Shown here: one piece after another, positions 1 through 64,000 of the stretch
Position numbering within the stretch: position 1 is the first letter of the stretch
Layout of the letters: every line of letters begins with the position of its first letter
Assembly: GCA_036386495.1 (NCBI GenBank)
Contig: DASVVP010000129.1
Location: forward strand, 3,464-67,463
Length of the DNA: 64,000 nucleotides
Origin: Allosphingosinicella sp.
GTDB taxonomy: Bacteria; Pseudomonadota; Alphaproteobacteria; Sphingomonadales; Sphingomonadaceae
Direction of reading: 5' to 3'
The notes under the pieces: model-generated
Databases searched by the model: none
Told to the model about the DNA's origin: nothing
What the model saw: the letters and a program-made list of their open reading frames with translations, nothing else
Translations under genes and position numbers: made by a program

Positions 1-2
1 TC

Positions 3-1640
3 GAGCGCGACGCGGGGCTGCGCGACACCGTCCGGCGGCAGCTCAAGGCGCTGCCCGACGCTGGCCGGGCGCTGGGCCGCCTCGTTGCGGGCCGCGGCGG
101 ACCGCGCGACCTCGGCCAGCTGCGCGACGGGCTGGAGGAAGCGCGGCGGCTGCACGACCGGCTGGCCAGGCTCGACGACCGGCCGCCCCTTCTCGACGAG
201 CTGCTGCCCGCTTTGGTCGGCCATGGCGCCCTCACCGACCTGCTGTCGCGCGCCCTCGTCCCCTCGCCGCCGATCGACGCGGCCCAGGGCGGCTACATCG
301 CCGAGGGCTATGACGCCGCGCTCGACGCGCTTCGCCTCACCGGCGGCGAGGGCCGGCGGGCGATCGCCGGTCTCGAGGCGCGCTACCGCCAGCAGACCGG
401 GATCGCATCGCTCAAGATCCGCCACAACAATGTGCTCGGCTTCCACATCGAGGTGCCGGCCAAAAACGCCGACCGGCTGATGACGGCCGAAAGCGGCTTC
501 ACCCATCGCCAGACGCTGGCGGGAGTGGTGCGCTTCAACGCGCCGGATCTCCACGAGCAGGCGGCGCGGGTTAATCAGGCCGGCGCCCACGCGCTCGACG
601 CCGAGGCTGCGCATCTGGAAGAGCTGACCGAGGCGGCGCTGGCGCGAGCGGAGCCGATCGCCGCCACCGCCGACGCGCTCGCCCGGCTCGACGTCGCCGC
701 CGCGCTCGCCGAGCGGGCGGCGGAGGGCGGCTGGTCGCGGCCGGCCTTCGCCGACACGAACTGTTTCGAGGTCGAAGGCGGCCGGCATCCGGTCGTCGAG
801 GAGGCGCTGCGGGCGAGCGGCGCGCGCTTCGTCGCCAATGACTGCGCCCTCTCGGAGGACGGGCGGCTGTGGCTGGTCACCGGCCCGAACATGGGCGGCA
901 AGTCGACGTTTCTGCGTCAGAACGCGCTGATCGCCGTGCTCGCGCAGGCCGGGTCGTTCGTACCGGCAGCGCGAGTACGCCTCGGCCTCGTCGACCGCTT
1001 GTTCAGCCGCGTCGGCGCCTCGGACAATCTCGCCCGCGGCCGCTCGACCTTCATGGTCGAGATGGTGGAGACGGCGGCGATTCTGAGCCAGGCGACCGAG
1101 CGGAGCTTCGTCATTCTCGACGAGGTGGGCCGCGGCACCTCGACCTATGACGGCCTCGCCATCGCCTGGGCGGTCGTCGAGGCGGTGCACGACCGTAATC
1201 GCTGCCGCTGCCTGTTCGCCACCCATTATCACGAGCTCACGCGGCTGGCGGAGCGCCTGGACGCTCTCTCCCTCCACCATGTCCGCGCGCGCGAATGGAA
1301 AGGCGAGCTGGTCTTCCTGCACGAAGTCGCGCGCGGCGCCGCCGACCGGAGCTACGGCTTGGCCGTCGCCAAGCTCGCGGGTCTGCCCCCGCCGGTCCTT
1401 GCCCGCGCCCGCTCGGTGCTCGCAAAGCTGGAGGAAGGCCGCGCCGCCACCGGGGGGATTGCGGCCGGCCTGGACGATCTGCCGCTGTTCGCCGCCGCCG
1501 CCCAGGAAGCGGTGCAGGCGCCACCGGACCCTGTCGCCAGGGCTCTTGCGGAGGTCGATCCCGACGCGCTCAGTCCCAAGGAAGCGCTGGAGCTCATCTA
1601 CCGCCTGAAGCGCATCGAGGCGGAGCGCACGTCCGACTGA
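3..1640 (+). CDS. mutS: DNA mismatch repair protein MutS (5' end outside window)
   Basis: Walker A TGPNMGGKST, STFMVEM, LDEVGRGTST, FATHYHEL; frame is open from the window start. Confidence 0.97.
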   Translation, partial: ERDAGLRDTVRRQLKALPDAGRALGRLVAGRGGPRDLGQLRDGLEEARRLHDRLARLDDRPPLLDELLPALVGHGALTDLLSRALVPSPPIDAAQGGYIAEGYDAALDALRLTGGEGRRAIAGLEARYRQQTGIASLKIRHNNVLGFHIEVPAKNADRLMTAESGFTHRQTLAGVVRFNAPDLHEQAARVNQAGAHALDAEAAHLEELTEAALARAEPIAATADALARLDVAAALAERAAEGGWSRPAFADTNCFEVEGGRHPVVEEALRASGARFVANDCALSEDGRLWLVTGPNMGGKSTFLRQNALIAVLAQAGSFVPAARVRLGLVDRLFSRVGASDNLARGRSTFMVEMVETAAILSQATERSFVILDEVGRGTSTYDGLAIAWAVVEAVHDRNRCRCLFATHYHELTRLAERLDALSLHHVRAREWKGELVFLHEVARGAADRSYGLAVAKLAGLPPPVLARARSVLAKLEEGRAATGGIAAGLDDLPLFAAAAQEAVQAPPDPVARALAEVDPDALSPKEALELIYRLKRIEAERTSD

Positions 1641-1675
1641 CGACAATCGGGCTCGGACGCCTTAGATCAGGTTGG

Positions 1676-4414
1676 ATGCCGACGCGTTTCGCCTCGATCC
1701 CCGCCAAGCGCGCGATCATCGACCGCCGCGTCCTGGCGGACGCCATCGGCACCGCCACCCGCGGCGAAGCGACCGCCCTGTTGCGCGCGGCTCTGGCCGA
1801 AGGTCGGGCCGAGATCGCCCGGCGGCTCGAGGAGAGGCCGTGGCAGGGGAGCGAGGCCGCCGCCGCTTACGCCTTCTTGACCGATCAGATCGTCCGGCTC
1901 GTCCACGATCAGGCGCTGAGGGAGCATCCCGTCGCCAATCCGACCGACGCCGAGCGGCTATTGGTCATGGCGGTCGGCGGCTACGGGCGCGGCGAGATGG
2001 CGCTGCATTCGGACGTCGACATCGCCTTCGTCGCCCCCTGGAAACCGACGGGCTGGGCGGAGCAGATGGTCGAGTCGATGCTCTACCTGCTTTGGGACCT
2101 GAAGCTGAAGGTGGGCCAGTCGCTCCGCTCGATCGACGAGCTGGTCGCGATCGCGGCCAAGGACCATACGGTGCGCACCGCTGTGCTGGAGGCGCGCTAC
2201 GTCTGGGGGGACGAGCGGCTCTGGGACGAGGTGGAGACGCGGTTCCGCCTCGACGCAGCTTCCCGCGACGTCGCCGCTTTCGTCACCGCCAAGCTCGACG
2301 AGCGCAACCAGCGCCACCGCCGGCTCGGCGACAGCCGCTACGTGGTCGAGCCCAATATCAAGGACGGCAAAGGCGGCCTGCGCGACCTTCACACGCTCTA
2401 CTGGATCGGCAAATATGCCTATCGGGTTGCCTCGATCGGCGAGCTGGTCGAGAAAGGGCTGCTGTCGCCGGCGGAGCTCGGGCGCTTCCGGAAGGCGGAG
2501 CGCTTCCTCTGGGCGGTGCGCTGCCATCTCCACATCCTCGCCGGCCGGGCCGAGGAGCGCCTGACCTTCGACTATCAGCGCGAGATCGCGGCGCGGATGC
2601 ACTATGCCGATCGGCCCGGCAAGACGCCGGTCGAGCGCTTCATGCGCCATTATTTCCTGCACGCGCGCACCGTGGGGGACCTCAGCGGCATCTTCCTGTC
2701 CCATATCGACGAGACCTTCGCCAGGCGCGGCCGCCGCTTCGGGCTGCCCGCGATCCGCCGCAGGCCGGGCAAACTGAACGGCTTTCTGCTCGACCGCGGG
2801 CGATTGGCGGTGCCGGACGACGGCTTCTTCGCCGGGGATCCGGTGCGGCTGATCGAGCTGTTCGCGCTCGCCGACCGCTACGCCCTGGAGATCCACCCCC
2901 AGGCGATGCGCGCCGCCGGGCGCGACTCGCGGCTGATCGACCAGGCGGTCCGCGCCGATCCCCGCGCGAACGCCCTCTTCCTCGACGTCTTGACATCACC
3001 GCGCGACCCGGAGACGGTGCTCAGATGGATGAACGAGGCGGGGGTGTTCGGCCGCTTCGTTCCCGATTTCGGCCGCGTCGTCGCGCAGATGCAGTTCGAC
3101 ATGTACCACCATTATACGGTCGACGAGCATTCGATCCGGGCGATCGGCCTGCTCTCGAGGATCGAGCGCGGCGAACTCAAGGAGGACCATTCGCTCGCCG
3201 CCGCTTTGTTCAAGCAGATCGCCTCGCGCCGCGCCCTCTACGTCGCCGTGCTGCTCCACGACATCGCCAAGGGCCGCGGCGGCGACCACAGCCTGCTCGG
3301 CGCCGAGGTGGCGCGCGAGCTGTGCCCGAGGCTCGGTCTCAGCCCCGCAGAGACCGAGACGGTGGCCTGGCTCGTGCGCTGGCACCTCCTGATGTCGGCG
3401 ACCGCCTTCAAGCGCGACCTCGCCGACCCCAAGACGCTGCAGGACTTCGCCGAGCGGGTGAAGAGCCCGGAGCGGCTGCGGCTGCTGTTCCTGCTCACCG
3501 TGGTCGACATCCGCGCGGTCGGGCCGGGCGTGTGGAACGGCTGGAAGCGCCAGCTGCTGCGCGAACTGTTCGACGCGGCCGAGGAGCTGCTGCGCCTCGG
3601 CCACAAGCAGAAGGGGCGCGGCGAGCGGATCGCAGCGGTCCAGGCCGAGCTCGCCGGGCGGCTGGAGTGGGACGACCCGCATTTCACCCGCCTCGCCTGG
3701 CGGCTGCCGGATTCCTACTGGCTCGCCGAACCGATCGACCTCATCGAAAAGAACGCCCGCTTCGTCGACGCGGCCGACCGCAACCCGCGGCGAGCCAAGC
3801 CGCTCGCGGTCAGTATCCAGGAGGAGCGCGGCGCCACCCTCCTGACCGTGTACGCCAAGGACCGGCCGGGGCTCTTCTATCGCCTCGCCGCGGCGATCAG
3901 CCTCGCCGGCGCCAACATCATCGACGCGCGCGTCCACACCACCAACGACGGCATGGCGCTCGACAATTTCCTGATCCAGGACGGCGAGGCGACTCCGTTC
4001 GACGATCCGCACCAGCTCAGGCGGCTCGACGAGGCCGTGACCGAGGCGGTCAACGGCGCCGAGCCCTCGATCGAACGGCTCGAGGCCAAGGCGCTGCCGC
4101 GAGTCCGCGCCGAGACGTTCCGGATCGAGCCGGTCGTGTTCGCCGACAATCAGGCTTCGAGCCGCTACACCGTCGTCGAGGTCAACGCGCGGGACCGTGC
4201 CGCCCTGCTCAGCGGCCTCGCCCGCGCGATCCTCGACAGCCGCGCAATCATCCACTCCGCGCATATCGCCACTTATGGCGAGCGCGCGGTGGACGTCTTT
4301 TATCTGACCGATCTGCAGGGCGCGAAGATCGAGAATCCGGCGAGGCTGAAGACGCTACAGTCGCGCCTGTTGCGCGCGGCGCGCGCGGGAGAGGCGGAGC
4401 GCGCGGCGGCTTAG
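1676..4414 (+). CDS. glnD: [Protein-PII] uridylyltransferase / uridylyl-removing enzyme
   Basis: AVGGYGRGE..SDVD nucleotidyltransferase motif, HD domain (YTVDEH, LLHDIAKG), two C-terminal ACT domains; start placed at ATG 1676. Confidence 0.96.
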   Translation: MPTRFASIPAKRAIIDRRVLADAIGTATRGEATALLRAALAEGRAEIARRLEERPWQGSEAAAAYAFLTDQIVRLVHDQALREHPVANPTDAERLLVMAVGGYGRGEMALHSDVDIAFVAPWKPTGWAEQMVESMLYLLWDLKLKVGQSLRSIDELVAIAAKDHTVRTAVLEARYVWGDERLWDEVETRFRLDAASRDVAAFVTAKLDERNQRHRRLGDSRYVVEPNIKDGKGGLRDLHTLYWIGKYAYRVASIGELVEKGLLSPAELGRFRKAERFLWAVRCHLHILAGRAEERLTFDYQREIAARMHYADRPGKTPVERFMRHYFLHARTVGDLSGIFLSHIDETFARRGRRFGLPAIRRRPGKLNGFLLDRGRLAVPDDGFFAGDPVRLIELFALADRYALEIHPQAMRAAGRDSRLIDQAVRADPRANALFLDVLTSPRDPETVLRWMNEAGVFGRFVPDFGRVVAQMQFDMYHHYTVDEHSIRAIGLLSRIERGELKEDHSLAAALFKQIASRRALYVAVLLHDIAKGRGGDHSLLGAEVARELCPRLGLSPAETETVAWLVRWHLLMSATAFKRDLADPKTLQDFAERVKSPERLRLLFLLTVVDIRAVGPGVWNGWKRQLLRELFDAAEELLRLGHKQKGRGERIAAVQAELAGRLEWDDPHFTRLAWRLPDSYWLAEPIDLIEKNARFVDAADRNPRRAKPLAVSIQEERGATLLTVYAKDRPGLFYRLAAAISLAGANIIDARVHTTNDGMALDNFLIQDGEATPFDDPHQLRRLDEAVTEAVNGAEPSIERLEAKALPRVRAETFRIEPVVFADNQASSRYTVVEVNARDRAALLSGLARAILDSRAIIHSAHIATYGERAVDVFYLTDLQGAKIENPARLKTLQSRLLRAARAGEAERAAA

Positions 4415-4422
4415 GGCGGTAA

Positions 4423-4487
4423 GGGACAGTCACTTTTCCCGCCGCCGTACGAACTCGTACACGGCGGCGCGTAAAAGTGACTGTCCC
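4423..4487. repeat. Nested inverted repeat (REP-like element / possible bidirectional terminator) between convergent glnD and TBDR
   Basis: GGGACAGTCACTTTT (4423-4437) pairs with AAAAGTGACTGTCCC (4473-4487); inner CGCCGCCGT/ACGGCGGCG. Confidence 0.8.
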
Positions 4488-4499
4488 CTTCGTCCCCTT

Positions 4500-7403
4500 C
4501 TAGAAGCGGAAGCGGCCGGTGATGCCGAAGGTGCGCGGCTCGGCGAGGAAGCTCGAGAAGAGCTGGTTCGCCGGAGAGCCGGACACCTGCGGAGCGCCGA
4601 CGCCCGCGCCCCAATTCTGGACGTGAGCGCGCGAGTTCGATCCCTGGAAGGGCGAGTTGAACGCGACCTGCTGATAATCGACGTTGAACAGGTTCTGCGC
4701 CCACAGCTCGAGCGCCCAGCGCTGCTGCGGCCCGCGAATGCCGAGGCGCGCATTGACCAGGGTGAAGCTGTCCTGGACCTTCTCGGGGAACAGGTCGGAG
4801 CCCGTATTGTAGCCCGCGCTGGTCCGCTGATCGACATAGAAGAGGCCGGTCATGCCGCTGGTGCCGAGCCGCGGAGTCCAGGTCATCGAGCTGGTGACGA
4901 CCAGCTCAGGCGCATTCGAGAGATTCTGGCCCGGAAGCTGGAACAGCGACGGATCGAGCGGCGCGCCGGTGTTGCGGCCGACCAGATCGTCCTGGTAGCG
5001 GGTCTGCGCGTAGGTGAGGCCGCCGGTGAACTGGAGGTCGCGGCGCGGATAGATCGCCGTCTCCAGCTCGATGCCGGTAGTGGTGACTCCGTGCTCGACG
5101 TCATCCGCCGCGCAGGCGCCCGTTCCCGACGACGGATCCCGGTCGGCGTCCATCGACTGGTTGTTGAAGGTCGTCGGCGCGAACGGCTCGCCGCAGCCGT
5201 TGATGTTCTGGACGATGAAGACCGAGCCGTTGAACGTGTTCAGCTGGAAGTCGCTGAACTGCTGGTGGAAGGCGGCGACGTTGAAGATGAAGTTGCGCCG
5301 CGTGTATTTGATGCCGACCTCGAACGCGTTGACGATCTCGGCGTCGAACTGAAGGTTACCGGTGCCGAACGGCTGGCCCCGGGCGCCGGTGTTGCGCGGA
5401 TCGTTGGGCGCGAAGACCGGCGATCCGAGCGCCGAGCGGTCGAGATTGAAGCCGCCCGCTTTGTAGCCCCGCGAATAGCTTCCGTAGAGCAGGAACTCGG
5501 AGTTCGGGCGATAGGAGAGGATTGCCGTCCCGGTCCACTCGTCCTCGTCGCGCTCGTCGCTGAGGTTGAGCGCGTTGAGCGAGCTCGAGCTGTTGCCCTG
5601 GCAGGTGAGGTTGACGAGGCCCTGCGCCAGCGCCTGAACGCTGGTCGCGGGGGCGCCGGGCGTGGCGCCGCTCCCGGGCAGCGGCGTCGCCCCGCCGGTC
5701 AGGAAGTTGGCGAAGGCCGCCTGCTGCACCGGGCAGACGGTGTTGTTGTTGTTGAAGGTGGCGCTGAATTCCTTGTTCTCGTTGGTGTAGCGCAGGCCGA
5801 GGGTGAGGCTGACCTCGTCCGAGATGTTGAAGATATTGTGGGTGAAGATCGCCCAGTTGCGGCTGTCCTGATTATAATTGGCGCTATTATCGCCGACATT
5901 GTTGACCGTGTAGAGCCGCTGCAGGCCGCCCGCGAGCAGCGCGCCGGCGCCGCCGAGGGCGCCGGTGCCGCTGAACGGCTGGCCGGGCGCGGTGGCCGCC
6001 GCGCTGAGGCAGCCCGGATTGCCGGGATTGCGCAGCGCCGCGACCGGCGAGACCAGGGTGATGAACCGGCACGAGGCGAAGCGGCCGTAGTCGGCGCCGA
6101 AGCGCAGATTGTCGCGGACGTGGAGGTCTTCGCTCGAGAAATAGCCGCCGACCAGCCAGTCGAGCGCTCCGCCGAACGCGGAGCCCTGCAGCCTGAGCTC
6201 CTGGGAGAGGGTGCGGAAGGACCGGAAGGCGTTGCCGTCGTCCTCGCGGTAGAGGATGTCGAGATTGTTGTAGTCGACGTCGCCCGGCTGCTCGGACCGG
6301 TAGTTGCGATAGGCGGTGATCGAGGTCAGGCGCGCGCCGCCGAGATCGTAGTCGATCTGGCCGGAGACGCCCCAGTCCCGGGTGTCGCCGCGATAGGTGC
6401 GGCCGGGCGTGATCGCGATCTCGCGGTCGAACGCGTTGGGCGGGAAGATCGCGCCCAATTGCGTCATCACGTCGACGATGCGGTTCGACGCCGCCACCGA
6501 ATAGTCGCCGGTGACGCCAGGCGTCGGGTCGAACGTTTCGAGCCGCGAAATGTAGACGGCGCCGCAACAGCTCTCGTCGCGGGTGGTGTAGTCGCCGATC
6601 AGCCGGATCGAGAGCGCATCGTTCGGCTCGAACAGCAATTGGGCGCGGGTGAAGAGGCGGTTGCGGTTGTTGACGCGGCTCTCGGTGCCGTTGGCGGCAT
6701 TGATCACGTCGTAGAAGCCGTCGCGGCGGACGCCGACGGCGTCGACCCGGAAGGCGAGCGTCTCGCTGAGCGGACCGGTCACGCCGAGCTGGCCGCGCAT
6801 GTAATCGTAATTGCCGTAGGTGAGCTCGACATTGCCGCCGAATTCGAATTCCGGCCGGCGGCTAATGATGTGGATGAGGCCCGCGGACGCGTTGCGGCCG
6901 AACAGGGTGCCCTGCGGGCCGCGCAGCACCTCGATGCGCTCGATCTCGCCGAGCTCGTTCATGCCGACGCCGGCGCGCGAACGGTAGACGCCGTCGATGA
7001 ACACCGCGACCGAGCTTTCGAGGCCCGGATTGTCGCCGACCGTGCCGATGCCGCGGATACGGGGCGCCGCATTGGCCTCGGTGCCGGTCGAGGAGACCAG
7101 CAGCGAGGGGGCGAGCTGGTTCAGCTGGCGGATGTCGTTGGCGCCGGAATTCTGCAGCGACTGGCCGGACACCGCCGAGACGGCGAGCGGGACGTCCTGC
7201 AGGATCTGGCGGCGGCCCTGGGCGGTGACGACGATGTCCGGCGCGCCGTCATTGCCGGTCTCGCCTTCCTGGACCGCGGCCTGCTCGGTGGGGCTGTCGG
7301 TCGGGGCCGGCTGCTGGTCGGGCTGCGCCGGCGTCGGCTGGGCGTAAGCGGGCGTCGCGATTGCGAACATGCCGGCGGACAGCAGCCACGTATATTTGGA
7401 CAT
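4500..7403 (-). CDS. TonB-dependent outer-membrane receptor
   Basis: Signal peptide, TonB box DIVVTA, plug motif ERIEVLRGPQGTLFGRNASAG, C-terminal Phe. Confidence 0.95.
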   Translation of the reverse strand: MSKYTWLLSAGMFAIATPAYAQPTPAQPDQQPAPTDSPTEQAAVQEGETGNDGAPDIVVTAQGRRQILQDVPLAVSAVSGQSLQNSGANDIRQLNQLAPSLLVSSTGTEANAAPRIRGIGTVGDNPGLESSVAVFIDGVYRSRAGVGMNELGEIERIEVLRGPQGTLFGRNASAGLIHIISRRPEFEFGGNVELTYGNYDYMRGQLGVTGPLSETLAFRVDAVGVRRDGFYDVINAANGTESRVNNRNRLFTRAQLLFEPNDALSIRLIGDYTTRDESCCGAVYISRLETFDPTPGVTGDYSVAASNRIVDVMTQLGAIFPPNAFDREIAITPGRTYRGDTRDWGVSGQIDYDLGGARLTSITAYRNYRSEQPGDVDYNNLDILYREDDGNAFRSFRTLSQELRLQGSAFGGALDWLVGGYFSSEDLHVRDNLRFGADYGRFASCRFITLVSPVAALRNPGNPGCLSAAATAPGQPFSGTGALGGAGALLAGGLQRLYTVNNVGDNSANYNQDSRNWAIFTHNIFNISDEVSLTLGLRYTNENKEFSATFNNNNTVCPVQQAAFANFLTGGATPLPGSGATPGAPATSVQALAQGLVNLTCQGNSSSSLNALNLSDERDEDEWTGTAILSYRPNSEFLLYGSYSRGYKAGGFNLDRSALGSPVFAPNDPRNTGARGQPFGTGNLQFDAEIVNAFEVGIKYTRRNFIFNVAAFHQQFSDFQLNTFNGSVFIVQNINGCGEPFAPTTFNNQSMDADRDPSSGTGACAADDVEHGVTTTGIELETAIYPRRDLQFTGGLTYAQTRYQDDLVGRNTGAPLDPSLFQLPGQNLSNAPELVVTSSMTWTPRLGTSGMTGLFYVDQRTSAGYNTGSDLFPEKVQDSFTLVNARLGIRGPQQRWALELWAQNLFNVDYQQVAFNSPFQGSNSRAHVQNWGAGVGAPQVSGSPANQLFSSFLAEPRTFGITGRFRF

Positions 7404-7620
7404 CTAACCCTCCCCATTTATCTGTTTGGGCAAGAGCTAGCCAAAAGCGCCCCCTCTCGCCAGCGCAAAAGGGCGGTTTTCCGCGGCGCGCGGCCGATTA
7501 TTGCATTTGCGCAACTATTCGGTTGCAGAACGCAACCAAGCCGTTTCCACGGGGTGGGCGTCTTCCGCTACGGAATGCTCGATTTAGCTCATGTAGAAGC
7601 GCCAAGCGCGAGCGCGCGTG

Positions 7621-8163
7621 CTATTTCGGGGACAGCACCATCAGCATCTGGCGGCCTTCCATGCGCGGATGCTGCTCGACCTTGGCGGTCTCCGCGACAT
7701 CGCCCTGGACACGCTGGAGGAGACGCATGCCGAGCTCGCCATGGGCCAGCTCGCGGCCGCGGAAGCGCAGCGTCACCTTGACCTTGTCGCCCTCGCCGAT
7801 GAAGTCCCTGACCTTGCGCATCTTCACGTCGTAATCGTGATCGTCGATGTTCGGACGCATCTTGATCTCCTTGATCTCCTGCGTCTTCTGGGTCTTGCGG
7901 GCGAGGTTGGCCTTTTTCTGGGCCTCGTATTTGAACTTGCCGACATCGAGGAACTTGCAGACCGGGGGATCGGCGTTCGGCGACACCTCGACCAGGTCGA
8001 GTCCGACTTCGGCGGCCTGTTCGATCGCTTCGGGGGTCAGCATCACCCCCAGATTCTCGCCATTCTCATCGATCACGCGCACCTTGGGCACGGAGATGAA
8101 TTCGTTGAAGCGAGGGCCGTGCAGCGGCGGCGCCTGCGGGCGCCGGATCATGGGCGGACGTAT
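7621..8163 (-). CDS. infC: Translation initiation factor IF-3 (probable ATA start)
   Basis: [36 protein letters not shown]; GGAGA SD 7 nt upstream of in-frame ATA at 8163. Confidence 0.97.
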
Positions 8164-8303
8164 AGCAGTTTCTCCATCAAGGCATTCGGGACGAGGAGAG
8201 TTAGTCTCTCCGCGTAGGGAATGAAAGGCGCGCGCAACGCAGGCGCGACTTTTCCGCCACGCCTGTTGCCGTTCGGTCGCGTGGATGCAACCCGATCTCG
8301 ATT

Positions 8304-10304
8304 TCAGGCCCGATCAGGCGGCAGAGCCTCGAGGCGCAGCCGCTCGACCACCACGTCCAGCGGCAGCACTTCCTGCCGGGCATCGGTGCCGAGCGGGCGC
8401 AGCGCTACGGTGCGCTCCTCGGCCTCGCGCTTGCCGAGGACCAGCAGGTTGGGGACCTTCCTCAAGCTGTGCTCGCGGACCTTGTAGTTGATCTTCTCGT
8501 TGCGGAGGTCCGCCTCGACGCGGAGGCCCACAGCCGCCAGCGCGGCGACGACTTCCCGCGCATAATCGTCCGCGTCGGAAACGATCGTCGCCACCACCGC
8601 CTGGACCGGCGCGAGCCAGGCGGGGAAGCGACCGGCATGGTGCTCGATCAAGATGCCGATGAAGCGCTCGAACGTGCCGAGGATGGCGCGGTGGAGCATC
8701 ACCGGGCGGTGGCGCTGGCCGTCCTCGCCCACGTAGGAAGCGTCGAGCCGCTCCGGCAGCACGGTGTCGGCCTGCACGGTGCCGACCTGCCAGGTGCGGC
8801 CGATCGCGTCGGTGAGATGGAATTCCAGCTTGGGCGCGTAGAAGGCGCCTTCGCCGGGCAGCTCTTCCCAGCCATATTCGCTCGTATCGCGGCCGGCCGC
8901 GCGGACCGCATAGCGCAGCTCCTGCTCCGCATGGTCCCATTCCTCGTCCGAGCCGAAGCGCTGGTCGGGCCGGAGCGCGAGCTTGATCGCATAGCTTTCG
9001 AAGCCGAGCTCGCGGTAGATCTCATCGAGCAGGTCGCAGAAGATCCGCACCTCCTCGATCACCTGGTCGGCGCGGCAGAAGATGTGGGCGTCGTCCTGGG
9101 TGAACTGGCGCACGCGAAGGATGCCATGGAGCGCGCCGTGCGGCTCGTTCCGGTGGCAGGTGCCCATCTCGGCGAGGCGGAGCGGCAGGTCGCGGTACGA
9201 CTTGATGCCCTGCTTGAAGATGAGGACGTGGGCCGGACAGTTCATCGGCTTGAGCGCCATCAGGTCGCCTTCGCCGGAGAGGACCGGCCCCTCCTCCTCG
9301 ACATTGGGCACCTCGTCCGGGACGACGAACATGTTCTCGCGATATTTGCCCCAGTGGCCGGACTGTTCCCACTGGCGCGCGTCCATCAGCTGCGGGGTCT
9401 TGACCTCCTGATAGCCGGCCGCGTCGAGCTTCCGCCGCAGATAGGCTTCCAGCGCGCGCCACACGACGAAGCCGTTGGGGTGCCAGAAGACCGAGCCCTG
9501 CGCCTCCGCCTGGAGGTGGAACAGGTCCATGTCCTGGCCGATCTTGCGGTGGTCGCGCTTGGCGGCCTCCTCGATCCGGACGAGATGCGCCTCGAGCTGC
9601 TTCCTGTTGAGCCAGCCGGTGCCGTAGATGCGCGACAGCATCGGGTTCTTCTGGTCGCCGCGCCAGTAAGCGCCGGAAACCCGGGTGAGCTTGAACGCCT
9701 GCGGATCGAGCTTGCCCGTCGAGGCCAGATGCGGGCCGCGGCAGAGGTCGAGCCAGCCGCCCGAGCGATACATGGTGATGGTCTCGTCGGCCGGAAGCTC
9801 CATCACCCATTCGGCCTTGAACGCCTCGCCCTGCCTCTCGAAGAAGGCGCGGACGTCGTCGCGGCTCCAGACCTCGCGCACCAGCGGCTCGTCGCGGGCG
9901 ATGACGCGGCGCATCTCCTCCTCGATCGCCGGCAGGTCCTCGTCGGTGAACGGACCCCGGCCGGGAGCCGGCGCGAAATCGTAATAGAAGCCGTCCTCGG
10001 TCGCCGGGCCGAAGGTGATCTGGGTGCCGGGGAACAGGTTCTGCACCGCCTCGGCGAGGACGTGCGCATAATCGTGGCGGACGAGCTCGAGCGCGTCCTT
10101 TTCGTCGCGGGCCGTGATCAGGGCCAGCTCGGCATCGCCCTCGAACGGGCGCATGATGTCGCGCACCTCACCATTGACGCGCGCCGCCATCGCCGCCTTG
10201 GCGAGGCCCGGCCCGATCGCCGCGGCCACGTCGGCCGGCGTGGTCCCCGGCTCGACCTCGCGAACGGAACCGTCGGGGAGGCGGATCGAGAACATTTCCG
10301 ACAT
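8304..10304 (-). CDS. thrS: Threonine--tRNA ligase
   Basis: TGS N-terminus (IRLPDGS), [30 protein letters not shown]; start MSEMF at 10304. Confidence 0.97.
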
Positions 10305-10449
10305 TTTGGGGTACCAGGCTCCGGCTTGCGATGGGCGGCGCTTCTTAGGGGAGCGGCGGTTCGCGTTCAAGCAACGGCGCCCCCGCACAAGCCGCTTGCC
10401 CTGCCTGACGCGGCGTTGCACGTTCGGCGCGGGAAGAGGGGCTTTATCG

Positions 10450-11550
10450 ATGGATGCTACGACGACCCGGCCGGCGGAGGGCGCGCACCACCGCGCCTTC
10501 GCCTTCACCGGCACCTGGCAGGAATTCCTGCCGATCGCGCTCACCAACCTGCTGCTGACGATCGTGACGCTCGGCATCTACCGCTTCTGGGCGAAGGCGC
10601 GGGAGCGGCAATATTTCTGGAGCCGGACGCGGCTCGTCGACGACCATCTCGAATGGACCGGCACCGGCAAGGAGATGTTCCTCGGCTTCCTGATGGTCTT
10701 CGCCGCCCTGATCCCGATCGTGCTCCTCCTGATCTTCGCGGCGCGGCTGGTGACCGAGGGCAACGATCTCGGCAAGGCGGTCGGCATCGCCCTGTTCCTG
10801 CTGATCTACGGCGGCTTCTTCTACATGACGGGAGTCGCCGCTTTGCGGGCGCTGCGCTACCGGCTGAGCCGCACCTACTGGCACGGCATCCGCGGCGGCA
10901 GCGACGACGGCGGCTGGGGCTACGGCGTCCAATATATGTGGCGGACCTGGGTGACCGCGCTCGCCCTGTTCGTGCCTCTGCCCTGGGCGCAGACGCGACT
11001 GTGGAACGCGCGCTTCAACAAGATGAGCTTCGGCCAGCACCGCTTCCACGCCGATGCCACCGCGGAGGGCCTCTTCAAGCGCTGGCTGCTCCTCTACGCG
11101 GTGATCGGCGTGGTCATCGCGATCTTCGTCCTCATCGCGCTCGCCATGCCGAAGGCCGGGGCCCGGCCGGATATGAACGACATCATGAACTTCGGCATGG
11201 GCATGATGATCGCGGTGCTCGTCCTCTACATCGGCCTGCCGATCGCGGCGCTCGCTTATTACGCGGCTTATTACCGGCGCGTCGCAGGGGCGACGACGAT
11301 CGCGGGCCTCCGTTTCCGCTTCACCGCGGGCACCGCCGACTGGCTGCTGCTCTTCCTCGGCCATATCGGCCTGGTGATGGCGACGCTCGGCTTCGGGCTG
11401 CTCTTCATCAGCTACCGCAACTACAGGTTCGCGGTCCGGCATCTCGACCTGGACGGCGAGATCGACGTGGCCGCCCTGGCCCAATCCTCGACTCGCTCGC
11501 CGACCGACGCGGAGGGCCTCGCCGACGCGTTCGACATCGGCGCGATCTGA
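10450..11550 (+). CDS. YjgN / DUF898 family inner-membrane protein
   Basis: FTG..E...[17 protein letters not shown] signature; multiple TM helices. Confidence 0.88.
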
Positions 11551-12597
11551 ATGGAGCGGGGCTGGCTCTACGACGGCGCCACCGCCGTCCGCCACGAGGT
11601 CGAGGTGGCAGGAGAAAGCGAGGCGATCGCCGTCCGCTACGCCGATGGCGAGACGAGCAAGGTGCCGCGGACGAAGCTCTTCCACATCGACACGCGCGGC
11701 GAATGGGAGGTGTACGGTCACTGCGAGGTGGACGGCTGGCGGCTTGGGGTACCCGCCGCGGCGGCGGCCGGGCTCGGCCCGCTGCTGCCGCGTCGCCGCC
11801 GCTACGGACGCTGGATCGACCGGATCGGCCTTGCCCGCGCTGTGGTCGCGGCCGTGGCCGTCTCCGCCCTCGTCATATTCCTCGCCACCCGCTTCCCGAG
11901 CTGGGTCGCGCCTTATGTGCCGAGATCGTGGGAGGAGAATGTCGGCGGCCCGGTCATGGCCAGCCTCAACGGGCGCTATTGCCACGGCGCCGGCGGCGAC
12001 GCGGCGCTGCGCAAGCTGGCTGCCGCGATCGCTCCCGCTGCCGGCGACCTCGACATCCGCGTCGTCGACATCGGCATCGTCAACGCCGCCGCTCTGCCGG
12101 GCGGCCATATCCTGATCTTCGAGCCGCTGCTCATCGAAGCGGGCGGTCCGGAGGAGGTCGCGGGCGTGCTCGCCCATGAGATCGCCCATGTCGAACGGCG
12201 CCACGTCACCGCGGCGATGATCCGCCAGCTCAGCTTCGGCCTGTTCGTGACAATGGTCGGCGGCGGCACCGGCGCGAACCTCGAGACCTTCCTCAGCGCG
12301 CGCTACAGCCGCGGCGCCGAAGCCGAGGCCGATGCCGACGCGATCGCGGCGCTCGAGCGCGCGCGGATCTCGCCCGGCGGCGCGGCCGTCTTCTTCGACC
12401 GCGTCGCCCGCCGCGAGCGCCGGCTGGGCCCGATCGGCGCCGGCCTCTCCTACATTTCGACCCACCCGGACCCCGGCGTGCGCGCCCGCCGCTTCCTCGC
12501 CAGCGCCGGCCGGAGGAGCGACTGGAAGTCGCCGCTCAGCCCGGAAGAATGGCAGGCGCTGGTCGACATCTGCCGCAACGATCCCGCGCGGCGATGA
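11551..12597 (+). CDS. M48 family zinc metallopeptidase
   Basis: NAAALPGG, LAHEIAH (HExxH), YSRGAEAEAD, STHP. Confidence 0.9.
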   Translation: MERGWLYDGATAVRHEVEVAGESEAIAVRYADGETSKVPRTKLFHIDTRGEWEVYGHCEVDGWRLGVPAAAAAGLGPLLPRRRRYGRWIDRIGLARAVVAAVAVSALVIFLATRFPSWVAPYVPRSWEENVGGPVMASLNGRYCHGAGGDAALRKLAAAIAPAAGDLDIRVVDIGIVNAAALPGGHILIFEPLLIEAGGPEEVAGVLAHEIAHVERRHVTAAMIRQLSFGLFVTMVGGGTGANLETFLSARYSRGAEAEADADAIAALERARISPGGAAVFFDRVARRERRLGPIGAGLSYISTHPDPGVRARRFLASAGRRSDWKSPLSPEEWQALVDICRNDPARR

Positions 12598-13331
12598 CCT
12601 CGACGGAGACGCTGGAGCACGGCGCCGGCCGGCGGATCGCCATCCGGCGGCGCTCGGGGCGGGGGCCGACCCTGATCTTCCTCCCCGGCTACATGTCGGA
12701 CATGGAAGGTGGCAAGGCCACCGCGCTGGACGCCTGGGCGGCTGGGGAAAAGCGGGCGATGGTCCGCTTCGATTATGGCGGCTGCGGCGCGAGCGGCGGC
12801 GAGTTCGAGGCGCAGAGCCTGGACGATTGGGTGGGGGACGCGCTCGCGGTCGTCGAGGGCATCGACGGTCCGGTGGTGCTCGTCGGCTCCTCGATGGGCG
12901 GCTGGCTGATGCTGCTCGCGGCGCTCGCACGGCCGGAGCGGATCGCCGGCCTGGTCGGGATCGCCGCTGCGCCCGACTTCACGGACTGGGGCTATAGCGA
13001 AGACGAGAAGAGCCGCATCCGCGAGGAGGGGCGGATCGAGCAGCCTTCGCCTTATGGCGACGCGCCGACGGTAACCAGCCGCGCCTTCTGGGAGAGCGGC
13101 CAGCGCCGCCTGCTGCTCGGCGGCGAGATCGCGATCGATTGCCCGGTGCGCCTGCTCCACGGCCAGGCGGACGCGGACGTGCCGTGGCGGATCGCCCTCT
13201 CCCTCGCTGAGGGCCTTCGTTCAGCCGACGTGCAGACGATCCTGATCAAGGACGGCGACCACCGCCTGTCGCGCGAACGGGACATTTCGCTCCTGATCGC
13301 GACGGTGCGGGCCCTAGTGGAGAAGATGTGA
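12594..13331 (+). CDS. Alpha/beta hydrolase
   Basis: GSSMGG nucleophile elbow, DGDHRLS; ATGA overlap with upstream gene. Confidence 0.9.
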   Translation: MTSTETLEHGAGRRIAIRRRSGRGPTLIFLPGYMSDMEGGKATALDAWAAGEKRAMVRFDYGGCGASGGEFEAQSLDDWVGDALAVVEGIDGPVVLVGSSMGGWLMLLAALARPERIAGLVGIAAAPDFTDWGYSEDEKSRIREEGRIEQPSPYGDAPTVTSRAFWESGQRRLLLGGEIAIDCPVRLLHGQADADVPWRIALSLAEGLRSADVQTILIKDGDHRLSRERDISLLIATVRALVEKM

Positions 13332-14176
13332 CTCCGATCCAGATCGCCTTCGCCCTCGTCCAGGCGGCCGCCACTCCGCCGCCCGTGACGCCGGCACCCA
13401 CACAGACACCGACACCGACGCTGGCGCAGAGCCGCTTCCGCGCCTGCGCGGAGCAGACGCGGGTAGCGCCGGAGCGGGCGGTCGAGACCGCCAATGCCTG
13501 GCGGGTCGAGGGCGGCGGGCTCGATGCGCGCCAGTGCCTCGGCCTCGCTTATGTCGAGCTGGGCCGGTGGCGCGCGGCCGCGACGGTCTACGAGCAGGCG
13601 GCGCGCGAGGCGGCGACGGCGCAGGATCCGCGCGGCACGATGTTCTGGGTGCAGTCGGGCAATGCCTGGCTCGCCGCCGACGAGGGCACCAAGGCGATCG
13701 AGGCCTTCGATTCGGCCCTGGCCAATCCACAGCTCACCGACGAGCTGAGGGGCGAGGTCCATCTCGACCGCGCCCGCGCGCTCGTCGCCCTTGCCAATCC
13801 GGCCGGCGCGCGGACAGACATCGACCGCGCACTGCAGCTGGTCCCGTCAGACCCGATGGCCTGGTATCTGTCGGCGGCTCTCGCTGCGCGGCAGGACCAG
13901 CTCCCCCGCGCCGCGACCGACATCGCCCGCGCCCGCCAGCTCGCCGCCAACGATCCCGACGTCCTGCTCCTCGCCGGCACGATCGCCGGACTGCAGGGCA
14001 ACGGCGCCGAGGCCGAGCGGCTCTACCGCCAGGTCGCGGCGGCCGCGCCCGATACCGACGCCGGCCGCCGCGCCGCCGCCGCGCTCGGATCGGCCCGCGA
14101 CGGCCCGGCCGGGACTGCGCGTGTGCCGGCGACCACCTCGCCGCCGCCGCCAACGCGCCCCGCGCAGGGCCGCTGA
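13328..14176 (+). CDS. Tetratricopeptide-repeat protein, probably exported
   Basis: Helical TPR-like repeats (CLGLAY, GNAWLA, DRARAL); Pro/Thr-rich N-terminal linker. Confidence 0.75.
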   Translation: MTPIQIAFALVQAAATPPPVTPAPTQTPTPTLAQSRFRACAEQTRVAPERAVETANAWRVEGGGLDARQCLGLAYVELGRWRAAATVYEQAAREAATAQDPRGTMFWVQSGNAWLAADEGTKAIEAFDSALANPQLTDELRGEVHLDRARALVALANPAGARTDIDRALQLVPSDPMAWYLSAALAARQDQLPRAATDIARARQLAANDPDVLLLAGTIAGLQGNGAEAERLYRQVAAAAPDTDAGRRAAAALGSARDGPAGTARVPATTSPPPPTRPAQGR

Positions 14177-14186
14177 TCCGCCGACT

Positions 14187-15218
14187 TTATTCGCCGCCGC
14201 GCAGCAATGCAGTACGGTGCCGTGTCAGCCAGGCGGCGACGCTGTCGCGCGGCAGGCGCGGAGATTTGACCGCCGCGAAAGCGACGAACGCATCGCGGTA
14301 GCGCAGCCAGGCGCGCTGCGCGTCGCGGATTCCGACGGCCGTGACGGTGCCGGTGGGCTCGCCCTGCACCGCGCGCAGGGACTCGCGATAGGCAAGGTTC
14401 AGATCCGCGTCGGCGGCGCGGTATTGCGCTGCGCTCGAAACCGGCGCGGTCCGCGCCTCGAGATGCCGAAGCATGGCGATGAACTCGGTCCGCAGCGCCT
14501 CCTGCGCACTGACATACAGCGCGTTGCGAAGGGTCCCGCTCATGTCCACCTCGCCCTCGGCATGCGCCTCCACATAGGCTTCGAACGCCTGCCGGAGCGG
14601 CGCGAAGGCTTCGCGCTCGGCCGCGGTCCAGCCGGAAAGGAGTCGCGCGAGCTCCGCGTCGCGGCGGGCGCCGTCGATCTGCGCGCGGTGTCCCGCGCAA
14701 ACGCCCCCCGAAATGCCGCTGGTGATGTCGTCGCAATAATGGAAGTCGGAACCGGACCAGCCCTGCGCCCGCAATTCGGCAAGGTGAGAGACCCGGCCGT
14801 GCGATTCGGCCGGCGCTCCGTCCAGGCCGCAGGCGAGGTGGATCGCCACCTCCAGATCCCGCCGCGCGCCGACGCCGTTGGCGTAGATCGTCATCAGCAT
14901 CGCCCGGCCCGCGAAGGGATGGTCGGCGCCCTCCGCCGCTTCGGTGAAGGCGCAGAGCCTCGCCTGCTCGGGATCGGCGGGCCGACCGATGCCGTAATAG
15001 AGCGCTTCGGAGCTGCAACCCGCGAGCGACCGGGCTTGCGCCGGGGCCGGCCGGTCCGCCGGCGGCGCCTCGCGGCCGCGCAGTTGCCGACAGAGCGCCT
15101 TGCTCGTCTCATATTCCGGCGAGTTGGCCCATTCGGCATCGAAATCGGCCCAGTCCTGCGGTTGAACGGCCGCGACGAGAATGGCGGCGAGCGCGGCGAC
15201 GAGGAGCCTGGTTTTCAT
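14187..15218 (-). CDS. Secreted LprI/DUF1311 (lysozyme-inhibitor-like) domain protein with Sel1-like segment
   Basis: Signal peptide; ADADLNLAY...IRDAQRAWLRYRDA; IYANGVGARRD Sel1-like motif. Confidence 0.75.
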   Translation of the reverse strand: MKTRLLVAALAAILVAAVQPQDWADFDAEWANSPEYETSKALCRQLRGREAPPADRPAPAQARSLAGCSSEALYYGIGRPADPEQARLCAFTEAAEGADHPFAGRAMLMTIYANGVGARRDLEVAIHLACGLDGAPAESHGRVSHLAELRAQGWSGSDFHYCDDITSGISGGVCAGHRAQIDGARRDAELARLLSGWTAAEREAFAPLRQAFEAYVEAHAEGEVDMSGTLRNALYVSAQEALRTEFIAMLRHLEARTAPVSSAAQYRAADADLNLAYRESLRAVQGEPTGTVTAVGIRDAQRAWLRYRDAFVAFAAVKSPRLPRDSVAAWLTRHRTALLRGGE

Positions 15219-15265
15219 GCCCGCGAGCCTAGCCCCATAACGGCGCCGAGAGTAGAAGGCCGGCC

Positions 15266-15682
15266 ATGAAATATCTCCACACGATGCTCCGCGTCTCCGA
15301 CCCGGACGAGACGATCCGCTTCTTCGCGCTGCTCGGCCTTCGCGAGGTGCGGCGGATGGACAATGAGAAGGGGCGGTTCAGCCTGATCTTCCTGGCCGCG
15401 CCGGGCGACGAGCAGGCGCAGATCGAGCTCACCCACAATTGGGACGAGAAGGGATATGGCGAAGGCCGCAATTTCGGCCACGTCGCCTACCGGGTCGACG
15501 ACATTTACGAGACCTGCCGGCGTTTGATGACCGCGGGCGTCACCATCAACAGGCCGCCGCGCGACGGGCACATGGCCTTCGTGCGCTCGCCCGACAATGT
15601 CTCGATCGAGCTGCTCCAGGCCGGCGAAGCGCTGCCGCCGCAGGAGCCTTGGGCGTCGATGGCGAATACAGGGCATTGGTGA
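15266..15682 (+). CDS. gloA: Lactoylglutathione lyase (glyoxalase I, VOC family)
   Basis: YLHTMLRV, IELTHNWD, GRNFGHVAY, SPDNVSIELLQ. Confidence 0.85.
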   Translation: MKYLHTMLRVSDPDETIRFFALLGLREVRRMDNEKGRFSLIFLAAPGDEQAQIELTHNWDEKGYGEGRNFGHVAYRVDDIYETCRRLMTAGVTINRPPRDGHMAFVRSPDNVSIELLQAGEALPPQEPWASMANTGHW

Positions 15683-16737
15683 GCGGCTGGCCCGGCACGC
15701 GCTTCGCCGCGCTCGTCGGATCGCGCCACCCAATCCTGCTCGCTCCTATGGCCGGCGCCGGCGGAGTGGAGCTGTGCGTCGGCGCAGCCGAGGGCGGCGC
15801 CCTGGGCGCGCTCCCCTGCGGCATGTCCAGTCCCGATCAGGTCCGTGAGCAGAGCGCGGCCGTGCGGCGGCGCGCGACCGGCCCGCTCAATCTCAATTTC
15901 TTCTGCCACGCCGCGCCGGGCCCGGTCGACGATACGGCCTGGCGGGCTCTGCTCGATCCCTATCGCCGTGCGTTCGGAGCCCGACCCGGTACCCCGGCCG
16001 CCCTGCGGCGGCCGTTCGATGCCGCGATGTGCGAGACCGTGGAGGCGCTTCGCCCCGAAGTCGTCAGCTTCCATTTCGGCTTGCCGGACGAGCCTCTGCT
16101 GGCGCGGGTGAAGAGCAGCGGAGCCATCGTGGTCGGCAATGCCACGACGGTCGCCGAAGCGCGGTGGCTGGTGGAGCGGGGGGCCGATGCGGTGATCGCG
16201 CAGGGCTGGGAAGCGGGCGGCCATAGCGGCCGCTTCCTCGGCTCCGATCCCGCCGAAGCCATGGGCCTGTTCGCGCTGGTGCCGCAGGTCGCCGACGCCG
16301 TCGACGTGCCAGTGATCGCCGCCGGGGGAATCGGCGACGCGCGCGGCATCGCCGCCGCGCTCAGCCTAGGCGCCGCCGCCGTCCAGCTCGGCACCGCCTA
16401 TCTCCACTGTCCCGAAAGCCTGATCTCGCCTGCGCATCGGGCGAAGCTGGCGAGCGCTCCGACGCGCTTCACCAACCTCTTTACCGGCGGTCTCGCGCGC
16501 GGCATCGCCGGCCGCCTGATGCACGAGCTCGGCGCCATCCGCGAGGAAGCGCCGCCTTATCCCTTGGCCGCCGAGGCGCTGGCGCCGATCCGGGCCGAAG
16601 CCGAGAAATGCGGCGAGTTCGGCTTCGGCCCGATGTGGGCGGGCCAGGCCGCACCGCTCGGCCGAGCGCTTCCGGCCGAGCAGCTCACCCGCGCCCTCGC
16701 CGCAGAAGCGATGGCGATGGCCGGCGGGCGGGCGTAG
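15679..16737 (+). CDS. Nitronate monooxygenase family FMN oxidoreductase
   Basis: PILLAPMAG, VVSFHFGLP, QGWEAGGH, IAAGGIGD; GTGA overlap with gloA. Confidence 0.88.
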   Translation: MSGWPGTRFAALVGSRHPILLAPMAGAGGVELCVGAAEGGALGALPCGMSSPDQVREQSAAVRRRATGPLNLNFFCHAAPGPVDDTAWRALLDPYRRAFGARPGTPAALRRPFDAAMCETVEALRPEVVSFHFGLPDEPLLARVKSSGAIVVGNATTVAEARWLVERGADAVIAQGWEAGGHSGRFLGSDPAEAMGLFALVPQVADAVDVPVIAAGGIGDARGIAAALSLGAAAVQLGTAYLHCPESLISPAHRAKLASAPTRFTNLFTGGLARGIAGRLMHELGAIREEAPPYPLAAEALAPIRAEAEKCGEFGFGPMWAGQAAPLGRALPAEQLTRALAAEAMAMAGGRA

Positions 16738-16747
16738 AAGGGACGCC

Positions 16748-17470
16748 ATGGAGATCGTCCCCGTCCCCGTCCTTTCGGACAATTACGTCTGGCTGGTCCA
16801 CGAGCCCGAATCAGGCGAAACGGTCGCAGTCGATCCTTCCGTGGCGGAGCCGGTGCTGGCGGCGGCGGCGGCGCGCGGCTGGCGCATCACGCAGGTCTGG
16901 AACACCCACTGGCACCCGGACCATACCGGCGGCAACGACGCGATCCGCGTCGCGACCGGCTGCACGGTGACGGGGCCCGGCGAGGCGGAGCGGGTCTCCA
17001 AGATGGACCGCATCGTCGCCGGCGGCGACCGCGCGCGGATCGGTGCGTTCGAAGCGGAGGTGATCGACACACCGGCGCACACCGCCGGCCACATCGCCTT
17101 CCATCTGCCCGAGGCCCACGCAGCCTTCGTCGGCGACACCTTGTTTGCGATGGGCTGTGGGCGGCTGTTCGAAGGGACGGCCGAGCAGATGCACGCCAGT
17201 CTCCAGCGCCTCGCCGCCTTGCCGGGAGAGACGCGCATCTATTGCGGGCACGAATATACGCTGGCCAACGGCGTCTTCGCGCGCGCCGCCGAGCCGGACA
17301 ACGAGGCCGTCGTCCGCCGCCTGGCGGAGGTGCGGGAGGCGCGGGAACGCGGCGAGGTCACGCTGCCGACGTCGATCGCGCTCGAGCTGGAGACCAACCC
17401 GTTCATGCGCGCCGCTTCGGCCGCCGAGCTCGCCGAACGGCGGGCCTGGAAGGACAATTTCCGCGCCTGA
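16748..17470 (+). CDS. gloB: Hydroxyacylglutathione hydrolase (glyoxalase II)
   Basis: DNYVWL, THWHPDHTGG, GDTLFAMGCGR, YCGHEYT. Confidence 0.93.
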   Translation: MEIVPVPVLSDNYVWLVHEPESGETVAVDPSVAEPVLAAAAARGWRITQVWNTHWHPDHTGGNDAIRVATGCTVTGPGEAERVSKMDRIVAGGDRARIGAFEAEVIDTPAHTAGHIAFHLPEAHAAFVGDTLFAMGCGRLFEGTAEQMHASLQRLAALPGETRIYCGHEYTLANGVFARAAEPDNEAVVRRLAEVREARERGEVTLPTSIALELETNPFMRAASAAELAERRAWKDNFRA

Positions 17471-17476
17471 CCGTGC

Positions 17477-19279
17477 TCAGCGGCGGTAGAGCGCGTCCAG
17501 CCGCTCGCCATAGGCCGCCTTGATGACGTGGCGGCGGATCTTGATCGAGGGGGTGAGCTGCTCGTTGTCGGTCGTGAACGGCGCGTCGGCGAGGATGAAG
17601 CGGCGGACCTTCTCGATCACCGAGAGGCCGGCATTGACCCGGTCGACCGCGGTGCCGAGCGCCTTCAGATAATCGGGGTCGTCGCGAAGGGCCGCCGGAG
17701 TCGCCGCCGCCTTCCCGTTCGCCTGCGCCCATTCCTTCGTCCAGTCCGGGTCGGGAACGAGCAGGCCGACGATGTACGGCCTCTTGTCGCCGGTCACCAT
17801 CGCCTGGAGGATCTCGGGCTGCAGCGTCAGCATGCCCTCGATCCGCTGCGGCGCGACATTGTCGCCTTTGTCGAGGACGATGAGGTCCTTCTTGCGGTCG
17901 GTGATCACGATCCGCCCGGCCTCGTCGAGATGGCCGATGTCGCCGGTGTGGAGCCAGCCGTCGACGACGGTGCGCTCGCTCAGCGCCGGATTGCGCCAAT
18001 AGCCGTGCATGACGTTCTCGCCGCGCGCCAGGATCTCGCCGTCCTCGGCGATCCGGACCTCGGTGTTGCGCAGCGGCGGGCCGACCGTGTCCATGCGGAT
18101 CCCGGCCCGGGGGCGGTTGCAGCTGATCACCGGCGCCGATTCGGTCTGGCCGTAGCCCTGCAGGACGGTGAGGCGGAGCGAATGGAAGAAGATGCCGACC
18201 TCGGGATTGAGCGGCGCGCCGCCGGCGACCATCGCCTTCAGCCGGCCGCCGAAGCGGGCGCCGACCTTGCGCCGCAGGGTGCGGTCGAGGATCAGGTCCA
18301 TCGGCTTGTCCCAGGGGGGCACGCGGCCGGTGGCGGACTTGCCGCCGATGTCGAGCGCGCGCTTCATCAGGTAGCGGCCGACCTTCCCCTGCTTCTCGAC
18401 CTGCTTCAGGATGCGCTGGCGCAGCACCTCGAACAGACGCGGCACCACCACCATGATCGTCGGCCTCACCTCCTCGATGTTCGAGGCGAGCTTCTCGATC
18501 CCTTCGGAATAATAGATTTGCGCGCCGAGGCCGACCGGGAACATCTGGCCCCCGCTATGCTCGTAGGCGTGGCTGGCGGGAAGGAAGGAGAGGAAGACCT
18601 CCTCTTCCCAGCCGAAATCCTCGGAGATGATCGCTGTGCAGCCTTCGACATTGTGGAGGATGGCGCCATGGTGCTGCATGACGCCACGCGGCGCGCCCCC
18701 GGTCCCGGAGGTGTAGATGATGCAGGCCAGGTCCTCGCGGCGGAAGCGCGCTGCCGCGGCGGCGCAGGCCTCGACGTCGGCCGGCTCCGCGTCGATCAGC
18801 GCGCGCCACTCGTGCGCCTGGACGCCGCTCGCCTGGCCGATGCCGCTGCGCGCCGCGTCGATTGCGATCACATGCTCGCAGGCCGAGCTGCGGTGCGCGG
18901 CGGGAAGCAGCGGGCGCGCCAGCTTCTGGCTCGAGACGATGACGGCGCGGGCGCCGCTGTCGTCGAGGATGTGCTGGTGGTCGCGCTCCGTATTGGTCGT
19001 GTAGGCGGGAACGGTGACGCAGCCGGCGGCCATGATTCCGAGGTCGGCGATCAGCCATTCCGGCCGGTTTTCGGAAACCAGCATCACCCGGTCGCCCGCC
19101 CCGAGGCCGAGCCGCTTCAGGGCCGCCGCCAGCCGGGCCACCTCCTCCGCCGCTCCCCGCCAGCTCATCGGCTGCCAGGCACCGTCCTTCTTGGCCCACA
19201 GAAAGGGCGCATCGCCCTTTTCGCGGGCACGGGCGAAGAACATGGTGACGAGGTTCGGGAAATATTCGAGCTGCCGCAT
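17477..19279 (-). CDS. Long-chain fatty-acid--CoA ligase (AMP-binding)
   Basis: YTSGTGGAPRG, QGYGQTE, WLHTGDIG, DRKKD. Confidence 0.9.
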   Translation of the reverse strand: MRQLEYFPNLVTMFFARAREKGDAPFLWAKKDGAWQPMSWRGAAEEVARLAAALKRLGLGAGDRVMLVSENRPEWLIADLGIMAAGCVTVPAYTTNTERDHQHILDDSGARAVIVSSQKLARPLLPAAHRSSACEHVIAIDAARSGIGQASGVQAHEWRALIDAEPADVEACAAAAARFRREDLACIIYTSGTGGAPRGVMQHHGAILHNVEGCTAIISEDFGWEEEVFLSFLPASHAYEHSGGQMFPVGLGAQIYYSEGIEKLASNIEEVRPTIMVVVPRLFEVLRQRILKQVEKQGKVGRYLMKRALDIGGKSATGRVPPWDKPMDLILDRTLRRKVGARFGGRLKAMVAGGAPLNPEVGIFFHSLRLTVLQGYGQTESAPVISCNRPRAGIRMDTVGPPLRNTEVRIAEDGEILARGENVMHGYWRNPALSERTVVDGWLHTGDIGHLDEAGRIVITDRKKDLIVLDKGDNVAPQRIEGMLTLQPEILQAMVTGDKRPYIVGLLVPDPDWTKEWAQANGKAAATPAALRDDPDYLKALGTAVDRVNAGLSVIEKVRRFILADAPFTTDNEQLTPSIKIRRHVIKAAYGERLDALYRR

Positions 19280-19420
19280 CTGCCTCCCCAGTCCGGCGCC
19301 TTTTGGCGCTCGGGAAGGCGCTTCTTAGCCGATCCGGGACGCCGCGCCATGCCCGATCGGGCCGTGGACGGGCCGAGGCGCGTTGGCTACGGGCAAAAGA
19401 TCAAGATGAGGCGTCCGGGC

Positions 19421-21124
19421 ATGATCCTCCGTTACCTCTGGCCGGTCGTGGCCGCCCTTCTCGCGGGATGCGCCACCGCGCCGCGCGAAACGACCGCGCC
19501 TGCCCCGGCCCCGCAGCCGCAGATGTTCGTCACCGCCGCCAATCCGCTCGCCGCGGAGGCGGGGATGGCGGTGCTGAGGCGCGGTGGCAGCGCGATCGAC
19601 GCGGCGATAGCGGTCGAGGCGATGCTGTCGCTGGTCGAGCCGCAGAGCTCCGGCCTCGGCGGCGGCGCCTTCCTGACCCATTACGACGCGCGGACTCGAA
19701 ACGTCGCCGTCTATGACGGGCGCGAGACGGCGCCGGCGGGCGCGACCCCCGACATGTTCCTCGACGACAATGGCGATGCCCTGCCCTTCGCGCAGGCGGT
19801 CCTCAGCGGGCGCGCCACCGGCGTCCCCGGCGTGGTGCGCGCGTTCGAGCTCGCCCACCGCGAGCACGGCAGGCAGGCCTGGAGCAGCCTGTTCGCCGAT
19901 GCGGAGCGGACGGCGCGAGACGGGTTCGTCGTCAGCCCGCGCCTTGGGCGGATGATCGCCGGCAACTACCCTCAGAATGGCGCCCCCGACGTGCGCTCCT
20001 ATTTCTCGCGGCCCGACGGCACCTTGCTCCGGGCCGGCGACCGTTTGCGCAATCTTCCTTATGCCGCGTTCCTGCGGCGCCTCGCCGCCCGCGGCGCAGA
20101 CGCTCTGTATCGGGGCGCGACCGCCGAACGGATCGTCGCCCGCGTCCGCACCGGGCCGCTGCCCGGAGCGATGAGCCTCGACGACCTCGCCGGGTACCGC
20201 GCCGTCAAGCGCGAGCCCATCTGCCGGACCTACCGGGTGACCATGATCTGCGTGCCGCCGCCGCCGTCCAGCGGGGTCGGCCTGCTCCAGCTGCTGGCGA
20301 TCCTCGAGCGCACCGACATCGCCGCGCGCGGGCCCGGCGGTGCCCAGGCCTGGTTCCTGTTCGCCGAGGCGAGCCGGCTGATGTACGCCGACCGCGACCG
20401 TTATGTCGGCGACCCCGCCTTCGTCACCGTGCCGATCGCCGGCCTGCTGGACCCCGCTTATGTCGCCTCCCGGGCGCGCCTCATCGGCGCCACGGCCGGG
20501 TCGCCTCCGACGGCCGGCTCTCCCCCCGGTGCGCCGACGGCGGCCCGCGACGCAACGCTCGAGCCGGCCGGCACCACCCATTTCGTCGTGGGCGACGCGC
20601 GGGGCAACGTCGTCTCGGTCACGGCGACCGTCGAGTCGATTTTCGGCTCGGCGCGGATGGTCGACGGCTTCTTCCTCAACAACCAGATGACCGATTTCTC
20701 CTTCCAGCCGCGCGACGCGCAGGGGCGACCCGCGGCGAACGCGGTCGCACCCGGCAAGAGGCCGCGCTCGTCGATGACTCCCCTGATCATGCTGGGCGCG
20801 GACGGGCGCTTCGCCGGCGCGGTCGGCTCGCCCGGCGGCAATGCGATCCTCGCCTACGTCGCCAAGACCGTGGTGGGCGTGCTCGACTGGGGCCTGCCGA
20901 TGCAGGACGCGATCGCGCTCCCGAACCTCGTGGCCCGCGGCACCACCTTCACCGCCGAGATCGACCGACTCCCGCCTGCTTTGGTGGAGGCGCTGCGCGG
21001 CCGCGGCATCGCCGTCCAGGCGGGCGCAGGCGAGGCTTCCGGACTGCACGGAGTCTATCTCGGCCGAGGTCGCTTTGAGGGCGGGGCCGACCCGCGGCGC
21101 GAAGGCGTAGTGCTAGTGCGCTAG
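19421..21124 (+). CDS. ggt: Gamma-glutamyltransferase, lipoprotein
   Basis: Lipobox LAGC, EPQSSGLGGG, YDGRETAP, GTTHF nucleophile, PGKRPRSSM, DPRREG. Confidence 0.9.
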   Translation: MILRYLWPVVAALLAGCATAPRETTAPAPAPQPQMFVTAANPLAAEAGMAVLRRGGSAIDAAIAVEAMLSLVEPQSSGLGGGAFLTHYDARTRNVAVYDGRETAPAGATPDMFLDDNGDALPFAQAVLSGRATGVPGVVRAFELAHREHGRQAWSSLFADAERTARDGFVVSPRLGRMIAGNYPQNGAPDVRSYFSRPDGTLLRAGDRLRNLPYAAFLRRLAARGADALYRGATAERIVARVRTGPLPGAMSLDDLAGYRAVKREPICRTYRVTMICVPPPPSSGVGLLQLLAILERTDIAARGPGGAQAWFLFAEASRLMYADRDRYVGDPAFVTVPIAGLLDPAYVASRARLIGATAGSPPTAGSPPGAPTAARDATLEPAGTTHFVVGDARGNVVSVTATVESIFGSARMVDGFFLNNQMTDFSFQPRDAQGRPAANAVAPGKRPRSSMTPLIMLGADGRFAGAVGSPGGNAILAYVAKTVVGVLDWGLPMQDAIALPNLVARGTTFTAEIDRLPPALVEALRGRGIAVQAGAGEASGLHGVYLGRGRFEGGADPRREGVVLVR

Positions 21125-21322
21125 GCGTCGCCGGCCGAACAGCCGCAAGCGCCCGTTCCAGGCCTTTTCGTGGAAGAAGAAGGCGATGGCGTTGCAGCTG
21201 GGCTCGATCAGCGCGAAGCCGCCGGCGATCGAGACCGAGCCGGTGAGGAGATAGCCGACGGTGAAAGCGACCGTCAGGTGCACGGCGAGATAGGTGAAGG
21301 TCTTGATCAGGTCTCTCGACAT
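21113..21322 (-). CDS. DUF2061-like small membrane protein
   Basis: KTFTY..H..VAF.VGY.LTGS...ALIEP...FFHEKAW pattern. Confidence 0.75.
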   Translation of the reverse strand: MSRDLIKTFTYLAVHLTVAFTVGYLLTGSVSIAGGFALIEPSCNAIAFFFHEKAWNGRLRLFGRRRLAH

Positions 21323-21369
21323 CGCGCGTCTCCGCGGGCGAGAAAGGCTGCGGCTGCAATAGGTTCCGC

Positions 21370-22407
21370 TCAGCGGCCCTCGCTGCCGACCGCCTCGGCC
21401 ACCGTCGCGAAACCTTCGATTGCCGCGAGCCGCTTCAGCTCCGCGGCAATCCGCCCAGCCAGGCCCGGCCCCTCATAGACCAAAGCCGTATAGAGCTGGA
21501 CCAGGCTCGCCCCGGCGCGGATGCGCTGCCAGGCGTCGACCCCATTCTCGATCCCGCCGGCCGCGATCAGCGGCAGCCCGCCGCCGGTTGCACTTCGGAA
21601 GTCGCGCAATCGCTGGAGCGCGAGGGCCTTGAGCGGGGCTCCCGAAAGTCCTCCCGACTCGCCGCGGTGGCGCGAGACCAGGCGGGGACGGGCGAGAGTG
21701 GTGTTGCCGACGATCAGCCCGTCCACCCCCCGGTCGAGGCAAATGCGCGCGATTGCTTCCACTTCTTCCAGTTCGAGGTCGGGCGCGACCTTGAGGAAGA
21801 CCGGCGGGCCCCCTGCCGGCCGGGCCCCGAAGACCGCGGCGAGCAGCTCGTCCAGCGCGGCGGGGTCCTGGAGCCCGCGCAGGCCCGGCGTGTTCGGGGA
21901 GGAGACGTTGATCGCGAGATAGTCGGCGAGCGGCGCCATCGCCGCCACTCCCGCCGCATAGTCCGCGATCCGGTCGGCGCTGTCCCTGTTCGCGCCGACA
22001 TTGACGCCGACCATCCCGTGCCGCCTGCGTTTGGCGAGGCGCGCGGCCGCTGCCGCGAGCCCGGCATTGTTGAAGCCCATCCGGTTGATCACGCCCCGGT
22101 CTTCTTTGAGCCGGAACAGGCGCGGGCGGGGGTTGCCCGACTGCGGTCGCGGCGTGAGGCTGCCGACCTCGACGAAGCCGAAGCCGAAGCCGAGCATCTG
22201 CGCGAACACCTCCGCATCCTTGTCGAAACCGGCCGCGAGCCCCACCGGATTGGGGAAATCGAGCCCGGCGACGCGGACGGCGAGGACCGGATCCGGATCC
22301 GCTGGGAGGCCTGGCGGAAGCAGCTTCAGCGCGCGGATGGTCAGCCGGTGCGCCCGCTCGGCGTCGAGCGCGAAGGCAAGCGGACGGACGAGCGGGTAAA
22401 GGGCCAT
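21370..22407 (-). CDS. pyrD: Quinone-dependent dihydroorotate dehydrogenase
   Basis: GLAAGFDK, NRMGFNN, NVSSPNTPGLR, KVAPDL, GGLSG. Confidence 0.97.
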   Translation of the reverse strand: MALYPLVRPLAFALDAERAHRLTIRALKLLPPGLPADPDPVLAVRVAGLDFPNPVGLAAGFDKDAEVFAQMLGFGFGFVEVGSLTPRPQSGNPRPRLFRLKEDRGVINRMGFNNAGLAAAAARLAKRRRHGMVGVNVGANRDSADRIADYAAGVAAMAPLADYLAINVSSPNTPGLRGLQDPAALDELLAAVFGARPAGGPPVFLKVAPDLELEEVEAIARICLDRGVDGLIVGNTTLARPRLVSRHRGESGGLSGAPLKALALQRLRDFRSATGGGLPLIAAGGIENGVDAWQRIRAGASLVQLYTALVYEGPGLAGRIAAELKRLAAIEGFATVAEAVGSEGR

Positions 22408-22465
22408 CGGAGGGCGGCTATGGCACCGGAAGTTGCGCCAGCCAACTTTGACCGCGCGCGCGGTC

Positions 22466-22481
22466 GTAAGCCGCCGTTAAC
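22466..22481 (+). promoter_or_regulatory. CtrA-like binding site upstream of the PBP1A gene
   Basis: GTAA-N7-TTAAC, one mismatch from TTAA-N7-TTAAC. Confidence 0.5.
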
Positions 22482-22534
22482 CTCGATTGCTTCTTCTTGT
22501 CGCCATGACTCGCGCGCCCTATCGGTAGCGGCCC

Positions 22535-24613
22535 ATGGCCAGCACCGCCCCGTCCCCCGTCCGGCGCTATCTCGTCACCGGCTTCAAGGTGGCGGTCTAT
22601 ACCCTGCTTGCGGCGACGGTGGCGCTGGTGGTCGCGGTCGCGGTCGCGGTCAGCCAGCTTCCCTCCTACCAGGAGCTGGTCCGGCGCGACGATCTCGGCC
22701 AGATGATCCGGGTGCGCGCCGCCGACAATTCGGTGATCATGGCGATGGGGCCGAGCTTCGGCGAATGGCTCCCCTACGATCGCATTCCGCCGATCATGCG
22801 CGAGGCGATGATCGCGGTGGAGGACCGGCGTTTCCGCTCGCATCCGGGCATCGACCCGCTCGGCATGGCCCGCGCCGCCACCGTCCGCGCCTCGAGCGGC
22901 CGCTGGACCCAGGGCGGCTCGACCATCACCCAGCAACTCGCGCGCAACATCTTCCTCGACAATTCGCGGACCTGGGGCCGCAAGATCCGCGAGGGGATCC
23001 TGGCGCTGGCGCTGGAATGGAGCTTCTCGAAGGACCAGCTCCTCGAGCTCTACCTCAACCGGGTCTATTTCGGCGGCGGCGCCTACGGCATCGACGCCGC
23101 CTCGCGCCGCTTCTTCGGCCATCCCGCGAGCCAGCTCAGCATCGCGGAAGCGGCGATCATCGCCGGCCTGGTCAAGGCCCCCTCAAACTATTCGCCCACC
23201 GCGGACGCCGAGGCGGCCCGGTCGCGCGCGGGCGTCGTCATCACCCTCATGCTGGAGAATGGAACGATCACCCCGGCGCAGGCGGCGTCGGCCGATCCGC
23301 GCCAGGTCCGGCTCGTCCCCAATCCCGAGCGCCAGGACATCGCCCGCTACTTCACCGACTGGGCCCTGCCGCAGCTCGACATGCTGATCGACGAGACGGT
23401 GCAGCCGATCGACGTCTGGACGACGCTCGACCCGAACCTGCAGCGCGCCGGCCATGCCGCGATCAACGCCAACGCGCCGCGCGGCGCCCAGGGCGCCCTC
23501 GTCTCCCTCGACCGCGACGGCGCGGTGCGGGCGCTGATCGGCGGCCGTGACTATTCGAGCTCCAGCTACAATCGCGCGACGCAGGCCAATCGGCAGCCGG
23601 GATCCTCGTTCAAGCTGTTCGTCTACCTGGCGGCGCTGGAATCGGGCTACACACCCGCCTCGACCGTCCAGGACGCGCCATTGACCATCGCCGGCTGGAG
23701 CCCGCGCAACGACAGCGGCCGCTATTCGGGCGCGGTCAACCTCAGGCAGGCGCTCGCTTTCTCGATCAACACCGTGGCCGTGCGCCTCGCCCAGGACGTC
23801 GGAACCCGCACCGTCGCGGATATGGCCCAGCGCTTCGGGATTACGACGCGGGTCAACACCAACCCGTCGATGGCGCTCGGCACGTCCGAGGTCCGGCTGA
23901 TCGACATGACCCGCGCCTACGCCTCGGTCGCGTCGGGCGGAACGGCGGTGATGCCCTACGGCATCCGCCGCGTCACGACCGCCGACGGGACCCTGCTCTA
24001 CCAGCACCAGAACGACCAGAACCGGGTGCTGGTCGCGCCCTGGGTGGCGGCCCAGATGACCGACCTGCTCCAGGGCGTCGTGCTTCACGGTACCGGTCGC
24101 AACGCCAATCTCGGCCGGCCGACGGCCGGGAAGACTGGCACCACCACCTCCAACAAGGACGGCTGGTTCCTCGGATTCTCGAGCGGGATCACCACGGGGG
24201 TCTGGATGGGCCGCGACGATAGCCGGCCGGTGGCGGGCCTCGCCGGCGGCCGTGCCCCTGCCCAGGCCTTCCATGACTTCATGGTGCGCGCCGTCGCCCG
24301 CCGGCCCGTCGAGAACCTCGTCACCAACGTGGCCGCACCCGACTGGCAGCAGGAGCCGGACAATGCCCAATGGTCGCCGGTGCTTCCCGGAGACGAGCCC
24401 CTGGTCGATGCCGAGGGCAATCCGATCGAGCCGGGCGGACCGGGTCCAGTCGAGGAGCCGCAGCGCGACGACGCCGACCGGCCGCGGCCGCAGCCCACCG
24501 AGGACGAATTGGACCGTCAGTGGCTCGACCGCGCGCTCGACCGCCGCGGCGCACCGCCCGAGCGCGACCCGCCGCCTCCGCCCCCACCGGACATCGACAA
24601 ACCCGAGGGCTAG
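22535..24613 (+). CDS. Class A penicillin-binding protein (PBP1A family)
   Basis: EDRRF, GGSTITQQLARN, RQPGSSFK (SxxK), SIN, GKTGTT. Confidence 0.95.
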   Translation: MASTAPSPVRRYLVTGFKVAVYTLLAATVALVVAVAVAVSQLPSYQELVRRDDLGQMIRVRAADNSVIMAMGPSFGEWLPYDRIPPIMREAMIAVEDRRFRSHPGIDPLGMARAATVRASSGRWTQGGSTITQQLARNIFLDNSRTWGRKIREGILALALEWSFSKDQLLELYLNRVYFGGGAYGIDAASRRFFGHPASQLSIAEAAIIAGLVKAPSNYSPTADAEAARSRAGVVITLMLENGTITPAQAASADPRQVRLVPNPERQDIARYFTDWALPQLDMLIDETVQPIDVWTTLDPNLQRAGHAAINANAPRGAQGALVSLDRDGAVRALIGGRDYSSSSYNRATQANRQPGSSFKLFVYLAALESGYTPASTVQDAPLTIAGWSPRNDSGRYSGAVNLRQALAFSINTVAVRLAQDVGTRTVADMAQRFGITTRVNTNPSMALGTSEVRLIDMTRAYASVASGGTAVMPYGIRRVTTADGTLLYQHQNDQNRVLVAPWVAAQMTDLLQGVVLHGTGRNANLGRPTAGKTGTTTSNKDGWFLGFSSGITTGVWMGRDDSRPVAGLAGGRAPAQAFHDFMVRAVARRPVENLVTNVAAPDWQQEPDNAQWSPVLPGDEPLVDAEGNPIEPGGPGPVEEPQRDDADRPRPQPTEDELDRQWLDRALDRRGAPPERDPPPPPPPDIDKPEG

Positions 24614-25305
24614 CTCCGTCCGATCCTGTGCAGGCCCGCCCCTTCGCGCCGCAGCCACAGCCGGGCCGGACGCGGATCCTCGCCGAGCAGCTCCGCCACC
24701 AGAGCGTGGAAGGCGGGGGCGTGGTTCATGTGGACCAGATGGGCGACTTCGTGGGCCACCGTAGCGCGGCGGACGAATTCGGGGGCCAGGATCAGGCGCC
24801 AGCTGTAGCGGATCGCGCCCGATGCGGAGCAGCTCCCCCAGCGCGACAGCGGGTCCCCGACCGCGATCCGGCCCGGCGCCTTGCCGGCGCGCGCGGCGAA
24901 GAAGCGCGTCTCCTCGGCGAGCAGCTCGCGCGCATGGGCCTTCAGCCAGCGCAGGATACGCGCCTCCAGCCCCGCGGCGGGGCCGCCGACGATCAGGCGC
25001 CCTTCCTGCACCTCGACGCGGCGGGGCCGCTTCGGGTCCCAGTCGACGAGATGGGGTCGGCCGTAGAGGGGCAGCGAGGCGCCAGGCCCGACGCCGACGG
25101 GGGGCCGCACCTCGGCGAGCGCCCGCTCGATCCACTGGCGCTGCCCGGCGGCCCAGTCGAGCGCGCGTCGCTCCGAGCAGCGGCGCGGGATGGTGAGCAG
25201 GAGCGTGCCGGTGCGCTGGTCGACGCGCAGCCGCATGGACTTGGCGCGAGGACTCGTCCTCAGCGTCAGCGGCGTGCCGCAGGGCAGGCGAAGCTCAGAG
25301 CTCAC
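24610..25305 (-). CDS. YgjP/DUF45 (SprT-like) zinc metalloprotease
   Basis: [20 protein letters not shown]. Confidence 0.88.
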
Positions 25306-25732
25306 GGTCGACCAGATGATGTTCCAGATCGCCGGCCTGGTCCTCCGAGACGGTCCAGCCGCGCACCGACATTCCCGCCTTGTGGACCGACTCCGGATCG
25401 CCGGTGCGCAGGGGATGCCATTTGGGAAGCGGCTTTCCCTCGGCGCGCAGGCGATAGGCGCATGTTCCGGGCAGCCATTGATAGCGGTCGACGGTGCCGG
25501 CGGTAAGGCGGACGCAGTCCGGGACGAAGGCGCGGCGCGTGCGATAGCTCGAGCAGCGACAGCTCACGCGGTCGAGCAGGCGGCAGGCGACGTTGGTCGG
25601 ATGGATCTCCCCCGTGACCTCGTCCTCGATCTTGTGCAGACAGCATTTGCCGCAGCCGTCGCACAAAGCCTCCCACTCGCCGCGGTCGAGCGCCTCGAGC
25701 GGCTTCTCCCAGAAAGGCGTCTCGTCGTTCAT
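25295..25732 (-). CDS. YcgN family cysteine-cluster protein
   Basis: [25 protein letters not shown]. Confidence 0.92.
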
Positions 25733-26319
25733 CGCACCCAGCGCTCCAGGGCGGCGAGCACGCCGGCCGGCCCCTGGTCGTGCGGCAGGATGACGATCGG
25801 CTGGCCCTCCGGCCCGTAGAGGACGGCGATGCGGTTGTGGTCGACGAGATAATCGCGGCTGCCCGGCTGCGGGTCGCGCGCGTCGTAATAAACGCCGTGG
25901 GCGCGGGCGACGCGGCCGATCTCCTCGGGCGAGCCGGTGAGGGCGATCAGGCGCGGGTGAAAGGCGCTTGCGAAGCGGCGCAGCACCTCGGGCGTGTCGC
26001 GTGCCGGATCGGTGGTGATGAAGACCGGCTGGACCCGCGCCGCGCGCGCGGGGTCGCTCTGCTCGAACTGGCGCAAGGCGGCGGTGATCAGCTGCAGGTC
26101 GACCGGGCAGACGTCCGGGCAGAAGGTGTAGCCGAAATAGACGATGCGATACTTGCCGGCGAGCTGCCCGCTGCTCACCCGCCGCCCGTTCTGGTCGGTG
26201 AGCGCGAACGGGCCGCCCATGCGGGCGCCATCGAGCGGCGGCGGCTCCTGCCGGCACGCGGCGAGGCCGAGGGAGGCGAGAAGGGCGAAGCAAAGCGTAA
26301 GGAAGCGCCGATCGTTCAT
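25729..26319 (-). CDS. SCO1/SenC family copper chaperone lipoprotein
   Basis: Lipobox [21 protein letters not shown]. Confidence 0.92.
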
Positions 26320-26378
26320 GGCGCGGCCAGCCTTGCTTTGCTAAGGGGCTGCGATCAAGCCGAATAGCGGGGTGACAA

Positions 26379-26972
26379 GTGGATAGGACGAAGCGGCGCA
26401 TTTTGCTCGCGGCATTGCTCGCCGTGATAGCGGTGCCGGCACTCGCGCAATATTCCGAGAGCTACAATTTCCTGAAGGCGATTCGCGAGCGCGACGGCAA
26501 CAAGGTGACGGAGATCGTCTCCAACCCGTCCTCGACCGCGATCAACAGCCGCGACCGGAGCAGCGGCGAAGGGGCGCTGCACATTCTCGCGCGCGGCCGC
26601 GACCATGTCTGGCTGAACTTCCTGCTCGCCAACGGCGCCCGCGTGGACCTTCAGGACAATCAGGGCAACACCGCTTTGATGGCCGCCGCCCAGATCGGCT
26701 GGATCGACGGCGCCGAACTGCTCCTCAACCGCGGCGCCGGCGTCAACCAGCAGAACAATCGCGGCGAGACTCCCCTGATCCTCGCCGTCCAGCGGCGCGA
26801 CATCGCCATGGTCAGGCTGTTGCTCGGGCGCGGCGCCGATCCCAATCACACCGACAGCGCCGCCGGCTATTCGGCCCTCGATTACGCCCGCCGCGACCAC
26901 CGGGCCGCTCCCATCCTGCGCCTGCTCCAGGCACCGCGCCAGGCGCAGCCGACCTACGGGCCGGCCCGCTAG
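26379..26972 (+). CDS. Exported ankyrin-repeat protein
   Basis: Signal peptide; [27 protein letters not shown] repeats. Confidence 0.88.
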
Positions 26973-27052
26973 GGTCCGTACTCAATACCGGCAATGGTCG
27001 GGATTGTCCGGAGGGGCGGGCGGCTTTTGCCGATATTGAGTACGGACCCTAG
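26969..27052. mobile_element. 84-bp MITE-like element with 26-bp terminal inverted repeats ending in CTAG
   Basis: CTAGGGTCCGTACTCAATACCGGCAA (26969-26994) vs TTGCCGATATTGAGTACGGACCCTAG (27027-27052), 25/26 complementary. Confidence 0.65.
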
Positions 27053-27540
27053 GCGAAGCCCGCCAGGCTGGGATCGAGATCGCCGACCAGCCGTCGCGCG
27101 GCGCGGCGGGCGAAGCGCAGCGTCTCGGCCTTCCGCCGCGCCGGAGCGAGGCTGCGCAGCGGCGCCTCGCGGACGACCGCGGCATCGTAGCGGTCGGCGA
27201 CGATCAGCCCGCAATGATCGGCGCCGCGCTCCCCGCCCTCGAAATGGTCCAGGGGGAAGCCGGCGGGCACCGCCCAATAGAAGCGGTCGCAATAGCCGAG
27301 ATAGTCCGGCCACTTGTGATCGCCGAGCAGATCGGCGCGGGAGACCTTGATCTCGACGATGGTGAGCATGCCCTTGGGGCAGATCGCGACCATGTCGGCC
27401 CGCCGCCCGTTCGGCAAAGGCACCTCGCAGAGGGCGAACAGGTCTTGCCGGAAGAACAGCCGGGTGACCCCGCGCGTGACGTCTTGCGCGAGCAGCGGCG
27501 AATCGGAGAAGCAGGCGGGCGAGTCGCTGAGCGTGGCCAT
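27049..27540 (-). CDS. mmcB: MmcB family DNA-repair endonuclease
   Basis: EVPLPNGRRAD, IVEIKVSRADLLGDHKWPDY, LIVADRYDA. Confidence 0.9.
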   Translation of the reverse strand: MATLSDSPACFSDSPLLAQDVTRGVTRLFFRQDLFALCEVPLPNGRRADMVAICPKGMLTIVEIKVSRADLLGDHKWPDYLGYCDRFYWAVPAGFPLDHFEGGERGADHCGLIVADRYDAAVVREAPLRSLAPARRKAETLRFARRAARRLVGDLDPSLAGFA

Positions 27541-27546
27541 CCGGCC

Positions 27547-27576
27547 AGACTAGAACGGGTCGGGAACGGGGGGCAA
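27547..27576 (-). promoter_or_regulatory. mmcB promoter with alphaproteobacterial LexA (SOS) box
   Basis: GTTC-N7-GTTC on the minus strand (GAAC 27553-27556 and 27564-27567) between TTGCCC (-35) and TAGTCT (-10). Confidence 0.8.
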
Positions 27577-27617
27577 GGCCGCGACTCGCGGAAATTCGTC
27601 GCTATCGGCGCACTTCG

Positions 27618-27728
27618 CGTCGTCCCGGCGAAGGCGGGGGACCTCAGGACCAGACGCGGACGCAAGTGCCGCGCTCCAATTGAGCGGAGCTAGTTCTCGC
27701 TGAGATCCCGGCCTTCGCCGGGATGACG
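27618..27728. repeat. Alphaproteobacterial REP-doublet element (CGTCRTCCCGGCGAAGGC-type)
   Basis: CGTCGTCCCGGCGAAGGCGGGGGACCTCAG ... CTGAGATCCCGGCCTTCGCCGGGATGACG in inverted orientation. Confidence 0.8.
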
Positions 27729-27749
27729 GTTTGGGTCGATGCGCCTTGC

Positions 27750-28418
27750 CTACCGATAGAAGACGTGGTTGCCGACGGCGGCGAGGCGCTGGAGGCGCCA
27801 GCGCGGCGAGACGTAACGCGCGTGGAAGAACAAAGCGGTCGAAACCGGGCTGTCGGCGACGTCGTCGAGCGCGATATGGGCGATGGCGACGGCGTTGCGC
27901 CAGCCCTGGCTCGATTGCGGCGGTGTCGGGATGCGGCCGCCGCGGACGAAAGAGAATTGGCTGCGCTGGGTGATCACGCCGCACAGGGTCGAGGCGAAGC
28001 GTCCCGAGCGGGCGCGGTTGATGATCACTTCGGCGACCGCGAGCTGGCCGGCGAGCGGCTCGCCGTTCGATTCCCAATAGACGGCGCTGGCGAGGCATTC
28101 GGCCTGGCGGTCGCGCGGCGCGACGCCGGAATATTCGCCGACGAGCTGGTCGAGGGGGCGGCTGCGGTCGGCGAGCGGCGCCGGGGTCTCGTCCTTGAGG
28201 GTTTCGGGAAGGACCGTCTCGGGAACGATCATACCGCCACCGGGGGCGCGGAGGATCTCGGCGGCAGCCGGCTCGGCGATGGCGCGGCTGACCACATCCT
28301 CGAGACTCTCCATGCCGGGAGCGGCCCCGGTTTCCGCGCCGAGCGCTGGGCCGGCGGCTGCGGCTGCGAGGATCAAGGCGAGCGCGGCCCTGCGGGCGGC
28401 GCGGACGAATTCGGTCAT
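27750..28418 (-). CDS. Cell wall hydrolase (SleB / Hydrolase_2 family)
   Basis: CLASAVYWESNGEP.AGQLAVAEV..NR, QFSF, LFFHA, GNHVFYR. Confidence 0.9.
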   Translation of the reverse strand: MTEFVRAARRAALALILAAAAAGPALGAETGAAPGMESLEDVVSRAIAEPAAAEILRAPGGGMIVPETVLPETLKDETPAPLADRSRPLDQLVGEYSGVAPRDRQAECLASAVYWESNGEPLAGQLAVAEVIINRARSGRFASTLCGVITQRSQFSFVRGGRIPTPPQSSQGWRNAVAIAHIALDDVADSPVSTALFFHARYVSPRWRLQRLAAVGNHVFYR

Positions 28419-28564
28419 CTAAACTCTAATCATGGCGGTCGGCTCTCGAGGTGCACCCGAAAGCGCCCTCGATTCGCCGCCCGACTTGCGCGGCCGCATT
28501 CAGATTTTCGGCGGCCCCCCGCTCTTGCAGAAAACTCGTGGCACCGGGCTAGGGGCCGGTCCGG

Positions 28565-28579
28565 TTAACGGTCAACTAA
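28565..28579. promoter_or_regulatory. CtrA-like site upstream of the cell wall hydrolase gene
   Basis: TTAA-N7-CTAA (minus strand TTAG-N7-TTAAC). Confidence 0.45.
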
Positions 28580-28913
28580 GGCCGGCCATTTCGTCGGCGA
28601 ACCGTTCGGCTGACGGGACGTCCAGTTCGATCAGCCAGAGATCGGGGTCGAAATGCCGCCGCCTTTCCAGGAACTTTTCGAACTCTGCGTCGTTGCCGGC
28701 CGCCCGATTCCCGACCTCCTGCCAGCGATACCGTCCGTCGCCCTGAACGGCCCGCTCGAGGATCTTCCTGCGCGCGCCGCGCTCGATCAGGACCACGGTG
28801 ACGGCGCCGGCATTGTCGTCGCCTTTGGCGAGCACCGCGCCGAAGCCGCCGTCGCGCTGGGCCAGCCGCAACAGAGCGTGGACCAGCACCGAGCTGGCGA
28901 GCCGGGCCTCCAT
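28572..28913 (-). CDS. DUF1491 family protein
   Basis: VLAKGD..AGA, RRRHFDPDLWLIELD. Confidence 0.85.
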   Translation of the reverse strand: MEARLASSVLVHALLRLAQRDGGFGAVLAKGDDNAGAVTVVLIERGARRKILERAVQGDGRYRWQEVGNRAAGNDAEFEKFLERRRHFDPDLWLIELDVPSAERFADEMAGLS

Positions 28914-29380
28914 CAGCCGGCGGAATATCCGGCGAGGCTGGCGAGCGGGATGTGCGAGCGCATGAAGGTGCCGGTGCCGCGCGCTGCTTCCTCGCCCGCC
29001 GCGTCGATCAGGCGCGCTTCGCCGACGAACACTCGCCGGCGTCCGCTCACCCACCGGCCCTCCGCCGTGACCGGCCCGGCCTTGAGCGGACGAGTGAAGT
29101 TGAGGTTGAAGGCGGTGGTGAGAAGGAAGCGGTCCGAGACCATCGCGTTGCAGGCGTAGAATGCCGCATCGTCCATCATCTTGAAATAGAGCGTGCCGTG
29201 GGCCGCGCCGGCGGCGTGATAGTGACTCTCCTCGACCTCGAAGCGGATCCGCGCGAAGCCCTGCTTGGGAATCTCGATGGTCGAGCGGAACAGCCCGTTG
29301 ATCGCGGCCGCCCGATAGAGCGATTCGAGGGCCCGCAGATGCGCGCCGACACCCCCGCCGGCCTGCGACTCAGGCGGCAT
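28913..29380 (-). CDS. PaaI family thioesterase
   Basis: HAAGAAHGTLYFKMMDDAAFYA hotdog-fold motif. Confidence 0.85.
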   Translation of the reverse strand: MPPESQAGGGVGAHLRALESLYRAAAINGLFRSTIEIPKQGFARIRFEVEESHYHAAGAAHGTLYFKMMDDAAFYACNAMVSDRFLLTTAFNLNFTRPLKAGPVTAEGRWVSGRRRVFVGEARLIDAAGEEAARGTGTFMRSHIPLASLAGYSAG

Positions 29381-29840
29381 TGCGGGCATCGATCCCGGCG
29401 ATCAATGCGTAGATTGCGTCCTTGGAGCGCGCGCCGCGCAGCTTGGCGACCGCCTGGCGGTCGCGCAGCATCCGGCTGACGCCGGCGAGTGCCTTGAGAT
29501 GGTCGGCGCCAGCATCGGGCGGCGAGAGCAGGAGCACGACCATATCTACCGGCATCCCGTCCACCGCCTGATAGTCGATCGGCGTCGCCAGGCGGGCGAA
29601 ATAGCCGAACACCCCATCGAGGCCCTCGATCTTGCTGTGCGGAATTGCGACGCCGCCGCCGAAGCCGGTCGAGCCGGTCTTCTCGCGCTCCGCCAGCGCG
29701 CTCGCGATCGCCTTGGCCGGAAGCCCGGTGCGCCGCGCGGCGGCGGCAGCCAGCGCGTGAAACAAGGCCTTCTTGTTCGCGACCTGGAGCCCCGCATCGA
29801 CCGCGTCCGCCGCAATCAGTTCCGAAAGATCGTTCATCAT
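29370..29840 (-). CDS. ptsN: PTS IIA nitrogen-regulatory protein
   Basis: EREKTGSTGFGGGVAIPH, HLKALA. Confidence 0.9.
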   Translation of the reverse strand: MMNDLSELIAADAVDAGLQVANKKALFHALAAAAARRTGLPAKAIASALAEREKTGSTGFGGGVAIPHSKIEGLDGVFGYFARLATPIDYQAVDGMPVDMVVLLLSPPDAGADHLKALAGVSRMLRDRQAVAKLRGARSKDAIYALIAGIDARNAA

Positions 29841-29914
29841 GCACCTGGCGGAAAAAGCGTCCGCCCTCGAGGGAAAAGGATGGGTGGGTGGAAGCCGGCC
29901 CCCCTGCGGACCGC

Positions 29915-30493
29915 TCAGTCCCGCTTCGGCTCGACCCAGCCGATGGTCCCGTCTTGTCGTCGATAGACCATGTTGAACCTGGCGGTCGCGCTGTTGCGGA
30001 ACAGCAAGGCGTTGGTGTTCCTGAGATCGAGCAGCATCACGGCATCGGACACGCTGGCGTCGGGGATGTCGACGCTGGTCTCGGCGACGATCGGAGGATT
30101 GTCGCCGGGCTCCTCCTCCTCCGAAGGCGGAGCGAAAACGGTGTAGGAGGCCTCGCCGTCGACCAGCGCCAGCCCGTCGCCAACGGACGTCGCCTGGCGG
30201 TCCTTGAGCCGTCGCATGTAGCGGCGGAGCTGCTTCTCGATCCGCTCGGCGGCCTGGTCGAAGGCCGGGTGGGCCTCCTGCGCGCGGCCCGAGCCCTTGA
30301 GGATCACCCCCTGCATGACGTGCGCGACGATGTCGCAGGTGAAGGCGTGGTCGTGCGGACCCTTGCCGAAGGTGACATGGGCGGAAAGCGCACGCTCGAA
30401 AGATTTGTCCGCCATGGCGGCGAGTCGATCCTCGACATGCTGGCGAAGGGCCTCGCCGGTCTCGACCTGGTGCCCGGAAACCCGGATCTCCAT
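29915..30493 (-). CDS. hpf: Ribosome hibernation promoting factor (long HPF / RaiA)
   Basis: EKQLRRY, VYRRQDGTIGWVEP. Confidence 0.92.
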   Translation of the reverse strand: MEIRVSGHQVETGEALRQHVEDRLAAMADKSFERALSAHVTFGKGPHDHAFTCDIVAHVMQGVILKGSGRAQEAHPAFDQAAERIEKQLRRYMRRLKDRQATSVGDGLALVDGEASYTVFAPPSEEEEPGDNPPIVAETSVDIPDASVSDAVMLLDLRNTNALLFRNSATARFNMVYRRQDGTIGWVEPKRD

Positions 30494-30520
30494 TGCGCTC
30501 TCCACTGCCCGCCGCGCCGC

Positions 30521-31246
30521 TTAGGCGCCGTCGCGGCTTTCCGTCAACCGATGCCATATGGGATCGGCGAGGCCGCTCAGGAAGGCTGCGTGGCGGAGCA
30601 GCTCGTCTTCGCTCGGCGCGTGCGGCCGCGGGGGCCTGACGGTGATCGCGACCGGGGCCGCGGCGGCGAGCTCCGCGGCATCCAGCGCCAGATCGGGCGC
30701 TTCCTCGCCGGCGCCGAGCGACAGCCCGATCTGCCGGCCGCCGGTCAGCTCGACATAGACCTGGGCCAGCAATTGCGCGTCGATCAGGGCGCCGTGCTTG
30801 ACGCGCAGGCTGCGGTCGACCCCGAAGCGGGTACAAAGAGCGTCGAGGCTGTGCTTGGCTCCGGGATGGCGCTGGCGGGCGATCGAGAGCGTGTCGACCA
30901 TGCGGCTGGTGCAGATCAGCGGCCGGCCGCAATTGTTGAGCTCGTGGTTGATGAAGGCGAAATCGAAGCCGGCATTGTGCGCGATCAGCGGCGCATCTTC
31001 TCCGATGAAGGCGAGCAGCTCGCCGACCTTCTCGTGGAAGCGCGGCTTGTCGGACAGGAAGCGATCGGAGAGGCCGTGGACCGCCTCGGCGCCGCTCGGC
31101 ATCGGCCGGTCCGGATTGAAGTAAGCGTGCCAGGTGCGGCCGGTCTCGCAGCGGTTGACCAGCTCTACGCAGCCGATCTCGACCATGCGGTCGCCGGCGA
31201 GCGGGCTGAGGCCCGTGGTTTCCGTGTCGAAGACGATTTCCCGCAT
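30521..31246 (-). CDS. dnaQ: DNA polymerase III epsilon subunit
   Basis: FDTETTG, AHNAGFD, HGALIDA. Confidence 0.96.
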   Translation of the reverse strand: MREIVFDTETTGLSPLAGDRMVEIGCVELVNRCETGRTWHAYFNPDRPMPSGAEAVHGLSDRFLSDKPRFHEKVGELLAFIGEDAPLIAHNAGFDFAFINHELNNCGRPLICTSRMVDTLSIARQRHPGAKHSLDALCTRFGVDRSLRVKHGALIDAQLLAQVYVELTGGRQIGLSLGAGEEAPDLALDAAELAAAAPVAITVRPPRPHAPSEDELLRHAAFLSGLADPIWHRLTESRDGA

Positions 31247-31256
31247 CTCGCGAACG

Positions 31257-31850
31257 TTATGAATCGGCGACGCCGGTCAGACAAGCGACGATGCGGCGAA
31301 CCGCTCGTCGCGTTTCGTCGAGCGGGCCGCTGGTGTCGATGACGAAATCGGCGCGGGCGCGCTTCTCCCGGTCGGGCAGCTGCCGGGCGAGGATCGAGTC
31401 GAGCTTCGCAGGAGTCATTCCCAGCCGGCGAAGGACGCGCGCGCGCTGGATCTCTTCAGGCGCCGAGACCACCACGACCTTGTCGACGTCCTTCCAGCCG
31501 CCCGCCTCGAACAGCAGGGGGATGTCGAGCAGGACGAGCGGCGCCCCGGCATGCGCCGCTAGGAAGGCCTCGCGCTCGCGCGCAACGGCAGGGTGGACGA
31601 GCTCCTCGAGCCTGCGCAGCTTGGCCGGCTCCCCGAGCACCCGCTCGGCAAGCGCGCCCCGATTCACGCCCCCGGCGCCGGTGGTGCCGGGGAAATGCGC
31701 CTCGATCTCGGCGACCAGCGCCCCCTCCGGCCCCTGCAGCCGGTGGACGGCAGCATCGGCATCGAACACCGGCACGCCCTCCTCGGCGAACATCGCGGCG
31801 ACAGTGGACTTTCCCATGCCGATCGAACCGGTGAGGCCGAGCCGTTTCAT
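31257..31850 (-). CDS. coaE: Dephospho-CoA kinase
   Basis: GLTGSIGMGKST, DIPLLFE. Confidence 0.96.
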   Translation of the reverse strand: MKRLGLTGSIGMGKSTVAAMFAEEGVPVFDADAAVHRLQGPEGALVAEIEAHFPGTTGAGGVNRGALAERVLGEPAKLRRLEELVHPAVAREREAFLAAHAGAPLVLLDIPLLFEAGGWKDVDKVVVVSAPEEIQRARVLRRLGMTPAKLDSILARQLPDREKRARADFVIDTSGPLDETRRAVRRIVACLTGVADS

Positions 31851-32674
31851 GACGTCAGCAATGCGCGAAGGTCCCGGTAATGCCGGTCGGGCGCTGCTGC
31901 TCCAAAGAACAGCCGGAATGCCTCCGCGGCTTGGCTAATCAGCATGTCGAGGCCGTCGCTAATGAGGAAATTCAGCTCGCCGGTGCGCCTGAGAAACGGC
32001 GTTTCCAGCGGGTGATAGACCATCTCGACGGCCGAAGCGTCCGGGTGGGCTTGGTCAAGAGCCTCGAGAACCGGCCGGGACAGCGGCGCGTGCCCGGCCA
32101 TGCCCCCGCTGGAAGCCTGAACGATGATTTCAGCGCCCGTCATGGCAAGGGAAGCATCAGCCTCGCCGAAAATCGCGAGGCCACTCGACAGATTGCGCAG
32201 TCGATCGCGGGCCAGCTCGGGCCGGCGGACAATGATCCGGATGTCGTGAACGCTGTGCGAGGCCAGCGCGTAGATTGCCGAACGCGCTGCGCCCCCGGCG
32301 CCAATGATGCACGCGCGTCTCCCGCTGAGCGGCCCGGGCAGCAAAGCCACGACCCCGTCGACGTCGGTATTGCCGCCGACCAATCCGCTTTGAGTTGGTG
32401 TGATGACGTTCACCGCCCCGGTGCCGGCTGCGGCGGAGCTCATTCTTTCGACGAGGTGCGGCGCCGCTTCTTTCAGAGGCATCGTGACATTGCAGCCCCG
32501 CCAATCCGGATCGCCTCGACGGCCGTCGAGGAAGGTGGGCAACTCGTCCGCGCTGAGGCGCGTGAGCCGGTATTCGCCCTTGATGCCCAGGCGATTCAGC
32601 CACAAATTGTGGATCTGGGGCGACTTGGAATGGGCGATCGGATCGCCGATCACTTCGGCATAAGGGACGCTCAT
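31847..32674 (-). CDS. aroE: Shikimate dehydrogenase
   Basis: GDPIAHSKSP, NVTMPLK, GNTDVDG, IGAGGAAR, GLDMLISQA. Confidence 0.92.
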   Translation of the reverse strand: MSVPYAEVIGDPIAHSKSPQIHNLWLNRLGIKGEYRLTRLSADELPTFLDGRRGDPDWRGCNVTMPLKEAAPHLVERMSSAAAGTGAVNVITPTQSGLVGGNTDVDGVVALLPGPLSGRRACIIGAGGAARSAIYALASHSVHDIRIIVRRPELARDRLRNLSSGLAIFGEADASLAMTGAEIIVQASSGGMAGHAPLSRPVLEALDQAHPDASAVEMVYHPLETPFLRRTGELNFLISDGLDMLISQAAEAFRLFFGAAAPDRHYRDLRALLTS

Positions 32675-33267
32675 CAGCTCGACAGCAGGCCGCGCTCGCG
32701 GAAGAAGGCGAGCAGGGGAAGGAGCGGCAGGCCGAGCACGGCGAAGTGGCTACCCGCGATGCGCTCGAACAGCTGCACGCCGGGGCCTTCGATCCGGTAG
32801 CCGCCCACGCTCCAGCGGATCGCTTCGTATTCCCGGTCGAGATAGCCCTCGATGAAGCGATCGGTGAGCGTTCGCATCGTCAGTTCGACCGTCTCGCTCT
32901 GCCAGAACACGGTCTCGCCATCCTCGACGACGACCGCGGCAGCATGGAGTGCATGGCTGCGGCCGCTGAGTGCGCGGAGTTGGTCGAAGGCGTCACCGCG
33001 CGAGCCCGGCTTGGAGAGGATGGCGCCGTCTTCGAGCTCGAGCGTCTGGTCGGCACCGAGCACCAGCGTCCCCGGCCCCGCCTCCACGGACAGCGCCTTC
33101 AGCTGCGCCAGCTCCTCGGCGACTCCGCGGGCGTCGAACCCGGCCGCTTCGAGCCCCGCCTTGGCCGCCGCCTCGTCGAGCTCGGCCTCGACCGTCTCGA
33201 ACGCAACGCCGGCCGCTTCGAGCATGCGACGGCGCGCTTCGCTCTTCGAGGCGAGGAGAAGCTTCAC
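32674..33267 (-). CDS. maf: Maf family nucleoside triphosphate pyrophosphatase
   Basis: LLLASKSEARR, LGADQTL, GLPLLPL; GTGA overlap start. Confidence 0.93.
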   Translation of the reverse strand: MKLLLASKSEARRRMLEAAGVAFETVEAELDEAAAKAGLEAAGFDARGVAEELAQLKALSVEAGPGTLVLGADQTLELEDGAILSKPGSRGDAFDQLRALSGRSHALHAAAVVVEDGETVFWQSETVELTMRTLTDRFIEGYLDREYEAIRWSVGGYRIEGPGVQLFERIAGSHFAVLGLPLLPLLAFFRERGLLSS

Positions 33268-34085
33268 GTCCCGTTGGCCGCTTCGTAGCGCTCGGTGCAG
33301 AGTTTGACGATCGCCAGCGCGGTCTCCTCGATCGAGCGGCGGGTGACGTCGATCACCGGCCAGCCATTGTCGGAGAAGATACGCCGCGCGAAGGCAAGCT
33401 CGGCGCTGACCGATTCGTGGTCGACATAGTCGGTCTCGGGCGCCTGGTTGAGCGACAGCAGCCGGTTGCGGCGGATCTGGATAAGCCGGTCGGGATTGGT
33501 GGTGAGGCCGACGACGAGGGGGTGGCGGAGCGTGAACAGGGCCGGCGGCGGCGGCGCTTCGGGCACGAGAGGGATGTTGGCGACCTTGTAGCCGCGATTG
33601 GCGAGATAGATTGCGGTCGGAGTCTTCGAGGTGCGCGAGACTCCGGCGAGGATCATGTCGGCCTCCTCCCAATTCTCCGAGCCGATGCCGTCGTCATGGG
33701 CGATGGTGAACTGGATCGCGTCGACCCGCGCGAAATAAGCGGCGTCGAGCGCGTGCTGCCGGCCCGGCCGCCCGGCCGCCTGCTGGCCGAGCACCGCCGA
33801 GAGGGCGTGAACGACCGGATCGAGCACCGAGACGCAATGGATACCGCGGCGCCGGCTCTGCTGCTCGAGCTCGCGCCGGATGCTGTTATTGACCAACGTA
33901 TAGAAGACCAGGCCCGGCCGCCGCTCGACGTCGTCGAGCACCCGCTCGAGATGTCCTTCCGAACGCACCATCGGCCAGAGATGGCGTTTGACCTCGACAT
34001 TCTCGAACTGGGCGAGGCAGGCGTTGGCGATCACCTCCAGCGTCTCGCCGGTCGAATCGGAGAGCAGGTGGAGATGGAGCTCCAT
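33264..34085 (-). CDS. Pyruvate,phosphate/water dikinase regulatory protein (DUF299 kinase/pyrophosphorylase)
   Basis: HLLSDSTGET, HDDG, GVSRTSKTPT.IYLANRG, SIEETA. Confidence 0.93.
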   Translation of the reverse strand: MELHLHLLSDSTGETLEVIANACLAQFENVEVKRHLWPMVRSEGHLERVLDDVERRPGLVFYTLVNNSIRRELEQQSRRRGIHCVSVLDPVVHALSAVLGQQAAGRPGRQHALDAAYFARVDAIQFTIAHDDGIGSENWEEADMILAGVSRTSKTPTAIYLANRGYKVANIPLVPEAPPPPALFTLRHPLVVGLTTNPDRLIQIRRNRLLSLNQAPETDYVDHESVSAELAFARRIFSDNGWPVIDVTRRSIEETALAIVKLCTERYEAANGT

Positions 34086-34396
34086 CACGCCGGGCCGCTG
34101 TGGAAAAGCATGAGGGCAAGCGCTAGCGAAACCGTGTGGACGGTTCCAGCACAAGGATTCGCCCCCGCCCTTCGCGATCGCTCCACAGCCCTGCGAACAG
34201 GGGGCGAAAGGTCTCCACAGCCTGTGAAAAACGGGAACAAACCGGGCGACTCGCGGGGATTGCAGCGCCTCGAGCGACCGCTGCCTGTTTGCAATTCCGT
34301 CACGAACCAATAAACCCCGGCTTCAGCGCGCCAACAGCTTACTACAATCCTCTTATATAAGACTCTTATAGAGAGAAGAGCGGAGCCCGAGCCCCC
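34086..34396. other. Chromosomal replication origin (oriC)
   Basis: Between DUF299 gene and hemE; DnaA-box-like 9-mers at 34099, 34135, 34179, 34211, 34223; GANTC at 34156, 34248, 34361; AT-rich tract 34339-34378; gene orientation diverges here; parS/parAB nearby. Confidence 0.85.
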
Positions 34397-35422
34397 ATGC
34401 CCGGCCAGACCAAGCCCTTGCTCGCCGTCCTCACGGGCGAGACTGCCCCGAAGCCTCCGCTCTGGCTGATGCGTCAGGCGGGACGCTATTTGCCGGAATA
34501 TCGGGCGCTGAGGGCCGAGAAAGGCGGGTTTCTCGCTTTGGTCTATGATAGCGCGGCGGCTGCCGAAATCACGCTGCAGCCGATCCGCCGCTTCGGCTTC
34601 GATGGCGCGATCCTGTTCTCGGACATCTTGATCGTCCCGCACGCGCTCGGCCAGGACCTCGTCTTCGAGGCCGGCGAGGGCCCGCGCCTGTCGCCGACGA
34701 TGATCGAAGCAAGGCTCGATCAGCTGGAGCCGGCGCTTTCGCGACTCCGCCCGATCTATGAGACCGTGGCGAAGGTAAAGGCCGCGCTGCCGGAGGAGAC
34801 CACCCTGCTCGGCTTCGCGGGCAGCTCCTGGACGGTGGCGACCTACATGGTCGCCGGCCGCGGCTCGAAGGAGCAGGCCGAGGCGCGTCGCCTGGCTTAT
34901 TCGGATCCGCAGCGCTTCGGCGAAATCATCGACGCCGTGACGTCAACCACCGTCGAGTATCTCTCCGGCCAGATCGATGCCGGAGTAGAGGCGGTGCAAT
35001 TGTTCGACAGCTGGGCCGGCAGCCTCTCCCCTGCGCAGTTCGAGCGTTGGGTGATCGCGCCGACCGCGGCGATCGTGGCGGCATTGAAGACGCGCCATCC
35101 CGACGTGCCGGTAATCGGTTTCCCGAAGGGCGCGGGCGGTAAACTCCCAGCTTATGCGCGCGAGACGGGGGTCGATGCGATCGGTTTGGACGAGACTGTG
35201 GACCCCGTCTGGGCTGCCGCCGCCCTGCCGCCGGGTCTTCCCGTCCAGGGCAATCTCGACCCGCTCGCCTTGATCGCTGGCGGCGAGGCGCTTGAACATG
35301 GGGTGCGGCGCATCATATCGGCGCTGGAGGGGAGGCCGCACGTGTTCAACCTCGGCCATGGCATCCTTCCCGACACTCCGATCCCGCACGTCGAGCGCCT
35401 GCTGGAGCTCGTTCGCCGGTGA
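34397..35422 (+). CDS. hemE: Uroporphyrinogen decarboxylase
   Basis: WLMRQAGRYLPEYR, LFSDIL, FNLGHGI. Confidence 0.97.
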   Translation: MPGQTKPLLAVLTGETAPKPPLWLMRQAGRYLPEYRALRAEKGGFLALVYDSAAAAEITLQPIRRFGFDGAILFSDILIVPHALGQDLVFEAGEGPRLSPTMIEARLDQLEPALSRLRPIYETVAKVKAALPEETTLLGFAGSSWTVATYMVAGRGSKEQAEARRLAYSDPQRFGEIIDAVTSTTVEYLSGQIDAGVEAVQLFDSWAGSLSPAQFERWVIAPTAAIVAALKTRHPDVPVIGFPKGAGGKLPAYARETGVDAIGLDETVDPVWAAAALPPGLPVQGNLDPLALIAGGEALEHGVRRIISALEGRPHVFNLGHGILPDTPIPHVERLLELVRR

Positions 35423-35880
35423 TGTTCGACTACGATCTCAACACGGCACTCATCGTGACCTATCAGTGGATCAAGGCGGCGCACGTCATCTTCGTGGTCT
35501 TCTGGATCGCGGGCCTGTTCATGCTGCCGCGTTACTATGTCTACCATCAGGAGGCGGCGGCAGGTTCGGCCGAGGAGCAGAGGTGGATCGAGCGCGAGCG
35601 CAAGCTCCGCAACATCATCATCACGCCGGCGATGCTGATGGTCTGGGCGCTCGGCCTCACCCTCGCTTATTCGAGCGGCGCCTGGAACCAGACCTGGCTG
35701 CAGCTGAAGCTCCTGCTTGTCCTCGGCCTGTCCGCCTATCACGGCTGGATGATCGGCTACGGGCGCAGGCTCGCGCGCGGGGAGCGGCCGGTCAGCGGGC
35801 GCAGCCTCCGGCTCATGAACGAGATCCCCGGTGTCGCGACCGCTCTGATCGTCATCCTGGTCATCGTGAAGCCGTTCTGA
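35422..35880 (+). CDS. hemJ: Protoporphyrinogen oxidase HemJ (CopD-like membrane protein)
   Basis: WIKAAHVIFVVFWIAGLFMLPR, NEIP, KPF; follows hemE. Confidence 0.88.
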   Translation: MFDYDLNTALIVTYQWIKAAHVIFVVFWIAGLFMLPRYYVYHQEAAAGSAEEQRWIERERKLRNIIITPAMLMVWALGLTLAYSSGAWNQTWLQLKLLLVLGLSAYHGWMIGYGRRLARGERPVSGRSLRLMNEIPGVATALIVILVIVKPF

Positions 35881-35925
35881 GGCCATCGTACTCCATCCGA
35901 CCGCAAACCCGGCAATTTCGTCGGC

Positions 35926-36052
35926 TTGACTTGGTTTAGGGCGGAGCCTAACCCGCTCTTCGTCGTTTGCCTGCCGTCCGCGCAAGCATCCATCCCGCCG
36001 CCCACATCCCCTGTTCGCCGGCGCCGTGAATCCAATCTCCCGAGTATTTCCC
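35926..36052 (+). promoter_or_regulatory. rho promoter and C-rich leader
   Basis: TTGACT-N17-TAACCC (35926-35954), then a C-rich leader of about 95 nt without an SD. Confidence 0.5.
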
Positions 36053-37309
<1,257 letters not shown>

Positions 37310-37313
37310 CCCG

Positions 37314-38291
37314 TCAGGGCAGCAGCACGACCGAGCCGGTGGTTTTGCGCGACTCGAGCGCGCGGTGCGCATCGGCGGCTTCGCGGAGCGGGAAGCGGGC
37401 CCCGATCTTCACGGGAACGGCGCCGCCGACGATCATTTCGAAGAGCCGCGCGGCCGATGCGCGCATCTCGTCCGCAGTGGCCGCATAGTCGGCCAGCGTC
37501 GGCCGGGTCACGAACACGGAGCCGGCGCGGAGCAGGGCCAGCGCGCTGAACGGCGGCACCGGACCCGAGGCATTGCCGTAGCTGACGATCAGCCCGCGCC
37601 GCGCCACCGCGCCGAGTGATGCCGCCCAGCTCGCGGCGCCGACGCCGTCGAGCACGATCGGGACGCCGGCGCCGCCGGTCAGCGCGGCTACTTCTCCGGC
37701 GAGCGCTTCCATGGGGCAGCAGAGGCTGTGATCGGCGCCGGCGTCAGTCGCCATCGCCGCCTTCTCCGCGGAGCCCGAATGGGCGATGACGGTGGCGCCG
37801 ATCGCCTTCAGCCAGGGCACCAGGATCGACCCGACCCCGCCCGCGGCGGCGTGGACCAGCACCGCCTGCCCCGCCTCGATCCGGGCGCAGCGCTCGATCA
37901 GATATTCCGCGGTGCAGCCCTTCAGCATCGCCGCGGCGGCTTGCTCCGCCGAGATCCCCTCGGGCAGCTTCACCAGCCGCTCCGCCGAGACGGCGCGATG
38001 GCTCGCATAGGCGCCGAGCGGCCCGGTGAAGTAGCCGACCCGGCCTCCCCGATCGAAGCCGCTGACGCCTTCGCCAACCGCTTCGACGATTCCCGCAGCC
38101 TCGCCGCCGAGGCCGGAGGGCAAGGTCAGGGGATAGAGGCCCGAGCGGTGATAGGTGTCGATGAAGTTCAGCCCCACCGCCTCGTGCCGCACCAGCACCT
38201 CGCCCGGGCCGGGCCGCGGCATCGCGATCTCCCGCACCTCGAGCACCTCCGGCCCCCCGGTGCGCTCGATGAGGATCGCGTAGGCGCTCAC
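37314..38291 (-). CDS. qor: NADPH:quinone oxidoreductase (MDR family)
   Basis: GLNFIDTYHRSGLY, HAAAGGVG, YGNASG. Confidence 0.88.
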   Translation of the reverse strand: MSAYAILIERTGGPEVLEVREIAMPRPGPGEVLVRHEAVGLNFIDTYHRSGLYPLTLPSGLGGEAAGIVEAVGEGVSGFDRGGRVGYFTGPLGAYASHRAVSAERLVKLPEGISAEQAAAAMLKGCTAEYLIERCARIEAGQAVLVHAAAGGVGSILVPWLKAIGATVIAHSGSAEKAAMATDAGADHSLCCPMEALAGEVAALTGGAGVPIVLDGVGAASWAASLGAVARRGLIVSYGNASGPVPPFSALALLRAGSVFVTRPTLADYAATADEMRASAARLFEMIVGGAVPVKIGARFPLREAADAHRALESRKTTGSVVLLP

Positions 38292-38980
38292 CCGATATGC
38301 TCGGCGAAGAACGCCTCCGTCCGCCCGTCCGCGAGCTGGGCCGCTTCCTCACTCCGCCGCTTGCCCATTTCGGCGGCGAAACCGTGGTCCTCGCCGGGAT
38401 AATCGTGGAGAGTGACGCGGGGGTGGTGGTCGAGCGCTTCGTGCATCTTGCGCTGGACCTCGGGGGAGACGAAGCCGTCGGCGCCGGCGATGTGGAGCAT
38501 CAGCGGCCGCGCGATCGCGTTCTTCTCGCCAAGGATGTTGTCGAGCCCGACCGCATAATAGCCGACGCTCGCGTCGACGTCGGTCCGCGCCGCCGTCATG
38601 TAAGCGAGGCGGCCGCCGAGGCAGTAGCCGACGCAGCCGACCCTGCCGCCGTCCGAAAGCCGCGACCGCGCCGCGCGGATCGCAGCCTCGATGTCCTTTA
38701 TCCCCTGGTCCTGATCGAAGCGGCCCATGAGGTCGAGCGCCTGCTCGAACTGGTCGGCGACGTCCGGGTCGAGCTCGACGCCCGCCTGGAGCCGCCAGAA
38801 CAGGTCCGGCGCGATCGCGAGATAGCCGAGCTCCGCCCAGCGGTCGCATTTGCGGCGGATGCCTTCGTTGACGCCGAATATCTCCTGGATGACGACGATG
38901 GCGCCGCGCGGCGTCCCCTCCGGCTCGGCCAGATAGGCGCCGAAGCGCTCGCCGCCGTCCAGCGTCTGGATCTCGATCAT
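38288..38980 (-). CDS. Dienelactone hydrolase family protein
   Basis: QEIFGVN, GYCLGG, HGF. Confidence 0.92.
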   Translation of the reverse strand: MIEIQTLDGGERFGAYLAEPEGTPRGAIVVIQEIFGVNEGIRRKCDRWAELGYLAIAPDLFWRLQAGVELDPDVADQFEQALDLMGRFDQDQGIKDIEAAIRAARSRLSDGGRVGCVGYCLGGRLAYMTAARTDVDASVGYYAVGLDNILGEKNAIARPLMLHIAGADGFVSPEVQRKMHEALDHHPRVTLHDYPGEDHGFAAEMGKRRSEEAAQLADGRTEAFFAEHIG

Positions 38981-39035
38981 CCCGGTTCTCCTTTGCTGCG
39001 CAGCGCGCCTATAGAGCGGGGCGAAGGGAGACGCC

Positions 39036-39269
39036 ATGAAAGTCACCATCGACATCGACTGCACGCCCGAGGAGGCGCGCCGCTTCATGGGCCTGCCGGA
39101 CCTGACCCCCGTCCACGAGGCCTATGTCGACAAGCTCGCGAGCGCCGTGGCAGACGGGCCGACGCCGGAGCTCGTGGCGGACATGATGAAGAGCTGGGGC
39201 CCGATGAGCGAGGCCGGCCTCTCGATGTGGCGGCAGATGCTCGAGGGGATGAAGACGGGGCCGCGGTGA
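39036..39269 (+). CDS. DUF6489 family small protein
   Basis: MKVTIDIDCTPEEARRFMGLPDL; SD GGGAG. Confidence 0.85.
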   Translation: MKVTIDIDCTPEEARRFMGLPDLTPVHEAYVDKLASAVADGPTPELVADMMKSWGPMSEAGLSMWRQMLEGMKTGPR

Positions 39270-40534
39270 GCGACACCATCTATGCTCTCTCCTCGGGCGG
39301 CCCTCCGGCCGCCATCGCCGTGATCCGGATCAGCGGACCCGGAGCGGAGGCCGCCGTCAAAGCGCTGACCGGGACGCTGCCGCAGCCGCGGCGGGCGACC
39401 CTGGTGAAGGTCCGGCACGACGGCGAGGAGATCGACCGCGCCCTTGCCTTGCGCTTTCCGGGCCCGGAGAGCGCCACTGGAGAGGATATCGCCGAGCTCC
39501 ACCTCCATGGCGGCCGCGCGGTCGTTCGGGCCGTGCTGAGCGCCCTGGGCGCCGTGGAGGGGCTGCGCGAGGCGGAACCGGGCGAGTTCACCCGCCGCGC
39601 CTTCCTGAACGGCCGTATCGACCTCGCCGAGGCCGAGGGCCTGGCCGACCTGCTCAGCGCCGAGACCGAGGCCCAGCGCCGCGCCGCGCATGCGATGGCC
39701 GGCGGCGCGCTCAGCCGGCAGATCGACGCCTGGCGCGAAGCGATCCTGAGCCTGGCGGCCGACGTGGAGGCGATGCTCGACTTCGCGGACGAGGCTGATG
39801 TTGGCGAAGGTGCCGCAGAACGCTGGCCCGGCCGCGCCCGGGGTTTGGCGGCGGAGATGGCGGAGATGCTGGAGCGGCCGCCCGCCGAGCGCCTCCGCGA
39901 CGGTGTCAGGGTCGCGATCGCCGGTCCACCAAATGCAGGAAAATCCAGCCTTCTTAATGCGATAGCGCAGCGGGAGGCGGCGATCACATCGCCCGTACCG
40001 GGTACGACACGCGACCTCATCGAAGCGCCCGTCGCGATCGCCGGGATTCCCTTCCTGCTGACCGACACCGCGGGTCTGCGCGAAAGCCCCGATGCGATCG
40101 AACGAGTCGGCATTGCGCGCGCGCGCGCCGCCATGGATGCCGCAGATATCATATTGTGGCTCGGCATGCCCGCCGATGCACCCCCCGGCGCCATGCGCAT
40201 TCATCCCAAGTCCGATCTCGCCCTGCCCCGGGCCGGCGCCGATTTCGCCGTTTCGGCGGTAACGGGGGAGGGCCTTGCCGATCTCGCGCGGCTCCTCGTG
40301 GACCGGGCGCGCGCCCTGCTCCCGCGAGAGGGAGAGGTGGCGCTGCACAGCCGGCATCGAACGCTGGTGGCGGCTTGCAAAGACGCCCTGCAGGAAGCGG
40401 CCAGCGCCCAGGACGCTCTCATCGCTGCGGAAGCACTCCGTTCCGCCCGGATGGCGCTGGACCGGGTAACCGGGCGGGCCGGCGTCGAGGAAATGCTCGA
40501 CGCGCTGTTCGGCCGCTTTTGCATCGGCAAGTAA
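39266..40534 (+). CDS. mnmE: tRNA modification GTPase MnmE
   Basis: [34 protein letters not shown], terminal FCIGK. Confidence 0.96.
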
Positions 40535-40536
40535 GT

Positions 40537-40552
40537 TGTTCCACGTGGAACA
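40537..40552. other. parS site 1
   Basis: Perfect palindrome TGTTCCACGTGGAACA between mnmE and mnmG. Confidence 0.93.
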
Positions 40553-40563
40553 AAGCCATAGAT

Positions 40564-42423
40564 ATGGGGCCGGTGACCGACAGCTTCGACATCATCGTGA
40601 TCGGCGGCGGCCATGCCGGGGTTGAGGCCGCGGCCGCCGCAGCCCGGATGGGCGCGTCGGTGGCACTCGTCACCTTTGATCGCAGACAGATCGGCGCGAT
40701 GTCGTGCAACCCGGCGATCGGCGGTCTCGGCAAAGGACACCTGGTCCGGGAGGTCGACGCCTTCGACGGTATTATCGCTCGCGCCGCGGACTGGGCCGCG
40801 GTCCACTACCGGATGCTCAACGCGAGCAAGGGGGCGGCGGTACGTGGGCCCCGCGTCCAGGCGGATCGGAAGAGGTTCAAGGCCGCCGTCCAGGAGAGGG
40901 TCGCCGCGCAGCGCGGCTTGCAGGTGATCGAAGGCGAGGCCGCGTCGCTCATCCTCGAGCGCCGCCAGGTAACGGGCGTCGAGGCTAGCGGCCGGCGGTT
41001 GGCGGCCAAGGCTGTCGTGCTGGCCACCGGGACCTTCCTCGGCGGCAAGCTTCATTTCGGGATGACGAGCCGCGCCGGCGGCCGGATCGGCGAGCGCGCG
41101 GCGACAAGGCTCGCCGGGCAACTCCGCGGCCTCGGCCTGCCGCTGGCGCGGCTCAAGACCGGGACGCCGCCGCGGCTGGATGGCCGCACGATCGACTGGG
41201 CCGCGCTGGAGCGGCAGGAGTCGGACGGAGAGGGCTGGATGATGTCGCCGATGAGCGACGACCGGCCGGCCCCTCAGCTTTTTTGCGGGATCACGCGGAC
41301 CAACATCCGCACGCATGCGATCATCCGCGCCGCCCTCCACCGCTCACCCCTTTTCGCGGGAGATATTAGCGGAGTCGGGCCGCGTTATTGTCCTTCCATC
41401 GAGGACAAGGTCCACCGCTTCGGGGACCGCGACGGGCACCAAGTCTTCCTCGAGCCGGAAGGTCTCGACGATGCAGCGGTCTATCCGAACGGCATCTCCA
41501 CCTCGCTCCCCGAGGACGTCCAGCTCGCCATGGTGCGCTCGATGCCGGGCCTGGAGCGAGCCGAGATCCTGCAGCCGGGCTATGCCGTCGAATACGACCA
41601 TGTCGATCCGCGCATCCTCGATGCGACGCTCGCGGTGCGCGACGTCGGGGGCCTCTATCTCGCCGGGCAGATCAACGGCACGACCGGCTATGAGGAGGCC
41701 GCCGCGCAGGGCCTCGTTGCGGGCATCAACGCGGCCGCCCGGGCCGCCGCAAAGCCGCCGCTCATTCTTGACCGCGCGGATTCCTATATCGGCGTGATGG
41801 TCGACGACCTCGTCCTGCAGGGCGTCACCGAGCCCTACCGGATGCTGACAGCCCGCGCAGAATATCGGCTTCGCCTGCGCGCCGACAACGCCGAGCGGCG
41901 GCTTACGCCGCGCGCGATCGTGATCGGCTGCATATCGGAGGAGCGGCGCCGGCATTTCGCGGCGGACGAGGCGGAGCGCGTGCTGATCGAGGCCGCCCTC
42001 GCCGTGCCTCACGCCCCGCAGCAGCTCCGGGAAGCGGCGGTGCGGGTTCGCGACGAGGGGGCGCCGCGGACGCTTGCCGAGTGGCTTCGCTTCCCGGAAC
42101 TCGACAGCGACGGGCTCTGCCGCCTCGTCCCGGAACTTGGTGGATGCCCGCGGCGCATCCTCGATGAGGCCGTTCAGGACCATCGCTACGCCCCTTATGT
42201 CGAGCGGCAGCGGGCCGAGCTTACGCGGCTGCGGTCGGACGACGCCGTCCACATTCCCCAAGATCTGAATTTCGCCGCCATCCCCGGTCTTTCCACGGAA
42301 ATGGTCGAGCGGCTGTCGGGCGCCAGGCCCGCGACCCTCGGCGAGGCGTCGCGTATCCGCGGCATCACCCCCGCTGCGTTGAGCGCGATTCTTGTCCATG
42401 CGCGCAGACGAGTCGCCGCGTGA
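40564..42423 (+). CDS. mnmG: tRNA uridine 5-carboxymethylaminomethyl modification enzyme MnmG (GidA)
   Basis: [45 protein letters not shown]. Confidence 0.97.
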
Positions 42424-43049
42424 AGGACGAGTCCACGGCGCGCGAGTGGGTCCGGGCCAAATTCGATGTTCCACGTGAAACAATGGAGCGATTCGACACC
42501 TTCGAGATGATGCTCGGTGACGAGAATCAGCTTCAGAACCTGGTCTCACAAGGTAGCCTGAACGCATTCTGGGCTCGCCACATCGCCGATTCGGCGCAAC
42601 TCGTCGCTCTCGCGCCGCCAAGCGCGAGCTGGATCGATCTGGGGACCGGAGCGGGCTTTCCGGGCTTGGTGGTCGCTGCGCTGCACAACGGGCCCGTCAC
42701 TTTGGTCGAGGAGCGCAGGCTGCGGGTTGAATTCCTGCGCCGAGCGGCCCTGCTGCTCGACGTCGCGGACAAAGTCGAGGTGATCGGCGCCCGGGCGGAG
42801 CGGGTAGCACCCCGCCCCTTTGACGTGATCAGCGCCCGCGCCTTCGCGCCGCTGCCGACGCTCCTCGAACTAGGCACACGCTTTTCCACAGCAAAGACGC
42901 GCTGGATCCTCCCCAAGGGGCGAAACGCGCGCACGGAACTGGCATCCGTCGAATCGACGTGGCAGGGTGATTTCCGCATCGAGCCGAGCGTCACCGATCC
43001 CGCAGCCGGAATCATCGTGGCCGAAGGCGTCAAAAGGAAGCGCGCGTGA
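42420..43049 (+). CDS. rsmG: 16S rRNA m7G527 methyltransferase RsmG (GidB)
   Basis: [22 protein letters not shown]. Confidence 0.95.
42467..42482. other. parS site 2, inside rsmG
   Basis: TGTTCCACGTGAAACA, read as D-V-P-R-E-T in RsmG. Confidence 0.9.
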
Positions 43050-43828
43050 TCCGGATCGCAGTCGCCAACCAGAAGGGCGGGGTCGGCAAGACCACGACGG
43101 CGATCAACCTCGCCACCGCGCTCGCCGCCACCGGTTGGAAGGTGCTGCTGCTCGACCTCGATCCGCAGGGAAACGCCTCGACCGGCCTCGGCGTCGGCCT
43201 CGCGCAGCGCCACCGATCGAGCTACGAGCTGCTCACCGGCCAATGCAGCCTGGATGAGGCGGTGGTGGCGACGCGGGTACCGCGGCTGGACATCGTTCCC
43301 GCCACCGTCGATCTCTCCGGTGCAGAGATCGAACTCATTGATTTTGAACGAAGAACCCACCTTCTCGACGATGCGCTCAATGCCGTTCCGCCCGGCCGCT
43401 GGGACATCTGTCTGACCGATTGCCCGCCCTCGCTGGGCCTGCTCACCGTCAACGCTTTGGTCGCCGCGCGCCAGATCCTGGTCCCCCTCCAGACCGAATT
43501 CTTCGCCCTCGAGGGACTCAGCCAGCTCCTCCAGACGATCGAGCGGATCCGGGTGCGCTTCAATCCGCAGCTCTCCATCCTCGGCGTGGCGCTCACCTTG
43601 TTCGACAAGCGCAACCGACTCTCGACCCAGGTTGCCGACGATGTTCGCGCCTGTCTGGGCAAGGTGGTGTTCGAGACGGTCATTCCGCGCAACGTGCGGC
43701 TGTCCGAGGCGCCGAGCCATGGCATCCCGGCTTTGATCTACGATCATCGCTGCCTCGGCTCGGAGGCCTATATGGCGCTGGCCCGCGAGCTGATCGGCCG
43801 GTTGCCGGCGCGGGCGGAGGCGGCATGA
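43046..43828 (+). CDS. parA: Chromosome partitioning ATPase ParA
   Basis: NQKGGVGKTTT, DLDPQGNAS, DCPPSLG, PRNVRLSEAPS. Confidence 0.97.
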   Translation: MIRIAVANQKGGVGKTTTAINLATALAATGWKVLLLDLDPQGNASTGLGVGLAQRHRSSYELLTGQCSLDEAVVATRVPRLDIVPATVDLSGAEIELIDFERRTHLLDDALNAVPPGRWDICLTDCPPSLGLLTVNALVAARQILVPLQTEFFALEGLSQLLQTIERIRVRFNPQLSILGVALTLFDKRNRLSTQVADDVRACLGKVVFETVIPRNVRLSEAPSHGIPALIYDHRCLGSEAYMALARELIGRLPARAEAA

Positions 43829-44727
43829 GCGACGAGGCGCCGCATCGCCGCCGCCCCTCGGGCCTCGGCCGCGGCCTTTCCTCCCTGCTCGGCGAAGTGG
43901 CGCAGGAGCAGCCGGTCGACGGCGCGCCGGGAAGCGCCTCCCAGCGGGGCGGCGTCCAGTCGATCCCGGTCGCCAGCATAGAGCCCAACCTCGCTCAGCC
44001 GCGGCGGACGTTCGACGAGGAGGCGCTGGCCGAGCTCGCCGAGTCGATCCGTGCCAGGGGCGTGATCCAGCCGATCATCGTCAGGCCCCACGACGGCCGG
44101 TTCCAGATCGTCGCCGGCGAGCGCCGCTGGCGCGCGGCGCAGAAGGCGCGGCTGCACGAGATTCCGGCCATCGTCCGCGACTTCGACGACGCCGAGACGC
44201 TCGAGGTCGCGCTGATCGAGAACATCCAGCGCCGCGACCTCAACGCCATCGAGGAGGCGCAGGGCTACAAGCGGCTGGTCGAGGATTATGGCCACACCCA
44301 GGAAGAACTGGGCAAGCTCGTCCACAAGTCGCGCAGCCACGTCGCTAACCTGTTGAGATTGCTCGATCTTCCGCAGGGCGTCCAGGATCTGGTCGGCTCG
44401 GGGCAGCTCAGCATGGGCCATGCCCGCGCCCTGATTCCCGCCAAGGATCCGGAGGCGCTGGCCGAAGAGGTCGTCAGGCGCGGCCTGTCGGTGCGCGAGA
44501 CCGAGAAGCTCGTCCGCGGCGGCAAGCCGCGTCAGCTCCGGCTCGGTCCGATGGAATATAAGGGCGCCGACGCCGACGTCGCCGCGCTCGAGCGGCAATT
44601 GGGCGACATGCTCGGCCTCAAGGTCACGATCCGGCACGCGCCCGGCGGCGGCACCGTCGCGCTCGGCTATTCGACGCTCGACCAACTCGACATGATCTGC
44701 CAGCGCCTCAGCGGCGAGAAGATCTAG
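43825..44727 (+). CDS. parB: Chromosome partitioning protein ParB
   Basis: GLGRGLSSL, QPRR, GERRWRA, ENIQR, KSRSHVAN HTH. Confidence 0.97.
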   Translation: MSDEAPHRRRPSGLGRGLSSLLGEVAQEQPVDGAPGSASQRGGVQSIPVASIEPNLAQPRRTFDEEALAELAESIRARGVIQPIIVRPHDGRFQIVAGERRWRAAQKARLHEIPAIVRDFDDAETLEVALIENIQRRDLNAIEEAQGYKRLVEDYGHTQEELGKLVHKSRSHVANLLRLLDLPQGVQDLVGSGQLSMGHARALIPAKDPEALAEEVVRRGLSVRETEKLVRGGKPRQLRLGPMEYKGADADVAALERQLGDMLGLKVTIRHAPGGGTVALGYSTLDQLDMICQRLSGEKI

Positions 44728-44735
44728 GGGGGGGA

Positions 44736-44873
44736 TTCCTCCCCGCCGCGCAGCGGCGGGGAGGGGGACCAGCCGCAGGCTGGTGGAGGGGTAGAGGGCG
44801 CAGGAGTCGGAGCCAGTTACCCCTCCACCATGCTTCGCACGGTCCCCCTCCCCATGCGATGCATGGGGAGGAA
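44736..44873. repeat. Multi-hairpin palindromic repeat (TTCCTCCCC...GGGGAGGGGGACCA...TGGTGGAGGGG type), copy 1
   Basis: Left and right halves are inverted; second copy at 50551-50688. Confidence 0.85.
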
Positions 44874-44876
44874 CTC

Positions 44877-45902
44877 TTACCGCAGCCGCGCGGCCTGGCG
44901 GCAGATGGCGAAGAGCTCCTCGTCGGCGGCCAGGGCGCTGAGGCCGCCGGAGGCCTTCACCTGCCGCTCCGCTTCGACCAGGCGGCTGACGGTGCGGGCG
45001 AGCAGGTCCGCGCGCCAGCGGCCGAGCTGCCCGGCGACGGCGTCTTTTTCCTTCCAGAAGATGGACTTGGCCGCCGGTGACGCCATGACGGCGCCCACCG
45101 CATTGCCGGCCTCGACCTCGCCGCGAAGCCTTGTCAGCAACAGCATCCGGCGAAGCACGGCGCGGATCAGCGGGATCCCTTCGATCCCCTCGCTCCTGAG
45201 GCGGAGCAATTCGGCCTGGAGCAAGGCGCTGTCGCCCGAGCCGACGCTGTCGACCAGCCGCGACAGGTCGCCTTCCTCGCTGGCCGCGCCCACTGCATCG
45301 AGCGCGTCATGGTCGAGCGGGCGCGGCGCCTCGGGCGACGCGTCGGCATAGAGGGCGAGCTTGCCCAGCTCCTGCGCGATCAGGGCGCGGTTGCCGGCGC
45401 AGCTCTCGGCGAGGCGGCGGGCGAGGTCGGGCCGGACGATCAGCCCCTCGGCGCGCGCCATGTCGGCGACCAGCCGGTCGGCGTCGCGACCCTCGGGCAC
45501 GTAGCTGGCGAAAGCGAGCGCCGAGGGCTCCGCCAGAGCGAGCTTGAGCAGCTTCGAGGTCGGCCTCAGCGCGCCGGCGACCAGGGCGACCGGATTGCCC
45601 GCGCGCGGCGCCTCGATCAGCGCCTCGACCGCCGGCACGACCTCGTCCCCCGCCGGCTCGACGACGATGTAGCGCGCGCCGCCGAACAGCGAGAGGGACG
45701 CGGCCTCGTCGGCGAGCCGGGCCGGATCCTGGCGCAGGTCGGAACCGGCGAGGTCGACCCGCTCCGCGTCGCTCCCGGCGGCCGCCTTGAGCGCGCCGGC
45801 CAGCGCCCGGCTCCCCGATTCGTCCGGGCCGTGGAAGAGAAAGAAGCGCGTCTCTGCCGGCGATCTGAGGGCGCGGTCGAGCTGCGGCCGGTTCGCCTTC
45901 AC
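44877..45902 (-). CDS. holA: DNA polymerase III delta subunit
   Basis: LFHGPD, DPARLADEAASLSLFGG; leuS-lptE-holA synteny. Confidence 0.9.
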   Translation of the reverse strand: MKANRPQLDRALRSPAETRFFLFHGPDESGSRALAGALKAAAGSDAERVDLAGSDLRQDPARLADEAASLSLFGGARYIVVEPAGDEVVPAVEALIEAPRAGNPVALVAGALRPTSKLLKLALAEPSALAFASYVPEGRDADRLVADMARAEGLIVRPDLARRLAESCAGNRALIAQELGKLALYADASPEAPRPLDHDALDAVGAASEEGDLSRLVDSVGSGDSALLQAELLRLRSEGIEGIPLIRAVLRRMLLLTRLRGEVEAGNAVGAVMASPAAKSIFWKEKDAVAGQLGRWRADLLARTVSRLVEAERQVKASGGLSALAADEELFAICRQAARLR

Positions 45903-46396
45903 CGCGTGCCGCCGGTCCGCGCGGCGTAGAGGGCGAGGCGGCTGACGATCTGGTCGGCTATGTCGCGGCTGAGGCGCTCGAGCGCCGTCTGCTCGGCGGC
46001 GACGGTGGCGTAATCGGAGCTCACCACGTCGATGCCGGCGTCGGAGCCGGCGGTGGCGTCGACAAGCACCGTGCCCAAGCTTGCGTCGACCAGCCGATAG
46101 CGCGCGCGCAGGGTCCGCCGTTCGCGCGTAATCGCATCGTCGGAGCGGATGCCGAAGCCGGTAATGCGGTCGTCGAGCTCGACTTCGAGCCGGTAACGCG
46201 GCGCCGCCCCTTCCGGGCGCCGCAGCCGGTCGATCAGAGCCGTCCGGACCAGCCAGCCGGCGCGCCCGCCGATCGGGCCGACCTCGACCGAACGCAGCGA
46301 CTGCACCACCGGCCCGCGGCCGCCGCCCTGATAGAGCGGCCGCAGCCCGCAGGCGGAGACGGCCAGGGCGGCGGCAAGAAGCAGCACGATCCTCAT
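45899..46396 (-). CDS. lptE: LPS assembly lipoprotein LptE
   Basis: Lipobox [10 protein letters not shown]; position between leuS and holA. Confidence 0.85.
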
Positions 46397-48918
46397 GCGA
46401 CCAGGTTCACCAGGCGGTCCGGGACGACGATGACCTTGCGCGGCGTCTTCCCCTCCAGCGAGCGCATGATCTTCTCCGAGGCGAGCGCCATCTCCTCCAG
46501 CGTCTCGCGCGGCGCGCCCTTGGGCGCGGTCAGCGTGTCGCGCAGCTTGCCGTTGATCTGGACCGCGATCGTCACCTCGTCGGCGACAAGCAATGCCGGG
46601 TCCGCCTCGGGCCAGGCCGCGTCGGCGACCAGCCCCTCGCCGCCGAGCGCCGCCCAGGCCTCCTCGGCGAGATGCGGCACCATCGGGGCGGAGAGGACGA
46701 CCAGGGTGCGCACCGCCTTGCTCCGCGACGCCGAGGCCGGCGCCTTCTCGATCGCGGTGGCGAGCTCGTAGAGATTGGCGACCGCCTTGTTGAAGGCCAG
46801 CGACTCGATGTTGGCGCCGGCGGCGGCGATAGTCTGGTGGAGCTTGCGATCGAGCGCCCTCTCCTCGGCAGACCCCTCGCCGCCGCCGAGCCAGGTCGAG
46901 CCGCCGCGCTCCGCCTCCTCCGAAGCGAGCCGCCACAGCCGCTGCACGAAGCGCCAGCTGCCCTGAATGCCCGCCTCCGACCATTCGAGGTCGCGCTCGG
47001 GCGGGCTGTCCGAAAGCATGAACCAGCGCACCGCGTCGGCGCCGTACTGGTCGACGATCGGCTCGGGATCGACCGTGTTCTTCTTCGATTTGGACATTTT
47101 CTCGACCCGTCCGGTGCGGACCGCGCCCGGGTGCGAGGCGGCCTCGTCGGGGGTGAGCCAGCGGCCCTCCTCGTCCTGGAAGGTGAGGTGGGTGACCATG
47201 CCTTGGGTGAAGAGGCCCTTGAACGGCTCGGCGACGTCGAGCCGGCCGATCCGCTTCAGCGCGCGCGTCCAGAAGCGTGCGTAGAGGAGGTGCAGGATCG
47301 CATGCTCGACGCCGCCGATATACTGGTCGACCGGCAGCCAGCGCTCGGCCTCCTCTCTGTCGAACGGCGTATCGGCCGGCTGGCTGGCGAAGCGGATGAA
47401 GTACCAGCTGCTGTCGACGAAGGTGTCGAGCGTGTCGGTCTCGCGCCGCGCAGGACCCGCGCATTGCGGACAGGCGACGTCGCGCCAGCCCGAATGCCGC
47501 TCGAGCGGGTTGCCCGGAAGCGCGAAGCTCACGTCGTCGGGCAGCACCACCGGCAGCTGCTCGCGCGGCACCGCCACCGGCCCGCAGGCCTCGCAATGGA
47601 CGATCGGGATCGGCGTCCCCCAGTAACGCTGGCGCGAGACGCCCCAATCGCGGAGGCGCCACACGATCGTGCCCTCGCCCCAGCCGTCGGCTTCCGCGCG
47701 GCGGATCACTTCGGCGATCGCCGCCTCGACGGCCATGCCGTCGAGGAAGCGCGAGTTCACGATGATGCCGGGGCCCGCATAGGCTTCGTCGCCGACCGGA
47801 TCGGCGGCTTCCTCAAGCGTGGGCGCGACCACGCGCGGCACGGGCAGGCCGTATTTGCGGGCGAAGTCGAGGTCTCGCTGGTCCTGCCCGGGCGCGCCGA
47901 AGATGGCGCCCGTGCCGTAATCCATCAGCACGAAGTTCGCGACGTAGAGGGGGAGCGTCCACGCGGCGTCGAGCGGGTGGATCACTTTGGCGCCGGTATC
48001 GAAGCCCTTCTTCTCCGCCGTCTCGAGCTGGGCGGCGGTCGTCCCGCCCTGCTTGCACTCGGCGATGAACGCCGCGAGCGCTTCATTCTCCTCGGCCAGA
48101 GCGAGGGCGATCGGGTGATCGGCCGCGACGGCGGCGAAGCTCGCGCCGAAGATCGTGTCCGGCCGGGTGGTGAACACTTCGCAGGACTCATGCCCCGCGA
48201 CCGGCTCCGCGAGCGCGAAGCGGAAGCGCAGGCCGCGGCTCTTGCCGATCCAGTTCTCCTGCATCAGCCGGACCTTGTCCGGCCAGCGGTCGAGCGTATC
48301 GAGGCCGTCGAGCAGCTCCGCAGCGAAATCGGTGATCCTGAGGAACCACTGGCTGAGCTTGCGCCGCTCGACCAGGGCGCCCGAGCGCCAGCCGCGGCCG
48401 TCGATCACCTGCTCGTTGGCGAGCACGGTCATGTCGACCGGGTCCCAGTTCACCTCGCTCTGCTTGCGGTAGACCAGCCCCGCTTCGTGGAGGTCGAGGA
48501 ACAGGGCCTGCTCGTGGCCGTAATAGGATGGATCGCAGGTGGCGAGCTCGCGGCTCCAGTCGAGCGCGAAGCCGAGCCGCTTCAGCTGCGCCCGCATCGT
48601 GTCGATGTTCCGCCAGGTCCATTCGCCGGGATGGACCTTCTTCTCCATCGCCGCATTCTCGGCCGGCATTCCGAACGCGTCCCAGCCCATCGGATGGAGC
48701 ACTTCGAAGCCGTTCATCCGCCGGTAGCGGGCGAGCACGTCGCCCATCGTATAGTTGCGGACGTGGCCCATATGGATGCGCCCGGAGGGATAGGGGAACA
48801 TCTCGAGGATATAGGCCTTGGGCCGCCCGCCGGCGCACTCGTCCGAGACGCGGAACGTGCCGCGTTCCTCCCAGATTTTCTGCCAGTGCGCGTCGGCCGT
48901 CAGCGGGTTGAAGCGCAT
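46393..48918 (-). CDS. leuS: Leucine--tRNA ligase
   Basis: [27 protein letters not shown]. Confidence 0.98.
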
Positions 48919-48940
48919 TTCGGGCCTTCAGGTAAGAGGG

Positions 48941-49408
48941 TCAGCGGATGCTGGCCGCCCGGCGCAGGTCGCGGGCGCGGGTGAGGATAATCTCCTCGAG
49001 CCGCTGGACGGTGGCGGCGGTGACCGGCGCTTCGAGCCAGTTGCCGTTCTGCAGCGTCTGGCGCGAGGCGGCGACGCGCAGGGCATCGGCGCGCAGGTCG
49101 GCGTCGAGGATCGTGACGGTCACCTTGACCCGCTCGTTGGGCGAGCTCGGATTGGCGTACCAGTCGGTGACGATGACGCCGCCGTTCGAATCGGCCTGGG
49201 TGAGCGGCGCGAAGGACAAGGTGTCCAGCGCCGCCTGCCACAGATAGGCGTTGACGCCGATCGTCGTGATCCGGCTCGCGGCGATGTCGGCCGCGCGGCC
49301 CCGATCTTCCGAACCGCCGCCGAGGGTTCGGCTGATGTCGTTCTGGATCCACTGGCAGCCGCCGAGCGCGACGGCGCCGGCGAGGGCGAGGGGTAGGAGG
49401 CGGGCCAT
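48941..49408 (-). CDS. DUF3576 family lipoprotein
   Basis: LGGC lipobox; IGVNAYLWQAALDTLSFAPL..ADSNGGVIVTDWY. Confidence 0.88.
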   Translation of the reverse strand: MARLLPLALAGAVALGGCQWIQNDISRTLGGGSEDRGRAADIAASRITTIGVNAYLWQAALDTLSFAPLTQADSNGGVIVTDWYANPSSPNERVKVTVTILDADLRADALRVAASRQTLQNGNWLEAPVTAATVQRLEEIILTRARDLRRAASIR

Positions 49409-49643
49409 GTCGATGTCCTTAGAAACTGAACGCTTCGTCCGCCGTTATAGAGGGAGCCGCGCGGGCGGCAAGCCGTCTCTCCCGACGGTTTCACGCGCGG
49501 CGGAGAGGGATCGGGGCATGCGGCCAACGGCGCATGTGGAAAAGATGCAACATGTCGGGACGATTCGCCCGCCCGCCGGCCCGGCTGCGCTAGGCAAGGC
49601 CGGGGGGGAGGTCTACATGCCGCTGGGTACGGGAGACGAGTCC

Positions 49644-50360
49644 GTGAAGAGGTTCGGGGGAATGGCGGCCTTTGGAGGCGCTGCGCTGGTCGCGGCGTCC
49701 CTGCTGCTATTGTCTCCCGCATCCGCCCAGTCCGATCGCGCCAAGGCCCAGCGGGGCGCTTCGCTTCGCGGCGGCCCGGCCGGCAGCTTCACCCCCGCGG
49801 TCGCCGATCCGCGTCTGGCGGCGGCGCTTGCGAGGCGCGGCAACGGCGCCGGCAGCTTCCGCATCACGCCCACCTCGGCCGCGGCCGGGCGACAGCCCCT
49901 CCGCGTCGCCGTCCGCGCGCGCCCCGCAACCCCGCAGCCCGGGACGGGCGTCCAGACCGCCTCCGGTACGCCGGTCACCGCGATCACGCCGACCTCCTAC
50001 AATCTCGGGGCCTCGGTCGGCTGGCGCCGCTTCGCCATCTCCGGCGACGTCGCCGAGAGCCGGGACGGCATCATCTCCGGCCGCCGCGCCTCGGCCCAGG
50101 TGGGTGTGAGCTACCGTGCCGACCAGCGGATCACCGCCCGCATCCAGGCCTCGGCCGAGCAGACCGAAGGCCGCCAGCGCATCGTCACCGACGATCAGGC
50201 CTATGCGGTCGACGTCGGCGGATCCTACTCGATCGCCCGCAATCTCGACGTCACCGGCGGCGTCCGCTACCGGATCGCCCGCGACCGCATCGAGCCCCTC
50301 GCTGCCGACCAGCGCCGCGACAGCCAGGCCGTCTATATCGGCACCGCCTTCCGCTTCTGA
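49644..50360 (+). CDS. Outer-membrane beta-barrel (porin-like) hypothetical protein
   Basis: SD GGGAGA and GTG start; signal peptide; amphipathic strands; C-terminal YIGTAFRF. Confidence 0.7.
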   Translation: MKRFGGMAAFGGAALVAASLLLLSPASAQSDRAKAQRGASLRGGPAGSFTPAVADPRLAAALARRGNGAGSFRITPTSAAAGRQPLRVAVRARPATPQPGTGVQTASGTPVTAITPTSYNLGASVGWRRFAISGDVAESRDGIISGRRASAQVGVSYRADQRITARIQASAEQTEGRQRIVTDDQAYAVDVGGSYSIARNLDVTGGVRYRIARDRIEPLAADQRRDSQAVYIGTAFRF

Positions 50361-50383
50361 TCGATTGGAAAGCCGAAGCGTCA

Positions 50384-50517
50384 CTCCCTCCCCCTTGAGG
50401 GGGGAGGGCTGGGGTGGGGGTAGACTCGTCATTTGGGAGGAGGAGGCGGTTCTTGCATCCAGCCCTCTCCGCTGACTCCACCCCACCCCAAACCCCTCCC
50501 CCTCAACGGGAGGGGCT
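50384..50517. repeat. Palindromic REP-doublet (CCCTCCCCCTTGAGGGGGGAGGG...GGGGTGGGG type)
   Basis: CTCCCTCCCCCTTGAGGGGGGAGGGCTGGGGTGGGG ... CCCCACCCCAAACCCCTCCCCCTCAACGGGAGGGG. Confidence 0.8.
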
Positions 50518-50550
50518 TAGCTCGACAGCGCCTTCAGATTCTGACGTTCA

Positions 50551-50688
50551 GTTCCTCCCTGCGAGCGGAGCTCGTGGGGAGGGGGACCACACGAAGTGTG
50601 GTGGAGGGGTAGAAGATGCAGGCCGAGCCAGTTACCCCTCCACCATGCTGCGCATGGTCCCCCTCCCCATCTTACGATGGGGAGGAAC
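50551..50688. repeat. Multi-hairpin palindromic repeat, copy 2
   Basis: Same architecture and a related spacer (GTAGA..GCAGG..GAGCCAGTTAC) as 44736-44873. Confidence 0.85.
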
Positions 50689-51199
50689 TCCACGCATCGA
50701 TGCCGGCCCAGCCATAGGCGCCTGTCAGCAGCACGTACCGCCCTTCATCCATCCCGCCGAGCGCGATCACGGGCAGCCTGGTCTGCGAGGCAAGCTCCGC
50801 GAAGCGCTCCGGCCCCAGCACCGGCGCCTCGGGATGACTGCGAGTCGCGAAGACCGGGGACAGGAACAGCGCCGCCGCACCGGCCCCCTCGGCCGCACGA
50901 ATCTCGGCGAGATCGTGCGCCGGCGCGGTCCTGAGCCCCGCACCGGGCCCGCGGCCGTGGCTGCCGTCGGCGCCCCAGGCTTCGGCCTCTTCGGCAGGGC
51001 CGGCCAGGAGCAGCAGAATCCGCCGCTTCCGCGCCGCCTGTGCCACCCGCTCGAACAAAGCGCGCCTGTCGGCCGACCCGTAGTGCCGGAAGACGATGCC
51101 GCCATCCTCCGGCAGGCGCCCGATCGCTTCGAACAGGCGGTCGCCGAGCCGCTCGTCGGTCATCAGCCATCGGCGCGGGAGAGGCTGGCGGGGGATCAT
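50672..51199 (-). CDS. Thiamine phosphate synthase / TenI-like protein
   Basis: WLMTDER, IVFRHY, LSPVFATRSHP, IALGGM, AGID. Confidence 0.85.
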   Translation of the reverse strand: MIPRQPLPRRWLMTDERLGDRLFEAIGRLPEDGGIVFRHYGSADRRALFERVAQAARKRRILLLLAGPAEEAEAWGADGSHGRGPGAGLRTAPAHDLAEIRAAEGAGAAALFLSPVFATRSHPEAPVLGPERFAELASQTRLPVIALGGMDEGRYVLLTGAYGWAGIDAWSSSPS

Positions 51200-51221
51200 G
51201 GCGGTTCCTATAGCAGCCGCG

Positions 51222-51884
51222 ATGAGCGACGCATCCCAGCGGCTGGAAGCGGTCCGTGTCGGCATTGCGCGGGCGACGGCACTCGCCCGGCGACGGCCCG
51301 CGGACGTGACGTTGATCGCGGTCTCCAAGACCCATGACGCAGATGCGATCCGGCCTCTGATCGCCGTCGGGCAGCGCGACTTCGGTGAGAACCGGGTCCA
51401 GGAAGCCGAGGGCAAATGGCCCGGGCTCAAGGCGCAGGCGCCCGGAATCCGGCTGCACCTGATCGGACGCCTCCAATCGAACAAGGCCGAAGACGCGGTC
51501 GCTCTGTTCGACGCAATCCACTCCGTGGACAGGCCGTCGCTGGTGGCCGCCCTGGCCGCGGCGATGGAGAAGTCCGGACACCGCCCCGATTGCTTCCTCC
51601 AGGTCAATCTCGGCGAAGAGCCGCAGAAGGGCGGCTGCGCAACCGCCGCGCTGCCCGCTCTGCTGGACGCCGCACGGGCCGCTGGGCTTCCGGTCGCCGG
51701 GCTGATGGCGATCCCGCCGGTCGATGTGGAGCCGGCCCCCTATTTCGCCCTCCTCGCCAAGCTTGCCCGGCAGCACGCCCTCGCCGGGCTCAGCATGGGC
51801 ATGTCGGCCGACTATGAGACCGCGGTGACCATCGGCGCCACCCACGTCCGGGTCGGCACCGCTCTGTTCGGAGACCGGCGCTGA
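51222..51884 (+). CDS. yggS: YggS family PLP-binding protein
   Basis: LIAVSKT, FGENRVQE, IGRLQSNK, LSMGMSADY, VRVGTALFG. Confidence 0.95.
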   Translation: MSDASQRLEAVRVGIARATALARRRPADVTLIAVSKTHDADAIRPLIAVGQRDFGENRVQEAEGKWPGLKAQAPGIRLHLIGRLQSNKAEDAVALFDAIHSVDRPSLVAALAAAMEKSGHRPDCFLQVNLGEEPQKGGCATAALPALLDAARAAGLPVAGLMAIPPVDVEPAPYFALLAKLARQHALAGLSMGMSADYETAVTIGATHVRVGTALFGDRR

Positions 51885-52576
51885 AGTTCGCCGGCCTGAT
51901 CCTCGATTTCGACGGCGTCCTCCTCGAGAGCGAATATGCCGGCAATGCGCAGATCGCCGAATTCCTGACGGCCGCGGGGCACCCGACGACTCCCGAGCAG
52001 GCGATGGAGCATTTCATGGGCCTCAGCGGGCTGGCCTTCCTGGCGGCGATCGAGCGCTGGATCGCGCGGCCTCTCCCGGACCGCTTTCACGAGGCGCGGG
52101 CGGAGGAGGATGCCCGCGTGCTCGCCGAGGGGCTGGAAGCCGTCGCCGGCGCCGTCGCCTTCGTCGAGTCGCTGCCGCCCGAGCTGCCGCGCGCTGTCGC
52201 CTCGTCGAGCGCGCCCGAGTGGATCGAGCGCCATCTCGACCATCTCGGCATCCGCCGCCATTTCGGCGCGCTCGTCTTCAGCGGCGCTCACCATGTCGCG
52301 CGCGGCAAGCCCGCCCCCGACATCTACCATCACGCGGCTGAGGCGATGGGGGTTCCGATCGAGCAGGTGGCGATCGTCGAGGATTCTCCGGTCGGGGTGA
52401 GCGGCGCGCTCGCTTCGGGCGCGACCGTGATCGGCCTTTGTGCAGGGCGCCATTGCCTTCCGGGCCACGCGGAGCGGCTGCGTGCGCTGGGCGTGGAGCA
52501 TGTCGTCGGCAGCTTCGAGGAGGTCGCCAATCTCCTCGGCCTGCCTGGCGACCCTATAGCTGGTGGCCGCTTCTGA
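51881..52576 (+). CDS. HAD-IA family phosphatase (probable CTG start)
   Basis: Motif I DFDGVL lies upstream of the first ATG; GKPAPDIY, VEDSPVG. Confidence 0.85.
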   Translation: MKFAGLILDFDGVLLESEYAGNAQIAEFLTAAGHPTTPEQAMEHFMGLSGLAFLAAIERWIARPLPDRFHEARAEEDARVLAEGLEAVAGAVAFVESLPPELPRAVASSSAPEWIERHLDHLGIRRHFGALVFSGAHHVARGKPAPDIYHHAAEAMGVPIEQVAIVEDSPVGVSGALASGATVIGLCAGRHCLPGHAERLRALGVEHVVGSFEEVANLLGLPGDPIAGGRF

Positions 52577-53603
52577 GGCGCTTGGTCGCGAGATAGGGCT
52601 CGTTGTGCGGATTGGCCCCCGCCTTGAGCGGCACCCGCTCCACTACCTCGATTCCCTCCGCCTCCAGCCCGGCGAGCTTGCGCGGATTGTTGGTGAGCAG
52701 TCGCACGCGCTCCTGGGCCAGCTTCTCCAGCATCCGAGCGGCCACCGCATAATCGCGCTCGTCGTCGTCGAAGCCGATGCGAAGGTTCGCGTCGACGGTA
52801 TCGTAGCCCTGGTCCTGCAAGGCGTAGGCGCGCAGCTTGTTGATCAGGCCGATGCCGCGCCCTTCCTGGCGCAGATAGAGCAATATGCCCCAGCCCGAGG
52901 CGACGATGGCCGCCAGCGCATCGTCGAGCTGCGGCCCGCAATCGCACTTCAGCGACCCGAATACGTCGCCGGTCAGGCATTCGCTGTGCAGCCGGACCAG
53001 CGGCGGCGCCCCCGCCGGCTGGCCGATCAGCAGGGCGACATGCTCCGCGCCGTCGCTCCCGGCGCGGAAGGCGACGACCTCCGCTTGCTCCGACCAGCGG
53101 TTGGGAAGCTTCGCCCGCGAGACGATGCGCAGCCGCTCCGAGCGGGCGGCGGCACGGATCGCCTCCGCCGAAATCGACGTCTCGTCGCCCGCCCCGCCGA
53201 CGAACAAGGCCGGCAGCAGTCCGGCGAGGCGCGCGAGCGTGAGCGCCGCCGCGGCGGCGGCCGGATTTTCCACGGGCGCGGTGCGGAAGGGCCCCTTGAG
53301 CGGCGTGTCCAGGTCCAGCGACGGATCCGCGACCGCCGCCGCCGCAGCAAGATCGAGCCACGGCGTGCGCAGGATCCGCACCGGCCCGGCCGGGGCGGCG
53401 TCGCGCTGGTTGGCGAGCTTGAGGATCGCCGCGCGGTGGCCGGAAATGAGGAGGTCGGCGGGCCCCGCGGCGTCGAAGCGGGCAAGCGCCTCTGCGTCGG
53501 CGATCTCGACGGCAAGGTAGCCAAACCCTTCGATGGTCACCGGACGGCCGCGGCGCAGCGCCTCGATCGCGCCGGCGACCCCGTCCGGAGCCGGCGCGGT
53601 CAA
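52554..53603 (-). CDS. ribA: GTP cyclohydrolase II with degenerate N-terminal DHBP-synthase-like domain
   Basis: RLHSECLTGDVFGSLKCDCG, QEGRGIGL, TNNPRK; TTGA overlap start. Confidence 0.92.
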   Translation of the reverse strand: MTAPAPDGVAGAIEALRRGRPVTIEGFGYLAVEIADAEALARFDAAGPADLLISGHRAAILKLANQRDAAPAGPVRILRTPWLDLAAAAAVADPSLDLDTPLKGPFRTAPVENPAAAAAALTLARLAGLLPALFVGGAGDETSISAEAIRAAARSERLRIVSRAKLPNRWSEQAEVVAFRAGSDGAEHVALLIGQPAGAPPLVRLHSECLTGDVFGSLKCDCGPQLDDALAAIVASGWGILLYLRQEGRGIGLINKLRAYALQDQGYDTVDANLRIGFDDDERDYAVAARMLEKLAQERVRLLTNNPRKLAGLEAEGIEVVERVPLKAGANPHNEPYLATKRLRSGHQL

Positions 53604-54394
53604 ATCCGGAACTCGGTCACCAGCGGCACGTGGTCCGAGGGGCGGGCCCAGCCGCGGCACGGTTCGTGGACATGGTGGCCGACCGCGAGCGCGGCGACGT
53701 CCCTGGTCGCCCACATATGGTCGAGCCGGCGCCCGCGGTCGTTCCTGGTCCAGTCGGGCGAGCGGTAGCTCCACCAGGTGTGGAGCCGCCCCGGCGCGGG
53801 GTGGAAATGGCGGCCGAGATCGACCCAGTCGTTGCTCGCCTGGAGCTTCGTCAGCGCCTCGACCTCCACCGGCGTGTGGCTCACCACCTTCAAGAGCTGC
53901 TTGTGGCTCCAAACGTCGCATTCGAGCGGCGCGACGTTGAAGTCGCCGGCGAGGATCGTCGGGCAGCGGCACGCCTCGGACCAGCGCGTCATCCGTTCGA
54001 TGAAGTCGAGCTTCTGGCCGAACTTAGGATTCTCGTCGCGGTCGGGGACGTCGCCGCCGGCGGGCACGTAGACGTTCTCGATCCGGATCCCGCAATCGAG
54101 CCGCACGCCGACATGACGCGCCTCGCCGTTCGCCTGCCAGTCCAGCCGGACCTCCTCGCGCATCGGCAGTTTCGAGAGGATGGCGACGCCATGGTGCATG
54201 CGCTGGCCGCACAGGATCAGGTGGTTGTAACCGAGCCGCCGGAACAGGCCGACCGGGAAGTCGCAGTCCACGACCTTGGTTTCCTGGAGGCACAATATGT
54301 CGGGCGCTTCCTCGCGCAGGAACTTCTCGACGATCTCGATCCGCGCACGGACCGAGTTGATGTTCCAGGAGGCAATGCGAAGCGTGTCGGACAT
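53600..54394 (-). CDS. xth: Exodeoxyribonuclease III
   Basis: SWNINSVRAR, LQETK, GDFN, RLDH, PSDH. Confidence 0.95.
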   Translation of the reverse strand: MSDTLRIASWNINSVRARIEIVEKFLREEAPDILCLQETKVVDCDFPVGLFRRLGYNHLILCGQRMHHGVAILSKLPMREEVRLDWQANGEARHVGVRLDCGIRIENVYVPAGGDVPDRDENPKFGQKLDFIERMTRWSEACRCPTILAGDFNVAPLECDVWSHKQLLKVVSHTPVEVEALTKLQASNDWVDLGRHFHPAPGRLHTWWSYRSPDWTRNDRGRRLDHMWATRDVAALAVGHHVHEPCRGWARPSDHVPLVTEFRI

Positions 54395-54449
54395 GCCCGG
54401 GACTTAGCGGCGGGCGGTCGCGCTGTCGATGTGGAGGGGCCGCGCGCGG

Positions 54450-54575
54450 AAATGGAATGGCCCCCACTCCGGGGGCGTGGAGCGGGGGCCGACCAAGCGT
54501 TTTGACGCGAGGTCAACCGCGGATCCGGCCCGGGGAACAGGGGGGAAACCCAGGCTGGGGACCCGCGATTGCAAT
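54450..54575 (-). ncRNA. Candidate small regulatory RNA (two stable hairpins, C-rich loop)
   Basis: Hairpin 54518-54567 with loop UUUCCCCCCUGUUC; terminator-like hairpin 54459-54490; -10-like TAGAAA at 54580-54585. Confidence 0.5.
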
Positions 54576-54629
54576 GTGTTTTCTATCGAAACCCACCTGT
54601 CGGCAGGATGAATGAAACAATGTCTCCGA

Positions 54630-55259
54630 TCACCCGCGCGGTCCGCCACGGCGCCTGGGATCGGTGTAACGGAAGGCGCTGTCAGCGACCGGAACGTTGA
54701 AGCGCTGGTTGGAGAGCCGGACCGTGGTGCGGTTGTTCTGCGCGTCGAGCGTCGTCCAGCCCTGCAGGATCAGCCCGCCCGGCGCGCTGCCCGACTTGGC
54801 GAAGGCGATGGTGATCGTTCCGAACTCGCGCCGGCGCGGGTCGCGGGCCTCGAGCATCAGCACCTGCGCGTCGTTGCGCGTCACCCGCGAGAAGCGGGCG
54901 AGATCCTGGTTCGGATTGAGAAGCACGGAAAGCGGCGAATCGTTGATCGGCCAGCGCGACACCTGGCGCACGTCGTAATCAACGAAGTTGAGGGCGCGGC
55001 CGTCGCCGACGATCAGCATGTTGGCGCTGCGGCCGTAATCGAAGCGGATGCGGCCGGGCCGCTTCAGCGACACGGTGCCGCCCAAGGTACGGCCCCGCTG
55101 GTCGGTCTGGCTGAAACTGGCTGTCATGGTGGTGACGGCACGAAGATGCTGCTGGACCAGAGCCAGGCCATTATTGGCCTGCGCGGCGACCGGCATCGGT
55201 GCAAGCGCGGCCGCGGCGAGCGGAGCCGCGGCGAGAGCGAGCGCGCGAAAACGCAACAT
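54630..55259 (-). CDS. lolA: Outer-membrane lipoprotein carrier LolA
   Basis: Signal peptide, ASFSQTD, KRPGRIRFDY; ftsK-lolA-xth synteny. Confidence 0.88.
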   Translation of the reverse strand: MLRFRALALAAAPLAAAALAPMPVAAQANNGLALVQQHLRAVTTMTASFSQTDQRGRTLGGTVSLKRPGRIRFDYGRSANMLIVGDGRALNFVDYDVRQVSRWPINDSPLSVLLNPNQDLARFSRVTRNDAQVLMLEARDPRRREFGTITIAFAKSGSAPGGLILQGWTTLDAQNNRTTVRLSNQRFNVPVADSAFRYTDPRRRGGPRG

Positions 55260-55344
55260 GGAAAGTCCTTCCCTATCGTTCAGCTTTGCGGGGGATATGG
55301 TGTCGCCCCCTTGAATGCCCAGTGAACCCGCCGGTTCCGGATGC

Positions 55345-55765
55345 TCAGCCGAACTCCAGCCGGCAATGGCCGTCGCGCCTCATTTGGAAGTCGCAGCGTC
55401 CGAGGATGTCCATGCCGAGCAGCGCGTCGAATTCGAAAGCGTCGGTCAGCTCGATGCCGATTACCTCGTCGAAGACGAAGGGAAATGCGGGCGTCGACAG
55501 GTCCGAAATCTGCCTGCAAGCCAATGCGGAACGCGAGACGTTCGACCTGTCCTTCCCCCTGCGCCGACATCAGCAGGCGTTTGCCGAGCCGGGAAAGCGC
55601 CAGCTTCTCCGCCACTCGCGATGCGACCCCAACTGATGGACGACCCGGTGTCGAGCAGCGCCAGCGCTTGGATGCCCGTCAGATGAGTTATCGGAATGGG
55701 CGCGAGACGGTGACCGGCAGAAGGATTCGCCGCGGCTCGCGACTCCACTCAATGGACTGCGACAT
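55345..55765 (-). pseudogene. Retropepsin-like aspartic protease, interrupted by three frameshifts
   Basis: Segments MSQSIEW..RRILLPVTV / LAPIPITHLTGIQALALLDTGSSIS / GVASRVAEKLAL...FRIGL / FPFVFDEVIGIE...FDALLGMDIL..EFG* lie in shifting frames. Confidence 0.75.
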
Positions 55766-56003
55766 GCGACCAGAAGCCGAGGTCGATCGGCTCGTCGGTG
55801 ACCTCCTGGATCGAAAAGACACCATCGGGGAAACGATCGGCAGCGGCGAGCAGCGCCTCGCGCGGCGTATCGAAGTAACCGACAATCTTTCCGTCGCGCA
55901 TCAGCGCGAGCTGATCGCGATGCTCTTCGAGGATCGAGCCCAGAATCCGCATGAAGATGTCGTAGTTGCGGTCGACTTCCTGCTTCTGTCGCTCGACATC
56001 CAT
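55749..56003 (-). CDS. Small hypothetical protein, DUF5678-like
   Basis: Strong SD GGGAGGAG; EVDRNYDIF...HRDQLALMRDGKIVGYFDT...FSIQEV; overlaps the protease start. Confidence 0.75.
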   Translation of the reverse strand: MDVERQKQEVDRNYDIFMRILGSILEEHRDQLALMRDGKIVGYFDTPREALLAAADRFPDGVFSIQEVTDEPIDLGFWSHVAVH

Positions 56004-56103
56004 TGCCGACTCCTCCCTTCCCACGCGCCAGGAATCGCATAGATCGCGGCTGCCGCCAGGCAGCTTGCGCCGGAGCGAATCGGCCGCTCGCCGGACCGAG
56101 TCT

Positions 56104-58422
56104 TCAGCCCAGCGGCCGCCCCTCAGGATCGACCAGCACTTCGCGGCGGCCGACATGGTCGGGGACGCTGACGACGCCTTCCTTCTCCATCCGCTCGATC
56201 AGGCGCGCGGCATTGTTGTAGCCGACGCGGAGCTGGCGCTGGAGATAGGAGGTCGACGCCTTCTGGCTCTCGGCCACGGTCTGAACCGCCTTGCGGTAGA
56301 GCTGGGCCTCGGGGTCGTCCTCGCCGACCGGCTGGCCCTCGAACATGTAGCCGCCGTCCTCCGGCTCCTCGGTAACCGCCTGGATGTAATCGGGGTGGCC
56401 CTGGGCGCGCCAATGGTCGGCGACGGCGCGGACCTCGTCGTCGGTCACCAACGGGCCGTGAACGCGGGCGATCTGCTTGCCGCCCGGCATGTAGAGCATG
56501 TCGCCCTTGCCGAGCAGCTGCTCGGCGCCCTGCTCGCCGAGGATGGTGCGCGAGTCGATCTTGGACGTGACCGCGAAGCTGATCCGCGTCGGCAGGTTCG
56601 CCTTGATGACGCCGGTGATGACGTCGACCGACGGGCGCTGCGTCGCCATGATCAGGTGGATGCCGGCGGCCCGCGCCTTCTGAGCCAGGCGCTGGATCAG
56701 GAACTCGACCTCCTTGCCCGCGGTCATCATCAGGTCGGCGAGCTCGTCGACCACGACCACGATCTGCGGCAGCACCTCGTACTCCAGCTCCTCCATCTCG
56801 TAACGCGGCTGGCCGGTTTCGGGATCGTAGCCGGTCTGGACCCGCCGCCCGAGCGTCTGGCCCTTCATCCTCGCCTCGCGCACCTTGGCGTTGAAGCTGG
56901 AGAGCTGGCGCACGCCGACCGAGGCCATCATCCGGTAGCGCTCCTCCATCTGCTCGACGGTCCATTTGAGCGCGCGGATCGCCTTGGCGGGCTCCGTCAC
57001 GACCGGGGCGAGCAGATGCGGAATGTCCTCGTAGACGCTCAATTCCAGCATCTTCGGGTCGATCAGGATCATTTTGCACTGCTCCGGCGTCAGCCGGTAG
57101 AGCAAGGAGAGGATCATGCAGTTGAGGCCGACCGACTTGCCTGAGCCGGTGGTGCCGGCGACGAGCAGATGCGGCATCGGCGCGAGGTCGGCGACGACGG
57201 GATCGCCGGCGATGTTCTTGCCGAGCACGATCGGCAGCTGTGCGACCTGGTCCTCGAAGGCGTGGCTTCCGATCAGCTCGGAGAGGACGACGCTCTCGCG
57301 CTTGGCGTTGGGCAGCTCGATGCCGATCACGCTGCGGCCGGGGATGGTGGCGACGCGTGCCGACAGCGCCGACATGTTGCGGGCGATATCGTCGGCAAGC
57401 TGGATGACGCGGCTCGCCTTGATTCCGCTGGCCGGCTCCAGTTCGTACATGGTGACGACCGGGCCGGGACGGACCTCGACGATCTCGCCCTTGACGGAGA
57501 AATCCTCGAGCACGGACTCGAGCAGCCGGGCGTTGCGTTCGAGGCTGGCCTTGTCGAGCGCGACGTTGATCGGCGGCGGTGCCGGGTTGAGCAGGTCGAC
57601 CGTCGGCAAAGCGTAGCTGTCGCCGAGCGCAAGCGACGCCTGGCGATCCTTGCCCGAGCGGCGTGTCGCCGGCGCTCGCGGCCGCTCGGCGATGATCGGC
57701 GAACGGGGCTCCGGCGCGGGCGCGACCTGACGGCGCGCGGGGCGCTCCCTCGGCGCGGCGACGTCCTCCTCATCCTCGTCGGCAGGTGCGCGGAGCGGGA
57801 GGCGACGCGTGGCGAGCCAGTGGCGCTCCTCGCGGCTGAGGCCGAGTCCGATCCAGAGCAGGACCAGCCCCGCAAGCGCCAGCAGGACGGTGAGGACGAT
57901 GCGGAAGGGTTCGACGATGCCCGGCTCGCCGATCGCCGCCAGCCCGCGCTCGATCAAAGCCGCGAGCGAGAGCCCCGCGACTCCGCCCCAGCCGGCCGGA
58001 AGTCCGTTGATCGCCCCGGCGACCAGCAAGGCGACCGCCGTGCCCGCAAGCGCCGCGCCGACCAGGCTGATCGCGAGCAGCCGCCCGAAGCGCCGGTGCG
58101 GCGCCGCGAGCGCCAGCCGCAGACCGCTCAGGAAGAGGAGCGGCAGCAGCAGCGCCGAGACCGGGCCGAAAGCGGTGAGGAGCAGGTCGGCCGACCACGC
58201 CCCCGGCGCGCCGAGCCAGTTCTGCGCCGGCCCTCCCGCTTCGGTGTTGAGGGCTGGATCGGTGGGGTGATAAGTCGCGAGTGCCAGCGCCGCGCCCAGC
58301 GCGCCGAGGGCAAGCGCTCCGCCGCCCGCCAGGCGCACGGCCTTGCGGGCGCCGCGCTCGGCGCCTTGCTTCCACTGGCCCAGCCGGCCGGGCCGGGCGG
58401 AGCGTGCCGCAGCACTGGCCAT
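56104..58422 (-). CDS. ftsK: DNA translocase FtsK
   Basis: N-terminal TM domain, AGTTGSGKS, VDELADLM, ATQRPSVDV, gamma domain STSYLQR..VGYNNAAR. Confidence 0.97.
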   Translation of the reverse strand: MASAAARSARPGRLGQWKQGAERGARKAVRLAGGGALALGALGAALALATYHPTDPALNTEAGGPAQNWLGAPGAWSADLLLTAFGPVSALLLPLLFLSGLRLALAAPHRRFGRLLAISLVGAALAGTAVALLVAGAINGLPAGWGGVAGLSLAALIERGLAAIGEPGIVEPFRIVLTVLLALAGLVLLWIGLGLSREERHWLATRRLPLRAPADEDEEDVAAPRERPARRQVAPAPEPRSPIIAERPRAPATRRSGKDRQASLALGDSYALPTVDLLNPAPPPINVALDKASLERNARLLESVLEDFSVKGEIVEVRPGPVVTMYELEPASGIKASRVIQLADDIARNMSALSARVATIPGRSVIGIELPNAKRESVVLSELIGSHAFEDQVAQLPIVLGKNIAGDPVVADLAPMPHLLVAGTTGSGKSVGLNCMILSLLYRLTPEQCKMILIDPKMLELSVYEDIPHLLAPVVTEPAKAIRALKWTVEQMEERYRMMASVGVRQLSSFNAKVREARMKGQTLGRRVQTGYDPETGQPRYEMEELEYEVLPQIVVVVDELADLMMTAGKEVEFLIQRLAQKARAAGIHLIMATQRPSVDVITGVIKANLPTRISFAVTSKIDSRTILGEQGAEQLLGKGDMLYMPGGKQIARVHGPLVTDDEVRAVADHWRAQGHPDYIQAVTEEPEDGGYMFEGQPVGEDDPEAQLYRKAVQTVAESQKASTSYLQRQLRVGYNNAARLIERMEKEGVVSVPDHVGRREVLVDPEGRPLG

Positions 58423-58521
58423 CGTCGTGCCCCAAATGTTCCCGCTTTAGCCTTCATGCGCCTCCCCGGACTCCCGGGTCAAGCGCTTGGCGTTGCATGC
58501 TTGCATCGGTAAGGCGGGAAA

Positions 58522-59742
58522 ATGGAGCGCGCGGACGTCATCATTCTGGGCGGCGGCCTCGTCGGGCTCACGCTCGCGCTTGCGCTGGACCGGCACGGTC
58601 TTTCGAGCCTGGTCGTCGATCCGGCCGACCCGCAGACCCAGCTCACGCCGCAATATGACGGGCGTGCCACCGCCGTCGCCAGCGCTTCGTGGCGGATGCT
58701 GGAGGCGATCGGAGTAGCCGACCGCCTCGAAGGCCGCGGCTGCCCGATCGAAACGATCCGCGTCACCGACGGCCTCGCCCCCGGCGGCATCGTCTTCGCG
58801 CCCGAGCCTGGCGACGACCCGCTCGGCATCATGTTCGAGAATCGCCTGCTCCGCGCAGCGCTGCGCGATTGCGCCACGGCCGCCAAGCGCGTGACGCTGG
58901 TCATGCCGGCGCATGCGGGCGAGGTCGTCCGCGACGAGCATGGCGTCCGCGTGGCGCTGACCGACGGGCGGCTGCTCACGGCCCCTCTGCTGGTGGGCGC
59001 CGAGGGCCGCAACTCACCGGCCCGCGAAGCGGCCCACATCCCGATCGCGCGCTGGCAATATGATCATGTCGCTCTGGTGATCACCGTCGCCCACGAGCAT
59101 TGGCACGAAAACACCGCCTACGAGATTTTCTATCCGACCGGCCCGTTCGCCGTCCTGCCGATGCTGCAAGGCGAAGACGGGAAGTGGCGTTCCGCGATCG
59201 TCTGGTCGGTCCCCGGTGCCGACGCCGACGCCTATCTCGATCTGCCCGACCGCGCGCTGGCCGCCGAGCTCGACAAGCGCATCGGAGGCTTCCTCGGGGC
59301 GCTTTCTCCCGCCGGGCCGCGCGCCAGCTACAAGCTCGGCTTCCACCATGCCGCCACCATCACCGCCCGCCGCCTCGCCCTCGTCGGCGACGCGGCCCAC
59401 GGCATCCATCCGATCGCGGGACAGGGCCTGAACCTCGGCTTCCGCGACGCCGCGGCGCTCGCCCAGGTGCTGGTCGAGGGCGCCCGGCTCGGCCTCGACC
59501 TCGGCGACGCGCAATTGCTCGACCGCTACCAAAGATGGCGCAGCCTCGACACCTTCATGGTCGCCGCCGCAACCGACGGCCTCACCCGCCTCTACGGAGT
59601 CCCCGGCCGCACCGCTGCCGCGGTCCGCCGCTTCGGCATGGGCGCGGTCCAGCGGCTCGGACCTCTGAAGGAGCTGTTCATGGCCGAAGCCCGCGGCGAG
59701 AGCGGCGACCTGCCGCTGCTGCTGCGCGGGCTCACCGTCTAG
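58522..59742 (+). CDS. UbiH/UbiL/COQ6-type FAD monooxygenase (ubiquinone biosynthesis)
   Basis: GGGLVG, GAEGRNS, GDAAHGIHPIAGQGLNLG. Confidence 0.9.
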   Translation: MERADVIILGGGLVGLTLALALDRHGLSSLVVDPADPQTQLTPQYDGRATAVASASWRMLEAIGVADRLEGRGCPIETIRVTDGLAPGGIVFAPEPGDDPLGIMFENRLLRAALRDCATAAKRVTLVMPAHAGEVVRDEHGVRVALTDGRLLTAPLLVGAEGRNSPAREAAHIPIARWQYDHVALVITVAHEHWHENTAYEIFYPTGPFAVLPMLQGEDGKWRSAIVWSVPGADADAYLDLPDRALAAELDKRIGGFLGALSPAGPRASYKLGFHHAATITARRLALVGDAAHGIHPIAGQGLNLGFRDAAALAQVLVEGARLGLDLGDAQLLDRYQRWRSLDTFMVAAATDGLTRLYGVPGRTAAAVRRFGMGAVQRLGPLKELFMAEARGESGDLPLLLRGLTV

Positions 59743-60290
59743 GCCTCCTTCGGCCATTCCGAAGCGAGGATCGAGAACAGGACGGTGTCGCGGACGTGGC
59801 CGGTCCAGGTGATCCGGTCCTCGCGGATCACGCCCTCGCGCACGCCGCCGATCTTGCCCATCGCCGCCTGCGAGCGCCCGTTGCGGCTGTCGACTCGGAA
59901 CTCGACCCGCCGGAAGCCGCAGCCGAAGGCGCGCTCCAGCATCAGCTTCTTCACCCGCGCGTTGAGCCCGGTCCCCCGCATGCCGGGCACGTAATAGGTG
60001 TTGCCGATCTCGAGCACGCCGCGCTCGGCCTCGATCCCGACATAGCAGCTCATCCCCACCAGCCGGTCGCCGAGGAAGATCGAGAAGCAGCGCCAGTTCG
60101 GCCGCGCGCGGATGACATCGAACGACGCGTCGAAATGGTCAGGATCGTAGGAGGTGGCGTAGATTTGCCAGATGTCCCGATCCTCGGCGCACGCCGCTTT
60201 CAGCGGCGCGCGGTCCGCTTCCACCATCAGCGCGAGGCGCAGATCCCTCTCGGCCATCGGCGCGGCGAGCGCCTCATATCCCTCACTCAT
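59739..60290 (-). CDS. GNAT family acetyltransferase (RimJ/RimL-like)
   Basis: LEIGNTYY, RVEFRVDSRNGRSQ, GHVRDTVLFSI. Confidence 0.85.
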   Translation of the reverse strand: MSEGYEALAAPMAERDLRLALMVEADRAPLKAACAEDRDIWQIYATSYDPDHFDASFDVIRARPNWRCFSIFLGDRLVGMSCYVGIEAERGVLEIGNTYYVPGMRGTGLNARVKKLMLERAFGCGFRRVEFRVDSRNGRSQAAMGKIGGVREGVIREDRITWTGHVRDTVLFSILASEWPKEA

Positions 60291-61020
60291 CGGGCGGCGG
60301 ACGGCACGGAAGCGGCGGCCCGGAAATCCCGAGCACGGGGATGAACTCGTCCGCGTCGATCTCGCCCAGCGTCGGAGGAGGGCCCCCGGTCAGCGCCCGC
60401 CAGACGGTGCGCGTGGTGTCGCTGGAGGTGGGTTCGTTGCTGATTCGCGCCCGCCTGGTGAGGTAGTTGATGCTGATCGTCTCGACGCAGCCTCCCGAGG
60501 CGCCGCTGCTCTCGTAACCGATCAGGCGGAACGCACCCTTTTCCCAGCGGAAGCGGTAGCTCGCCTGGCCCCGGAGATAGCCGAACCAGACGAGCAGCGT
60601 GCCCCGCTCGACCCGGATCGTCTCCTCGTCGAGCGGATCCTCGCCGGTGAAGGGCTGGATCGGCCGCGGGAATAGCCGGTGATTGCTCGCCGCGAGCCGG
60701 TAGCCGCCGCCGCGCTCGGCCAAAGCGACGGCGAGCACATGCGGATTGGTATCGAACCGCTCGGTGCGCTCGCCCGCCGGGACGGGGAGGACGTTCGCCG
60801 GGTCGCGCATGCGCATCAGCAGCGCGAGATCGTCGCGGCCATCCGCGTTCAGGTCGCCGCTCCTGCGTGTGACGATGGCCCAACCGGCGGGGGCGAAGCC
60901 ATCGGCACCGCGCGCCGAGGCCGGCAGATTCGGATAACGCACGGGCGGAATGTCGAGCGGCTGGCCGAGCGAGGCGACCGGCACGCCCAGGAGGAGGAGG
61001 CTGAGAAGGCGCATGTCCAT
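60283..61020 (-). CDS. Secreted hypothetical protein with FG-GAP-like Ca-binding loop
   Basis: Signal peptide; GDLNADGRDDLAL; YRFRW, SINYLT. Confidence 0.65.
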   Translation of the reverse strand: MDMRLLSLLLLGVPVASLGQPLDIPPVRYPNLPASARGADGFAPAGWAIVTRRSGDLNADGRDDLALLMRMRDPANVLPVPAGERTERFDTNPHVLAVALAERGGGYRLAASNHRLFPRPIQPFTGEDPLDEETIRVERGTLLVWFGYLRGQASYRFRWEKGAFRLIGYESSGASGGCVETISINYLTRRARISNEPTSSDTTRTVWRALTGGPPPTLGEIDADEFIPVLGISGPPLPCRPPPDE

Positions 61021-61104
61021 CCCGCCAGTCTAGCGTTTCGCCTGCGGACGCCAAGCGGGCAGTCTTGGCCGCCTTTCGCCGGAATCCGTCGAAATCCGTC
61101 GCGC

Positions 61105-61503
61105 CTATTCGCCTTCGCCGAGATCGCGCGCCACCTTGGGGTCGCGGAGCAGCCGGTCGATGTGGGAGCCTTCGTCGAAGCTCTCGTCGGGGACGAATTT
61201 GAGCTTGGCGGCATATTTTGTGTTCACCCGGCTCGCGACGGCACGCTGCAGATAGGCGGTGTTGGTCCTCAGCGCCTTGAGCACCGCTTCCTCGTTGGAG
61301 CCGAGCAGGGGCTTCACGAAGACGGTGGCGTGGCGAAGGTCCGGCGACATCCTGACTTCGGTCACCGAGACGAGATGGCTGGCGAGCACCTCGTCATGGA
61401 CCTCGCCGCGCATCAAGATGTCGGACAAGGCATGGCGCACCTGCTCGCCGACGCGAAGCAGGCGGACGGAACGTCCTTCGGGGGTCTCGGTCTGGCGGGG
61501 CAT
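61105..61503 (-). CDS. rbfA: 30S ribosome-binding factor A
   Basis: [34 protein letters not shown]. Confidence 0.96.
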
Positions 61504-61510
61504 GCGGAAC

Positions 61511-61858
61511 CTAGCTGCGATAATGGCTGATACGGACAAGGCGATCTCGGTCGAACCCGAATATCAGAAAATCATAATCGGCAAGGGACGCGCCCAGCTC
61601 ATATCCCAGGCAGCTGTCGAAGCCCTCCTCTCGGCACAATGCCTGCGGATCGTATTCCGACGGGCCGAAAGCTCTCAATATCTCCGCTTTGCTGGTGCCC
61701 GGACGGAATCGCCGTTCGACATCCGCTACCATCGACCGGCGGACATCCAGATGCTGGTCGGCTTCCGTCATCGCATCCGCCTTCCACGCCGCAGCGTCGA
61801 AGCTTCGGCCGCCGCAGCCAGTGAGCAGGAGCAACAAGCCAACGGAGAGGGCGCGCAT
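61511..61858 (-). CDS. Hypothetical lipoprotein (SmpA/BamE-like motif)
   Basis: Lipobox LTGC; [13 protein letters not shown]. Confidence 0.6.
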
Positions 61859-62301
61859 CAGCTTTCTCCTCGCGTGCCCGATCCCTTCAAGACGGACGAT
61901 GCGGTCATCACCCGCGCAGTCGCGGTCGAGCGCGCCACCAGCAGGCCGTCCCCGTCGTAGAGCTCGCCCTCCAGGAAGGCGATGGTCCTGCCCAGGCTGA
62001 CGACGCGGCCCTTGCCGATGAAGGCGCCGGGGCGGGCCGGGCGGAGGAAGGAGACGTGGAGGTCGAGCGTCGGGGCGAAAATCTCGCCCTTGCCCATCGC
62101 GAACACGGCCGGGCCCATCGTGTCGTCGAGCATCGCGGCGACGAAGCCGCCCTGGACCGCGCCGGTCGGGTTGGTGAACGCCTCGCCGGCGGTGAAGCCG
62201 ACCTCGATCGTCCCCGCCTCGGCGTCGATCGCGAGCAGCGTCCAGCCCAGCGTCCTGGCGACCGGGGGCATCGGCAGAGTGTCGAAGATCGAGGTCGGCA
62301 T
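61858..62301 (-). CDS. PaaI family thioesterase
   Basis: NPTGAVQGGFVAAMLDDTMG hotdog motif. Confidence 0.88.
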   Translation of the reverse strand: MPTSIFDTLPMPPVARTLGWTLLAIDAEAGTIEVGFTAGEAFTNPTGAVQGGFVAAMLDDTMGPAVFAMGKGEIFAPTLDLHVSFLRPARPGAFIGKGRVVSLGRTIAFLEGELYDGDGLLVARSTATARVMTASSVLKGSGTRGES

Positions 62302-62308
62302 CGGCTCC

Positions 62309-62482
62309 CTAGCGCAGCAAATGCGGCGCGACGAAATAGAGGACGAACGCCGGGCTGGCGGCCGCGAGGGTGAGGCAGCCCAGCCCGTGGCAGCCGAGAT
62401 CGGCGAGACAGCCGGCGTTGCGCTCGTCCCGCCGCGCCTCGTCCTCCGCTTCGCCGCGGGTCTGCCGCCACCGTCCCGTCAA
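62309..62482 (-). CDS. Candidate 57-aa small protein coupled to infB
   Basis: TTG start overlapping the infB TGA; fills the gap to the PaaI gene; hydrophobic C-terminal half. Confidence 0.4.
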
Positions 62483-63999
62483 AGCGTCCGCGCGCGCTCC
62501 TCGACCTCGAAGACCTCGAGATGGTCTCCCGGCTTGATGTCGTTGGTGTCGGCGAGGAGAACGCCGCATTCGAGGCCGGCGCGAACCTCGGCGACGTCGT
62601 CCTTGAAGCGGCGCAGCGACGAGATCGTCGTCTTGGAGACGATGACGTCCTCGCGGGTGAGCCGCGCGTGCAGCCCCTTGCGGATGACGCCCTCGAGCAC
62701 CAGCAGGCCGGCCGCCTTGTCCTTCTTGCCGGCCGGGAACACTTCCTTGACCTCGGCGCGGCCGAGCACGGTCTCGACGATCTCGGGGCCGAGCTCGCCC
62801 GCCATCGCCTGCCGCACCCAGTCGGTGAGGTGGTAGATGACGTCGTAGTAACGGAACTCGACGTTCGAGCGCTCGGCGATCTCGCGCGCCTTGGCGTTGG
62901 GGCGGACGTTGAAGCCGATGATCGGCGCGCCGCTCGCCTGGGCGAGGATGACGTCGCTCTCGGTGATCGCACCGACCCCGCTGTGGAGGATCCGTGCCTT
63001 GATGTCCTCGGTCGAGATGCGGTTGACCGCGCTGACGATCGCCTCGGCCGACCCCTGCACGTCGGCCTTGACCACAAGGGCGAACTCCTTGGTGGTGCTG
63101 GTCCGGCTCGCGAACATGTTCTCAAGGCTGACCGGCGCCGACGTCGTGCGCTTCCTGTCGAGCAGGCCCTGGCGGTAGGCGGCTACCTCGCGGGCGCGGG
63201 CCTCGTTCTCGACCACGGTCAGCGTGTCGCCCGCCGACGGCACGCCGGACAGGCCGAGCACCTCGACCGGGACCGACGGGCCGGCTTCCTTCACCTGCTT
63301 GCCCTTGTCGTCGATCATCGCCCGGACCTTGCCGGGGACGGCGCCGACCACGAAAATGTCGCCGACCTTCAAGGTGCCGCGCTGGACCAGCACCGTGGCG
63401 AGCGGGCCGCGGCCCTTGTCGAGCTTGGCCTCGACCACCGCGCCTTCGGCGGGGCGGTCGGGATTGGACTTCAGCTCCAGGATCTCGGCCTGAAGCGCGA
63501 TCGCCTCGAGCAGCCCGTCGAGATTGGTCTTCTTCAGCGCCGAGACCTGGACGTCCTGGACGTCGCCGCCCAGATCCTCGACCACGATCTCGTGCTGGAG
63601 CAGCTCCTCGCGCACCTTCTGCGCATTGGCGCCCGGCTTGTCGATCTTGTTGATCGCGACGATCATCGGCACGCCGGCCGCCTTGGTATGGTTGATCGCC
63701 TCGACCGTCTGCGGCTTGAGCCCGTCGTCGGCCGCCACCACCAGGATGACGATGTCGGTAACGTCGGCGCCGCGGGCGCGCATCTCGGTGAAGGCCTCGT
63801 GGCCCGGCGTGTCGAGGAAGGTGATCTTCGACTTGTCGGGCAGGCTCACCTGATAGGCGCCGATATGCTGGGTGATCCCACCGGCCTCGCCGGAGACGAC
63901 GTTGGCGCCGCGGATGGCATCGAGCAGCGACGTCTTGCCGTGGTCGACATGGCCCATGATCGTCACCACCGGCGGCCGCGGCTGCAGGCTCTCGGGCGG
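62479..63999 (-). CDS. infB: Translation initiation factor IF-2 (5' end outside window)
   Basis: [29 protein letters not shown]. Confidence 0.98.
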
Positions 64000-64000
64000 A

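Follow-up and report, generated by a model that had tools for sequence, protein, structure and literature searches.

A two-gene cassette of a DUF5678-like protein and a predicted retropepsin-type protease between ftsK and lolA, with a probable protease pseudogene in Allosphingosinicella

We analyzed a 64,000-nucleotide stretch of Allosphingosinicella sp. DNA (the window; contig C129 of genome G000, a 64%-complete metagenome-assembled genome, MAG) in which two small overlapping genes lie between ftsK and lolA. The first encodes an intact acidic protein of 84 amino acids, here called the partner, and the second corresponds, in intact relatives, to a predicted retropepsin-type aspartic protease. 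The reading that we tentatively favor, at a little short of an even chance, is that the partner is a dedicated and likely restraining subunit predicted to bind the protease, and that the two genes form a toxin–antitoxin (TA)-like or enzyme–inhibitor cassette that was recently broken in the window. The locus contains the following features:

56104–58422, minus strand: ftsK, host gene on the upstream flank (Pfam FtsK_SpoIIIE, E 1e-72)
56010–56016, minus strand: Shine–Dalgarno (SD) sequence GGAGGAG of the small gene, read from the sequence
55749–56003, minus strand: intact gene of the 84-aa acidic DUF5678-like partner (helix, beta-hairpin, helix, strand, disordered tail)
55764–55790, minus strand: conserved partner tail PIDLGFWSH, residues 72–80, with the protease ATG in the His codon, +1 frame
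55345–55765, minus strand: retropepsin-like aspartic protease, probable pseudogene (the nearest intact relative encodes 140 aa, the window copy a 25-aa product)
55644–55652, minus strand: catalytic DTG codons, unchanged
55408–55416, minus strand: second clan AA motif, GMD codons, unchanged (GMDIL from 55416 onward)
55312–55325, plus strand: TGA-N8-TGA direct repeat upstream of lolA, a host-site element that persists without the cassette
54630–55259, minus strand: lolA, host gene on the downstream flank (Pfam LolA, E 1e-27)

The initial annotation had placed an 84-aa reading frame with a strong SD at 56003–55749, a 17-nt overlap with a protease ATG at 55765, the DTG codons at 55652–55644, a C-terminal GMDIL and a TGA at 55345, and all of these were found at those positions. 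It had also described the cassette as an insertion between genes that are otherwise adjacent, which relatives with an empty site bear out (14 of the 20 ftsK–lolA loci from our first search). In five relatives (L005, L013, L014, L016 and L019), the spacer held other inserts, either another ORF or repeat-like hairpin elements, so this spot appears to tolerate insertions generally. The repeat near lolA was present as TTCA-N7-TTCA in 18 of 20 ftsK–lolA loci and matches the CenR motif given in the accessible part of PMC9275681; this likeness suggests that lolA may be a CenKR target in sphingomonads.

The two genes were found together in both surveys, consistent with the original proposal of a pair. 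Profile searches for the partner and the protease in a genus set of 156 genomes (including G065) detected the partner in 40, the protease profile in 42 and both genes in 39. Three of the 42 protease-profile genomes held weak matches only, near 1e-6, and one genome, G136, carried a partner without a protease. Every strong protease match in the genus genomes adjoined a partner gene or ended at a contig break. A wider survey of species-representative genomes confirmed 104 loci; among the best 80 of these, an adjacent protease match was present in 76, and the remaining four comprised three with the start and a protease remnant and one at a contig end. The pair is obligate.

Both ftsK and lolA flanked 54 of the best 80 of the 104 loci. 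Within the genus, 31 of the 41 loci examined occupied this site, and two of these were in reverse orientation with divergent sequences, which makes at least two separate entries into this site likely. Other cassette sites were mnmE–mnmG (three loci), pheT, aspS, greB, dnaX, rho and an IS1595. The mnmE–mnmG junction is a second recurrent insertion site (L054, L137 and L145); in the window, the junction of mnmE- and mnmG-like genes at about 40530–40570 is empty. Intact copies occurred in the cultured strains Sphingobium terrigena EO9, Sphingomonas sp. RB1R13 and Sphingomonas natans, and other loci came from records labeled Chloroflexota, Binatia, Nitrospinota, Thermodesulfobacteriota and Polyangiaceae. 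A phylum-wide sample yielded seven positive genomes out of 401, four of them with partner-only genes that have a different tail. With one query, no match was found in 72,556 plasmids or 50,697 GenBank phage records. IMG/VR contained six loci, five with a protease in the same register. In one IMG/VR contig (L187:1507–4700), a tyrosine integrase (with Phage_integrase and SAM_4 matches) and an IS91-type transposase are encoded divergently from the cassette, and this copy may be an integron cassette. Where flanking genes could be identified (many gave no family match), they showed no defense-island context, and neighbors were mostly housekeeping genes. PADLOC gave no match below E 1e-3; only PDC-M08B was returned for the proteases (E 0.0014–0.022), and nothing for the partners.

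The retropepsin assignment, made originally from short motifs in a repaired frame, was confirmed at the level of profile and predicted fold in intact homologues. Pfam Asp_protease_2 matched above its cut-off in two of two intact homologues. The DTG was invariant in 27 of 27 aligned intact homologues, as were G118 and D120 of the hydrophobic-hydrophobic-G-x-D motif near the C-terminus. An AF2 model of the homologue from G072, the closest intact relative of the window, reached a pLDDT of 87 and returned 49 Foldseek matches at E ≤ 1e-3, with nearly all of the matches listed being aspartic proteases. The top match of an intact homologue was APRc (5c9f; E 1.1e-6, TM 0.68, 18% identity). The model also matched the FIV, HTLV and HIV proteases and Ddi1, the last of which was matched by profile as well. 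Scores of 12.7–18.8 bits against TIGR03698 and TIGR02281, where the cut-off is about 57, do not make these proteins members of either. No strongly hydrophobic segment, N-terminal or otherwise, was found in the intact homologues, and a cytoplasmic enzyme is therefore predicted. The intact homologues are, according to these models, a predicted single-lobe clan AA retropepsin-type protease outside the curated subfamilies. The window's own copy, with its three indels and 25-aa product, has no open protease reading frame.

At 90% clustering the partner had 697 homologues, and at 50% there were 567 clusters; the partner is acidic, with a median net charge of −6. The DUF5678 label of the initial annotation stands as a likeness and not as membership: DUF5678 (PF18929) was the best Pfam match of the window's partner, over positions 2–43 of 49, at E = 0.008 and 16.4 bits, below the Pfam cut-off of 23.2. 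Weak matches to the same family were obtained for 16 of 34 homologues (E ≤ 0.1, best E 2.8e-4), and from these profiles a remote homology is likely. A DUF5678 search of 151 order-level genomes returned nothing, and the control in that search was equally silent. The partner was modeled as a confident alpha/beta core followed by a disordered tail (tail pLDDT 38–51 when modeled alone). This tail, P-[IV]-D-L-G-F-x-S-[HY], ranks with the best conserved parts of the protein. Its third codon positions are free and its Ser is encoded by both TCN and AGY codons, so the constraint acts on the protein. Fold searches with the partner gave no Foldseek match at E ≤ 1e-3 and a best VIA Z of 4.1, which argues neither for a new nor for a different fold. 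No DNA-binding antitoxin fold or basic surface was recognized in the partner, although this silence of the fold search would be compatible with there being one. The tail was degenerate in five stand-alone partners without a protease (L061 and L064–L067). One of these, L061 (G136:C18), is a divergent partner-only ORF at ftsK–lolA that lacks both the LGFxSH tail and the protease and has two GANTC sites 21 nt apart upstream; it is possibly an end state or a repurposed form. The other four, L064–L067, are partner-like genes from four genomes of one non-alpha genus, with a tail that ends CCG, and the gene directly before them presumably ends in an EAL domain, from the look of it. Five further homologues (P0132, P0148, P0159, P0234 and P0241) each contained two tandem partner domains.

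The protease start was fixed relative to the partner tail. A script placed it one base inside the codon that follows the tail's Ser in 78 of the best 80 of the 104 loci, and inspection showed the same for the remaining two. The position of the partner stop varied, giving an overlap of mostly 8–29 nt. Among 72 loci, the start position was occupied by ATG in 70, GTG in one and TTG in one. An SD-like word preceded one of 79 protease starts vs. 78 of 99 partner starts. Translational coupling of the partner and the protease would be the natural reading of this arrangement. Such gene overlaps have reportedly been linked, in one study, to heteromeric complexes.

Damage to the cassette was one-sided within the genus. 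Of 41 genus loci, 28 were intact, one was cut by a contig end, one had lost the partner stop codon, two were broken in both genes and nine were broken in the protease only. These nine consisted of five internal frameshifts, one DTG-to-DTR change, two C-terminal lesions and one deletion, each with an open partner gene. The reverse order, a damaged partner beside an intact protease, was seen in no locus, or in one if the lost stop codon is counted, so the loss order proposed from the window alone (protease before partner) holds at 9:0 or 9:1. Length-weighted binomial p values were 0.015 for 9:0, 0.064 for 9:1 and 0.06 for 6:0 (clear cases only); the count is small, and misassembly may lie behind single indels in MAGs. 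The flanking stretches were broken once in ftsK and twice in lolA among 59 loci, and two RefSeq strain genomes (L101 and L122) also carried a frameshifted protease. This asymmetry is suggestive, and both a costly protease and a partner with a use of its own fit it. As an argument for toxicity it is weakened because coupling itself would silence the protease upon a partner frameshift.

Under the restraint reading, the partner would be made first and in excess. Ribosomes finishing the partner would re-initiate on the protease, and the protease would therefore never be made without the partner. The partner tail, disordered alone, may fold onto the protease dimer, in the cleft or at the terminal sheet, in the manner of a separately encoded propeptide. 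An unopposed protease would be costly, and lineages would for that reason lose the protease first. Against restraint, the pair matched no described TA or defense family, and no DNA-binding fold or basic surface was recognized in the partner, whereas most type II antitoxins have a DNA-binding fold. Stand-alone and tandem-duplicated partner domains also exist, so the partner may serve a function of its own, and such a function would account for the protease-first loss as well.

The partner could instead be the substrate, adaptor or activator of the protease in a small regulatory module and not its inhibitor, with a harmless protease that is lost first since the partner would retain some function by itself. 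We consider this unlikely, though it is a serious competitor: the pairing and coupling data fit it too, and stand-alone partners persist, one of them at ftsK–lolA with a GANTC pair (L061). Retropepsins cleave aromatic-rich sequences, and the partner tail is aromatic-rich, of a kind such enzymes could cleave. On the other side, the partner-first order and the SD-less protease suit an excess of partner, and longer fused forms amounted to one SLH-domain protein among 7989 scored candidates in a weak search.

It is also conceivable, and in our estimate improbable, that the cassette is a nearly neutral accessory element drifting in and out of genomes, in which case gene length, the small counts and noise from assembly would account for the protease-first damage. 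Drift would be in keeping with how few genomes have the cassette (40 of the 156 in the genus set, 7 of the 401 in the phylum-wide sample), as it would with the damage in 11 of 41 genus loci and the single query without a plasmid or GenBank phage match. However, codon differences between the window and G072 (synonymous:replacement) were 13:6 in the partner and 23:7 in the protease (57:2 in lolA), pointing to purifying selection in both cassette genes, and the catalytic motifs and the register have been retained in several phyla.

The window's protease gene is spread over four frame segments in which the DTG and GMDIL are kept. We placed the indels by alignment to G072, to which the gene is 91% identical in nucleotides, and compared them in contigs of four sequencing runs (X1–X4), with the following result:

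55706–55707, minus strand: frameshift 1, one base missing (−1, about 55707), from the G072 alignment and contigs
55631, minus strand: frameshift 2, one extra base (+1), from the G072 alignment and contigs
55492–55493, minus strand: frameshift 3, two bases missing (−2, about 55493), from the G072 alignment and contigs

The earlier count of three frameshifts and the positions of the first two were upheld; the third, claimed as a +1, proved to be a deletion of 2 nt lying about 14 nt away, with the same net frame. The repaired protein had been estimated at about 139 aa, and its intact relative has 140. After indel 1, the frame ends at a TAA at 55690–55688, giving the 25-aa product. Compensation of the −1 by the +1 indel was ruled out, as this TAA lies between them, and so was programmed recoding at the three indels, as the break positions differ between genomes and close relatives are intact. 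A Logan contig from X1 (774 nt, 55145–55919, depth 3.3) shared all three indels uncorrected and differed from the window by eight substitutions and a single gap that falls outside the gene, at 55290. An identical 191-nt contig from X3 spans 55631, X2 agrees with the window at 55706 (no insertion there), and X4 yielded a 91%-identical contig with an intact frame at all three places. The same indels are thus present in contigs, as distinct from raw reads, of other runs, and the view that they are not sequencing noise is sustained. Accordingly, the protease gene is very probably a real pseudogene, and a recent one, because most of the codons that differ from G072 still do so synonymously. The accompanying statement that no other gene of the window is frameshifted was correct for the roughly 27 kb (36.4–64 kb) aligned to G072 and G122, where no other uncorrected coding indel was found.

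An origin of the three indels in misassembly, with an intact cassette in the organism itself, is very improbable. G000 is an incomplete MAG, three indels beside only seven replacement changes make a high ratio, and coverage is low in the contigs that agree with the window (depth about 3), with one run possibly being the source sample. Nevertheless, contigs from three runs of three studies match the window wherever the indels are covered, one of them with eight substitutions elsewhere, the 27 kb hold no further uncorrected coding indel, and the −35-like hexamer described below deviates in the window alone, too. In runs X2 and X3, contigs of an abundant relative matched the partner end and the lolA side of 55343–55745, and not the protease stretch (85% likeness); by these matches, the second gene of that relative appears diverged or replaced. 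Hardly credible is a programmed frameshift at the fixed +1 register yielding a Gag-Pro-like, self-cleaving partner–protease precursor: the invariant register, the SD-less protease and the several protease N-termini that start M-P after an aromatic codon would fit, but a true start codon is always present at the 72 starts given above, there is no conserved slippery sequence and third positions vary, and no true in-frame fusion was found in the fusion search or among 150 listed 50%-cluster representatives, where P0129 is a frameshifted copy.

The region upstream of the partner contained GANTC sites and promoter-like elements:

56098–56102: GANTC site 1 (GACTC on the minus strand), 21 nt from site 2
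56077–56081: GANTC site 2; in 14 aligned spacers its G, A, T and C are invariant and every base occurs at N
56054–56059, minus strand: −35-like hexamer CTGGCG, 17 nt before the −10-like hexamer, putative promoter element
56031–56036, minus strand: −10-like hexamer GATTCC after TG, with GANTC site 3, putative promoter element

The 14 aligned spacers are long-spacer loci of the ftsK type, picked by eye. The first −35 base is T in the 13 other aligned loci. A scan for E. coli-type promoters and terminators found nothing, the −35/−10-like hexamers included. Because G, A, T and C are invariant while N and the flanks vary, the alignment points to selection on GANTC itself. Within 120 bp before the partner, GANTC averaged 2.12 sites at ftsK-type loci (n = 58; at least two sites in 45) and 2.24 at other alphaproteobacterial sites (n = 25; at least two in 17). 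The mean was 0.47 for non-alpha or unassigned cassettes (n = 15; at least two in one), 0.34 before vapBC/parDE operons of five genus genomes (n = 32 of 34 matches; at least two in two) and 0.27–0.33 before G000 genes. Alphaproteobacterial cassettes therefore have about six times the upstream GANTC of the TA controls, in groups assigned from record titles and with related loci that are not independent. GANTC spacings peaked at 11, 21 and 45 nt, and the 21-nt spacing recurred 18 times among alphaproteobacterial cassettes. Empty ftsK–lolA sites had a single GANTC in only 2 of 14. The sole exception among non-alpha loci was L123, labeled Chloroflexota, which has four GANTC sites upstream and is possibly mis-binned.

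GcrA was found in five of five genomes searched and a CcrM orthologue in four of five, with CcrM not found in the incomplete G000. The GcrA-preferred context YGAKTCK fit 72 of 180 cassette sites (40% vs. 30% genome-wide). The GANTC sites would lie at −12, −57 and −78 relative to a putative start site; these positions differ from those of GcrA targets, which have GANTC near −20 or at +2 to +30 of the start site, according to the accessible part of PMC4647560. Judging from the upstream sequences, the cassette promoter is likely tied to CcrM methylation in Alphaproteobacteria. Genome-wide GANTC depletion (0.64 of expected) was dropped as evidence, as other A/T-containing words are depleted alike. 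A far-reaching and doubtful extension of the restraint reading is that the cassettes form a widespread undescribed TA class, with a retropepsin toxin held by a separately encoded propeptide-like tail, whose alphaproteobacterial members read CcrM methylation via helically phased GANTC sites. If so, the supply of partner and the release of the protease would depend on the replication stage or on a loss of methylation.

No description of the pair was found in the accessible literature, with subscription journals and supplements outside the search. New here are the fixed protease start in the partner tail, the SD-less protease, the protease-first damage and the GANTC-rich upstream region in Alphaproteobacteria. 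Among known enzymes, APRc (RC1339) of Rickettsia conorii (PDB 5c9f), the top Foldseek match, is likewise a single-lobe clan AA protease. It is outer-membrane embedded and processes autotransporters, according to the accessible part of PMC4140852, whereas the cassette protease has no anchor or signal segment and has a fixed small partner gene. The RloA/RimB system of Pseudomonas (accessible part of PMC12239564) resembles the cassette in having a bacterial dimeric DTG retropepsin in an operon, with the cassette dimer being predicted. RloA is described there as secreted and as cleaving glutamate-rich peptides, while the cassette has an 84-aa DUF5678-like partner and no adjoining ligase or membrane partner. 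The COG5550/COG3577 peptidases, with TIGR03698 and TIGR02281, are comparable prokaryotic single-domain clan AA ORFs of ~120–150 aa with no assigned role; no partner gene is mentioned for them in the accessible part of PMC2642776, and the cassette protease reaches at most 18.8 bits vs. the TIGR cut-offs of about 57. Promoters dependent on CcrM/GcrA (accessible parts of PMC4647560 and PMC13687562) share with the cassette a conserved GANTC in a promoter-like region and hosts that have CcrM/GcrA, but the cassette differs in its weak GcrA-context enrichment and in the atypical positions predicted for its sites.

The closest likeness in layout, as read from the genes, is to type II TA systems such as vapBC and parDE, and in this respect the cassette is TA-like: two small co-oriented overlapping genes, with the candidate neutralizer (its assumed role) first, distributed patchily (40 of 156 genomes) between housekeeping genes at varied sites. 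It differs in matching no TA family, in a partner without a recognized DNA-binding fold, and in a GANTC-rich upstream region, unlike the 32 vapBC/parDE operons of the same genus. The sole protease toxin candidate in the accessible part of PMC3632139 is a metzincin (COG2856). The pseudogene copy in the window counts mainly as one data point on loss order. Single-domain retropepsins are common in bacteria, and most of them have no known role; a partner whose conserved tail ends exactly at the protease start offers a concrete and cheap test of enzyme control. Such a partner might also represent a naturally occurring protein that inhibits an HIV-protease-like fold.
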